From Squalus acanthias (lineage: Eukaryota): a DNA stretch of 64,000 nt. Both the position numbers and the translations under genes were made by a program. Positions 1 to 64,000 of the stretch are shown piece by piece (the stretch's first letter is position 1; the number at the start of each line of letters is the position of its first letter). The stretch spans positions 47,928,001 through 47,992,000 of the forward strand of contig CM059432.1 in assembly GCA_030390025.1 (NCBI GenBank), read 5' to 3'. Under the pieces are notes generated by a model. That model worked only from the letters and a program-made list of their open reading frames with translations. It ran no database searches and was not told the DNA's origin.

Positions 1-1294
1 CTACCCCCATATTTTTCTTAATGTAATTGTTATCCTTATGCTTAAGGGTCCTCCTAGTCATTGACTGAAAGGTCAATATAAAAAGTGCCCAACCCTTAGG
101 GATTGGATGCTGCAATAGGTTCGTACGCTGTCCTTTCAGCTCTGCAACCTGGGTTTGAAGCTAGAATGAGGGGTGAAAGTGTCCTATCGCTGTCCTGCCT
201 ACAAGGTTTCTATGTGAAAGGCAGTGGGGCAGCCTTATCTGAACTCTCAGTGCATGTCAGTTCTAACTTCAAAACTCCACCTACTTTGCCCCTTAACTTA
301 TGATCTCACTCAGAGAGACCATAAGGATAGTTGGTTTGAAAGTGGACAATCTGAAGTCCTCTTTCGAATTTGAAGATTAATGCAAAATGGAACGTATTCT
401 TGTAAGTGAATTTTATTGTATTGAGTTTTAATCTTCTTTCCTCTCTTCTCTTGTTCCAGCTGCATAATTTATGTTCTTTAAATGTAACATTGTTCTGAAA
501 ATTAAACAAACTACTAAAATATCAGTATATTAATCTGGAATTGTCATGATGTCATCCAAGGTCAGCTGAAAATTGTTTTATAATGAGCTTATTCAACAAT
601 GTCAATTAAATTGCTCTCAAATGACTGACATTGGATGCATAAAGAAGTGCATCAGCAACTTGCGTTAACTTAATTTTGCACTTCACCTCATTCATAAATT
701 AATCCTCGGAAATGTCTTAATTGCTGCAATGTGACATTGTGCGGAACAAAGTCCAGGAGCCCAGAGAAACACATTGCACTCTGGGGTTTTATATTTTGGC
801 AGCTGGATACCACATAATCACCTAAATAGCGTGTTCTAAGTTCTGCTATACTCTATCACAGCGGGGAAAAAATAATTGCCATATTGCAAATTTTTATATC
901 TTAGCTGTGGGCAGGAGACAAGGGATAAAGAACTGGGGAGACATGAGTGAAAAGACTTTTTAAATATACTGTATCGTGCAGCATTGCACTGTATTATTTG
1001 CATCCCTTGTAATAGAATATAGCTATATGTTGAAATGCAAATCTAAGATGCAAGAGTAAAGCATGGTTGTTTGAAACAAACACTCAGATGTCACGATTTC
1101 CATTTGACCCTCTGAATTATTGTATTCTTGTTAGCGTGCCAAATAAAATGTAACAATGCAAGTAAACCTCAAGAAATTGCCACTGGTACAGAATAATGTG
1201 TGTCCAGCAGTTGATATCATAGATCTAGAAACAAAATTGAGTCTGCAAACGTTCTCACTACTATCGCATCCAGAACACATGGGCATGAGCCAAT

Positions 1295-1625
1295 TGCTTA
1301 GTGTCGTGGTTATGTTACTGGACTAATAATCTAATGAATGTGAATTCAAATCCCACCATGGGAATTTGAATAGAGTTTAAAATAAAAGCTGGAAATAAAA
1401 AGCTGGTATCAGTAAAAGTAAAAACCCATCTGGTTCACTGATGTCTTTAAGGGAAGGAAACCTGCCATCCTTACCTGGTCTGGCTTATATGTGACTAAAG
1501 TCCCACACCAACATGGTTGAGTCTGAAGTGGTTAGGAAGCCACTCAGTTGTATCAAATCGCCAGAAAGACTAACTTGCAACGGTTCAAGATGATGGCCCC
1601 CCAACACCTTCTCAGGGTAACTGTT
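1295..1625 (+). mobile_element. tRNA-derived SINE (degenerate) with a LINE-derived 3' tail
   Basis: Degenerate A/B-box-like head (GTGGTTATGTTACTGG...GAATTCAAATCCC). The tail at 1574-1623 aligns with the 3' end of the minus-strand LINE at 38687-38737. Confidence 0.65.
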
Positions 1626-2059
1626 GCCAGCAGTTGTCCAGTTCATTGCAAGTGGATAGTTTTATGATGCCCCTGATCCTTCTGGAAAGCCAACACATTT
1701 TCATATTGTACTCTAGGTGGCAATCGAAATAGAGATAGAAATGCAGCATCACAAGAGCAAGAAAAATTAATTAGCACACAAAATAATAAATACACTCTTG
1801 TGATTTGACAGGGAAGTATGTGCTACATGTTTCTAGAAAAATAAGTTAATTGGGATATTTCTCCTAAATCCCAGACAAGGTTAGAACAGAGGTGGAATAT
1901 CTTAGTCAAGTTAATTCAAAGTTGTTTTTTGCGGAATAAAAAATCTGATCATCTAGTAGTTTAGTTTAAGCGATTTAAATGAGACAGCACAGGAAGTGTT
2001 TTTTGCTTGAAAAAAATTAGTATGAATATAATTTAAATTGAGTAACATTGAACTAAGGG

Positions 2060-3068
2060 GAGTAGATTGTAAAACAGTAATTTGCCGTTGCATTGTAAAA
2101 GAAGTTTCCAGTGGGGTTCCGCAGGGCTCAGTACTAGGTCCCTTGCTTTTTGTGGTATATATCAATGATTCAGACTTCTATTTAAGTGGCATGAAGTTTG
2201 CAGATGATACAAAATTTGGCCGTGTGGTTGATAGTGAGGAAGAAAGCTGTAGACTGCAGGAAGATATCAATGGACTGGTCAGGATGGCAGAAAAGTGGCA
2301 AATGGAATTCAATCAGGAGAAGTGTGAGGTAATGCATTTGGGGAGGGCTAACAAGGCAACGGAATACACAATAAATGGTAGAATACTGAGAAGTGTACCG
2401 GAACAGAGGGACCTTGGAGTGGCATACGAGATACTTATATTCTTAGTCAAGGCATAGAATATAAGAGCAGAGAGGTTATGCTTGAATTGAATAAAACAAT
2501 AGTTAGGCCACAGCTAGAGCACTGTGTACAGTTCTGGGCACCACATTACAGGAAAGGTGTGATTGCACTAGAGAGGGTACAGAGGAGATTTACGAGAATG
2601 TTGCTAGGACTGGAGAATTTTAGCTATGAGGAAAGATTGGATAGGCTGGGATGTTTTCTTTGGAGCAGAGGAGGCTGAGGGGAGACTTAATTGAGGTGTA
2701 AGAAATTATGAGGGGCCTAGATAGAGTGGATAGGAAGGACATATTTCCCTTAGCAGAGGTCAATAACCAGGGGACATAGATTTAAAGTAATTGGTAGAAG
2801 GATTAGAGATGAGTTGAGGAGAACTTTTTTCACCCAGAGGGTGGTGGGGGGTCTGTAACTCACTGCCTGAAAGGGTGGTAGAGGCAGAAACCCTCATCGC
2901 ATTTAAAAAGTACTTGACATGCTCTTGAAGTGCTGTAACCTACAGGGCTATGGACCAAGAGCTAGAAAGTGGAATTAGGCTGGATGGCTCTTTTTCGGCT
3001 GGCACAGACACGATGGGCCAAATGCCCTCCTTCTAATCTATAAATTTCTATGATTCTATGATTCCATG
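2060..3068 (+). mobile_element. CR1 LINE, 5'-truncated 3' fragment
   Basis: RT motifs QGSVLGP and KFADD, C-terminal RPQLEHCVQFW, and an (ATTCTATG)n tail at ~3044-3068. Confidence 0.95.
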
Positions 3069-3711
3069 AAGTATAAAAAGGTAAGCAAAATGCAAAAAAA
3101 ACTGCAGATGCTGGAAATCCCACTCCCACCCAGAAATAGCAGCTAATCAATCCCACTTAACTATTTCTCCAACTTCCCCTTCAGCAGCAAGTGCTGGCAA
3201 TGTGAGGTGGGTGTGCTGATGTTTCTAATGGGGGTGGGGATGGAGGGACAGGCTGGTGCTTGGGGTGGGGATCCTCCAGTGAAACACTACACTGGTGGGG
3301 CATTTTGCAGAGTTAGTGTCCACTTGCCTTTTCTCTTCACCCAGGCTGCTGGGCCACTGGAGCCAGCTCTGCTTTGCCAATTTTTCTGCTTCCATTTCTA
3401 TCTGCCTTATCACCCGTCTAATCAGCTAATCTCATAAACTCTGAGGCATGTAGATATCCTTTATTACTTTGATTCCCCTCATTATGCCTGCTATTGTCTC
3501 ATGCTAATATTACTTCTGCTATTTAACTATCTTTTGTTTTCCACTTAAGCACCTATTCCTTTTCTTGTGCGTGTGTGTGTGTGTTTTTCCTTCCCCTTTC
3601 CTTTCTTCTGTTCCTTTTTATATGCTGTTCATGATGTTCTGAACGATTTGCTGAGTGGTTGCAGCATTTTCTGTTTTTGGTTTTGTAAAAGGATATTTTT
3701 TTTCTCTTCAG

Positions 3712-3832
3712 CACACTGTCGATAAACCATTTCCTCCAACTTATGATGGTTATCTCTCCTCAAAAGATTTTTTAAATATATGGTATAATTTTCTAACACC
3801 TCATCGACCAGAAGCAGATATCAGAAATTCAG
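3712..3832 (+). CDS. Candidate internal exon of an unidentified host gene
   Basis: Polypyrimidine tract TTTTTTTTCTCTTCAG acceptor, 121-nt open frame (HTVDKPFPPTYDGYLSSKDFLNIWYNFLTPHRPEADIRNS) and CAG|GTGAAT donor. Not repeat-like; protein not recognised. Confidence 0.4.
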
Positions 3833-4509
3833 GTGAATGCGGTGTACTATTTTCTAAACATTTAAATGAATGGTTGGAAAATTATGCACAGCATGTGCCT
3901 GAATTTGCTTTCTGGAGGACAGCATGAAGTCAGAAAGTTACCCATTTGCTGTTGTCATTTTCTTTTTTTGACTTGTTTTTTTTTTGCATGAGGAGTGATG
4001 TCTCATCTCCCATTGATTCAAATAACTGAAGCTTAAAGGTCTCACAGGATTTAGTGTCCTGCACCTGCACCACTTTTCTGATGTGTCCTGATTAATGTCT
4101 GTCTGGGAATACATTGGTGATGATCTTGCACGTTTCTCAGGATTTCCACTTTGTGCTGTTGTTTTACAGGTTATTTTATGCCATTTACAATGTTGATTAA
4201 AATCAAGGCACCTTTTTAATCACTTTTACCAATGCACAACTCACAAGTTACAGTATGATGTTATCACTTCTTATATTCATCAAGTTAATTTGCCTGATTA
4301 GTAGGCTTGACTCATGTCCAAACTCATGTATTTATATCATTCATAGAATAATGGGCCAATGTTAAAATAACTCTTTTCACAACTACAGTTCAGAAAAAAA
4401 AGTCTTTATCAAGTTATAAAATCATGGCAGACACTATTGCATTGCTACGCAGAATTTATTTAATAATGATGGTGTTCTGAGCTGCGATAAGTTAACTGAT
4501 CTTAAATAG

Positions 4510-4900
4510 GGCAGCAGCAAAGGAGCCACAATCTGCCTCAGCAGTAGAAGGTCATGGGTTCAAGACCCACTCCAGAGACTTGAGCACATAAGCTAACACT
4601 TTAGTGCAGTACTGGTGGCGGCGCTGTCTTTCAGATGAGATGTTAAACTGAGGCCCTGACTACCCTCTTAGGCGAATGCAAACAATCCCATGGCAACATT
4701 TATCCCTCAACCAACACCTGAAACAGATTATCTGGTCATTTATTTCATTGATGTTTGTGAAAGCTTGCTGTGTGCAAATTGGCTGCTGCATTTCCTACTA
4801 CAACAACAACTACACTTCAGAAGTGCTTAATTGGCTGTAAAGTATTGTTGGAAGTCCTGAGGTCATGAAAAGTGCTATATAAATGCAAGTCTTTTCTTCT
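4510..4900 (+). mobile_element. tRNA-derived Deu-type (SacSINE1-like) SINE
   Basis: B box GGTTCAAGACCC, body homologous to 51966-52432, and L2-like tail GTGCTATATAAATGCAAGTCTTT. Confidence 0.8.
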
Positions 4901-5425
4901 ATCAGTGCTCTGGGGTCCAGGGAGGTGAAATAATTAACCAGGGTTCTTGCTATTAGTGGTGCCTGCGGAAAAGTGTACCTTTGTAGACATTGACTGAGGA
5001 CAGGTTTGGACTCAGTAATGTTGCTACACATGAAGAATAAGCACATAGGTGAGTTACGAGGGAGCAGCCAATATTCAGGAAATAGTTACTCAGCTTGATT
5101 CAGTGCTGTCAGGGGTGGAGAGAAAAAAAGCTGGGGGAAGATTTTTAAAAAATATTTGAATTTCACTATAAACAGCCCCAGTAATGTTTCATGTTACACT
5201 ACAAAGGACATTAACTGGTCCAGGCAGCGGGCGGTCGAGGGGGTCGCTCGGCCCGATTGCCTGCCTCTCTTCCGCAGCTATGTTCGCGCCCGAGTGGCCC
5301 TGGAGATGGAGCACGCGGTGTCCGCCAGCACGCTTGAGGCCTTCCGCGACCGGTGGGCATTGCGGGGACTGGAGTGTGTTATCACCACCGAGAACCAAAT
5401 TTTTATTTGTTAAGTTTTATTTAAT

Positions 5426-5944
5426 ACAAAAAGAAAATACTACAGATGCTGGAAATCTGAAATAAAAACAGAAAATGCTGGAGACACTCAGCAGGTCAGG
5501 CAGCATCTGTGAAGAGAGAAACAGAGTTAACGTTTCAGGTCGATGACCTTTCGTCAGAACTGGAAAAAAGCAGGAAATGGAACAGATTTTTAAGCAAGTG
5601 TAGGGGCTGGGAAATGGGGGAAGGGATGAAAGAACAAAACGGAAGGTCTATGCTAGGATAGAAGGCAGGAGAAGTTAAGAGACATTAAGAGATATTCAAG
5701 GCAAAAGGAGATGGTAATGGGACAGGTTAAGAAACAAAGGATGGCTTTAGATGAAGTGTAAATTGCGCTGGCAGAATGAAAGACAACCGCCATGTGGTAG
5801 AGAAGAACAGAAAGCACAAACAAAAAGTGTGGATAAAAAATATATATATGATCGGGGCCAGGTTATGATCTGAAATTGTTGAACTCTATGTTGAGTCCAG
5901 AAGGCTGTAAAGTGCCTAATCGAAAGATGAGGTGCTGTTCCTCA
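5426..5944 (-). mobile_element. Penelope-like element (PLE) 3' fragment
   Basis: Minus strand reads EEQHLIFRLGTLQPSGLNIEFNNFRS* (PLE GIY-YIG C-terminus), followed by a pseudo-LTR. Exact 16-bp TSD TTAAGTTTTATTTAAT at 5410-5425 and 5945-5960. Confidence 0.85.
5525..5561 (-). ncRNA. Minimal type I hammerhead ribozyme motif in the PLE pseudo-LTR
   Basis: Minus strand AGUU-CUGACGA-A-AGGUC-AUC-GACCU-GAAAC-GUU-AACU: core boxes, helix II, loopless palindromic helix III and a 4-bp helix I. Confidence 0.7.
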
Positions 5945-6390
5945 TTAAGTTTTATTTAATGTCTTATTAAGTTACCGTCCATTTGTTTAATCACCCCATC
6001 AGAAAGAGTACACTACAATGGAAGGGACAGGGACAATTGAATAGAATTGACTACAGATGTGGGAAGTGCTGCCAAAATTATGCCAATATTTTCTTTGGCT
6101 GCCAAAGGGAGTCATGCCTCCATTGTTAATAATGATATCATTACACCATTTAATGTTGACAGCAGGAAAAATTACAAATCCTCAATCTTACTTGCTTTTA
6201 TTTTTAAATTTCAGCCTCTTGAATGGGGAAGAAACAGCCCTATATAATTCCAAAGTTATTTCTTCTATAATGTTCAGTTGAAATTCCAGTGTGCTGATGT
6301 GAAATTAATATATACCCATTGATTAAATCATGGCCATTAATATTAACTGGGATAGGTAGCACTTCAATAGGCATAACTAAATAAAACATT

Positions 6391-7355
6391 GAGCTGAATT
6401 TTAATGGGGAAGGCGGGTTGAAGGCGCGGCGGGGGGGGGTTCCAAGGCGGTCGGGAAACCTGGAGAATGGGTTTCCCGCAGGCCCTGCCAAATTTAATGG
6501 CAGGGCCTGATTTACATGGGTAGCCTCTGTTTCCCACCTGCAGCCAGCCAGATTGAGAAGCTGACTGGCTGCGGGTGGGTAGGCCTGCGGCACTAGGCCG
6601 CATTGAAGAGGGAGGGATCGCATGGGGGCCGGGAATGGCCGGAGGAGCAGTGGGGGGGGGGTCCGAAGATGATCGTGGGCTGGGGAGCGACCAGCGGAGC
6701 ACGGTGGGGAGGTCCGAAGACGATCGCGGGCTGGGAAACGGCTGGAGGAGTTGTGGGGGGGGGGACTGAGGATCAGGGGCCGGGAACAGCACGGAGTGTA
6801 GAGATCGTGGGCCAGGAGGAGCATGAGGTGGGGGAGTGTAAAGATCACTGGCTGGGAGTAGCATGGGGGTGCCAGCAAAGATTGGCGGCCTCTTGGTGGG
6901 TATCGGAGGCCTGGGAGGGGGGGAGGCCTCGTGGTGGGAATTGAAGGCCTGTGGGGTGGGGGAAATCGGAGGCCTCGTGGGAGGGTCTCCGATCGCGGGG
7001 GGTGGGGTTAGGCAGGGACCCTGGATCCAGGAGGTAGGTGTAAAGGCACTTACCTCCTGGATCCAGCAGTCCTTGCCTTGCATTAGCTGGCAGGATTCAC
7101 GAGGTCTGCAAAACCCGACCAGCTAAAGTTAAAGACAAAATGGAGGTTAAAGCAGAGGCTTCCAGCCTCATTATAATATTTAAATAGACCACCCCCCGCC
7201 TGGCAGCGGATTGGCTGCATGTCCCCTGCCCCGCCTCCATTAAAACTGGAAGTGGGTGGGTTGGAGAAGGGTTCAGGTAGGGAATCAGATTTTTAAGACT
7301 TTAACTACCTCCATGCCCTCAACTCACCTGTTTTTTGTAGCTTAAAATCCCCGCC
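6391..7355. mobile_element. Non-autonomous Harbinger-like DNA transposon (MITE), GC-rich
   Basis: Imperfect TIRs GAGCTGAATTTTAA / TTAAAATCCCCGCC, 3-bp TSD ATT, internal degenerate tandem repeats and a 20-bp hairpin. Confidence 0.7.
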
Positions 7356-8039
7356 ATTATTTTTGCTCCCTTAGTGGCTCACTGGGTGAATGCAACATGG
7401 AATATGATACTGAACAAAACACTCCAGGGAGGCATTGGGTTAGATAGGGCTGTGGTGGGGGGACTACAGTATGCAAGGGATCCTGCTCCTGATCTCTAGC
7501 CAATAACTTCTGTTGAAAAAATATGTCGAGTGAGGACCGGATCTGGATCTCCAAGGCCAAATAGCTTGTCGACACTGTCTGGACTCACATATGAAGAATA
7601 GTCACTCAATCAGGTACTGGAGGCTTGCCAATGTCCATAAATAAAAATGGAAACAAACAAGCATTTATATAGTTCCTTGTCACATCTCTCACAAACATCC
7701 TATAATCCAAACCCTATCCTGAGCCATCATTAGAGGAAGGAGTAAAATCGCAGGGAGGGAGGAGGGAGACAAGATTTCTTCACAGTACAGTATAATGGTC
7801 CAGATAGAAATACAAATTTTACAAAATGCACATCATGTTCCACAATGTACCAAAGAAATTCAGCAGTCATATTTTGAAATATAACATTTTCTATTGAAAT
7901 ACACATTTATCTAACAAATATAGCTGTAAAATTCGAAATTGCTGAGTTTTAGTAGCAGCAGGACACGGCTATCCTTGCATCACAAAGAAGTTTTAAATAC
8001 GTTCATATCCCAGATGAATAATTTCCATTTCCTGACATC

Positions 8040-9652
8040 AGTGGGTATCAGTGGGAGAGCATTTTGGTGGTAGTGATCATAATTCAGTTAGACTTAGCGT
8101 AGTTATGGAGAAGGACAAAGATTGACCAGGAGTAAATGTTCTCAACTGGGGAAAGGCCAATTTTACTAAGCTGAGATGTGATTTAGCAAAAATGGACTGG
8201 AAACAGCTACTTGAAGTTCGGTGTCAGAGCAGTGGGAGACATTCAAAGAGGAGATAGTGAGGGTTCGGAGCAAATATGTTGCCACAAAGAAAAAGGGTGG
8301 GACTCCCACATCTAGAGCCCCCTGGATGTCAAGGGGCATACAGGGTAGGATAAGGTAAGAAAGGGAAGCTTATGTCAGTTACCGAGAGCTCAATATGGCA
8401 GAAAGCTGAGAGGAGTATAGAAAGTGCAGGTGTGAAATTAAAAAGGAAATTAGGAAAGCAAAGAGAGGGCATGAAAAAATATTGGCAAGTAAATTCAAGC
8501 AAAACCCAAAGATGTTTTATAAATACATAAAGAGCTAGAGGATAACTAAGGAAAGAGTAGGGCCTATTAGAGACCAAAAAGGTAACTTGTGTGTGGAGGC
8601 GGAAGACATGGGTATGGTTCTTAATGAATACTTTGCGTCTATCTTCACAAAAGAGGGGAACAATGCAGACACTGTAGTTCAGGAGGAGGACTGTGAAATA
8701 TTGGATTGGATAAACCTAGTGAGAGAGGAAATATTAAGGGGTTTAGCATCTTTGAAAGTAGATAAATCGCCAGGCCCGGATGAAATGTATCCCAGGCTGT
8801 TAAGAGAAGCAAGGGAGGAAATAGCGGAGGCTCTGACCATCATTTTCCAATCCTCTCTGGCTGCAGGTGTGGTGCTGGAGGACTGGAGAGCTGCTAATGT
8901 TGTATTGTTTAAAAAGGGAGTAAGGGATGGAACAAGTAATTACAGGCCAGTCAGCCTAACCTTGGTGGTGGTCAATTTATTGGAAAAAATTCTGAGGAAA
9001 GTATTAATTGTCCCTTAGAAAGGCACGGATTAATCAAAGACAGTCAGCATGGATTTGTTAAGGGAAAGTTGTGTTTGACTAACTTGATTGAATTTTTTGA
9101 GGATGTAACAAGGAGGGTTGATGAGGGTAGTGTGTTTGATGTAGTCTACATGGATTTAGCAAGGCTTTTGACAAGGTCCCATGTGGCAGACTGGTCAGAA
9201 AAGTAAAAGCCAATGGGATCCAAGGGAAAGTGGCAAGTTGGATCCAAAATTGGCTCAGTGGCAGAAAGCAAAGTGTAATGGTTGACAGGTGTTTTTGTGA
9301 CTGGAAAGCAGTTTCCAGTGGGGTTATGCAGGGCACAGTATTAGGTCCCTTGCTTTTTGTGGTACATATCAATGATTTAGACTTCAATGTAGGGGGCATG
9401 ATTAATGAAGTTTGCAGATGATACAAAATGTTTTCCGTGTGGTTGATAGTGAGGAAGAAAGCTGTAGACTGCAGGAAGATATCAATGGTCTGGTCAGGTG
9501 GGCAGAAAAGTGGCAAATGGAATTCAATCTGGAGAAGTGTGAGGTAATGCATTTGTGGGGGGCAAACAAGGCAAGGGAATTAGGCTGGATAGCTCTTTTT
9601 GGGCCAAATGGCCTCCTTCTATGCCATAAATTTCTATGATTCTATGATTCTA
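8040..9652 (+). mobile_element. CR1 LINE fragment with internal deletion
   Basis: Frameshifted ORF2 pieces (KSPGPD, NYRPVSLT, QGTVLGP) and an (ATTCTATG)n tail. Same subfamily as 2060-3068. Confidence 0.93.
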
Positions 9653-9699
9653 CAACATAACAGTTACTCTATTTCAAAAGTAGTTCATTGTGTGTGAAG

Positions 9700-10520
9700 G
9701 ATTCGGAAGACCAAAGTCATTGCTTTCGGTCCCCACCACACACTCCGTTCCCTAGCCACCGACTTCTTCCCTCTCCCTGGTCACTGCATGATGCTGAACT
9801 AGACTGTGCTCAACCTTGGCGTCCTATTTGATCCTGAGATGAGCTTCCAGCTCCAAATCCACTCCATTACCGTCTACTGTGCAACACTGCCCGTCTCCAC
9901 CCCTGCCTCAGCTCATCTGCTGTTAAAACCCTCGTTCATGCCTTTGTTACCTCTACTCAACTATTCCAATGCTCTCCTGGCCGGTCTCCCACCTTGTGCC
10001 CTCCGTAAACTTGAGCTCATCCAAATCTCTGCTGCCCATGTCCTAACTCACTCCAAGTCCCATTCACTCATCACTGCAGTGCTCGCTGACCTACATTGGC
10101 TCCCAGTTGGCAATGTCTCGATTTTAAAATTCTCATTCTTGTTTTCAAATCCCTCCATGGCCTTACCCCTCCCTATCTCTGTAACCTCTTCCAGCCCTAC
10201 AACCCTCCAAGATCGCTGCGCTCCTCGAATTCTGGCCTCTTGAACATCCCCAATCTTAATCGCTCCACCATTAATGTGGTTCAGCTGGCTAGGCCCTAAG
10301 CTCTGGAATTCCCTTCTAAAACGACTCCACCTCTCTACCTCTCTCTCTTCCTTTCAGACGCTCCTTAAAACCTACCTCTTTGACCAAGCTTTTGATCACC
10401 TGTCCTAATATCTCCTTATGTGGCTCGGTGTCAAAATTTGTTTCATAACACTGCTGCGAAGCACCTTGGGATATTTTACTACCTTAAAGGCTCTATATAA
10501 ATACAAGTTGTTGTTGTTGT
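9700..10520 (+). mobile_element. L2 LINE 3' fragment
   Basis: NLGVLFD, LHWLPV and FKILILVFKSLHGLTPPYL motifs; ends CTATATAAATACAAG(TTG)n. Confidence 0.88.
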
Positions 10521-10707
10521 CGATTTTGGAATGTTTCTGAAAGATGTGATAAAGCACTATAGCCTACTCCTCCTAATTCAAAGTTGTTTAATTTGAATTA
10601 CTGGATAATTTGAATTTTTGTGTACTTTTTCTTAACAATTTTAAATTCTTTGGTTAATTTGAATTATTTAAATAATTTAATTACTGAATAATTACATTTT
10701 TTTGTGT

Positions 10708-11085
10708 AAAAAGAAAGAACCTATATTTACATAGCGCCTTTCATGCCTTCAGGACATCCCAAAGCACTTTAGGCTAATGCATTACATTTGAAGTGTGGTT
10801 GCTGTTGTTTTGTAGGAAAACGCAGCAGCCAAGTTGCACACAGCAAAATCCTACAAACAACAATTAGCCAATCTATTTATGGTGGTGGAAGGATAAATGC
10901 TGGCCAGGAGAATTTCCTTGCTCTTCTTCAAATATTGCTATAGGATCTTTAACAGCTACCTGAGCAGGCAGACAGGACATCGGATTGATGTCTCATCCAA
11001 AAGGCGGCACATCTGACAATATAACACCCCCTCAGTACTGCACTGGAGTGTCAGCTTAGATTATGCTCAAGTCCTGGAGTAGGTG
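10708..11085 (-). mobile_element. Deu-type SINE, reverse orientation
   Basis: Reverse complement of the body and tail of the SINE at 51966-52432. Confidence 0.75.
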
Positions 11086-12365
11086 TACAGAATTGATGGG
11101 AGTAGACTGTATATAAATATAAGTACTTTCTTTCTTTCTGACACATTAGGTATTGTGTAGTGAGGTGAATTAGAAATATTAATATTGGCATCTGAATGTT
11201 GTTGTAGTGAATGTGAAAGTGGAGAATTGGACCTAATTGATGTTTCCCCTGACTGCACAGCACTAATTTTCCCTGGGGTCTTTTTCCAGTAGCATCTCAG
11301 AGAACTATTACGTGATGGATGTGCAGCCGTTTGCATATAATGTATCATAGAAAACCAATGAAGTTTACAAGTAGGTCATCTACTTGGAAGCACAGCAGAC
11401 TGTAGAGGCAGGGGCACATAACAATGATAGACACAAAAACCCTTTGAGGAAATACTCATGAGTTGCCAAAGACTACATTTCTTTTGTTTGTAGTTACTAG
11501 CGCCGAAAAATTAAACAAACATTTCATTTCAGGAAAGTCTTTGTACTCTGCTGAGCACAAAATGTAAATTGTTTGGTTTAAATTCATCCCAATTAATGAT
11601 GCACACAAAACAAAGCACTATTCTGAGAATAATGGGCACACTAAAGATAACCATTTCTTTTCCTTTTACCTTGTGTGTGAACAGGAAGCTGTGGAGATAT
11701 TTCCATCTTTCAAGACTTGTAATGTAAATAATAGATTTATTTTTAAAATTATTTGTCTGTGATAAATATCTCCCTTTGTGAGTCTAAGTATAACTCATGC
11801 ACATCTTCATCAATCAGCTAACCAATTTCTCAATATCTTGCAGAAAATGCTTCTTGAAAAAATAGCTTGATTAAAAGAAAAAGTTTTGGCCTAGAAATTA
11901 TAGGTGTTAGCGCTGGCCGTTAAAAAAATATGGCGGCCGCCTCACTTCCGCCTGCTTCCGGCGGGTCCCACGGCAGCCACCATTTTCAGCTGGTAGGCAG
12001 CGCTGCCGATGTCCACGTTTGCCGGAGATGTACAGATTATGCAAATCATGACGTCAGTGAATGTGCAACGCTCAGCTGACGCCTGATCTGCCATTTTCGC
12101 ATTCGCCGCACAATTTACTGATCTGTGTTAATTACGACCAGCTGACCAAGCGTTCAGGAGTAGGAAGGAGCCTCCAGCAGAACTATTTATAGGGCTCATC
12201 AGCAACAACTTGCAGCTGACATGCTTTTTCAATTTGACTGGCTCTGTGTAGCTTTCTGCAACTCTTGCAGTTTTCTAAACTTGTTTCAAGTTCCTAAGGT
12301 GACGGGAGTGTTGGTGCAAGTGGAGAACGCCTTCATTCTTATTTAAAGGCTTCTGCTCACACCAC

Positions 12366-12800
12366 TTGCTCCCAGTCATTGTGGATTTACTTGCAGTCCC
12401 CCTCGCGCTCGTGTATCTTCGGGAGAGGGAGCGGAGGCAGAGAAGAAGAGGAGAAGATATGCACAGAGGGAGGAGGAGGAGGGCCAGGAGGGCTCTCAAC
12501 AGGAGGCCTTACCCACCTAGGGTCTTCCGAGAGCATTTCTCTTATCTCCACTTAAGCGAGGAGCAGTGCATTAAGAGGCTCCGCTTCACCACGGATGTGG
12601 TCACAGAATTCTGCCACCTCCTGCAACCAGACCTGCAGCCTCAGAGCAGGGCAACCACGGCTCTTTCAGTAGCCCACAAGGTCACCGTGGCCCTCAATTC
12701 CTTCGCCAGCGGATCCTTCCAGTCTGCAGTAGGAGACATAGCTAACATCTTCCAGTTTGCTGTCCATCACTGCATCGGGAGGTCACAGAGGCTCCGTACT
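12366..12800 (+). pseudogene. Harbinger (HARBI1-like) transposase N-terminal fragment
   Basis: LSEEQCIKRLRF...KVTVALNSFASGSFQSAVGD, the HARBI1-family HTH region; truncated before the DDE core. Confidence 0.85.
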
Positions 12801-13399
12801 CCAGAAGAAGGGACTATGTTGGCCCTGAATTGGCGGTTGGAGGCTTCCTGCGGGGAAATGCCTCTGATCCGCAAATAAAATGCCCACGTACCTGAGGCCT
12901 TGGGATCCACGAAGACTCACGGTCCAGGGGCTCTCCGGGTACGCGTGGGCAGAGGCCCACGTATCCCAGGGGCGCAGGCGGTTTGCAAGCGCCCCTGGTA
13001 TCACATGGGCCGACCCAATGAATGACAGAAGGGAATCACCATTCATACTTATGGGGATTCCGTATGTACGGAAACCCCATAAGCACGAATGGGAATACCC
13101 CAAAAAATACACCTAGACATCAAATAAATAAAAAAAATCACATATTTAAAATTAATTAAAATGGTATTTAATTAAATATTTAAAACAAAAATAGCTGTCG
13201 GTGTGTGCAAGGTGTGAGATGTGGGTGTGAGTGTTGCAGCAGTGGTAAGGTTGTGAGGGTGAAGTGAAGCTATGATTGTGAGGTTTGAGTGGAGATAGGT
13301 AGAGATTGTTGGTAGGTGAGTGATGGGCATGTGGTGCATTGAGCAGTGTGTGAGGCTTGTGGTGCAGATGGTGGGATATGACATTTGCTGAAGCCTTCG

Positions 13400-13662
13400 C
13401 TCACCTTGACCTGCTGTGTGAGGTCATTAAACTTCTTTCAGCACTGTATCCAGGTCCGTGGCACAACACTGTTGGCCGTGATGTCGGCAGCTATCTCTTG
13501 CCAGAGCCTTCTGCAAGTGGGCTTTGATGGCTTCCTGCCACTCTGCGGGAACAGGACATCCCGCCTTCTCTCCACTGCCACGACCAATGCCTCGAGAGCC
13601 GCATCAGAGAACCCTCTGGCTCGTTCTCTGTGTTGCTGCTGAGCTATGTCTTCAAACTCCAT
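13400..13662 (-). pseudogene. Harbinger Myb/SANT-like (trihelix) DNA-binding protein, exon 1 remnant
   Basis: FSDAALEALVVAVERRRDVLF...WQEIAADITANSVVPRTWIQC*KKFNDL. Confidence 0.85.
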
Positions 13663-15124
13663 TGACAATGAGGTGCTGCTGCATCAAAACACCTTCCTTT
13701 TAAGTAGTGGAGAGAGACTAAGCCAAACATTACTGGCGATTTTAGACTGCACCCGATATTGGCCCACCTGTTAAGTGCTAAGCCAATCAGCAGCACGTTT
13801 AGCACTGAAATCATGTAAATGAGCTGGCAGCACAAACTTTGCGTGCTGCCTGCACCACTTTGAACGGGCGCAGCCAAGTAGCGCCGGCCCTTGACACCAC
13901 CCGTTTTTGGGCCATATCCAATTTCTAGGCCTTTAATCATTTCTGAAAATTGATAGTAATCCCAGAGTTTGCCATTTTTGCTTTGATTCTCGCTGTTATA
14001 ATATTTATGGGGTTCATTTGGTACCTCATGAGTACTTATGTTTATTATACAAAATAACAATTTACATCTGAACTCTTAGAAATAATCCAGACCTGGCAGA
14101 GAAATGGAACGACAGAAGACGTGCATTTGTGAACAAAGAATTAAGTGAAATACTTGCAGAAGTAAAATAATATTGAAATGTAATTCCAGCTCTAAGTATA
14201 CTTGCTCTAATCACAGTAGAATGTACCACAATGTTACTTGAATGACAAAGTCCTGGAATATTGTCAACTTTGTAAAAGGAACAAAAGTTAAACTGATTGC
14301 ATGTAACCCAGCTGTATAAAAATCCACTATTAGCAGGTACAGTGAGGAAATGTCTTGACTAGTGGTAAATGATTACTGGGTAAGATACATTTAGTTATAT
14401 TCTTGTGATAGTGTAGTGGGCATACTGTGGTGTGGCACTGAAGCACACAAACTAGGAAGGTCGCAGGTTCAATTCCTTTATCTATTAAGGTAACTGATTT
14501 CAGTCAGTGTTTGAGGACAGGAAAGAGGGAAGGGGGGGAATGGGAAGAGTTGCTACAATTTTTGGCCTCGGTGCCCAAGGCCTAAGGAGGGGCAAAATCA
14601 AAATTGGTTGCAGCTCGTGCCTCTGATCATGGTACAATGACTCCTGTTGACTGTGTATTGATGTTGAGTGAGTACAAGCTTGGGTTACGCTGCGGGTGGC
14701 CACATAGTGGAATATCTTGGCAAAACTCACTATCCAAGCACCCACATGAAAACTGAACACTTGGGCAAAGCACCTGAATACTGATGACACTTTTGACGCA
14801 CTATCTTCTGGAATCTGGGATCAAATTCACTCCAGAATTAATGAAACTTTTCTCTCTCTGCTGGCTGCAGCAGGATATATGAAATTTGACCATTCTCAAT
14901 ACGGCTCACAGTGGGCTGCCAGTGAAAAGTTGACTTTGACTTTGTTTTGACTATTGGATCCAGATAATTTAGCCAAAATAATCATACTGGCAAATGCAGC
15001 TTGCGAACCCACATTTCTGAGTGAGTGTTGGCAAGCTACTGAACCATGAACGGCACCATAGTTGAGTTCAATCCCGTTCTCACGCAATCTCCACACTCTT
15101 ATACACATTTTTTAGCAGATCATT

Positions 15125-15565
15125 ACACAGAAAATACAAGATAAAAATAGGCCATTCAACCCAAACCAACCAGTTCATGTTGGTGTTTATCCTTCACATG
15201 CAATAGTCTTAATGCCATGTGCCCACTCTGTTCCCATGTCCCTTTATTTATTTTACTTTAACAATTTATCTAACCTGTTCTTAAATGTTGACATGATCTA
15301 TGCTTCAATCAGTTAATCTATGCATTCCACAGCCTCACAATCCGCTGTGTGAAAATGTTTCTCCTGCTCTCTGTCCTAAATCTCTTACATTTAATTTTAT
15401 ATCTATATCCCCTCATTCTGGACCCCTCAATCTGTTTCTATCTACTTTGTCTCATCCCTTCATAATTTTAAACACCTTTATTAAATTACCCCGTAATCTC
15501 CTCTGTTCTAATGAAAGCAGCCCCAATTTTTCCAAGTCCTTCTCCATACCAGGCAGCAACCTAGT
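15125..15565 (-). mobile_element. Old CR1 3' fragment, reverse orientation
   Basis: Resembles the reverse complement of CR1 ORF2 end and 3' UTR (ATAATTTTAAACACCTTTATTAAATTACCCC...); heavily decayed. Confidence 0.6.
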
Positions 15566-16393
15566 GAAGAAGATTCGTGACAGATCGTAAGTTCCGGGTT
15601 TTTGCGCATGCGCTTCACACGCGAAAACCCGGAACTTGCGGGGCCCTTACGGGCGCTTACGCACCAAGTACGCACCCGTAGGCCCCGGAAAATCCGGGCC
15701 ATGGTTTTATGTTTCAATGAAAGAGGAAACCAAACTTCTTGGAGACAATTAATTAAATTAATATAGGTACAAAAATTCTACCATAGATGTTCAAGCCCAC
15801 ATTTTTTTTTCAAGATCAGATAAGAACCCTCTCCTTTTACAAAATTACTTGTTAACCACTCTATGCGTGACTGCGCATGGTTACAAATATATCAGATTAA
15901 TTTTCTAATATTAAGGCAAAGATATATAATTTAAAATGTGCCCATTAAAATGCTGTTCACATCATTGTTTAATAGAAAGTTGAATCCAGTATCCACCGAC
16001 TTCCTCGAGAAGTCTTTTACTTACATTGAAATGTTCTACAGTGTAATATTTATGTTGGAATTAGATGCAGAAAGCAAGCTTTATATCTGCAGTTTCCAAA
16101 TTTTCATTACTCTAGAGAAAACCTAGGGAGATCTTAATGCTATGTCAATTAATTCCTTTATAAGGAGATTTATAAGGTCCTAAGAATGGGCACAGATGAT
16201 TAAATGCTTCAGTAAAAATAATCATCAGGAATTGCCAGATATTAAAAGAAATATGTGAGGAAATTGCAGATGCATTAGTCATAATTTTCCACGGCTCTCC
16301 AGATTCAGGAATTGTGCATTTGAATTGGAAAATGACAAACGTCACAGTTTGTGGCGAAGGCCAAAGACAATGGCCAGAATTTTCTGTACCTGG

Positions 16394-18031
16394 TGTAGAA
16401 TTCACAAAATTATCGCGCTTTCATAATAATGAGAAGGAGACATAGTTTCGTATAAACAGCTTTATTTCAGCAAAATGCTGTCGGGTTTCAAAACGGACAC
16501 AAGCAGCTTGTAAAATGGCCACCACGCCTCGTGGCAGAAGGTTCTAGACTTTCAGCAGGCAGACAAGATGGCATTTCAATAAACATTTCAGCAAGATCGG
16601 ACAGGACTCAGCATATTAAGATAAGACAAGACGAGATCATTTTGCATTTTTAACACCCAAGCAAGGAATATAAGTGCTGGAATCGGGTTTTCCATGCACA
16701 AACGAGGGCTATTGTACTGGGCAATTAGGGGCCCATCCAAAAGACATTGATACGCAAATTCCCCACGGCTCTATGATGAGAGAGCCGTTCGCGGGTACTC
16801 ACAACAAGAATCGGAGGCCCCAAAACCCCTCCAGGGAGACTCCTAGCCGGTTCCACAAAGGGAGAAATATTAACGGGTACTTAGACAGTTACAAGTATCA
16901 CCGAAACCCATTAACGACAAGAACCACCCCATACAAGAAGTTTGAGCGCCAAAACATGACAAAAGATGAACATTAAGATTGGGCGGGAGATAAGGAATTA
17001 CAGTACTATAACTGTAGTGTCCAAACGTCCATCTTTCTCTTATTCGCGCTCTTATTCGCTCGACTCTTATTCCTTTGACTCGCTAGAGAACTCTTGACTC
17101 TTATTCTCTGATCCGCTGATTTTCCGGGAGTCAACCTCGTGGCTTGCCGCGAAGATCTGTGGAGAACTGGTCTGCGAAGGCCTGTAAGCGGGCGCACCAT
17201 CCTGAGAAGTCAGTAAACGGTGTTGGAACCGAAGGCCCGAGAGGAGATGAGATGAGATGAGATGAGAAGAGAAGAAGACGACTACACGTGCCACCGCGGT
17301 CAGTGAGCCCCGACCACGCTCGATAAATCGGTAACTGCTTCCCAACTGGCATCGGAAGACTGTTCTTCGAGTTCCACCGACAACTGGTGTCGGGCACAGT
17401 AAGACTCTTCTTCGAACTGTATCTGGAGTCCGAGGTCAACACAGATCTTCATGACAGCAGACGGTCCAGCCTGCTAGCCGGAGCAAAGCGAGTGAACAAG
17501 TGGGGTACAGAGACCCCTGATCAACACGTGAATAGTCAGGTGCTGTGGTGAAAACATCCGAGCAGCGTTTCGGAATTTTCCGAGTTATCACGAGTGGTGA
17601 GCATGAGTCTCGATCCTACAGATCTAGATTAGGACAGGTATTGATAGGGGAGGGTTTTTGTTTTAAGGATAATTATAATGTGTGTCTCCTTTTACGATGT
17701 GTCGTGCGCTCCTCGTTTCCCTAAACCTAGTTGCATACATGTATGTAAGTTTGTACTGTCATTAATCTGTGCTTATGACATGTATTTCGTAATCTTGAAT
17801 AATATGCAATAAAGATTTTCCATTTCGCACTATTCAACCGGGTCTACCTGAGTTTTCTCTGGATTATTGCTCTCACACCTAAGTCCAGTGTCAGAACCGT
17901 AAGGGCGAGTGGGTCGAACCACTCACAGGTGTCTAGTGCTACCAGGCTGGCTGGAGACCAGAACAGGCAACAAGGCCTAACCCCGCACTAGCACCCTGGC
18001 TAAGCACAGAGCCACAGCGAAATCCCTTACA
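16394..18031 (+). mobile_element. Solo LTR (1638 bp) of an LTR retrotransposon or ERV
   Basis: TGTA...TACA termini, exact 4-bp TSD CTGG (16390-16393 and 18032-18035), GC box at 16981, TATA-like motif ~17007 and AATAAA ~17808. Confidence 0.85.
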
Positions 18032-18305
18032 CTGGGTGGGTCGGGTGCAGGCGGTCGCCTTGGCGGGTCGCGACCCCGCTGCTCATTCCATTCCGCTCCT
18101 AAGATCGAATTTCCGTTAATGGCTCCAATTAAGGCAGCCCTGCGCGTTACCCGGCCCTATTAAATGGTGCAGGTCTGATGACATCATCAATGGCACGTCT
18201 TCAGCCGAGATATTTAAAGGAGCCATGGCCACATTGCATTTGAAGGTTCATCTAGGATAGTGCAGGCACTGCACTGCACCATTGGAGTGTTACAAAGTGG
18301 CAAAC

Positions 18306-19980
18306 ATGACTGCACAGAGGCAGAGGGCTGCACCCAGGATCTCAGATGACTCCCTCCATATACTTGTGGAGGGAGTGAGAGCACACAGGGAGGTCCTCTT
18401 CCATTCCTATGGGCGGAAGAGACCTCACCAGCAGATCAAAGGAGCCTGGCTCCAAATAGCTGAGGAGGTCAACAGCAGGGATGTTGTCAGGGTGCAGTGC
18501 CGCAAAAGTTTCAATAATCTCATTACATTAGGAAATCTGAGTGCAAAGCCACACTCAACTTCATCCTGCTGTGCCTCTCATCACATTCCCATCACTCTGC
18601 CTTCCCAACTCTACTCCTGCACATCCTTACTCACACCAACATACCTTGCAGGTCCACCCATCCCTCTCTCTCTACCTACATTATCACATCCCCATCTGAC
18701 TAACCACTCCTCACACTCACCCCCATCCTAATGCAATCATACCAACTAACAACACACAAGGAGGCCACATGGCATTGCCACCCCACTCCATCATAGTCAC
18801 CCTCTAAAGCTGTAACCCATCCATTCCTTACACTCATTCCATCACTCTCACTCAACCTTCTCTTCTTTCCCTCCTTGCAGGAAAAGAGAGCCCACAATAA
18901 GAGGGAGAGGGAGAGAACCGGAGGTGACCCTTCATCATTGGCCACCTCAATAGCAGCAGAGGAGGTTGCATTGGAAGTGTCTGGAGTCGCAGAGCAGCTG
19001 GAGGTGGGAGTCGGAGAGAGGGGGACATCTCAGCAACCTGGTGACAGAATTACATTTCATACAGCAACATGGCAAACAGCAGTCACTCATATGGGGACTG
19101 ATGTCAGCAGCCGGTGAATGTTCATCATGTGCATAATGGTATCTGTACCCATTCTTAATATGACATATCTAACTCATCTCTTTACTCTCCCACAGGTCCA
19201 TCAAGAGCTGCCCCCCCACCCCCCCCACCCACACTGTCCAGGAGGAAGAGCAAAATGACTCCTCAGAGGAGCCTCCAGCCTCTGAGGGCGCACCGTCACC
19301 AGACATAAGCGCACCCAGCACCAGTGCAGATACGCACACCTCGGTGGGTGCAACACGAGATAAAGTATTGTTGTCACCTGGTGTCTCACAACTCAAGTGA
19401 GCAAAAGCAGATGGTGGAGACAGGGACAGCAGTGGAGACTCCTCGCTGGAGGGCACGGGACGCTCCCAGCTCTGTTTGGCTGTATGCAGACGCTGAGCAT
19501 CGGGGGCCATCCAGAAAAAGGGCGATCCTGGAGGTGCAGCAAGAAGTGCAGGAGGTTGTAACAGGTTTTGTGACCGCTATGTCGGCAAATGTGCAGAGGA
19601 TGGAGGAGTCCTTCTCCAACATGAGCACCCCCGTGTCGCAGGTGATGGCGACTGTAGGCACTTCCAGGGAAAGGATGTCCACCTGCATGGAGCAGCTAAT
19701 GCGCCACTCATAGGAGCACATGCTATCTATGGAGAATAGATGGCAGATATTCATAAACCTCCTCCCTAGGAGAGATGTCAATGTAGACGTGGGTCCTCAC
19801 GGCCCCACTGCTGTGCAGGCAGGTGCTCTCCAGCTCCTTGCTAGCAGGGAAGTGCGGGTGGCCCATGAGAGGGATGATGGTGAGAGGGGACATGGAAGTG
19901 GGGGATCCTCTCAAAGCACTTACACCTCTCTCCCGTTGCCCCACCCACCCACCCACCCCAGTCAGAGCCCAAGATGCCTG
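18306..19980 (+). pseudogene. Harbinger Myb/SANT gene, three exons (18306-~18536, 18881-19040, 19196-~19980), decayed
   Basis: AAPRISDDSLHILVEGV...WLQIAEEVN...QCRKSFNNL. Exon 2 is 160 nt with AG/GT borders. First donor mutated to CTGAGT; 3' end deleted. Confidence 0.85.
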
Positions 19981-19981
19981 C

Positions 19982-20520
19982 TCAGATGGTGCACACATGC
20001 ATGATGATCTTACTATGGTTGGAGACAAGCTGCACATTGAGGGAGTTGAAGCCCTTGGGGTTGACAAAGACTCCTGGGTGATGATGGGGTGCCCTGATGG
20101 CCACATGTGTGCAGTCGATGAGGCCCTGCACCTGTGGGAAGCCAGCCAAAGTCACAAAGGCCAATGCCCACTCAGTAACACTGGCTTCATCAGAGGCAAA
20201 GTTGATATAATTGGCTGACCTGTGTGATGCATCTGTGGGCGGCTGACTGCGAGAGGCCACAAATGTCTGCTGCAGATCCCGGGAAGGAGCCTGAGGCAAA
20301 GATGTTGAGGACGCTGGTGACTTTGACAGCCACTGGTAAGACATGTCCACCCAGTCCTCTGGGATCCAGGTCTTGCTCCAGCAATCTACAAATGTCTGCG
20401 ACGACCTGGCGCGATAACCTAAGCCTCCTTTGGCACTGCTGCTCTGTCATGTTGAGGAAGCTCATCCTCTGCCTGTATTGAGGGTATCGCCTCCGGCATG
20501 GTGCAGCCCTGCACTGATGT
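19982..20520 (-). pseudogene. Harbinger DDE transposase fragment
   Basis: [14 protein letters not shown]...[16 protein letters not shown]...[11 protein letters not shown]. Has the first catalytic Asp; truncated before the others. Confidence 0.9.
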
Positions 20521-20530
20521 TCTCTGTCCT

Positions 20531-20616
20531 GTGTGGTTTGAACAGAGTGCTGGGAGTTGGGTGAGTCAGGGAGTTCGGTGAGGAGTGGAAGGAGGAGCTC
20601 CCTTGCTTCACCTTTG
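20531..20616 (+). repeat. 86-bp CR1 5' UTR segment, direct repeat of 35078-35163
   Basis: Ungapped alignment with 5 mismatches counted by eye. Confidence 0.9.
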
Positions 20617-21698
20617 TTGGAGAGACACAGGCTGCGAGATTCTCAGCTCAGCTCAGCTCGGTGCTGTGTGAACGGGACTGAGTGCAGTTTGAACAGAGTG
20701 CTGAGAAGAGGAGAGGAGAGGAAAGGTCTCTCTCTGTACCTAGGTGAAGAAGACAGAGCCACGAAGGGCAGAGTGGAGACCCTTTCCACCTCCACCACGC
20801 CTGCAGCCACTACTACTATTACTGCTGAGGTGCCAGAAGGGAGAGAGGAGAGAGGAGAGGAGACCAAAGAAACAACAACAACAACAGAAGGAAGCCATTA
20901 CATCATTGCCTCCCCAACTGGTCTCCATTACAGGAGAGGGAGAGAGGGGAGAAGAAAACCAAGACCAACATCTGCTTGGAAGGAGGGAGAGCCACTGAGA
21001 AGAAAACAACATCTAGAGGTGGATGTTAAAAAGGGCACTCTCCAAAAGACTTTGTAATTTAGGTGGGGGGAGGAAAGAAGAAGGAGAAGACCGGAACAGC
21101 AAAGGGTGTGTGTGAGTGTGTGTGGCTCTTGCTAACAACTAGGCCACACACACCATCAACAAACACCCCTTGCCTATTGCTTGACCTGGGACAGCTGGAG
21201 CTGCCCAGGCGAAGTCATCAACCTATTTCCCAATCTACAACATCGTTAAGACCTGGTGGTGGACTGAGCCTGGGCATCTCCAGCTTTATTTTCCCAGGTG
21301 AAGACATCTTCTCCCCCCACCAGAAGAACAGAAAAACAACAAAGACTATAGTTAACATCAGAGAGTGCCCACCCCCACCCTGTAAGCACCCACCCATCCA
21401 CTATCCTGAGTGGCGAATCAGCCCCTGCGGCCTCCCTCCTTCCCACCCCCTCTCTCTCTCTCTCTCTGCCTCTCTCTCTCTAACGAGGCACCTCAATCCT
21501 TTATCTATTAATTACCCATTTGAGCAGAGGGCAGAAGGCCCCTCTCCCAATTCCAATCATCAAAGGGAGAGGTGTGCCTTCATTTTTAAAACAACCCCCT
21601 CTGCTCAGGGAAGATACAAAAAAACAACTACCTGGGCCATTTCAACCATCACCCGGCCTGTGACTTGGGGTGAGTGTAGCCCTTTATAACACCTCATT

Positions 21699-23726
21699 AT
21701 GGCGAGCACATCTTCGCCGGCGACGGGGCCAGCAAGGTCGTACGCGGGTGTGGCAGCCACAGCCACAGCCAGTCCCGCTGCTTCTGCTGCCCTGTCGCCT
21801 TTCAGGTTACTGACAAAAAAGCTAGGGGTGAAGAGCTACACTCACCCCAACATGACCATAGAGGCTTGCGTTAAAGCCATGGCTGGGGTAGTCGGCCCCT
21901 CAGCCATCGTAGTGGCCTCTAAAATGTACGGCAAGGCTGTGTTCTTCCTGGGGTCGGAGCGGGCGGTGTCCCTGGCCGTCACGAAGGGGCTCACCGTGGG
22001 CGGGACCTTCCTGCCGGTGGATCCACTTGAGGCCACCGCGCAGCGAATCGTCCTTTCAAACGTCCCGCCCTTTGTTCCGGGTGAGCTCCTCCTCCCCCAC
22101 CTATGTCAACTGGGGGAGGTGAGGTCGGGGATTAATCCGATCCCGCTCGGCTGCAGGGAGGCCAGCCTCCGGCACGTCTTTTCCTTCCGGCGTCAGCTGT
22201 TTATCCAGCTGGTGCGGGAGGAGGACACAGAGGGCGCGTTTGTCGTCCAACACGAGGGGACCGCCTACCGTGTCTTCTGGACGTCGGACGGTGTGCGGTG
22301 CCACGCCTGCAAGGAGGCGGGGCACATAAGAAAGAACTGCCCCGCCTCCAAGGCTGCCAAAACATCTGAGGCGGCCAAGGCTGGCGCCGCCGCCGCCGCC
22401 GCCGCCGCCGCTCCTCCCCCCGTTTCTGTCCACGCGTCCGCGACACCCGATGCGCGGTCGACGCTGGAGGTCAACGCCGTCGCGGCCTCCAGCGGAGGGG
22501 AGGGGGAGCGTCCGATCGGAAGGAAGGCGCGGAGGAAAAGTAAACACCTTCAGGCGGGTCCCCTTGACATACAGGACGAGCTACCCGGGCTTACGCCCCC
22601 GTACCTTGCGCAGGAGGCGGCGGTGCTCGAGAGTGTGGGGGGCCTCGTGCCCGGGCCTGTGACCGCAACCGCCGAGGCGGCAAAATCAAGACCTGCGGCC
22701 GGGCCCGGGCCCGAGAGACCCGAGCAAACCGTTCGACAGGGGGGAGCGGAGGTGGAGGCCTCGGTACACATGGAGGTCTCCCAACCTCCGTGTCCCTTCA
22801 CACTGAAAAGGAGGTGCAACGCCCTGGAGGAGGAGGAGGACCGCGAGGAACAGGGTCCCTCCTCGCAAGGGGAGTCGTCGCTCGCCGCGGGGGCTGCGCC
22901 CCACCGACACCGTCACCGACATCCGGCAGGAGTCGCCTGTCCCCCGGGAGGGTACGACAGATGAGTCTGTCCAGCCTGTGCCTCCCGGGGATGGGGAAGA
23001 GACCCTGCTCGTGGGGGGGGCCGCGGAACTACCCGCGGAGGAACTATATATTGAACCATTGTTTCTCGCCAGGTCGGGCGTCCTGGGGACCGGGGCGGGC
23101 GAGGCCGATGAGGCTGAGCCCGCCGTATACGGTCAGGACTACTCCCAGGCGCTGCTCGACCTGGTTGAGCAATATAACCAGGGTACCCGGTCCGCTGGGT
23201 CGGAGGATGGTGGCGGTGAAGGGGAAGGCCCCCTGACTCCGTCTGCGACGCTGGCGCCGGGGTTGTTGGGGGAACTGGCACTAATGTGCTCCCCGGTTTC
23301 CCTGTGCCCAGGGAGGACTCCTCTGCTGCCGATTCTGGGGGTGGGATCGGGGCAGAGGTAGGGCTGGCCGATGGCGACCCCCCGGAGGAGGACGGGGACC
23401 CGGCGGAGGACACTGAGGATGATATGGAATCCGTCGCCAGTGAGGCGGCGGATGCCCTCGTGCCCTCCTCCGGGTCCCCCCTCATCCCCGTTGTGGAACT
23501 CCGGGACTTTGTGGCCATGGGCCAGGGTCGCCAGGATATAATCCGGCTGGCCATCGATAAATGGTCGGATCTGGCGCTGCTCGTTTGCTCCGTCCGCGCC
23601 GCAGTCAAAACCATGAGCGCGGACGGGGGCGTGGGCCTGGCCGAGCGGCGTCGGATCCAGAATTTCCTCGCTGGGCTTGGAAGGGAGTGGCGGTCGACTA
23701 GCGGCCGCGCTCCCTCCTCCCGTTAG
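21699..23726 (+). pseudogene. Tx1 ORF1 (RRM-like + CCHC knuckle + acidic tail), split over three frames
   Basis: CHACKEAGHIRKNC knuckle. Frame change near 22900; 70-bp deletion at ~23306 relative to copy 2. Confidence 0.85.
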
Positions 23727-23757
23727 AGTAAGGTAGAGGTTGCACTATGCTCTTGTC

Positions 23758-26700
23758 ATGAAGATAACCATAGCCAGCCTCAACATCAATGGCAGCAGAG
23801 AGGCACGCCGTAGATTTAATAACTTCTCGTCCCTTCGGGAAGGGAGGCATGCGGTGTGCTTCCTGCAGGAAACTCACACCGTTCCGGGAGACGAGGCCAC
23901 GTGGCTCCTGGAGTGGCGAGGAGGGGTCAGCATGAGTCACCTCTCCAACGTTTCCGGTGGGGTGGCTATCTTGCTGGCCCCGCATTTTCAGCCGGAGATC
24001 TTGGGGGTCAAGGAGCATGTGCCGGGCCGCTTGCTCCAGGTCACTGTTCGTCTGGGGGGCGTGCCGCTCCATTTAGTGAACGTGTACGCCCCCCAGCCCG
24101 GTGCGCAGCAAGTGCGCTTCTTCGAAGAAGTGTCCGCTCTTCTGGGCACCGTCGACGTCAGCGAGTGCATCATCCTCGGGGGGGATTTTAATTGTACCCT
24201 CGAGGCGAGGGACCGTTCGGGCCCTCCGCGAAGCCTGACGGCGACGGTGAAGTTGAGGGACCTGGTCGGGTCCTTCGACTTGGTGGACGTCTGGCGAAAT
24301 CTCCATCCCGACTCCAGCGCCTTCACTTGGGTGGGGTCTGGAGGAGGAAGGTCCAGAATCGACCGCCTTTATATTTCCCGGGCGTACGTCTCCTGCGTTC
24401 CGGCGGCTTCCATGCGGCCGGTGCCGTGCACGGACCACCACCTGGTGTGGGCGGAGCTCGCTCCGTTGCAGGCGCCGGGGGGGTCCGCGTACTGGCATTT
24501 TAACAACCTGCTGCTGGAGGACGTGCGGTTCCGGGATTCGTTTCGCCGGTTCTGGGCCGACTGGAGAAGGAAGCAGGGGGGCTTCCCCTCCTTGAGGCTA
24601 TGGTGGGACGTGGGCAAGGCTCACGTCCGTCTCTTCTGTCAGGAGTACGCGAAGGGGGTCGACCAAGAGGCGGGAGGCCCGGGTCGGGCGATTGGAGAAG
24701 AAGTGCTCGACCTGGAGTCCCGTCTCGGTCAAGTCGTCGAAGACCCGGCCCTGCGGAAGGTGTACGAAGAGAAGAAGGGCGCGCTGAAGGACCTGCAGCT
24801 GGTCGGGTCCCGAGGCGCGTACGTGAGGTCGCGGATCCAGTTCCTGCGGGACCTGGACCGCGGCTCCCCCTTCTTCTACTCGCTGGAAAAAAGACGAGGG
24901 GTCCGTAAGCAGCTCTTGGGGCTGCTGGCCGACGACGGATCTCTGGTCTCGGATCCGGAGGGGATCAGCGCGGGGACCCGGGCCTATTACGGGGCTCTGT
25001 TCTCTCCGGATCCGTCCAGCGAGGATGCGCGCAGAGTTTTGTGGGAGGACCTGCCGAAGGTCGGCCCGGAGGGCGCCGAAGAATTGGACGCTCCGCTAAG
25101 TTTGGCGGAGCTGACCGGCGCCCTGCGCCAGCTCTCGAGGGGAAAGTCCCCGGGGCTGGACGGGCTGACCGTGGAGTTCCACAGGGCGTTCTGGGACGTC
25201 TTGGGGGGCGACTACGCGCGGGTCCTGGGGGAATGTCTGGCGACCGGGGAGATGCCCCTCTCTTGGCGCAGGGTGGTTATCGTCCTGCTGCCCAAGAAGG
25301 GTGATCTCCGCCTTTTAAAAAACTGGCGCCCGGTCTCCCTCCTCAGCACGGACTATAAAACTTTTGCCAGGGCCATGTCTGCCCGCCTCGGCACCGTGCT
25401 GGCCCACATGATCCACCCCGACCAGTCCTACACGGTCCCGGGCCGGACAATCAACGACAACATCCATCTGGTCCAGGACCTGGTCCACCTTTCCCAGAGG
25501 ACTGGTCTGTCGGTCGCCTTCCTTTCCCTGGATCAGGAGAAGGCGTTCGACAGGGTGGATCACGAGTATCTCTTCGGGACTCTGCGCGCATTCGGGTTCG
25601 GGACGCATTTCGTCGCCCGGATCCGACTTCTGTACGCCGCCGCGGAGTGTCTGATTAAAGTTAACGGGTCTTTGACGGCGCCTCTTCGCTTCGGGCGGGG
25701 GGTGCGTCAGGGATGCCCCATGTCCGGTCAGTTATATGCCGTTTGCGTGGAGCCTTTCCTGCGCCTCTTGCGGAAGAGGTTGACGGGACTGGCTCTGCAA
25801 GGGCCGGGCGTGGAGGTCGTCCTCTCGGCTTACGCCGATGACGTGCTCCTCATGGTCACGGATCCCGTCGACCTGCGGAGGATGCGAGAATGCCAGCAGA
25901 TTTACTCGGACGCATCCTCCGCCAGGATCAACTGGGAGAAATGTTCTGGACTCCTGGTGGGCCAGTGGCGGGTGGACTCCCTGCCGGAGGAGTTCAGGCC
26001 CTTCGCCTGGAGCACAACACACCTCCTCTACTTGGGAGTCTACCTCGGCCCTGCCGAGGACACCTGGCCGGCGAACTGGCAAGAGCTGGAGGCCAAGGTC
26101 ACCGCTCGCCTAGGACGCTGGACGGGGTTGCTCCGAGTGTTGTCCTACAGGGGTCGAGCGCTGGTCATAAACCAGCTGGTGGCCGCCATGTTGTGGTACC
26201 GGTTGGTCACTTTGATCCCTCCCCCTGCGTTTGTCGCCAAGATACAGAAGATGCTCATAGACTTCTTCTGGGACAAAAGGAAGCACTGGGTCTCTGCCGC
26301 GGTTCTGTGTCTCCCGCTTAGGGAGGGCGGTCAGGCGCTGGTGTGCCTTCGCACCCAGGCGGCGACTTTCCGTCTTCAGACGCTGCAGAGGTACCTTTAC
26401 GTCGAGAATCCTCCCAGATGGTGTGCGCTGGCGACGTATTTCTTCCGCCAGATGCACGGCCTCAACTACGACACGCAGCTCCTGTTTGTGGAATTGGGCC
26501 GCACGCGAGCCTACCTGTGGGAGCTGCCTGTCTTTTACCAGGAACTGCTATGGGTCTGGAACCAGGTCGCCTCCAGGCGGAGTTCTCCCCCGTCAGGAGT
26601 GGCGGCTCTCCTTCGGGAGCCGCTGTTCAGGAATCCGCACCTCCACGTCCGACGGATCGGCTGGCTGGCGGAGGGCAGGGCTGTGCCAGGCAAGGTGACC

Positions 26701-27657
26701 AGAGTCAGGGACCTGCTCGATGGCGGAGGAGCGGGCTGGATGGCGCCGGAGGAGTTGGCGCGGCGCCTCTCCTGGGTAGACGTCTGGCGCGCGGCCAAAG
26801 CCATCGAGTTGCTGAAAGTGGCACTGGGCCCGGACTCCACTAGGTGTATCGAGGAGGCTCAAGCACGTGGGGCGATCCCGTCCGAACTGACCTCCGTTCG
26901 GACGGAATTCCTCATCGGCGCACGGCCCCGAAACCCCTCTCGGGAACCGGCGCCTCACAACTTGAGCCGTCTCGGGGAAATGCCCTCCGTGCCCTTCAGT
27001 TCTGCACGGAGGGGTTTCCTGTACGGGCTGCTCCTGCACACTTTCCACTTTGTCATCTTCGCCTGCCGTCCGGACACGCCTTGGCGTGCCATCTTGCCGT
27101 CCGGCGGAGGCGAAGGTCCCCAATGGAGGGCTCTCTATGCGGGAGTACTCCCCTTTTCTATTGGGGACATGGCCTGGAGGGTGTTGCACGGAGCAGTCCC
27201 GTGCAATCGGTTTTTAAGTAGGTTCACGGACTCCCAGGCCGCCTGTCTTTTTTGCGGCCTCGAGGAGTCCGTGTTCCACGTTTATGTGGAATGTGAGAGG
27301 TTGCAGCCCCTCTTTGAATATTTGAAGGGGCTGCTCCTCGCTTTTTGGTTGCACTTCAGTCCCACGCTCCTGATCTACGGTCACCCGGTGCGGAGGGGAG
27401 AGAGCAGGTCGGAGGACCTCCTCGTAGGACTGCTCCTGGGCCTGGCCAAAGTGGCCATTAACAGGTCCAGGCAGCGGGCGGTCGAGGGGGTCGTTCGGCC
27501 CAATTGCCTGCCTCTCTTCCGCGGCTATGTTCGCGCCCGGGTGGCCCTGGAGATGGAGCATGCGGTGTCCGCCGGCACACTTGAAGCCTTCCGAGACCGG
27601 TGGGCGCCGCAGGGACTGGAGTGCATCGTTTCCCTGGGAAATGTTATTTTAATTTAA
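23758..27657 (+). CDS. Tx1 ORF2: AP endonuclease + reverse transcriptase + C-terminal zinc finger (1299 aa from ATG 23758)
   Basis: LNING, LQETH, GGDFN, RIDR, TDH; RQGCPMS, YADD; CLFC...H....C. No stop codons. Confidence 0.95.
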   Translation: MKITIASLNINGSREARRRFNNFSSLREGRHAVCFLQETHTVPGDEATWLLEWRGGVSMSHLSNVSGGVAILLAPHFQPEILGVKEHVPGRLLQVTVRLGGVPLHLVNVYAPQPGAQQVRFFEEVSALLGTVDVSECIILGGDFNCTLEARDRSGPPRSLTATVKLRDLVGSFDLVDVWRNLHPDSSAFTWVGSGGGRSRIDRLYISRAYVSCVPAASMRPVPCTDHHLVWAELAPLQAPGGSAYWHFNNLLLEDVRFRDSFRRFWADWRRKQGGFPSLRLWWDVGKAHVRLFCQEYAKGVDQEAGGPGRAIGEEVLDLESRLGQVVEDPALRKVYEEKKGALKDLQLVGSRGAYVRSRIQFLRDLDRGSPFFYSLEKRRGVRKQLLGLLADDGSLVSDPEGISAGTRAYYGALFSPDPSSEDARRVLWEDLPKVGPEGAEELDAPLSLAELTGALRQLSRGKSPGLDGLTVEFHRAFWDVLGGDYARVLGECLATGEMPLSWRRVVIVLLPKKGDLRLLKNWRPVSLLSTDYKTFARAMSARLGTVLAHMIHPDQSYTVPGRTINDNIHLVQDLVHLSQRTGLSVAFLSLDQEKAFDRVDHEYLFGTLRAFGFGTHFVARIRLLYAAAECLIKVNGSLTAPLRFGRGVRQGCPMSGQLYAVCVEPFLRLLRKRLTGLALQGPGVEVVLSAYADDVLLMVTDPVDLRRMRECQQIYSDASSARINWEKCSGLLVGQWRVDSLPEEFRPFAWSTTHLLYLGVYLGPAEDTWPANWQELEAKVTARLGRWTGLLRVLSYRGRALVINQLVAAMLWYRLVTLIPPPAFVAKIQKMLIDFFWDKRKHWVSAAVLCLPLREGGQALVCLRTQAATFRLQTLQRYLYVENPPRWCALATYFFRQMHGLNYDTQLLFVELGRTRAYLWELPVFYQELLWVWNQVASRRSSPPSGVAALLREPLFRNPHLHVRRIGWLAEGRAVPGKVTRVRDLLDGGGAGWMAPEELARRLSWVDVWRAAKAIELLKVALGPDSTRCIEEAQARGAIPSELTSVRTEFLIGARPRNPSREPAPHNLSRLGEMPSVPFSSARRGFLYGLLLHTFHFVIFACRPDTPWRAILPSGGGEGPQWRALYAGVLPFSIGDMAWRVLHGAVPCNRFLSRFTDSQAACLFCGLEESVFHVYVECERLQPLFEYLKGLLLAFWLHFSPTLLIYGHPVRRGESRSEDLLVGLLLGLAKVAINRSRQRAVEGVVRPNCLPLFRGYVRARVALEMEHAVSAGTLEAFRDRWAPQGLECIVSLGNVILI

Positions 27658-27679
27658 TGCACTCCAAGTTGTCCGCTTC

Positions 27680-28092
27680 GCAGAAGGCCCAAGGTGGAAG
27701 ACCCGGAGGAGAGTGGCCTGGGCGGGAGGCCCAGCACGGAGAACCCCAGGCGGGGGGCCCAGGGCGGGGCGGCTGGTCGGCAGAGGTGGAGTCAGGAGAT
27801 GCGGTTGCTTCACCCCGGCTGCTCGCGGGGAATGCCGGTGCGGAGGGTCCGGTGCAGAAGGCCCAAGGTGGAAGACCCAGAGGAGAGTGGCCTGGGTGGG
27901 AGGCCCAGCACGGAGAACCCCAGGCGGGGGGCCCAGGGCGGGGCGGCTGGTCGGCAGAGGTGGAGTCGGGAGATGCGGTTGATTCACCCCGGCTGCTCGC
28001 GGGGAATGCCGGTGCGGAGGGTCCGGTGCAGAAGGCCCAAGGTGGAAGACCCGGAGGAGAGTGGCCTGGGCGGGAGGCCCAGCACGGAGAAC
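27680..28092 (+). repeat. 174-bp GC-rich tandem repeat (~2.4 units) in the Tx1 copy-1 3' UTR
   Basis: CAGAAGGCCCAAGG recurs at 27681, 27855 and 28029. Confidence 0.95.
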
Positions 28093-28380
28093 AATTGAGT
28101 GGATGGTCGGGTGGGCGGTGCCAGTGGGACTGGCGCGGAACAGGTTTCTTGGGTTATTGGAGTGGATGTTATATGTGGCATTTAGTTGGATTGTGATGGT
28201 GCTATGTGTTTGTACACTGTGGTGTTGAAATGGGTTGTTTTATGTGGAGTTAAGTGAGATGTATTATTTTAATATAAAAAAAAAAGTGTGGTATTGTTTG
28301 GGGGTATTTGTACTGTATTTTGATGGATGAATGTAATGGTTTTACTATGTAATTTGTATTATTGGTTTGAATAAAAGATT

Positions 28381-31300
28381 CACCATCAACAAACACCCCT
28401 TGCCTATTGCTTGACCTGGGACAGCTGGAGCTGCCCAGGCGAAGTCATCAACCTATTTCCCAATCTACAACATCGTTAAGACCTGGTGGTGGACTGAGCC
28501 TGGGCATCTCCAGCTTTATTTTCCCAGGTGAAGACATCTTCTCCCCCCACCAGAAGAACAGAAAAACAACAAAGACTATAGTTAACATCAGAGAGTGCCC
28601 ACCCCCACCCTGTAAGCACCCACCCATCCACTATCCTGAGTGGCGAATCAGCCCCTGCGGCCTCCCTCCTTCCCACCCCCTCTCTCTCTCTCTCTCTGCC
28701 TCTCTCTCTCTAACGAGGCACCTCAATCCTTTATCTATTAATTACCCATTTGAACAGAGGGCAGAAGGCCCCTCTCCCAATTCCAATCATCAAAGGGAGA
28801 GGTGTGCCTTCATTTTTAAAACAACCCCCTCTGCTCAGGGAAGATACAAAAAAACAACTACCTGGGCCATTTCAACCATCACCCGGCCTGTGACTTGGGG
28901 TGAGTGTAGCCCTTTATAACACCTCATTATGGCGAGCACATCTTCGCCGGCGACGGGGCCAGCAAGGTCGTACGCGGGTGTGGCAGCCACAGCCACAGCC
29001 AGTCCCGCTGCTTCTGCTGCCCTGTCGCCTTTCAGGTTACTGACAAAAAAGCTAGGGGTGAAGAGCTACACTCACCCCAACATGACCATAGAGGCTTGCG
29101 TTAAAGCCATGGCTGGGGTAGTCGGCCCCTCAGCCATCGTAGTGGCCTCTAAAATGTACGGCAAGGCTGTGTTCTTCCTGGGGTCGGAGCGGGCGGTGTC
29201 CCTGGCCGTCACGAAGGGGCTCACCGTGGGCGGGACCTTCATGCCGGTGGATCCACTTGAGGCCACCGCGCAGCGAATCGTCCTTTCAAACGTCCCGCCC
29301 TTTGTTCCGGGTGAGCTCCTCCTCCCCCACCTATGTCAACTGGGGGAGGTGAGGTCGGGGATTAATCCGATCCCGCTCGGCTGCAGGGAGGCCAGCCTCC
29401 GGCACGTCTTTTCCTTCCGGCGTCAGCTGTTTATCCAGCTGGTGCGGGAGGAGGACACAGAGGGCGCGTTTGTCGTCCAACACGAGGGGACCGCCTACCG
29501 TGTCTTCTGGACGTCGGACGGTGTGCGGTGCCACGCCTGCAAGGAGGCGGGGCACATAAGAAAGAACTGCCCCGCCTCCAAGGCTGCCAAAACATCTGAG
29601 GCGGCCAAGGCTGGCGCCGCCGCCGCCGCCGCTCCTCCCCCCGTTTCTGTCCACGCGTCCGCGACACCCGATGCGCGGTCGACGCTGGAGGTCAACGCCG
29701 TCGCGGCCTCCAGCGGAGGGGAGGGGGAGCGTCCGATCGGAAGGAAGGCGCGGAGGAAAAGTAAACACCTTCAGGCGGGTCCCCTTGACATACAGGACGA
29801 GCTACCCGGGCTTACGCCCCCGTACCTTGCGCAGGAGGCGGCGGTGCTCGAGAGTGTGGGGGGCCTCGTGCCCGGGCCTGTGACCGCAACCGCCGAGGCG
29901 GCAAAATCAAGACCTGCGGCCGGGCCCGGGCCCGAGAGACCCGAGCAAACCGTTCGACAGGAGGGAGCGGAGGTGGAGGCCTCGGTACACATGGAGGTCT
30001 CCCAACCTCCGTGTCCCTTCACACTGAAAAGGAGGTGCAACGCCCTGGAGGAGGAGGAGGACCGCGAGGAACAGGGTCCCTCCTCGCAAGGGGAGTCGTC
30101 GCTCGCTGCGGGTGCTGCGCCCCACCAACACCGTCACCGACATCCGGCAGGAGTCGCCTGTCCCCCGGGAGGGTACGACAGATGAGTCTGTCCAGCCTGT
30201 GCCTCCCGGGGTGGGGAAGAGACCCTGCTCGTGGGGGGGGCCGCGGAACTACCCGCGGAGGAACTATATATTGAACCATTGTTTCTCGCCAGGTCGGGCG
30301 TCCTGGGGACCGGGGCGGGCGAGGCCGATGAGGCTGAGCCCGCCGTATACGGTCAAGACTATTCCCAGGTGCTGCTCGACCTGGTTGAGGAATTCAGCCA
30401 AGGTCCCCGTTCCGCTGGGTCAGAGGATGGTGGCGGTGAAGGGGAAGGCCCCCTGACTCCGTCTCCGACGCTGGCGCCGGGGGTGTTGGGGGAACTGGCA
30501 TTAATGTACTCCCCGGTTTCCCCGTGCACCCCGGTGCCGGGGGAGGAGGGGGGCCCTGAGCCGCCGCCGCTTCCTGACCCGGCGCCTCTGGAGGAGCCCA
30601 GGGAGGACTCCTCTGCCGCCGATCCTGGGGGTGGGATCGGGGCAGAGGTAGGGCCGGCTGATGGCGACCCCCCGGAGGAGGACGGGGACCCGGCGGAGGA
30701 CACTGAGGATGACATGGACTCCATCGCCAGCGAGGCGGCGGATACCCTCGTGCCTCCCTCCGGGTCCCCCCTCATCCCCGTTGTGGAACTCCGGGACTTT
30801 GTGGCCATGGGCCAGGGTCGCCAAGATATAATCCGGCTGGCCATTGATAAATGGTCGGATCTGGCGCTGCTCGTTTGCTCCGTCCGCGCCGCCGTCAAAA
30901 CCATGGGCGCGGACGGGGGCGTGGGCCCGGCCGAGCGGCGTCGGATCCGGAAGTTCCTCGCTGGGCTGAGAAGGGAGTGGCGGTCGACTAGCGGCCGCGC
31001 TCCCTCCTCCCATTAGGGTTAGGTAGAGGTTGCACCATGCTCTTGTCATGAAGATAACCATAGCCAGCCTCAACATCAACGGCAGCAGAGAGGCACGCCG
31101 TAGATTTAATAACTTCTCGTTCCTTCGGGAAGGGAGGCATGCGATGTGCTTCCTGTAGGAAACTCACACCGTTCTGGGAGACCAGGCCATGTGGCTCCTG
31201 GAGTGGCGAGGAGGGGTCAACATGAGTCACCTCTCCAACATTTCCGGCGGGGCGGCTATCTTGCTGGCCCCGCATTTTCAGCCGGAGATCTTGGGGGTCA

Positions 31301-34300
31301 AGGAACATGTGCCGGGCCGCTTGCTCCAGGTCACTGTTCGCCTGGGGGGCGTGCCGCTCCATTTAGTGAACGTGTACGCCCCCCAGGCCGGTGCGCAGCA
31401 AGTGCGCTTCTTCGAAGAAGTGTCCGCTCTTCTGGGCACCATCGACGTCGGCGAGTGCGTCATCCTCGGGGGGGATTTTAATTCTACCCTTGAGGCGAGG
31501 GACCGTTCCGGTCCCCCGCGAAGCCTGGCGGCGACGGTGAAGTTGAGGGACCTGGTCGGGTCCTTCGACTTGGTGGACGTCTGGGGAAATCTCCATCCCG
31601 ACTCCAATGCCTTCACTTGGGCGGGGTCTGGAGGAGGAAGATCCAGAATCGTCCGCCTTTATATTTCCCGGGCGTACGTCTCCTGCATTCCAGCGGCTTC
31701 CATGCGGCCGGTGCCGTGCACGGACCACCACCTGGTGTGGGCGGAGCTCGCTCCATTGCGCGCGCCGGGGGGGTCCGCGTACTGGCATTTTAACAACCTG
31801 CTGCTGGAGGACGAGCGGTTCCGGGATTCGTTTCGCCAGTTCTGGGCCGACTGGAGAAGGAAGCAGGGGGGCTTCCCCTCCTTGAGACTATGGTGGGACG
31901 TAGGCAAGGCTCACGTCCGTCTCTTCTGTCAAGAGTACGCGAGGGGGTCGACCAAGAGGGGGGAGGCCCGGGTCGGGCGGTTGGAGAGGGAGGTGCTCGA
32001 CCTGGAGTCCCGTCTCGGTCAAGTCGTCGAAGACCCGGCCCTGCGGAAGGTGTACGAAGAGAAGAAGGGCGCGCTGAAGGACCTGCAGCTGGTCGGGTCC
32101 CGAGGCGCGTACGTGAGGTCGCGGATCCAGTTCCTCCGGGACCTGGACCGCGGCTCCCCCTTCTTCTACTCGCTGGAAAAAAGACGGGGGATCCGTAAGC
32201 AGCTCTTGGGGCTGCTGGCCGATGACAGATCTCTGGACTTGGATCCGGAGAGGATCAGCGCGGAGACCCGGGCCTATTACGGGGCTCTGTTCTCTCCGGA
32301 TCCGTCCAGCGAGGATGCGCGCAGAGTTTTGTGGGAGGACCTGCCGAAGGTCGGCCCGGAGGGCGCTGAAAAATTGGACGCTCCGCTAAGCTTGGCGGAG
32401 CTGACCGGCGCCCTCGGCCAGCTCTCGAGGGGAAAGTCCCCGGGACTGGACGGGCTGACCGTGGAGTTTCACAGGGCGTTCTGGGACGTCTTGGGGGGCG
32501 ACTACGCGCGGATCCTGGGGGAAAGTCTGGCGACCGGGGAGATGCCCCTCTCTTGGCGCAGGGCGGTCATCGTCCTGCTGCCCAAGAGGGGTGATCTCCG
32601 CCTCTTAAAAAACTGCCGCCCGGTCTCCCTCCTCAGCATGAACTATAACATTTTTGCCAGGGCCATGTCTGCCCGCCTTGGCACCGTGCTGGCCCTCATG
32701 ATCCACCCCGACCAGTCCTACACGGTCCCGGGCTGGTCCATCTATGACAACATCCATCTGGTCCGGGGCCTGGTCCACCTTTCCCAGAGGGCTGGTCTGT
32801 CGGTCGCCTTCCTCTCCCTGGATCAGGAGAAGGCGTTCGACAGGGTGGATCACGAGTATCTTTTCGGAACTCTGCGCGCATTCGGGTTCGGGACGCATTT
32901 CGGCGCCCGTATCTGACTTCTGTACGCCGCCGCGGAGTGTCTGATTAAAGTTAACGGGTCTTTGACGGCGCCCCTTCGCTTCGGGAGGGGGGTACGTCAG
33001 GGATGCCCCATGTATGGTCAGTTATACGTCGTTTGCGTGGAGCCTTTCCTGCGCCTCTTGCGGAAGAGGTTGATGGGACTGGCTCTGCAAGGGCCGGGCG
33101 TGGAGGTCGTCCTCTCGGCTTACGCCGATGACATGCTCCTCATGGTCACGGATCCCGTCGACTTGTGGAGGATGCGAGAATGCCAGCAGATTTATTCGGA
33201 CGCATCCTCTGCCAAGATCAACTAGGAGAAATGTTCTGGACTCCTGGTGGGCCAGTGGCGGGTGGACTCCCTGCCGGAGGAGTTCAGACCCTTCGCCTGG
33301 AGCACAACACACCTCCTCTACTTGGGAGTCTACCTTTGCCCTGCTGAGGACACCTGGCCGGCGAACTGGCAAGAGCTGGGCGGGGTTGCTCCGAGTGTTG
33401 TCCTACAGGGGTCGAGCGCTGGTCATAAACCAGCTGGTGGCCACCATGTTGTGGTACCGGTTGGTCACTTTGATCCCTCCCCCTGCGTTTGTCGCCAAGA
33501 TACAGAAGAAGCTCATCGACTTCTTCTGGGACAAAAGGAAGCACTGGGTCCCTGCCGCGGTTCTGTGTCTCCCGCTTAGGGAGGGCGGTCAGGCGCTGGT
33601 GTGCCTTTGCACCCAGGCGGCGACTTTCCGTCTTCAGACGCTGCAGAGATACCTTTACGTCGAGAATCCTCCCAGATGGTGTGCGCTGACGACGTATTTC
33701 TTCCGCCAGATGCACGGCCTCAACTATGACACGCAGCTCCTGTTTGTGGAATTGGGCCGCACGCGAGCCTACCTGTGGGAGCTGCCTGTCTTCTACCAGG
33801 AACTGCTATGCGTCTGGAACCAAGTTGCCTCCAGGTGGAGTTCTCCCCCGTCAGGAGTGGCGGCTCTCCTTCGGGAGCCGCTGCTCAGGAATCCGCACCT
33901 CCACGTCCGACGGATCGGGTGGCTGGCGGAGGGCAGGGCTGTGCCTGGCAAGGTGACCAGAGTCGGGGACCTGCTCGATGGCGGAGGAGCGGGCTGGATG
34001 GCGCCGGAGGAGTTGGCGCAGCGCCTCTCCTGGCTCGACGTCTGGCGCGCGGCCAAAGCCATCGAGTCGCTGAAAGTGTCACTGGGCCCCGACTCCACTA
34101 GGTGTATCGAGGAGGCTCAAGCACGTGGGGCGATCCCGTCTGAACTGACCCCCGTTCGGACGGAGTTCATCATCGGCGCGCGGCCCCGAAACCCCTCCCG
34201 GGAACCGGCGCCTCACAACTTGAGCTGTCTCGGGGAAATGCCCTCCGTGCCCTTTAATTCTGCACGGAGGGGTTTCCTGTACGGGATGCTCCTGCACACT

Positions 34301-34954
34301 CTCCACTTTGCCATCTTCGCCTGCCGTCCGGACATGCCTTGGCGTGCCATCTTGCCGTCCGGCGGAGGCGGAGGTCCCCAATGGAGGGCTCTCTATGCGG
34401 GAGTCCTCCCCTTTTCTATTGGTGACTTGGCATGGAGGGTGTTGCACGGAGCAGTCCCGTGCAATCAGCTTTTAAGTAGGTTCACGGACTCCCAGGCCGC
34501 CTGTCTTTTTTGCGGCCTGGAGGAGTCCGTGTTCCATGTGTATATAGAGTGCAGAGGTTGCAGCCCCTGTTCCATTATTTGAAGGGCTGCTCCTCGATTT
34601 TTGGTTGCACTTCAGTCCCACACTCCTGATCTACGGTCACCCGGTGCGGAGGGGAGCGGGCAGGTCGGAGGACCTCCTCGTAGGACTGCTCCTGGGCCTG
34701 GCCAAAGTGGCCATTAACAGGTCCAGGCAGAGGGCGGTCGAGGGGGTCGTTCGGCCCAATTGCCTGCCTCTCTTCCACGGCCCTGGAGATGGAGCAAGTG
34801 GTGTCAGCCGGCATGCTTGAAGCCTTCCGAGACCGGTGGGCGCCGCGGGGATTGGAGTGCATCGTCTCCCCGGACAACGTAATTTTAATATAATGTGATA
34901 AGTTTTATTTGAAGTTCTGTTAATTTACAGTAGTTTTATGTTTACTCAAAAGAG
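28381..34954 (+). mobile_element. Tx1 copy 2, head-to-tail with copy 1, 5'-truncated and mosaic
   Basis: Starts at the homologue of 21151 and ends ...CAAAAGAG. ORF1 28929-31016 is frameshifted. Confidence 0.95.
31048..34893 (+). pseudogene. Tx1 copy-2 ORF2, inactivated
   Basis: In-frame stops (TAG 31156, TGA 32914, TAG 33223) and deletions near 33378 and 34780. Confidence 0.93.
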
Positions 34955-37900
34955 TACATGGCCTACAATTCAGAGCAGCTGAAGGCAGTTAATTAGGGAA
35001 ACTAGATTAAACTGGTTTTCCTGTTGTAGGGCTTAGCCAGCTCCTTTGTTTCAGGGCCTATAAAAACAGGCTTTGCAGTGCGGTTTTAACAGAGTGCTAG
35101 GAGTTGGGTGAGTCAGGAAGTTAGGTGAGGAGTGGAAGGAGGAGCTCCCTTGCTTCACCTTTGCTTTTCCTAACTTTTCACCCTGTAGGAATTGGTTCTT
35201 ACTTTACACCAAGGAAAGAGTCCGAGAGCGGGAGCAGTCAAACAACAACAACTGCAAAACCGCTAAAGTGACATCACAACCAGGGAAGGAGCTGATTGGT
35301 AAGTAGGACCTGGAGAGTATTTCTATGGTCCAGTCATTAAAGTAAAAGTTAGGTCTCTAGTTTAGAGTAAGTAGTATGTAAAGTGAAGTAAGGTCCCTAG
35401 TGTATTTAATATTCTTTAATTTAGAGGAAGTAAGGGGAGTAAATTAAGGGTAGGACATGGCAGGGCAGCTCAGCAGCGTGGAGTGCTCCTCCTGTGCTAT
35501 GTGGGAAGTCAGGGACACTTTCGGTGCCCAGGGCGAACACGTGTGCAGGAAGTGTCTCCAGCTGCAGCTACTCGAAATCTGCATTTCGGAGCTGGAGCTG
35601 CAGCTAGAGTCACTGTGGAGCATCCGCGAGGCTGATATCTTCGTGGATAGCACGTTTAACGAGGTGGTCACACCGCAGGTAAAGAGTGCACAGGCAGAAA
35701 GGGAATGGGTGACTGCCAGACAGAGTAAAAGAACTAGGAAGGTAGTGCAGGAGTCCCCTGGGTCCATCTCCCTCTCCAACAGATTTTCCGTTTTGGATAC
35801 TGCTGGGGGAGATGGTTTCTCAGAGGAATGCAGCAAGAGCCAAGTCCGTGGCATTACGAGTGGCTCAGCTGCACAGGAGGGGAGGAAAAAGAGTGGGAGA
35901 GCAATAGTGATAGGGGATTCTATTGTAAGGGGAACAGATAGACGTTTCTGTGGCCGCAGACGTGATTCCAGGATGGTATGTTGCCTCCCTGGTGCCATAT
36001 TGACTGGGCTAATCAAATTACCACTAATGGTGTGGAGGACGAATTCTTGGAATGCATGCGAGATGGTTTCCTGGATCAGTATGTGGAGGAACCAACCAGG
36101 GAACAGGTTATTCTGGATCTGGTACTGTGTAATGAGAAAGGGCTAATCAATAATCTTGTGGTAAAGGGGCCTTTAGGGACAAGTGACCATAATATGATTG
36201 AATTTTATATTAAGTTTGAGAGTGATGAAGTCCAATCTGAAACTAAGGTCTTCAATCTAAACAGAGAAAACTACAAGGGTATGAGGGACAAGTTGGCCAT
36301 GGTAGATTGGGAGACTACACTAAAAAGTATGAAGGTGGACATACAATGGTTAACATTCAAGGAAATAATGCATAATTTGCAACAAACTTATATTGGTCCA
36401 GGACATAAAAACCCAAAAGGAAAAGTGATCCAACCATGGCTAACAAAAAAAATTAAAGCTAGTATTAAGTCAAAGGAGGAAGCTTATAAAGTTGCCAGAA
36501 AAAGTGGTCAGCCTGAGGATTGGGATCTTTTTAGAAATCAGCAAAGGGGAACCAAGAAATTGATAAAGAAAGGGAAAATGGAATATGAGCACAAACTAGC
36601 AAAAAATATAAAAACGGATTGTAACAGCTTCTATAGGTATGTGAAAAGGAAAAGACTGGCGAAGGTAAATGTAGGTCCTTTACAGTCAGAGACGGGAGAA
36701 TTTATAATGGGGAATGAGGAAATGGCTGAGAAATTAAAGAAATACTTTGTTTCTGTCTTCACGGGGGAAGACACAAAAAACCTCCCAGAAATACGAGAAA
36801 ACCAAGGGTGTGGTGAGAATGAGGAACTTAAAGAAATAATTATTAGTAAAAAAACAGTACTAGCAAAATTAATGGGACTAAAAGTCGATAAATCCCAAGG
36901 ACCGGATGACCTACATCCTAGGGTTTTGAAAGAGGTGGCCATTGGGATAGTGGACGCATTGGTTGTCATCTTCCAAAATTCTATAGATTCTGAATTCTGG
37001 TTCCTGCAGATTGGAGGATAGCAAATGTAACCCCGCTATTTAAGAAAGGAGGGAGAGAGAAAATGGGGAACTGCAGACCTGTTAGCCTCACATCAGTAGT
37101 TGGGAAAATGCTGGAATCTATTATAAAGGATGCAATAACTGGGCACTTAGAAACTAATAGTAAGATTGGGCAGAGTCAACATGGATTTATGAAAGGGAAA
37201 TCCTGTTTGACAAACCTATTGGAGTTCTTTGAGGATGTAACTAGTGGAGTAGACAAAGGGGAACCGGTAGATGTGGTGTATTTGGATTTTCAGAAGGCCT
37301 TCGATAAGGTCCCACACAAGAGGTTGGTGAACAAAGTTAGGGCACATGGAATTGGGGGTAATATACTAGCATGGATTGAGAATTGGTTAACAGACAGAAA
37401 ACAAAGAGTAGGGATAAACGGGTCTTTTTCAGGATGGCAGGCTGTGACTAGTGGGGTATCGCAAGGATCGGTGCTTGGGCCCCAGATATTCACAATCTAT
37501 ATCAATGATTTGAGTGAGGGGACTAAATGTAACATTTCCAAATTTGCTGATGACACAAGCTAGGTGGCAGTGTCAGTTGCGAAGAGGATGTGAAGAGGCT
37601 TCAAGGGGAACTCAACAGGCTCAGTGAGTGGGCGAGAACATGGCAGATGGAATATAATGTGGATAAATGTGAAGTTATCCACTTTGGTAGAAAAAACAGA
37701 AGGCAGGGTATTTCCTAATTGGTGAAAGATTGGGGAATGCAGATGCTCAAAGGGACCTGGGTGTCCTTGTACATGAGTCACTGAAAGTGAATGTGCAGGT
37801 GCAGCAAGCCATTAGGAAGGCAAATGGTATGCTGGCCTACATTACAAGAGGATTTGAGTACAGGAGTAAAGAAGTCTTACTCCAATTATAGAGGGCCTTG

Positions 37901-38478
37901 GTGAGACCACACCTGGAGTACTGTGTACAAATTTGGTCTTCTTACCTAAGGAAGGATATACTTGCCATAGAGGGAGTGCAGCGAAGGTTCACGAGATTGA
38001 TTCCTGGGATGGCGGGACTGTCGTATGAGAAGAGATTGAGTAAACTAGGCCTGTATTCTCTTGAATTTAGAAGAATGAGAGGGGATCTCATTGAAGCATA
38101 TAAAATTATTACAGGGCTTGATAGGGTGGATGCTGGGAGAATGTTTCCCTTGGCTGGGGAGTCTAGAACCAGGGGCCACAGCCTCAGGATAAAGGGTAGG
38201 CCATTCAGGACTGAGATGAGAAGAAATATCTTCACACAGAGGGTGGTGAATCTTTGGAATTCTCTACCCGAGAGGATTGTAGAGGCTCATTCTTTGGGTA
38301 TATTCAAAACAGAAGTCGATAGATTTCTGACTAGTAAGTGCATCAAGGGATATGGCGATAGGACCGGTGAATGGAATTGAGTCAGAAGATCAGCCATGAT
38401 CTCATTGAGTGGTGGAGCAGGCTCGAAGGGCCGAATGGCTTACTCCTGCTCCTATTTCTTATGTTCTTATGTTCTTAT
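34955..38478 (+). mobile_element. CR1 LINE with 5' UTR, internal deletion of the ORF1/ORF2 junction, and frameshifted ORF2
   Basis: ORF1 from 35457 (CxxC...CxxC, IGDSIV) joins mid-APE at ~35997. RT motif KFADD; (ATGTTCTT)n tail. Confidence 0.93.
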
Positions 38479-38631
38479 CAGGTGGTTGAGGAGAAGGTTG
38501 GTGGTGTTGTTGGTGCTGCTCATGTGCCTGGTGCTGCTAGTGCTGGGGCTCATCGTGGTCCGATTCTGAGGACCAAGGTGAGACAGTATAAACGGCACCC
38601 ATTCTGATGTAATAGATGGCAGTTTTTTTTA

Positions 38632-40437
38632 AATTCGTTTATGGGACCTGGGCATCGCTGGCAATGCCAGCATTTATTGCCCATCCCTACTTGCCCTTGA
38701 GAAGGTGGTGGTGAGCCGCCTTCTTGAACTGCTGCAGTCCGTGTGGTGATGGTACTCCCACAGTGCTGTTAGGTAGGGAGTTCCAGGATTTTGACCCAGC
38801 GACGATGAAGGATCGGCGATATACTTCTAAGTCAGGATGGTGTATGACTTGGAGGGGAACTTGGAGGTGGTGGTGTTCCCATGCGCCTGCTGCCCTTGTC
38901 CTTCTAAGTGGTAGAGGTCGCGGGTTTGGGAGGTGCTGCCGAAGAAGCCTTGGCGAGTTGCTGCAGTGCATCTTGTAGATGGTACACACTGCAGCCACGG
39001 TACGCCGGTGGTGGAGGGAGTGAATGATTAAGGTGGTGGATGGGGTGCCAATCAAGCGGGCTGCTTTGTCCTGGATGGTGTCGAGCTTCTTGAGTGTTGT
39101 TGGAGCTGCACTCATCAGGCAAGTGGAGAGTATTCCATCACACTCCTTACTTGTGCCTTGTAGATGGTGGAAAGGCTTTGGGGAGTCAGGAGGTGAGACA
39201 CTCGCCGCAGAATAACTAGCCTTTGACCTGCTCTTGTTGCCACAGTATTTATGTGGCTGGTCCAGTTAAGTTTCTGGTTAATGGTGACCCCCAGGATGTT
39301 GATAGTGGGGGATTCGGCGATGGTAATGTCAACGGGAGGTGGTTAGACTCTCTCCTGTTGGAGATAGTCATTGCCTGGCACTTCTGTGGCACAAATGTTA
39401 CCTGCCACTTATCAGCCCAAGCCTGAACGTCATCCAGGTCTTGTTGCATGCGGGCATGGACTGCTTCATTATCTGTGGAGTTGCGAATGGCGCTGAACAC
39501 TGTGCAGTCATCAGCGAACATCCCCATTTTAACCTTATGTTGGAGGGAAGGTCATTGATGAAGCAGCTCAAGATGGTTGGGCCTAGGACACTGCCCTGAG
39601 GAACTCCTGCAGCGATGTCCTGGGGCTGTGATGATTGACCTTCAACCACCACAACCATCTTCCTTTGTGCTAGGTATGACTCCAGCCAGTGGAGCATTTT
39701 CCCCCTGATTCCATTGACTTCAGTTTTCCTAGGGCTCCTTGATGCCAGACTCGGTCAAATGCTGCCTTGATGTCAAGGGTAGTCACTCTCACCTCACCTC
39801 TGGAATTCAGCTCCTTTGTCCATGTTTGGACCAAGGCTGTAATGAGGTCGGGAGCTGAGTGGTCTTGGCGGAACTCAAACTGGGCATCAGTGAGCAGGTT
39901 ATTGGTGAGTAAGTGCTGCTTGATAGCACTGTTGATGACACCTTCCATCACTTTGCTGATGATTGAGAGTAGACTGATGGGGCGGTAATTGGCCGGGTTG
40001 GATTCGTCCTGCTTTTTGTGGACAGGACATACCTGGGCAGTTTTCCACATTGTCGGATAGATGCCAGTGTTGTAGCTGTACTGGAACAGCTTGGCTAGAG
40101 GCGCAGCTAGTTCTGGAGCCCAAGTCTTCAGCACGATAGCCGGGATGTTGTCGGGGCCCATAGCCTTTGCTGTATCCAGTGCGCTCAGCCATTTCTTGAT
40201 ATCACGTGGAGTGAATCGAATTGGCTGAAGACTGGCTTCTGTGATGGTGGGGACCTTGGGAGTAGGCCGATATGGAACAACCACTCGGCACTTCTGGCTG
40301 AAGTTGGTTGCAAATGGTTCAGCCTTGTCTTGTACACTCACGTGCTGGGCTCCACCATCATTGAGGATGGGGATATTCTTGGAGCCTCCTCCTCCCGTTA
40401 GTTGTTTAATGGTCCACCACCATTCACGACTGGATGT
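38632..40437 (-). mobile_element. Non-LTR retrotransposon (CR1/L2-group, clade unresolved), 5'-truncated
   Basis: NYRPISLLS, AFDRVWH, QGSVLGP and MFADD motifs; A-rich end; clearly divergent from the CR1 copies. Confidence 0.88.
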
Positions 40438-40624
40438 TTTCAGGTAGAGATGACAGAAGCAATCTGTCAATGGTGTGATAGGTTCTACCAATGAGGTGAC
40501 AGTGGATCCTGACTTTGCTGGAAACACTTGCAACCTCTGGAAAGCTAAATCTGTGCTGACAATGCACTCAGCAACAGCATCTGGTTTAGGAAAGTGACCA
40601 GCTGTCAGGTGGGTATATTTATTG

Positions 40625-42106
40625 TAATCGAACAATGGGCTGCCTTTACAGAGGAGATGGTTCAGGTACAGTCGAGGTACATTTCCACGAGGGGGAAAGG
40701 TAGGGCAGAGCTCCCTGGATGCCGAAGGAGATAGAGTAAAATGAAGCAGAAAAAGAGCGCCTATGACAGATGTCAGGTTGAGAATACATCCGAGAATCAG
40801 GCTGAATATAGAAAGTTCAGAGGGGAAGTGAAAAAGAAAATAAGAGGGACAAAGAGATAGTATGAGAGTAGATTGGCAACTAACATAAAAGGGAATTCAA
40901 AAGTCTTCTATAAGCATATAAATAGTAAACGGGTAGTACGAGGAGGGGTGGGGCCAATTAGGGACCAAAAAGAAGACCTATACTTGGAGGCAGAGGGCAT
41001 GGCTGAGGTACTAAATGAGTACTTTGCATCTGTCTTCAACAAGGAAGAAGATCCTGCCATAGACATAGTGAAAGAGGAGGTAGTGGAGATACTGGATGAG
41101 ATAAAGAGGAGGTACTAGAAAGGCTGTCTGAACTTAAAGTTGATAAGTCACCAGGACCGGATGGGATGCATCCTAGGATGCTGAGGGATGTTAAGGAGGA
41201 AATCGCAGTGGTACTTACCATAATCTTCCAATCTTCCTTAGATACGGGGATAGTGTTAGAGGAGCATTGCAAATGTTACACCCTTGTTCAAAAAAGGGTG
41301 TAAGGATAAACCCAACAACTACAGGCCAGTCAGTTTAACCTCGGTAGTAGGGAAGCTTTTGGAAACGATAATCAGGGACAAAGTTAACAGTCACTTGGAC
41401 AAGTGTGAATTAATTAAGGAAAGCCAGCACGGATTTGTTAAAGGCAAATCGTGTTTAACTAACTTGATCGAGTTTTTTGACGAGGTAACAGAAAGGGTTG
41501 ATGAGGGCAATTCGGTTGACGTGGTATATATGGACTTCCAAAAGGCGTTTGATAAAGTGCCACATAATAAGCTTGCCAGCAAAGTTGAAGCCCATGGAAT
41601 AAATGGGACAGTGGCAGCATGGATATAAAATTGGCTAAGTGACAGGAAACAGAGAGTAGTGGTGAACGGTTGTTTTTCGGACTGGAGGAAGGTATACAGT
41701 GGTGTTCCCCAGGGGTCGGTACTGGGACCACTGCTTTTCTTGATATATATTAATGACTTGGACTGTGGGTGTACAGGGCACAATTTCAAAATTTGCAGAT
41801 GACACAAGACTTGGAAGTATAGTGAACAGTGAGAAGGATAGTGATAGACTTCAAGAAGACATAGACATCCTGGTGAAATGGGTGGATATGTGGCAGATCA
41901 AATTTACTGCAGAAAAGTGCGAAATGATACATTTTGGTAGGAAGAACGAGGAGAGGCAATAGAAACTAAAGGGTACAATCCTAAAGGGGGTGCATGAACA
42001 GAGAGACCTAGGGGTATATGTGCACAAATCGTTGAAGATGGCAGGACAGGTTGAGATAGCGGTTAAAAAAGCTTACGGGATACTGGGCTTCATAAATAGA
42101 GGCATA
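40625..42106 (+). mobile_element. CR1 ORF2 fragment, left part; continues at 49644-50172
   Basis: RT motifs. The sequence AGAGGCATA|GAGTACAAAAGC is reconstituted when 42107-49646 is removed. Confidence 0.9.
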
Positions 42107-42368
42107 GAGCTCAATTTTAATTCCTGAGGCAGGTTGGAGTCGGGTTGCGTGTTGGGCAGGTTCCAGAGCTGCTTACAGCGGGATCAGCTGCTGATGTCCG
42201 ATTTTGATTCAATGAGCTTGTTAATTTGAATGAGGCGCGCTGGCCGGTCCAATGAGTGGGATCGGGTCGGCTGGCCGCCTCTGATGACATCATAATAGCA
42301 GCTGCTTTTAAAGCTGCCATTCAGCCTAAGCCTTTCTCTTTTGGATTCCTGGACTTGATTTATACGCA

Positions 42369-44305
42369 ATGACTTCTTCCAGAGGCAAGGCAGCTCCTCG
42401 TTTTAATGATGACTCCCTCCATGTTCTTGTGGATGCTGTCAGAGGGCGCAGGGAGATTCTCTTCCCTCCTGATGGCTGGAGGAAGCCTCCTCAGCAGACC
42501 AAGGCAGCCTGGCTGCGCATTGCTGAGGAGGTCAACGCAAGGTCCATATATGCACGGTCATGGATCCAGTGCTGAAAAAGGTTTAATGATCTTGTGCGAA
42601 CATCAAAAGTGAGTAGCCCATCTCACTTGCCTTCACTCTGCTTCCCTTCACTTCTCATCACCAGCACTCTGCTTTGTAAGCCTCCTCCTTCACATCCCAC
42701 CTTACTCTTACTTCCCTTGCACCCTTACCTATCCATCTCTGTCTCTGCACTGAATCACTTCAGCATCCTGCCTATGCGCCCCTTCGACTCGCTCTCACTG
42801 TCATGCAGTGACAACAACTAACAACGCACAGGGAGCTACCTTCCTCTTGGCACCTTACCCCATCTTCGTCTCCCACAAAGCTTCTATGGGAGGGATTAAT
42901 CACACTCACTCCATCACTGTGGCTGAAACACCGCTTGTGTCCCTCCTTGCAGGAAAAGATAGCCCACAATAAGAGGGAGAGAGCAATGACTGGAGGAGGA
43001 ACACCTACCCTAGCCACATTGACCAGTGCTGAGGAGGCAGCAAATGAGATTGTTGGCGGTGGTGAGGACCTGGAAGTGGGCGATGGCGAGACGGGCACAC
43101 TAGAGGAAGCTGGTGACATAATAGAGTTTCACCCCTCTCAGAATGCAATGGCATATGATGTTCATAGACAATCGCATTGTATCATCTGCTCAAAAGGATG
43201 TGTCGGCTACATTAATATCAGATGTCTAAATCATGCCTTTACTCTCCCACAGGACCATCGAGTGCCCCCTTCCCCATGATCCAGGACGAAGAACCGGACA
43301 ACTCCTCAGAGGAACCTGAAGCCTCTGAGGGAGCAGCGTCACCAGGACTCAGCGCACCCAGCACCAGCGCAGCAACGCACAGCTCGGTGGGGCCCTCGCG
43401 AGTTAGAGTTGCCACCTGGTCTATCACAGCGCACAAGTGAGCCTCGGCAGATGATGGAGACAGTGACAGCAGCGGAGAGTTCTCTGCGGAGGTCGCAGGA
43501 CTCTCTTAGCTCTGCTGAACTGCATGCAGACTCTGTGCCTCTGGGACCATCCAGAAAAAGAGTGTCTCGGGAAATACAGGAACAAGTGCAGGTGTCTCTG
43601 GAAGGGTTTGCCTCCAGGGTTAGTGCGAGTGTGGAGAGAATGGAGGAGTCCATCTATAACATCAGCATTGCCGTGGTGGAGGCAATGGTGCATGAATGCA
43701 CTACCATGGATAGGATGGCAACCTCCGTGGAAAGGCTGGCTACCTCAGTGGAAAGGATGGCTACGGCCATGGAGGAAATAAGTCGGCAGAGTCAGAAAAA
43801 CATGGTGACTGTTCAAAATAGAATGTCATCTCTGGAGGAGCGATGGGCAGCTATTGGGCAGAGAGACCAGAGCTTCATCGACGTCCTTTTGAGGAGGACT
43901 GCCAGTGCAGATATGGGTCCTCATGTTCTCCATGATGTGCAGCAAGGTGCTCTCCAGCCACTTGCCAGCACTGAGGTGCGGCTGACCCATGAGAGGGATG
44001 TTGTTGGCAGGACAGAAGGAAGTGTGGGCTTCTCTCAAAGCGCTCACATGACCATGCCACTGCGGAGCCCTCAGTCAGATACCCACTTTGCAGAGACAAC
44101 TGAGATGGCCATTTCAGCCCCTGCACAGCTGCAGGAAGAGCAGACTTTTGAAGAGCCCTCCCAGGCTCCCAAACCCAGAGGACGCCCGCCAAAGGTATCT
44201 AAGCAGGCGCAGCATCCTAGTCAGCAAGGTGCCTCTACATCTGCTGAAGCCACAGGAGAAGCACCACGTAGAAGCACACGTAAGAGAAAGATTAAGCACC
44301 TATAG
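42369..44305 (+). pseudogene. Harbinger Myb/SANT gene, three exons (42369-42608, 42953-43112, 43253-44305)
   Basis: Canonical GT-AG borders with compatible phases. One TGA (42573) and one frameshift (~43408). Heptad repeats and a basic C-terminal NLS-like tail. Confidence 0.88.
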
Positions 44306-44532
44306 TCAAAAAGGGGAGTCACTTGGGTGATGTTTCTTTTTTTCTGACTGTTGCTACTTTTGTGATGTTTAAAAGATAAATTATATCAAACAGTTGATTG
44401 TGTGGCCTGTGTTATGGGAAATGGCAAAAGCACACTGAGGGCTCAGGGCGACTTGCTTTTGTAATGCTGATGGTAAAAGTGATAGGAAATAACAGGGTAT
44501 AGCAGAGATGATGTATGATGTTGGACAACTGT

Positions 44533-44769
44533 CACAGAGGCGGCGGACCTGGGTGGAGCGGCTGCGGCGAGGCGGAGGACTTAAGAGGCGGCGGCGACCA
44601 GGTAGGCCCACAGAGGCGGCGGACCTGGGTGGAGCGGCTGCGGCGAGGCGGAGGACTTAAGAGGCGGCGGCGACCAGGTAGGCCCACAGAGGCGGCGGAC
44701 CTGGGTGGAGCGGCTGCGGCGAGGCGGAGGACTTAAGAGGCGGCGGCGACCAGGTAGGCCCACAGAGGC
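44533..44769 (+). repeat. Three identical 76-bp CpG-rich monomers in the CR1 5' UTR
   Basis: CACAGAGGC recurs at 44533, 44609, 44685 and 44761. Confidence 0.95.
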
Positions 44770-44965
44770 TTTTAAAGTGCGGGACGCAGTGGTTGCTGGG
44801 TAGGTGATTAATTTTTACCTGTATATAAGTTGGGCAGTTCCTAAACCCGAGACACTACACTTGTAGTGTCCCCCACCCTTCCTCCTCCTCTAACCTAAAG
44901 GAGGTGAGTGACTATCAGGTAAGCTCTTTTTTGTTCTAGTTTAATCTGCAAGTTAGCTGGAGGGG

Positions 44966-45892
44966 ATGGCAGGGGAGGCAGTGAAATGTTCCTCCTGCAG
45001 AATGTTTGAGGTGAGGGACGCCGTCGGTGTCCCTGCTGATTACACCTGTGGGAAGTGCACCCATCTCCAGCTCCTCGAAAACCGTGTTAGGGAACTGGAG
45101 CTGGAGCTGGATGAACTTCGGATCATTCGGGAGGCAGAGGAGGTCATAGATAGAAGCTTCAGGGATGTAATTACTCCAAAGCATGAAGATAGATGGGTGA
45201 CGGTGAGAGGGGCTGGGAGGAAGCAGTCAGTGCAGGGATCCTCTGTGGTCGTTCCCCTCAGTAACAGGTATACCGCTTTGAATACTGTTGAGGGGGACGA
45301 CTTACCAGTGGTAAGCCACGGTGACCGGATCTCCGGCGCTGGGTCGGTCCCTGTGGCTCAGAAGGGAAGGGGGGAGAGCAGGAGAGCAATAGTTATTGGG
45401 GACTCAATAGCCAGAGGGACAGATAGGAGGTTCTGTGGCAGCAAAAGAGACTCACGGATGGTATGTTGCCTCCCAGGTGCCAGGGTCCGTGACGTCTCGG
45501 ACCGTGTTTTCAGAATCCTCAAAGGGGAAGGGGAACAATCACAAGTCGTGGTACACATCGGTACCAACGACATAGGTAGGAGAAGGGACGGGGATTTAAA
45601 ACAGGAATTTAGGGAGCTAGGTTGGAAGCTGAGAGCCAGTACAAACCATGTTGTAATTTCTGGTTTGTTGCCGGTGCCACGTGCTAGCGAGTTGAGGAAC
45701 AGGGAGAGAGTGCAGATAAACACGTGGCTGCAGGGATGGTGTAGGGGGGAGGGTTTCAGTTATGTGGATAATTGGAGCACATTCTGGGGAAGGTGGGACC
45801 TGTACAAACAGGACGGTTTGCACCTGAACCAGAGGGGCACCAATATCCTGGGAGGGAAATTTGCTACGGCTCTTCGGGGGGGTTTAAACTAA
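44966..45892 (+). CDS. CR1 ORF1p: zinc finger + leucine zipper + SGNH/GDSL esterase (308 aa)
   Basis: CSSC...CGKC, LENRVRELELELDEL, IGDS, HIGTND and DGLH. Confidence 0.95.
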   Translation: MAGEAVKCSSCRMFEVRDAVGVPADYTCGKCTHLQLLENRVRELELELDELRIIREAEEVIDRSFRDVITPKHEDRWVTVRGAGRKQSVQGSSVVVPLSNRYTALNTVEGDDLPVVSHGDRISGAGSVPVAQKGRGESRRAIVIGDSIARGTDRRFCGSKRDSRMVCCLPGARVRDVSDRVFRILKGEGEQSQVVVHIGTNDIGRRRDGDLKQEFRELGWKLRASTNHVVISGLLPVPRASELRNRERVQINTWLQGWCRGEGFSYVDNWSTFWGRWDLYKQDGLHLNQRGTNILGGKFATALRGGLN

Positions 45893-48789
45893 TTTGTCAG
45901 GGGGATGGGAAAAAGGGCTGTAGTCCACGAGCCAGTGGTGAGTGTAGGGAGGTACTGAGGAGGGTATCAAGGTCGCAGGAATATACCGGCAGACAGGAAG
46001 ATGGCTTGAAGTGTGTCTACTTCAATGCAAGGAGCATCCGGAATAAGGTAGGAGAACTTGGAGCGTGGATTGGTACTTGGGACTACGATGTGGTGGCCAT
46101 TACAGAGACATGGTTAGAACAGGGACAGGAATGGTTGTTGGAAGTTCCGGGGTATAGATGTTTCAGTAAGAGTAGGGAAGGTGGTAAGAAAGGTGGAGGA
46201 GTAGCATTGTTAATCAAGGATAGTTTAACAGCGGCAGAAAGGCAGTTCGAGGGGGATCTGCCGTCTGAGGTAATATGGGCTGAAGTTAGAAATAGGAAAG
46301 GAGCGGTCACGTTGTTAGGAGTTTTCTACAGGCCCCCAAATAGTAATAAAGATGTGGAGGAAGAAATTGCAAAGCAGATTATGAATAGGTGTGGAGGTCA
46401 CAGAGTAGTTGTCATGGGTGACTTCAACTTTCCAAATATTGATTGGAACCTTTATAGGTCAAACAGTTCGGATGGGATAGTTTTTGCACAGTGTGTGCAG
46501 GAGGGTTTCCTGACACAATATGTGGATAGGCCGACAAGAGGTGGGGCCACGTTGGATTTGGTACTGGGTAATGAACCGGGCCAAGTGTTTGATTTGTATG
46601 TGGGAGAGCACTTTGGAGATAGTGACCACAATTCGGTAACTTTCACTATTGCAATGGAGAGGGATAGGGCCATACGGCAGGGCAGGGTTTATAATTGGGG
46701 GAGGGGTAATTATGATGCGATTAGGCAAGAAGTAGGGAGTATAAGATGGGAACAGAAACTATCAGGGAAAGGCACAAACGAAAAGTGGAGCTTTTTCATG
46801 GAGCAATTACTGCGTGTCCTTGATAGGTATGTCCCTGTCAGGCAGGGAGGAAATGGCCGAGTGAGAGAACCATGGTTTACAAAAGAGGTTGAATGTCTAG
46901 TCAAGAGGAAAAAGGAAGCGTATGTAAGGATGAGAAAACAAGGTTCAGTTGGGTCGATTGAGGGGTACAAGGTAGCAAGGAATGAGCTAAAAAAAGAGCT
47001 TAGGAGAGCTAGGAGGGGGCATGAGAAGTCCTTGGCGGGTCGGATCAAGAAAAACCCCAAGGCCTTTTACTCTTATGTGAGAAATAAAAGAATGACCAGG
47101 GTGAGGGTAGGGTCGGTCAAGGACAGTAGTGGGAAGTTGTGCATGGAGTCAGAAGAGATAGGAGAGGTGATGAATGAATACTTTTCGTCAGTGTTCACCG
47201 AGGAGAGGGGCCATGTTCTTGAGGATGAGAGTGTGATAAAGGTAGATAGGCTGGAGGTGGTAGATGTTCTGAGGGAAGATGTTTTAGCAATTTTGAAGAA
47301 CCTGAGGGTCGATAAGTCCCCTGGGCCAGATGGGATATATCCTAGGATTCTTTGGGAGGCAAGGGAGGAGATTGCAGAGCCTCTGGCTTTGATCTTTGGG
47401 TCCTCACTGTCCACGGGGATGGTGCCAGAGGACTGGAGAGTGGCGAATGTTGTTCCTCTCTTCAAGAAAGGAAATAGGAATGACCCTGGTAATTATAGGC
47501 CGGTTAGTCTTACTTCGGTGGTTGGTAAGATAATGGAAAAGGTCCTGAGGGATAGGATTTATGACCATTTGGAAAGGGGCAACTTAATCAGGGATAGTCA
47601 ACACGGATTCGTGAAGGGTAAGTCTTGCCTAACAAATTTGATTGAATTCTTTGAGGAGGTAACTAAGTGTGTAGATGAAGGTAGAGCAGTTGATGTCGTA
47701 TACATGGATTTTAGTAAGGCGTTTGATAAGGTTCCCCATGGTCGTCTCATGAAGAAAGTAAGGAGTTGTGGGATAGAGGGAAATTTGGCCGATTGGATAA
47801 GTAACTGGCTATCTCATAGAAGGCAGAGGGTGGTGGTGGATGGAACATTTTCGGACTGGAGACCAGTTACCAGCGGTGTGCCACAGGGGTCGGTGCTGGG
47901 TCCTCTGCTGTTTGTGATTTTTATCAATGACTTGGAGGAGGGGACTGAAGGGTGGATCAGTAAATTTGCTGATGACACCAAGATTGGTGGAGTAGTGGAT
48001 GAGGTGGAGGGCAGTTGTAGGCTGCAAAGAGACATTGATAGGATGCAGAGCTGGGCCGAAAAATGGCAGATGGAATTTAACCCTGATAAGTGCGAGGTGA
48101 TTCATTTTGGTAGGGCAAATGTGAATAAGGATTACAGGGTCAACGGCAGGGTTCTGAGGAACGTGGAGGAGCAGAGGGATCTGGGGGTTCATATCCACAG
48201 ATCTCTGAAGGTTGCCACTCAAGTGGATAGAGCAGTAAAGAAGGCCTGTGGTGTGTTGGCGTTTATTAACAGAGGGTTTGAGTTTAAGAACCGTGAGGTT
48301 ATGCTGCAACTGTACAGGACCTTGGTGAGACCACATTTGGAATATTGTGTGCAGTTCTGGTCACCTCACTATAGGAAGGACGTGGAAGCATTGGAAAGAG
48401 TGCAAAGGAGATTTACCAGGATGCTGCCTGGTTTGGGGGGGAGGTCTTATGAGGAAAGATTGAGGGAGTTGGGGCTTTTTTCTTTAGAGCGGAGGAGGAT
48501 GAGAGGCGACTTAATAGAGGTTTATAAGATGATGAGGGGGATAGATAGAGTGGATGTTCAGAGACTATTTACTCGGGTAGAGGCAGCTGTTACAAGGGGG
48601 CATAACTATAAGGTGCATGGGGGGAGATATAGAAGGGATGTCCGAGGTAGATTCTTTACTCAGAGAGTGGTTGGGGTGTGGAATGGACTGCCTGCTGTGA
48701 TAGTGGAGTCGGACACTTTAGGAACTTTCAAGCGGTTATTGGATAAGCACATGGAGCACACCAGAGTGATAGGGAGTGTGATAGCTTGA
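45889..48789 (+). CDS. CR1 ORF2p: AP endonuclease + RT; -1 frame to ORF1, no upstream AUG (start given at the predicted frameshift)
   Basis: FNARSI, ITETW, GDFN, SDH; QGSVLGP, KFADD. Open from 45772; first ATG is at 46381. Confidence 0.93.
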   Translation, partial: LICQGDGKKGCSPRASGECREVLRRVSRSQEYTGRQEDGLKCVYFNARSIRNKVGELGAWIGTWDYDVVAITETWLEQGQEWLLEVPGYRCFSKSREGGKKGGGVALLIKDSLTAAERQFEGDLPSEVIWAEVRNRKGAVTLLGVFYRPPNSNKDVEEEIAKQIMNRCGGHRVVVMGDFNFPNIDWNLYRSNSSDGIVFAQCVQEGFLTQYVDRPTRGGATLDLVLGNEPGQVFDLYVGEHFGDSDHNSVTFTIAMERDRAIRQGRVYNWGRGNYDAIRQEVGSIRWEQKLSGKGTNEKWSFFMEQLLRVLDRYVPVRQGGNGRVREPWFTKEVECLVKRKKEAYVRMRKQGSVGSIEGYKVARNELKKELRRARRGHEKSLAGRIKKNPKAFYSYVRNKRMTRVRVGSVKDSSGKLCMESEEIGEVMNEYFSSVFTEERGHVLEDESVIKVDRLEVVDVLREDVLAILKNLRVDKSPGPDGIYPRILWEAREEIAEPLALIFGSSLSTGMVPEDWRVANVVPLFKKGNRNDPGNYRPVSLTSVVGKIMEKVLRDRIYDHLERGNLIRDSQHGFVKGKSCLTNLIEFFEEVTKCVDEGRAVDVVYMDFSKAFDKVPHGRLMKKVRSCGIEGNLADWISNWLSHRRQRVVVDGTFSDWRPVTSGVPQGSVLGPLLFVIFINDLEEGTEGWISKFADDTKIGGVVDEVEGSCRLQRDIDRMQSWAEKWQMEFNPDKCEVIHFGRANVNKDYRVNGRVLRNVEEQRDLGVHIHRSLKVATQVDRAVKKACGVLAFINRGFEFKNREVMLQLYRTLVRPHLEYCVQFWSPHYRKDVEALERVQRRFTRMLPGLGGRSYEERLRELGLFSLERRRMRGDLIEVYKMMRGIDRVDVQRLFTRVEAAVTRGHNYKVHGGRYRRDVRGRFFTQRVVGVWNGLPAVIVESDTLGTFKRLLDKHMEHTRVIGSVIA

Positions 48790-49643
48790 TCTTGGTCTCG
48801 GACAATGCTCGGCACAACATCGAGGGCCGAAGGGCCTGTACTGTGCTGTACTGTTCTATGTTCTATGTTCTATGTCACCTGCAATTACAGGGCCATATGG
48901 TAGCCACCTATGGTTGAAGAATAAGCTTATGCTAATGTGGCATGGCAGTGTGCATACCTTGCTTGACGGGCAGCAGTGAACTGGAGGGATGCTGCATTGG
49001 TCACAACAGGGCATGCAAGGTACCCCTCGTCGTCCTCCTACTCCTCTTCCCAGGAAGATCTGCGCTGAGATACATGGTTGCTACTCCTCCGATTATGAGG
49101 ACAAGGATGAGAGGGCATAAATGTTTCCCATCCCCTTGCTATAGATTTCATTTGAGGCAACAATCTTGCAAGTGCACAATCGAAGTGGCCTGAAATTATT
49201 CCATTCATGTCACACTACAGATGGGTGTCAGCTTGAACAGTCACAAGGTCAGTAGATATGCAAAATCTTATCCCATACCTACAACCGCAAAATTGTTGCA
49301 TTTAAATGTCAGCCATGTTTCAGGGGCACTTTTAAAGCGCTCCACCAATGCAAACAAATCATGTCCTCCAGCAACTCGTCTCCTTGAACCTGGCCTGTTT
49401 CTGACAAGTCGGGGAACAGGAGCCAGAAGCCCGAAAACGGGAAACCACTATCAAAATAGGATTAGCAAGGCAGTGAAGAGGCTGTTAACTGCCTTAACTA
49501 CCTGTCCCACCGGTTCCAGTCAGGTCAGTTTGGGAGCAGCTGAACAGACACTCACGAAAATCAGGTGGGAGCGGGATGGAGGTGGGTTTTTGCAACAGAC
49601 CTGCCTCCAAACCCGCCTCCTCAGGGCTATTAAAATCGAGCCC

Positions 49644-50172
49644 ATAGAGTACAAAAGCAAGGAAATGATGTTGAACCTGTATAAAACATTGGTTCGGCCT
49701 CAACTGGAGTATTGTGTCCAATTCTGGGCACTGCACTTTAGGATGGGAAGGCCTTAGAGAGGGTGCAGAAAATATTTACGAGAATGATTCCAGGGATGAG
49801 GGACTTCAGTTACGTGGATAGACTAGAGAAGCTGGGGTTGTTCTCCTTAGAGCAGAGAAGGTTGAGAGGAGATTTGATAGAAGTGTTCAAAATCATGAGG
49901 GGTCTAGACAGAGTCGATAGAGAGAAACTGTTCCCATTGGCAGAAGGATCAAGAACCAGAGGACACAGATTCAAGGTGATTGGTAAAAGAACCAAAGGCG
50001 ACATGAGGAAAAACTTTTTTACGCAGCGAGTTATTCGGATCTGGAATGCACTGCCTGAAAGGATGGTGAGGCAGACTCAATCGTGGCTTTCAAAAGGCAA
50101 TTGAATAAGTACCTGAAGGAAAAACATTTGCAGGGCTACAGGGAAAGGGCGGGGAGGTTGGGACTAGCTCTC
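49644..50172 (+). mobile_element. CR1 3' part, continuation of 40625-42106
   Basis: IEYKSKEMMLNLYKTLVRPQLEYCVQFW... Confidence 0.9.
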
Positions 50173-50269
50173 TATTCCTTCATCGAAGTCATTAATATAT
50201 ATGGTGAAAAGCTGAGAACACCACTTGTCACGTCTTGCTAATCAGAGAATGAATCTTTTATCCATGGCC

Positions 50270-51022
50270 ATCTTTCCAGCAAACTCCATGTTTGAACCTC
50301 TGGTTTCCGCCCCTGCTACAGCACTGAAACAGCCCTAATAAAAGTCACAAATGACTGTCTGTAACTGCGACTGTGGTGCACTATCCTAACTCATTCTCCT
50401 ACTATGTTAAAGACGCTATATAAATGCAAGTTGTTGTTGTTGTTGTCTGCTGTCTTTGACACCTCTACACCTCTCCGTTGTATAGCTCAGTGGAATTGCC
50501 CGCGCCTGGTTCCACTCTTACCTATCCAGTCGTAGCCAGAGAATCTCCTGCAATGGCTTCTCTTCCCGCCCCACACCGTTAGCTCTGGTATCCCCCAAGG
50601 ATCTATCCTTATCCCTCTTCTATTTATCATGTACATGCTGCCCCGCAAGGAAATCATCCAAAGACACAACGTTAGGCTCCACTAAAAGCTAGTGCACAGG
50701 TTCAAAAAGTCATCAAAGACTAATGGAATGTAGGCCTTTACCTCAAGGGGGTTGAAATACAATAATGAGGAAGTGATACTTCAGTAATAGAGCCTAGGTC
50801 GAGTACTGTGTTCAGTTTTGGGCACCGAACCTCACGAAAGATGTATTGGCTTTGGAGGGGGTACAGCGCAGAATGACCAGAATTATACCAGGGCTTAAAA
50901 GGTTAAATTATAAAGGCAGGTTGCATAAACTTGGCTTGTATTCCATTGAGTTTAAAAGATTCATGAGTGATCTAAGTGAGGTATTTAAAATGATTAAGAG
51001 ATTAGATAGGGTAGACATAGAG
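50270..51022 (+). mobile_element. Decayed L2 fragments (50270-50685) and CR1 fragment (50690-51022)
   Basis: STETAL-type L2 motif, (TTG)n tail piece, and ALEGVQRRMTRIIPG. Confidence 0.7.
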
Positions 51023-51965
51023 GACTGGATTTTACCAGCCCTGAGGAGGCGGGACTGCTAGGAAAATCCCCAATGTATTTCCCTTTTCTCCCCACATCTC
51101 TCAAAAGCAGTGACTTACACCAGAATATGATTCTACAGTTGTGGTGATTCCTTCTTAGTACTGCCTAACAATTTCTCACAAGTTCTCAAAGAAATTGGCT
51201 CATCATAAAAACACTTGACCTTTTACAACATTATAGTAATCTCTACTGTAAATGTAGCTGACAGGAAAAGTACACTGTTCAACATGTTGATGGATTAGAT
51301 TCCAAACATACTTTTTACATCTACAACTGCCATATTTAGACAAGACTTCAATCGAATGCCTGAAAATGTCACCATGTAGAGATTAGCGATTTACAAACCA
51401 GCAAATGCAATCAGCTTGCATATCCTGTGAGTGCTGTAATTGTGAGTTCTGCAACTTGTGTCACAAACAGTTCATTTTTCATATTTCACTGATATTGTAG
51501 TATGTAGTTGTTTATAATACTATTTCTGCAAAACAGTACTGGAAATGGTTTCTCAGAAAAACTCTTTCTTCCTTTTGACTGCCCGATTGTAAATCTCTTC
51601 CGGTGTGATATTGTATTGTAAAAACTTCCTCTTTTCCTGTCCTGAGGCTAGTTAATATTTAGTGGCTTTCGGTTGCTATACATTTAAAAATATAAATGAA
51701 TAAAACATCTTGCTAAGTCCTATTGCCCAGCACTTTTCCCATATCCTTTAAAATTTTTATTTTTCAAATATTTACCCACTTCCATTTCAAATGATACTAG
51801 TGATTCTGCTTCCAGCGATTTTTGTTAGCGCGGTCCATTACCTAATAACCGTCCGCCTAAAAAAAATTCTCATAACCTCCTTCTTCATTATTTTGCCAAT
51901 GATCTTAAATTGATGCCCTCTAGTTATTGACTCAGGTTCACTGGATCTTCTGTTCATAAAAGTGA

Positions 51966-52432
51966 GTCAGTTGTGGCTCAGTTGGTAGCACCCTCGCCTC
52001 TGAGTCAGAAGGTTGTGGGTTCTAAGTCCCACTCCAGAGACTTGAGCACAAGAATCTAGGCTGACACTCCAGTGCAGTACTGAGGGAGTGCTGCACTGTC
52101 GGAGGTGCCGTCTTTTGAATGAAATGTTAAACCAAATGTCTGCTCTGTCAGGTGGCTGTAAAAGATCCCATGGCACTATTTCAAAGAAGAGCAGGGGAGT
52201 TATCCCTCGTGTCCTGGCCAATATTTATCCCTCAGTCAACATCACTGAAACAGATTATCTGGACATTATCACATTGCTGTTTGTGGGAGCTTACTGTATA
52301 CAAATTGGCTGCCGTGTTTCCTACATTACAACAGTGACTACACTTCAAAAGTACTTTATTTAGCTATAAAGCACTTTGAGACGTCCGGTGGCCATGAAAG
52401 GTGCTATATAAATGCAATTCTTTCTTTCTTTT
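51966..52432 (+). mobile_element. Full-length tRNA-derived Deu-type (SacSINE1-like) SINE
   Basis: A box TGGCTCAGTTGG, B box GGTTCTAAGTCC, L2-like 3' end and (CTTT)n tail. Confidence 0.88.
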
Positions 52433-53234
52433 TAGCTGTGGTGGGCCTGGTTCTGGAAGCTTGATGAGGAAAGGGGCAGGTAGGTTATGACAGTGGGCAG
52501 AGATTTGCCTGTATATGGAAGCCATTTGGGAGAATCTAGAAATGGCTAGCATGTCATCGTGGGACAAAAGGTGCACTTGCATGCTACCACGAAAACAAAC
52601 ACTGAGTGACATTAAGAAGTGAGAAAATCATGCTCTGCAAAACACAGAAATATTGTACATGCACAGTGCAGCCCCAAACTGTGCAAAAGAAGGCTTGTCA
52701 ACAACAAAAGCAATGGAAATAGAGAAAAACACAAGGCTCGGGTTAATAAAATGGGGAGGCTTAGTGAGTTTGCCTGTAGAAATAGGGAAGTAGCAGACAG
52801 AGGGTGGTTGGGTGCCAATATTTGTGTAAAAGAAGTCCCTAAAATGGCAGGAAAGAAAAACAATGAAAAATGGCAGAAATGGCAAACTGCGCTGTCATCC
52901 AAAGGCTTTCTAACCTTTTTTGAGGGTTGAGGCTGGTTTTGTTTTGGGTGAATGCGAATTCTTTTGAATGATAGTGAAAAGTATTATGTGTTTTTGTGAG
53001 TGTTTGCATGTATTTTGATTGATAAAAAATCTACATTCATAGAAAAACAGCCAATTCCGTATGCTTTACACGATATGAACACATTTTCACGCCCTAAAGA
53101 TATGGAAGACAGTGGTAAATTATAATGTAAAGAAAGAACTTGAAGAGAATGTTATTCATTTTCATTAAAACAAGCTTATTTTTCTTTAGTCACTGTAATT
53201 CTCTGTTGACCAGTCGAGGTATTTATTATTTTGA

Positions 53235-53395
53235 TGCATTTAAGAGGAAGCTAAATAAGTACGTGAGGGAGAAAGGAATAAGCTGATAGGATTAGATGAA
53301 GTAGGGAGGGAGGAGGCTCGTGTGGAGCATTAACACTGGCATAGACCAGTTAGGCCGAATGGTCTGTTTCCATGCTGTAAATTCCATGTAAATTT
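53235..53395 (+). mobile_element. CR1 3' end fragment
   Basis: GGCCGAATGGTC hairpin followed by a TGTAAATTCCA-type repeat tail. Confidence 0.65.
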
Positions 53396-54892
53396 GTGTT
53401 TTGGTTTGCAACACTAGAACCCTTATCTCTAGGAACAACTTTCTGAACAACATTTTTCTCAATGTCAGTGGCCTTACAAGTAAAGAAAGCTGACATAGTT
53501 CTGGTGTACCTGATAACTTGATTAGAATCTTGTATGTCAGGACATGCAGTCATCCATATACCTGAACATTATTGATGGATCACTAGTGGGCTACCCGGTT
53601 CCTATTCTGCCACTGAGTATGACCTTGAACCAATTACACAACAGCTTTGCAGAGTTTTCACAGTAATTGGTTAGATATTTACACATGTCCTCAAGGACAT
53701 CAAAAATAGTGTTGCGATTACTGTGCTATGATCACTGAATATTGTTAAAGAATAATCAGGGGCCAAACCTTTACCACATTTTTTTTTAAAAACCCTTTAA
53801 ATAGTTTTAACATTTCAGTTAGGAAAGTAATTCAATGTAATTTGAATGTCACTTTTTTCATCTTACATTGTCTGTACACAATATTCCGTAGAATCGTAGA
53901 ACCTTACAACACGGAAAGAGGCCATTTTACCAAATCTGTGTGCGCCTACTCCCTGAAAACATTATTCATTTCCCCCTATTCCAGCAAAGATTGGAGACCA
54001 GAAGATGGAGCACCTGGCTCAAAAAGTTAGTACAAAATCTTTCGATAAATATTTAAAAATTATATTCAAAATTCACCATTCTGTGAGTATATATGTCAAC
54101 AGTTCCTTTTTTCTTCAATGACTATAGCCAGTGGCGGGTGGATTCGTAAAGCTCTTGTATTGTGCAAAGCCATTACTCTTCACTGCTATTGTAACATTCC
54201 AAAACTGCTGAGGGAATTATAATAATACATGGATTTATGTAGCACCCTATGAAATTGAAACATCTGAAAGCACTTCACTCACAGTGGGGTAAAAATTGGT
54301 ATATTTTGCGCTCGACATATAATTAACAGCTACATTACAAGCAAAATTTGGCCATATTTGCACTGCTCTTCTTTAGCAGATACTGCAGTGCCATTTTGCT
54401 TGTTTACAAGGCTATGGTTTCCAGAGGGTGACTGACTAGCACCTTTTTACTTTGCAATAGGATCTTAAACAACAATGTTGATTTTCTGCCATACATAGCA
54501 CAAATCCTGATTGCATTGGCATCGATAATATTTTCATCTGGCAATAACATTAGTGGTAATAGTTGTTTTCCATCCACCCACCTGCCCAATCTTCAACCTA
54601 CAGTTATGAAGGAAAACTCACAGAATTGAATTGGTTTTCACTGGACAGATCTTTAAAATGACGATTGAAAGAGGATATCATCCAGGTCATTAAAATGCTG
54701 ATTGAGAAGGAGCATGATCCAGGTCGTTAAAATGTTCAGACCATGGATGTAAGATGGAAGTGATCTATTTAACTTAGGTTAAAAGTGCAGAACTAAAGGA
54801 AACAAGTAAAAAAATTAACAAGTTGAAACAAGATTAAAGATTTTTCCCACAGAATGTTGAACATGTCAAAGGATGGAAGAAAGAAAAACACA

Positions 54893-55320
54893 AAAGTCTT
54901 GCATTTATATAGTACCTGTCATGGACATCCCAAAGTGCTTTATAGCCAATTAGTTACTTTGAATAGTAGTCACTATTGTTTTGTAGGCAAGCAAGGAAGC
55001 CATTTTGTGCATAGCAAGATCCCATAGGCAGCAATGAATAATCAGTTTATCTGTTTCGGTGATGTCGCTTGACTAAGTTGATGAATATCAGACAGGATAC
55101 CAGGAAAACTTCTTCTTCAAAAAAGTGCCATGGGATCTTTTATATCCACCTGAATGGGCTGCAGGAACCTTGGTTTAACACCTCATTGAAAAAGTGGCAC
55201 CTCCAAAAAGCAGCACTCCTTCACGAAAATGTCAGCCTAAACTGTGTTCTTATAAGCTGCAACAAACCCACAATCTTCTGATTCAGAGTCAAAATACTAC
55301 CATTAAGCCAAACTGACTAC
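54893..55320 (-). mobile_element. Deu-type SINE, reverse orientation, decayed
   Basis: Homologous to the reverse complement of 51966-52432. Confidence 0.7.
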
Positions 55321-55323
55321 TGT

Positions 55324-58300
55324 GGCTGCGATTTCCCCTACCTCGGTGGGTCCAGTGCAGCCGGGGTCGGTGGGGGTTGCGACTCCGCTGCTGGCTCCAG
55401 CCTGCTGTCCAAAGTGACCTTACGCTGATTGGGCTTGTTAAGCCCGCCCAGCGCGTTTCCCGGCCAATTGAAGGAAGCGGGTCTGATGACGTCACTTGAT
55501 GACGCGTCATCAGCTGGTTGCCTTAAAGGGACCATGCGCAAATTGATTTTGACAGTTCTGCTTTCAGTGTTCTACATTGAGGTGCTGTCAGTGTTCTACA
55601 TTGAGGTGCTGCAAACATGGACAAGCACTGCACAGAGGTGCACGGCTGCACCCAGTCTCTCCCATGACTCCCTCCATATGCTTATGGAGGGAGTCACAGC
55701 ACGCAGGGAGGTTCTCTTCCCTTCCCATGGGCAGAAGAGACCTCCCCAGGAGATCAACGCAGCCTGGTTGCACATTATGCGGGAAGACACAAGCAGGGAT
55801 GTCGTCAGGAGGACCAGGCTGCAGTGGCGCAAATCTTTCAATGATCTGAGCAGATCACAAAACGTTACTGCAAAGCCACACTCAACCTCATCCTGCTGTG
55901 CCACTCATCACATCCCCATCACTCTGCCTTCCCTACCCTACTCCTGCACATCCTTACTCACACCAACTTACCTTGCACCTCCACCCATCCCTCTCTATCT
56001 ACATTATCACTTCCCCATCTCACTAGCTACCCCTTACACTCACCCTGATCCTAGTCCAATCATATCAAGTAACAAGACACAAGGGTAGGCACTTGTGTGT
56101 TTTAGCCAATGTTCATGTAAAGTTTCTGTTAATATGGTGTCAAACATTGAAAGTTATTTTCAACACTTTGCGTTCTTGGACAGATTTGTGTGCACCTTTG
56201 GAAGTGGCTTAGTGAGTTGCAGTGAATGGTGAGACATAATGGTACTCCCTGCAATGGCGATGAGTGTGAAAGGAATGGCTTGGGCATTGTATGGATGCTC
56301 TATGGTGTTGGTGTGGGGTGGTGCCAACCTGGCACGTTATGTGGCAGCCAGGGTGTGCAGCATCAAGTGAAGTAAATCTGGCCATGGTGAGGCCATCCCT
56401 GGCCTCCCGGCCAGCAATGTAGTTGGGTGCTGGTGCCCTGTGTCCTGTGCAGCATCAGTTGATTGTGGAGAAGGTTGGTGTTGTTGTTGGTACTGCTGAT
56501 GTGCCTGGTGCTGCTGGTTTTGGGGCTGATCGTGGTGGGATTCTGAGGACCAAGGTGAGATAGCTTCAAGGGCACTGATGCTGATGGAATAGATGGCAGG
56601 TGAAGTTGAGATGACAGAAGTGATCTGTCAATGGTGAGATAGGTTATTCCAATGAGATGACACTGGATACAGAGTTTGCTCCAAACACTTGCAAGCTGCA
56701 TAAAGCTCAATCTCTCTTCCAAATGCAGTAAGCAACAGCTTCTGACCTTGGAAAGTGAACAGCTATGAAATACATACGAACATACGAATTAGGAGCAGGA
56801 GGAGGCCACTCGGCCCCTCGAGCCTGCTCTGCCATTCAATATGATCATGGCTGATCTGATTACTCCACATTCCCACCTACCCCCAATAACGTTTCACCCC
56901 CTTGCTCACCAAGAATCTATCTACCTCTGCCTTAAAAATATTCAAAGACTCTGCTTCCACCGCCCTCTGAGGAAGAGAGTTCCAAAGACTCATGACCCTC
57001 TGTGAGAAAAAATTTCGCCTCATCTCTGTCTTAAATGGGCGACCCCTTATTTTTAAACAGTGACCCCTAGTTCTAGATTCTTCCACAAGAGGAAACATCC
57101 TCTCCACATCCACCCTGTCCAGACCCCTCAGGATCTTATATGTTTCAATCAAGTCACCTCTTACTCTTCTAAACTCCAGTGGATACAAGCCTAGCCTGTC
57201 CAACCTTTCCTCATAAGACATTCTGCCTATTCCAGGTATTAGTCTAGTAAACCTTCTCTGAACTGCTTCCAACGCATTTACATCCTTCCTTAAATAAGGA
57301 GACCAAATTGTACACAGTACTCCAGATGTGGTCTCACCAATGTCCTGTATAACTGAAGCATAACCTCCCTACTTTTGTATTCAGTTCCCCTCGCAATGAA
57401 CGATAACATTCTATTAGCTTTCCAAATTACTTTCTGTACCTGCATACTAACCTTTTGCGATTCATGCACTAGGACACCCAGATCCCTCTACATCTCAAAG
57501 CTCTGCAATCTCTCACCATTTAGATAATATGCTTCTTTTTTATTCTTCCTGCCAAAATGGACAATTTCACATTTTCCCACATTATACTCCATTTGCCAGA
57601 TCTTTGCCCATTCACTTAACCTATCTATATCCCTCTGTAGCCTCCTTATGTCCTCTTCACAATTTACTTTCCTACCTATGTTTGTGTCATCAGCAAATTC
57701 AGCAGTCATACCTTCGGCCCCTTCATCCAAGTCATTTATATAAATTGTAAAAAGTTGAGACCCCAGCACTGATCCCTGTGGCACACCACTCGTTACATCT
57801 TGCCAACCAGAAAATGACCCATTTATGTCTACTCTCTGTTTCCTGTTAGCTAGCCAATCTTCTATCCATGCCAATATGTTACCCCCTACACCATGAGCTT
57901 TTATTTTCTACAATAACCTTTGATGTGGCACCTTATCAAATGCATCTGGAAATCTAAGTACAGTACATCCATCGGTTCCCATTTATCCACAGCACATGTT
58001 ACTTCCTCAAAGAACGCCAATAAATTGGTTAAACATGATTTCCGTTTCACAAAACCATGTTGACTCTGCCTGATTACCTTGAACTTTTCTAAATGGGAGC
58101 TTTTATAGACCATTTGCAGCTGTCAAGTTAAGAAATGATCCTATGCTGACATAACTCCTGACCTGCTTACCTGACGTGATCCCCGAGCAGCAGGGAAGCT
58201 GTGGGCGAACTCTTAAATTTTAAAGGTGAGCTTAAAATAGTTTTTAAGTGCCTGTTAACAAGCTCTTAATCATCTAAATTGCCTCCCCTGCCGCTTGGTA

Positions 58301-58446
58301 TCAAGTCTGTTCAGTGATGACAAACCCGATATCTGGGAAACTAGCGTGGCAGTGGGTTGACAGCGGGTTCCCTACCAGCTGTCAAAAAAAATGATTTCCC
58401 ATCCAACCCACCACTGGGCCTGCTGACCCCCCGAAAAATTCCCCCC
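55324..58446. mobile_element. Non-autonomous Harbinger derivative with Myb/SANT exon 1 remnant (55617-55862)
   Basis: TSD TGT and degenerate TIRs. Collinear with 18040-18780 and with 20520/38480/40440-40600. Confidence 0.82.
56771..58093 (-). mobile_element. CR1 3' fragment inserted in the Harbinger derivative
   Basis: QGSVLG and EFADD motifs; (ATGTTCGT)n tail on the minus strand. Confidence 0.93.
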
Positions 58447-58829
58447 TGTGAAACACAGTTAATGCTGTGTTGATCAACTATTTTTAATTAAGTAGTTAGG
58501 AAAAAGTTATACGGGTAATGAATAGTGCGGGGGAAGAAACTACAGAGACTCTACTCACCGGGACAAAGTTAATGGGTTGAATGACCTGCTTGCTAAAATA
58601 GCAGAGAACTATTAGATGGTATAAATATCATCTCAATAAGGCAGTGAAAACACATTCCTACTCTTCCTGATCATAAATCTAAATCCAAACATTTTGGACA
58701 TTTCCTATAGACAAAGATAAGCAAATATTCTGTGAAACACAATAGCCTTTTATTTTAAGCGGCATCCATTAACATTTTCCAGTTGCTGAGCAGTATATCT
58801 GGCAGCACTAATCAAAAAGCCTTTTTGCG

Positions 58830-59236
58830 GTGTCAGTGATAGTACTTTCACCTCTGGGTCAGAAGATCATGCATTCAAGCCCCATTCTAGGACTTTAGCA
58901 CATATTCTAGGCTGACATTTCACTGTAGTACTGAGGAACTGCTATGCTGCCTTTTGGATGAGATGTTAATCTGAGGACCTGCCTGCTCTCTTGGGTGGAT
59001 TTGAATGGTCCCAAGGCATTATTCGAAGAAGTGCAAGGAAGCACTCCTGGGGTCCTCAACCAACATCACTAAACAAATTATCTGGTCATTTATCTCATTG
59101 ATGTCTGTAAGATCTTGCTGTGCGCAAATTGGCTGCCGTAATTCCCTGTATTATAACAGTGACTACACTGCAAAAGTAATTTATGGACTGTGAAGCGCTT
59201 TGGGATATCAAGGTCATGAAACACGCTATATAAATT
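58830..59236 (+). mobile_element. Deu-type SINE, decayed
   Basis: Homologous to 51966-52432. Confidence 0.75.
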
Positions 59237-59353
59237 AAGCAGGTCAGGCAGCAGCTGTGAAGAGAGAAACAGATGCTGCCTGACCTGCTGAGTTTCTCCA
59301 GCATTTTCTGTTTTTATTTCAGATTTCCAGCATCTGCAGTATTTTCTTTTTGT
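59237..59353 (+). mobile_element. Penelope-like 3' end with a short 5' inversion
   Basis: Matches 5426-5520. Exact 14-bp TSD ACGCTATATAAATT at 59223-59236 and 59354-59367. Confidence 0.82.
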
Positions 59354-60297
59354 ACGCTATATAAATTGTTATACTACAAATCACTAGAGACAATAGTTGC
59401 CTGCAATGAATAGATCATTAGAGCCACTGATGGGGTTATCACCCAAGGAACCTTTTATTAAACTGAGCAGAACTTATACCTTCCAAGCATCTCTTTATTC
59501 ACTGCACTTTAGAGAGCCACTAATATTGAGGAAATGTTCGGACTTAGATTTATGATTAGTGGGAATGTGTTTTCACTGCCTCATTGAGATGATCTTTTAT
59601 ACCATCTACCAGTTCTCTGCTATTTTATCAAGCAGCTTGCAGGTCATTCAAGCCATTAACTTTGTCCCAGTGATTGGAGTCTCTGTAATTTCTTCCCCCG
59701 CCCTATTTATTCCAACTCTCATTAAAATGTTTTTCTAGCCTCCAAACAGGGGATTCGGATGCTGCATTACTTCATTACTTGGTCACAGACTCTGTCTGCA
59801 GAAGGGTGCAGACATGTGGCACTGGCTCACCACATTTAGCATGCACAAAGAGAAGAGGCTGTCAGTTCACTGCAGGCCAGGGTTACAGTCAGGCGTGCTG
59901 CAGATGCTTTTTCTCATGCCCAATGCAAAGGGCTACATCTGAAGTCCAGTCTATGCTTCCTATACCTGAAAGATTATTTTATACACAAAGCATTCTGGGA
60001 GATAGTATCCTCTAAATGAACAATAAACCCATTTACTGTCAATATGTACGCTGGAAACAGTAACTTCACATCTTTCTGAAATATAACATTCTGACGGACC
60101 ATATATCTTAGGCTACATATCAGGTTTATAAGAAACAAAAGTAAAAGTCAATTGACAACAGGTATGTAATCATAGCAGTTCGCTTAATTTACAAAATCTG
60201 TTACAAAGCAATAAAGATCAAGAAACCTTTCTCAATTCTCTGCAGCACTTTAAACAACTTGCATTCATGATGAAATGCTTCTGAATGAGAATGACAA

Positions 60298-60482
60298 GGG
60301 GCTGTGAAATTCATCTTCGATGGGGATGCATAATAGGCGGAAGCAGATCAACCACCCCTTATACACCCTGCCCGATTTTCCTTTCCATTGCAGGCAAAGG
60401 AAAGAATCGTGTGAGCCATAAAATGGGCAGCCGCTCTGCTACCGCCCCTTCTTGCGACCCCATCAAAGCTGAATTTCACCCC
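60298..60482. mobile_element. Short Harbinger-like MITE
   Basis: GGGGCTGTGAAATTC / GAATTTCACCCC ends; TSD CAA. Confidence 0.6.
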
Positions 60483-61412
60483 CAAAATCACAGAGTCCTT
60501 GCCTCTGCTCACACGACAGTACAGCAACAAAGGCAACTATTTAACAAGCAAAAATATTTTATATGTAAACCTAGATTTAGGCAGCTTCTGGCTACAGAAT
60601 AGACCTGATGGTAATTCACCCTCTCGAATTTTCAGGACACTGGCAAGGACCCACTAATGGGACAATTGCAATGGCCTTAGTCAGATGTAAATAGTTGATA
60701 ACCTGTGCATTGATATTAATTGTTTCTGTCATTTAGATGATGTAACTCATCCACTTTTGAAGCAGCAGTCTGCATACCAGTCACAGATGTGAATTCCCTC
60801 CAATTCGACGGCCGTGAATTCCTGGGGCTGGACAGGGTGTGAGTCCCATTTCCACCCAGGTGGAGGGGCCCAGTATATGGCTGGAACCCAACAATGCTGT
60901 GGTTCAATGCTGGTCACGCCGGATCTTTAAATCCAGTGGGTTTCAGTAGGCAGATCTTCCACCTTCACCCCTACGTCAAGGAGGCATGTTGGGGAAGTTC
61001 TTGGACTTCCCCAGGAAATTCCTTATTTTATGCCCTTGAAAGACATTAACGGAACTCAAGCCCGTTGAAACCATTTCAAGGCCCCAAATAGTTACTTGAA
61101 TAAGATGATGATGCTGTGTGACTATCTTACTTATAAATAAAATACATTTTAGTTTTAGCTTGAAGGGTTATAGTCTTGTGTTGTGTTATTTGCCACATTC
61201 TGAGAGTGTGGTGGGTACCTCATGTGGTCTCCAGTGTAAAATCCCATTGTAAACGAGTAATTGTTAGTCTCATGGCCTGCTATGCCATTCGTAGTATGCA
61301 TAAGGTTACAAATTTTAGTTCACAAGTGGCTCAGTCTACTTTGGTGTGAATACATGTTTTAAGAGTGTTGGGAGAAAGCCTGAATATAGCAATTACCCCA
61401 CACAGGCATTAT

Positions 61413-61995
61413 GGGGTAGTAATTGACCCTCATTGCACCCATTTTATGAGTGAAGAACTGGCGCAATGAGGCCCCATTTCGAGGACCAACATCCTGTGCT
61501 CCAAGGACGCCTGAAAGATGTCCAGCCTGGAATTGGGTCGTGCCATTTTTCAGGCGCCCCTGGTGGCTGCCCAAAGCAAGCGTTAGGTCCCTTACACATG
61601 TAAATGAGGGTCCTAATGCCTGTCTTTCGCCCCTTTACAGAAAATAGTATGCGCTGAGCGGGGCTGGTCAGTATTCTTCAGCTTTGAAGCCAGGAGGAGC
61701 AGGATTGCACCCCCGACTCCACAGTATTTGCGAATGTGCCCCCCCCACCCCTCCACTCCTCCCCCACCATTTCCACTACTACCCCTCTTCTTTCCGGGAA
61801 TTAACTTCAGGCTGCTGCCGACAAAGCAAGTGACTTTTGTGCAGGCAAAATGGGCGAGCTACAGGTAGAGGTGCAACAGGTGCCAGCAGCTCGGTGAAAT
61901 GAAGCAAATGAGGCCCAATTTCTTGGTTGGGTTGTGTTCTCCGTGCACGTCGTTGATTATGTGCCCGAAAATGGGCCATAACCAATTTCTACCCC
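61413..61995. mobile_element. Harbinger-like MITE
   Basis: TIR GGGGTAGTAATTG / CAATTTCTACCCC; TSD TAT. Confidence 0.7.
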
Positions 61996-63719
61996 TATGT
62001 CACCCTTCTACACTAGTTGTGAATACCTTGATCTTTCGTTTACTATTTAACTTGTAGCTGCCAAATTCCAATTGCTGCACAGATTTGGCAGCATTTTACC
62101 CTGTCTCTACATTATACATTTTCACTGATGTGAGCAGCCTCTCCCTTTATTTGTTCATACATTTTTATAAGGCGCAGCCTTCCTAGTTCAATGTATTTAG
62201 CTGAGTGTCATAACAAGAGGGCTGAACATATTTTCTCCACAATAGGAAAGGTCTTACTGCTTTGATGATAGGAATCTATCACTTAGCTCGGAATCTAACG
62301 ATGATATCAGGGGCTGCATTAACCCTTTTTATACTCCAGTTGTAAATTGGCAGCTTTCAAATTAAAACAAATATGTTGTTTAGAAAGGGTTTTTTTTACA
62401 CTTATTTTAGGTCAGATTTAAAACTAGCTTAAGACAAAGCATGAGAAAAGTGAGAAGGAAACTGATTTTTGATCAAGTTTGTGTGAATAGAGCATTTAAA
62501 ATTCCTTGATGTCCCAACCCAATGTGTTGGCTAACATCCGTAATTTGACATGACCCACAGCCCATTCTGTGTCCTGGTTTGTAGGAAACCTGTAGTTTGC
62601 ACACTGGATGAGAACTAATTCAGATCAGATCGATGCAATCCAAATTTACATTGGAAATTCAATTCAATAATTAATCATTTTATTTTGGGGGGGAAATAAT
62701 AAAATTAAATTGCCTGTTCAAAGTAGGCTTATGTTCCTTTCAAGGAGGAATACCTTTCATTTTACACACAAGCTAGATATCATTGTATTTAAACTAGTGG
62801 GAATATATGGAAGAAAGAACTGATGGATATGCAAGCAGAAGAAATAGGATCTGTGTTGTGAGATTTGTTTAATGAAGCATACCCCAGAGCGACATGTAAA
62901 TTGTGTCACATCTGCAGAGTCACTCGAAAAGCCAGTGTTTGAAACTGGCTCATCTTGATCCGTGAGCTTCAAGCTCCTTCTGAGGCTGATAAGCTGTTTG
63001 ACCCTAAATATACATGGACAATAATTTATACTGTTCTCCAAGATGAAACGGGTCAGTGGAGGCAATATCCTTTGAAGTTTCTTTTTACCTCCCAGTAATA
63101 GCGAAAAGAAATGGTGAACAGTACAGGAAGAGGCAGCAACGAGAAACAGTCCTGGGTCACACTGGCTCGTTGAATCCCGAATTTCTCAAGTGTGACAAAC
63201 TGAACCTGAATCCTCAAAAAACAGTGGAGCAATTTTGTCCTATTGCTAGTGATATTAATTAATTAGGGATCGGGAAAATTGTGGGAAAAAGACATCTGTA
63301 CTAATTAAGTTCAGTAATGAATATAAATCCTGGTTGCTATGGAGATTCTAACCCTGCTGGATACACATTTGGATACTTTGCCAAACGGGTTTGTTGCACC
63401 TTTGTTGATTCTAGGAAAAAGCCTTTCCCTTTGGAGCATCTTTATGCAACCTTTAGTATTAATAAATGTGTATTCAACCATCTTATTTTAAGGGCAGTAT
63501 CGGTTACCAGGCATATTTGCAGCAAAAGCATGTCAGAAAAGTTGAATTTGTTTGAGACTGCGAAGCTAAAAATGGATTTGGAAATAAGCAGAAACTTGGA
63601 GAATTATATTGTGGTGACAATTTAAAAAACATGTATGAGTTGATATTAAAATATAAGCAGTAGTCCAAATATATTTCCATGGTACTTTGCATCATGTACA
63701 AACTACTTCAAAGTTTATT

Positions 63720-64000
63720 GGCGCAAAATTGGGATCGGTAGCGCCCATTGTTTTGACAATGGTACTGTTTGGGTACCAAATGGAGTCTGATGCGAGCGCG
63801 CACACTTGTGGGACAGATCGTGCTGGACACTATATTAGTGAGGACGTTAGCACGCACGCAGCTAACATCCACCGGAAGTATGCAGAGCAGACAATTCATG
63901 AGGTCAATCAGTGTGCAAGCTAATTTGACACCAGCGCTGCCATTTTGGACCTCAACGCTCCAGCCAACTCCCTCGCTTAAGCTCGCACAGCTGAACACGC
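63720..64000. mobile_element. Probable left end of another Harbinger-like element (runs off the window)
   Basis: GGCGCAAAATTGG start and CpG-rich subterminal motifs (GCCATTTT) like those at 11888-12200. Confidence 0.45.

Follow-up and report, generated by a model that had tools for sequence, protein, structure and literature searches.

The second open reading frame (ORF2) of a CR1-group LINE in Squalus acanthias appears to be translated by ribosomes that shift into the −1 frame at the end of ORF1 (programmed ribosomal frameshifting). On comparative evidence, we give this reading a probability of about 0.7; it would yield a 1274-aa ORF1–ORF2 fusion. The ORF2 enzyme is probably made in this way, as an extension of the ORF1 protein (ORF1p). 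The anatomy of the element, the nucleotide conservation of the ORF1–ORF2 junction, coding in the −1 frame from the slippery heptamer on and covariation at the C-terminus of ORF1p are direct observations; what we infer is that ribosomes slip at all, how efficiently they do so, what a downstream G-run contributes and what becomes of the fusion.

The element lies on the forward strand of a 64,000-nt window and is a young, full-length copy of about 4.34 kb (44533..48875), with limits set by copy alignments and by a 3′ microsatellite. Genomic copies align with it from position 44533 onward at 99.0–100% identity over 1.9–3.4 kb, and between 45700 and 46100 the identity is 100% in 40/40 scored genomic matches (40 scored of 1269 candidates). 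ORF1 is free of stop codons in 123 of the 127 genomic matches scored for it. The LINE family is very young and abundant, and the element, judged by its sequence, looks competent for retrotransposition. The 5′ UTR (44533..44769) contains a 76-bp tandem repeat of 3.1 units (Tandem Repeats Finder, 100% matches) whose unit number varies between copies, as seen in shifted secondary alignments, and the element closes at its 3′ end with a microsatellite, (TGTTCTA)3.4 (48852–48875).

ORF1 (44966..45892; stop-to-stop frame 44957..45892, first ATG at 44966) encodes 308 aa with a CxxC...CxxC zinc-finger-like motif, leucine heptads and an SGNH/GDSL esterase domain (Pfam PF13472, E 2.9e-13, residues 146–294). 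An alignment of ORF1p sequences shows little or no variation at C28, C31, L37, L44 and L51. Entered by a −1 slip, ORF2 (45889..48789) has 966 codons and a stop; it encodes an endonuclease (PF03372, E 2.4e-22, frame residues 83–286, nt 46018–46629) and a reverse transcriptase (PF00078, E 6.3e-37, frame residues 567–806, nt 47470–48189). Three features of the element are those of the CR1 group: an ORF2 with an apurinic-type endonuclease ahead of the reverse transcriptase, an esterase-type ORF1 and a short 3′ microsatellite. Relatives of ORF1p include bird proteins, and vertebrate lineages of CR1 and L2 are stated to have yielded no ORF1 type other than the esterase type (PMC13343379, available text). 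ORF1p also matches the ‘ORF1-encoded protein’ of PDB entry 4c1b (E 1.9e-28). This is the ORF1p of zebrafish ZfL2-1, in which the homologous SGNH esterase domain stands behind a dimerising coiled coil (PMC3905857, available text).

At the end of ORF1, positions 45875–45892 read ...CGG GGG GGT TTA AAC TAA. The preliminary description of this DNA had placed T-TTA-AAC in ORF1 phase directly before the stop codon, and this is confirmed, with the heptamer U_UUA_AAC at 45883–45889 and the TAA at 45890–45892. It had also described ORF2 as a −1 frame open across this site and the fusion as 1274 aa long; the ORF2 frame is open over 45772..48789 (its start is 1 modulo 3, against 2 for ORF1), and 308 and 966 residues add up to that length. 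In the proposed mechanism, the slip would occur while the last two codons of ORF1 occupy the ribosome, UUA the P site and AAC the A site, and both tRNAs would move back one base onto UUU and AAA; CUA would then be read as the next codon and the ORF1 stop would be missed. A minority of ribosomes would thereby make a zinc finger–coiled coil–esterase–endonuclease–reverse transcriptase fusion with the junction ...RGGLN/LICQGDG..., and the remaining ribosomes would terminate and release free ORF1p. Through the coiled coil that both products share, the fusion would enter assemblies of ORF1p, much as Gag-Pol does with Gag. In the young family, U_UUA_AAC is preceded by two overlapping in-phase heptamers, G_GGG_GGU (45877) and G_GGU_UUA (45880). 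An in-phase X_XXY_YYZ of any kind is expected at roughly one codon position in 256; five occur over 307 positions of ORF1, three of them stacked at its very end. Since such heptamers are expected by chance, the single locus is weak evidence, and it is conservation that carries weight.

The junction was compared across 31 distinct junctions in 13 sequence clusters, drawn from shark families of the source genome and bird-like CR1s on metagenome contigs, lineages that are not independent samples, so that the counts correspond to fewer evolutionary tests than they suggest. TTTAAAC stands directly before TAA or TAG in 29/31 junctions, and the stop (TAA in 12, TAG in 19) adjoins the heptamer in all 31 and is never displaced. 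The eight consecutive positions of TTAAACTA have a pairwise identity of 1.00 among 11 cluster representatives, against a flanking background mostly of 0.2–0.5. The leucine codon before AAC is always TTA, a codon that accounts for 13% of leucine codons in the element, and the base before TTA is T in 30 of the 31 junctions, though the codon that it closes varies (GGT, GCT, ACT, TCT or GAT). At the nucleotide level, heptamer and stop codon are one conserved unit.

TTTAAAC is kept as nucleotides, in phase and with ORF2 at −1, both in diverged families of the same genome and in bird-like CR1s. For instance, a second family of the source genome, located through a 42%-identical relative of ORF1p, reads GCT or ACT TTA AAC TAA with ORF2 at −1 in 12/12 copies. 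Bird-like metagenome copies that keep the end of ORF1 have TTTAAAC TAG (7/7), and their ORF2 is at −1 wherever it is visible (5/5). Twenty older copies have TTTAAAC in 19 cases and TTTAAAT in one; the ORF2 match is in the 0 or +1 frame in 9/19 and begins deeper in the endonuclease domain, which reads as decay. Further loci have TTTAAAC in five cases out of six, and lineage L075 has an imperfect G_UUA_AAC. Slight support comes from contigs of four runs from four organisms, for which no variant is listed in 45859–45913 and variants are listed on both sides. Over the roughly 120 nt that start at the heptamer, 36 junctions were scored for open frames: the −1 frame is open in 31, the 0 frame in one and the +1 frame in two. 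This stretch of about 120 nt cannot be aligned between lineages, yet its −1 frame is open. In most lineages other than the young family, the ORF2 frame opens 13–22 nt before the ORF1 stop.

The C-terminus of ORF1p was surveyed in the 141 ORF1 esterase proteins whose sequence extends to the last conserved C-terminal block; 111 of them end in N and 30 do not. The ending LN is found in 94 proteins, and in 93 of these the residue at −3 has an NNT codon; LN-ending ORF1p occurs in sharks, rays, frogs, an eel and birds. Ten proteins end in GN, with Q at −3 nine times and S once, and two in KN, each with S at −3; as judged from these protein endings, the GN class fits G_GGA_AAC and the KN class A_AAA_AAC. 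Among the 141 proteins, Q never precedes LN. Two gene models from rays, with ...GGFKL... and ...EGFKL..., follow the ORF2 frame across TTT AAA CTN. The endings without N include a ZfL2-1-like ‘DGLHP’ group, which differs from the CR1 proteins in having no Asn before the stop. Because ZfL2-1-like proteins lack the terminal Asn, the L2 branch seems, on protein endings, to be without the CR1-type junction.

Downstream of the heptamer, the usual spacer between a slip site and its stimulator is 5–9 nt. A stimulatory stem-loop or pseudoknot was not found at this distance by a single-sequence fold (no better than shuffles, z = −0.13), by a consensus fold of eight shark junctions (0 pairs) or by an Rfam search (0 matches), with folding tools that do not predict pseudoknots; the preliminary description had likewise seen no canonical stem there. 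The weak pseudoknot that it had pointed out, GGCT/AGCC + CCAC/GTGG (45916..45938), is present in the sequence, but it is not conserved outside the young family and is unsupported as a conserved element. Bird-like copies have a weak hairpin about 28 nt downstream with one covarying pair. In contrast to this pseudoknot, the downstream G-tract that had also been described is real and conserved. The G-rich tract GGGGGAUGGGAA (45900..45911) starts 10 nt after the heptamer, further than the usual spacer, and is a candidate linear stimulator. The first run of at least four G begins exactly 10 nt after the heptamer in 20/30 junctions, positions 17, 18 and 20 counted from the heptamer start are invariant among the 11 cluster representatives, and conservation of the tract extends to sites that are synonymous in the −1 frame; past about 45911, the resemblance between families breaks down. 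Of 30 junctions, 21 match a two-quartet G-quadruplex motif and one matches a three-quartet motif. While the heptamer is being decoded, the G-run would sit at about the mRNA entry to the ribosome. By conjecture, the G-run, perhaps with a bound protein and the adjacent stop codon, may replace the usual pseudoknot.

ORF2 could instead be made separately, by termination-dependent reinitiation or AUG-independent initiation in the style of human L1 and SART1, and the conserved block would then be a termination/reinitiation signal, such as a tether for the post-termination 40S subunit; we regard this as unlikely. The precedent is that ORF2 of human L1 and silkworm SART1 is made by unconventional termination–reinitiation or UAAUG coupling (PMC2881922; PMC3894237, available text), and the available text of reviews describes ORF2 translation as dependent on ORF1 translation, and that of L1 as AUG-independent. 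CR1 elements would share with these two a bicistronic LINE RNA, a need for ribosomes that have translated ORF1 and a low level of ORF2p. In contrast to the proposed fusion, L1 and SART1 have a separate ORF2p and no slippery heptamer, and the inter-ORF sequence of L1 is dispensable, whereas the block of about 8–9 nt at the end of CR1 ORF1 is invariant across lineages. The constant adjacency of the stop codon argues for a reinitiation signal, as a pure slip site would not need it, and so would the GGGA-type words of the conserved G-rich tract, which we take to resemble the calicivirus TURBS motif. Known tethering motifs, however, lie upstream of the stop codon and not downstream of it.

The positions of ATG codons bear on the same question. 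In the young family, the first in-frame ATG of ORF2 (46381..46383) is residue 204 of the frame, inside the endonuclease match, and lies 491 nt after the ORF1 stop in 10/10 copies with ORF2 in the −1 frame; no restart codon overlaps the ORF1 stop or lies near it in this family. A non-AUG or near-cognate start of ORF2 would be compatible with this absence. The claim of the preliminary description that AUG reinitiation could not give an intact endonuclease thus holds for the young family, but it fails for the second shark family, with an ORF2-frame ATG 41 nt after the stop, and for the bird-like copies L078 and L082, with one 2 nt after it. In these, reinitiation is possible because the ATG stands before the endonuclease domain. 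Such near-stop ATGs favour reinitiation where they occur, but they are not conserved: the nearby ATG of L077 and that of L090 are in the 0 frame, and L083 and L086 lack one. Reinitiation also leaves unexplained the invariant TTA leucine codon, the wobble T of the preceding codon whatever its amino acid, the switching of the C-terminus to Q-G-N or S-K-N as whole slippery units and the −1 frame that is kept open from the heptamer itself.

It is quite improbable that the conserved block has a role apart from ORF2, as a required Leu-Asn-COOH terminus of ORF1p combined with an RNA element that serves packaging, localisation or transcription, the match to a slippery heptamer being a coincidence. L307 and N308 are indeed invariant in a 22-protein alignment with a mean column identity of 43%, and the preservation of the G-rich tract at synonymous positions points to an RNA-level role of some kind. 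Protein constraint, however, cannot fix a rare TTA codon or the wobble T before it, and it does not predict alternative endings that correspond to other canonical heptamers with a matching −3 residue. The in-phase position, ORF2 at −1 and the late opening of the ORF2 frame all fit recoding. Least probable is a fusion at the nucleic-acid level, through slippage of RNA polymerase or reverse transcriptase in the G7 run before the heptamer or through extra-G genomic copies as the source of ORF2p: there are genomic copies with G8 instead of G7 (L125, L126), a copy of another family with G9 instead of G8 and a 1290-aa open frame (L133) and a copy with a 5-nt deletion and a 1270-aa open frame (L124), but the G-run before the heptamer is not conserved (GAGGGC, GAGGTC and the like stand there in other families and in bird-like copies), no insertion or deletion at the junction is listed in the contigs of the four runs, and the extra-G copies may alternatively come from homopolymer length errors in assembly.

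The −1 frameshift of the CR1 junction would have several counterparts. The ORF1a/1b site of coronaviruses and arteriviruses is U_UUA_AAC, and the CR1 junction has the identical heptamer in the identical phase with a downstream polymerase ORF at −1; tandem slippage of tRNA-Leu and tRNA-Asn would be common to both. The viral sites use a pseudoknot a few nucleotides downstream and their 0-frame stop is not adjacent, whereas the CR1 sites have no conserved structure, an adjacent stop and a G-run at 10 nt, and their host is a cellular LINE and not an RNA virus. In Rous sarcoma virus, A_AAU_UUA is followed directly by the gag UAG. The likeness to Gag-Pol expression in retroviruses and LTR retrotransposons is that the slip site is at the very end of the first ORF and that a fixed small fraction of ribosomes would extend an abundant RNA-associated first protein into an enzyme. 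Non-LTR elements, unlike these, lack both Gag and a protease; the fusion would accordingly have to act uncleaved, and CR1 ORF1p is an esterase with a coiled coil. Protein-assisted frameshift stimulation is exemplified by the arterivirus C-rich motif and the cardiovirus 2A protein; the CR1 motif, by comparison, is G-rich, and a factor binding it is purely putative. Coronavirus and arterivirus ORF1a/1b frameshifting is reviewed in PMC5009743, the available text of which also reports that stimulators 12–15 nt downstream act with trans-acting proteins and that 28 of 51 surveyed animal LTR elements had pol at −1. Among non-LTR elements, the same text lists only HeT-A and TART and no CR1 case. No report of −1 frameshift expression for CR1-type elements was found in the searchable literature, which does not reach older subscription papers.

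A broader reading can be offered only tentatively. In sharks, reptiles and birds the commonest retrotransposons are LINEs of the CR1 clade, and for more than 400 million years an uncleaved ORF1p–ORF2p transframe fusion may have been the only form in which these LINEs produced their endonuclease and reverse transcriptase. The stimulator would be a new linear signal, formed by the stop abutting the heptamer and the G-run fixed 10 nt downstream, and not an RNA structure; a trans-acting protein, ORF1p for example, might recognise it. In sister lineages, G_GGA_AAC or A_AAA_AAC would have taken the place of U_UUA_AAC.

How the ORF2 of LINEs is translated is an old question, and the answers from L1 and SART1 are separate ORF2 proteins made by a poorly understood reinitiation. 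If the −1 frameshift is real, it would provide a simple and testable mechanism of ORF2 expression for a whole major clade, CR1, in which the ratio of ORF2p to ORF1p is set by recoding efficiency. The common coiled coil would then explain cis-preference and co-assembly. Pipelines that call CR1 ORF2 from its first ATG would mis-define the protein. A G-run fixed 10 nt downstream without a conserved stem could represent a new kind of eukaryotic frameshift stimulator, and Gag-Pol-type expression would widen from LTR elements and viruses to non-LTR elements.

A full-length LINE of about 4.34 kb lies on the forward strand of the window (44533–48875), its start being the point from which other copies align. 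Its 5′ UTR begins with a G+C-rich tandem repeat (44533–44769, + strand), in which a repeat search counts 3.1 perfect 76-bp units; the number of units varies among the aligned genomic copies. At the 3′ end the element terminates in a (TGTTCTA)n microsatellite. For ORF1-less CR1-group elements, a 2026 survey (PMC13343379) likewise mentions subunits that repeat close to the 5′ UTR. ORF1 (44966–45892, + strand) encodes 308 aa, which include two CxxC pairs, leucines that are invariant and spaced as heptads, and an SGNH/GDSL esterase domain; this domain matches Pfam PF13472 (E 2.9e-13) and the esterase of zebrafish ZfL2-1 ORF1p (PDB 4c1b; E 1.9e-28). The ORF2 frame, open at 45772–48789 on the same strand and in −1 relative to ORF1, encodes an apurinic-type endonuclease (residues 83–286) and a reverse transcriptase (residues 567–806; both by Pfam). 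The 3′ end of ORF1 reads CGG GGG GGT TTA AAC TAA, and T_TTA_AAC (45883–45889) lies in ORF1 phase with the stop adjoining; both this and the opening of ORF2 across the site in the −1 frame had been correctly read in the preliminary description. In RNA the heptamer is U_UUA_AAC, as at the coronavirus ORF1a/1b site. Two further in-phase heptamers, G_GGG_GGU and G_GGU_UUA, overlap it in the window's family. A slip at the heptamer would join 308 and 966 residues, and this computation reproduces the 1274-aa product and the junction ...RGGLN|LICQGDG... first proposed. From comparison of sequences, the junction is probably (at about 0.7) a functional −1 frameshift site making an ORF1–ORF2 fusion.

The window's family is young. 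In the 3.7-Gb assembly holding the window, a 401-nt junction probe has 1269 candidate matches; 40 of these were scored, each at 100% identity. Thirty fetched family copies are 99.0–100% identical over 1.9–3.4 kb, and ORF1 is free of stops in 123 of 127 scored genomic matches. The first ATG of the ORF2 frame, at 46381, had been noted to follow the endonuclease motifs NARS and ETW; it encodes residue 204, in the middle of the endonuclease domain. This ATG lies 491 nt past the ORF1 stop in all ten family copies with ORF2 at −1, and in the same copies the endonuclease match begins 89 nt past the stop. Because the element multiplied so recently, the family must express an intact ORF2 protein, for which an AUG start is impossible.

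Other retroelement sequences share the window. A CR1 copy at 35457–38329, in which ORF1 residues 1–172 run directly into ORF2 residue 183, is internally deleted and has no esterase end, junction or endonuclease start, and at least ten further CR1 fragments lie on both strands. Two stretches 7.3 kb apart, 24874–25980 and 32164–33270, each match one and the same portion of the reverse transcriptase (residues 393–747) with only 25% identity; they resemble a pair of copies from another retroelement family, or the products of a local duplication. A 341-aa open frame immediately 5′ of the element (43280–44305) contains a repeated ...SVERMATS/SVERLATS... motif and has only sub-threshold Pfam matches. 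A second TTTAAACTAG at 62788 was rejected as a chance match in AT-rich non-CR1 DNA.

Since identical young copies are uninformative on selection, diverged relatives were sought. A second abundant shark family in this genome, retrieved through P0054 (an ORF1p relative only 42% identical), has GCT or ACT TTA AAC TAA with ORF2 at −1 in 12 of 12 fetched copies, its ORF2 frame opening only 22 nt upstream of the ORF1 stop. Among 20 older shark copies, whose ORF1 is 49–60% identical to that of the window, 19 carry TTTAAAC directly 5′ of TAA or TAG and the remaining one has TTTAAAT, which is likewise slippery; six additional short loci gave TTTAAAC five times and TTTAAAG once, in a decayed copy. A scan of metagenome contigs yielded 40 loci, which are read as bird-like CR1 copies because a penguin ORF1 protein was mostly their best match. 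Those retaining the ORF1 end have GCT or TCT TTA AAC TAG (7/7), with ORF2 at −1 wherever it is visible (5/5). One metagenome lineage (L075) has the imperfect G_TTA_AAC, and decayed copies carry TTTACGA or TTTCAAC. Genome contigs scanned for ORF1 relatives gave bacterial SGNH hydrolases only, and two scans of viral contigs gave no relative.

The preliminary description had proposed checking whether TTTAAAC is conserved in phase with ORF2 at −1, and the outcome supports its interpretation: the 31 distinct junctions pooled from 13 clusters comprise 29 with TTTAAAC, one with TTTAAAT and one with GTTAAAC, followed by a stop (TAG 19, TAA 12) that is never displaced. Across 11 cluster representatives, the eight consecutive positions TTAAACTA have a pairwise identity of 1.00 and the first T one of 0.82; the flanking 200 nt are mostly at 0.2–0.5. 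The fixed positions include synonymous ones. The Leu codon is always TTA, a codon that makes up 13% of Leu codons in the window's element, and the wobble base before it is T, though the codon there encodes Gly, Ala, Thr, Ser or Asp. A weak indication comes from contigs of four runs from four organisms, which have variants on either side of 45859–45913 and none within it, given that contigs drop rare variants.

From the heptamer on, the −1 frame is coding. Lineages are unalignable past about 45911, and the ~120 nt from the last base of the heptamer stay open in the −1 frame at 31 of 36 junctions, in the 0 frame at one and in the +1 frame at two, with median open lengths of 40, 9 and 15 codons, respectively. 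Upstream of the junction, most lineages have a closed ORF2 frame up to 13–22 nt from the ORF1 stop, and any frame change is therefore confined to the last few ORF1 codons. Older shark copies with an ORF2 match have it in the −1 frame in only 10 of 19; in the other nine the match starts deeper in the endonuclease domain, and we read these off-frame matches as later indels.

The heptamer also leaves a trace in proteins. A set of 103 ORF1p homologues covers sharks, rays, a chimaera, frogs, an eel and birds; 62 of them extend to the last esterase block, and the C-terminus is Leu-Asn in 58 of these, the other four being IN, LNY and two truncated forms. The last two residues are invariant in an alignment of 22 proteins with a mean column identity of 43%. 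Searching 1.84 billion cluster representatives with a profile gave 141 ORF1 proteins reaching the last esterase block, of which 111 are Asn-terminal, ending in LN (94), GN (10) or KN (2) among others. The residue preceding LN is G, A, T, S, Y, C, D, F, H, L, I, V or N, all with NNT codons, in 93 of 94 proteins and E in one. Q never stands before LN in these 94 proteins; it precedes GN nine times in ten, the tenth having S, and S precedes KN in both cases. Q-G-N fits CAG GGA AAC (G_GGA_AAC) and S-K-N fits TCA AAA AAC (A_AAA_AAC), as far as codons can be proposed from protein alone. Both of these heptamers are, like U_UUA_AAC, classical slip sites of eukaryotes that place Asn in the A site. A switch of the whole three-residue unit is predicted by a slippery heptamer and not by protein constraint; the GN and KN classes may go back to a small number of evolutionary events. 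No close relative of GN-type ORF1 occurs in this genome, where the top match is 38–40% identical and comes from the LN families.

The 30 of 141 proteins not ending in N include read-through variants (SLNC, SLNMQ, SGNL) and a group with "DGLHP" resembling ZfL2-1. Five such esterase ORF1 proteins (P0171, P0172, P0192, P0225 and P0236) have "DGLHP" for "DGLHL", like zebrafish ZfL2-1, and no Asn before the stop. Because this group is not Asn-terminal, the L2 branch seems to lack the CR1-type junction, and it may express ORF2 in another way. A search of longer proteins for natural single-ORF fusions gave only two matches, one of them a chimeric ray gene model. Two ray gene models, with ...GGFKL... 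and ...EGFKL..., follow the ORF2 frame through TTT AAA CTN.

ORF2 translation might instead begin by a route of the kind described for L1 and SART1 (PMC5009743, PMC3894237, PMC2881922), with initiation that is coupled to termination or independent of AUG. The strict adjacency of the stop to the heptamer and the ATGs near the stop in some lineages speak for such initiation, which we nevertheless consider unlikely, as it leaves unexplained the fixed wobble bases, the alternative heptamers and the fact that the −1 frame opens at the heptamer. A non-translational role for the conserved block is improbable. Nucleic-acid slippage in the G7 run before the heptamer is hardly credible: copies with an extra G or a 5-nt deletion (L124, L125, L126, L133) do give open frames of 1270–1290 aa, but this G-run is not conserved and the copies may be assembly errors.

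Small indels lie exactly at the junction in the element copies L124 (G000:C14), L133 (G000:C10), L125, L126 and L127. Where 5 nt are deleted or the G-run has gained a G, the two ORFs share a single open frame (1270 or 1290 aa); where 19 nt between two G-runs are deleted, the heptamer is lost. Either real variation or homopolymer errors in the assembly could account for these copies.

In a single-sequence fold, the region past the heptamer forms no stable structure (MFE −27.0 kcal/mol, with shuffles at −26.65 ± 2.68 kcal/mol; z = −0.13). The consensus fold computed from eight shark junctions contains no base pair, and an Rfam search at the site gave no match. The GGCT/AGCC + CCAC/GTGG pseudoknot suggested earlier is confined to the window's family and is rejected as a conserved element. 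For the bird-like copies, the consensus fold contains a weak hairpin of 8 pairs ~28 nt downstream (−4.1 kcal/mol), in which one pair covaries. This short hairpin is of the CCAGGC...GCCTGG type, lies about 28–50 nt past the heptamer in L078, L082, L083 and L086 with one compensatory change, and does not occur in the shark families. The conserved downstream feature is a G-rich tract that reads GGGGGAUGGGA in the sharks and GGGGGAAGGGGA in the bird-like copies, and its first run of at least four G begins exactly 10 nt past the heptamer in 20 of 30 junctions. Gly codons of the tract in the −1 frame are always GGG, and RNA-level constraint is therefore indicated. A G-quadruplex was rejected as too weak: of 30 junctions, 21 fit a two-quartet motif and one fits a three-quartet motif.

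When the heptamer occupies the P and A sites, the G-run would lie about where mRNA enters the ribosome. The putative stimulator is this run, perhaps with a bound factor, together with the abutting stop codon, and a low slip efficiency would suit a LINE, little ORF2p being needed. A minority of frameshift stimulators 12–15 nt downstream, linear or protein-dependent, appears in the accessible part of a large 2016 frameshifting review (PMC5009743), where HeT-A and TART are the only non-LTR elements mentioned. The word "frameshift" is absent, by word search, from PMC3894237, PMC2881922, PMC13343379, PMC4120745 and PMC3905857. Full-text literature searches brought up no paper that proposes frameshifting in CR1, and the first CR1 descriptions (Haas 1997, Kajikawa 1997) may already mention the overlap. 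The CR1 case would share its logic with Gag-Pol of retroviruses and LTR retrotransposons. Unlike in those systems and coronavirus, the host is a non-LTR LINE without a protease, and at its site the pseudoknot is missing, the stop is fixed and a G-run is present. The junction would thus be a canonical, deeply conserved −1 frameshift signal in an element class for which other modes of ORF2 translation are assumed.
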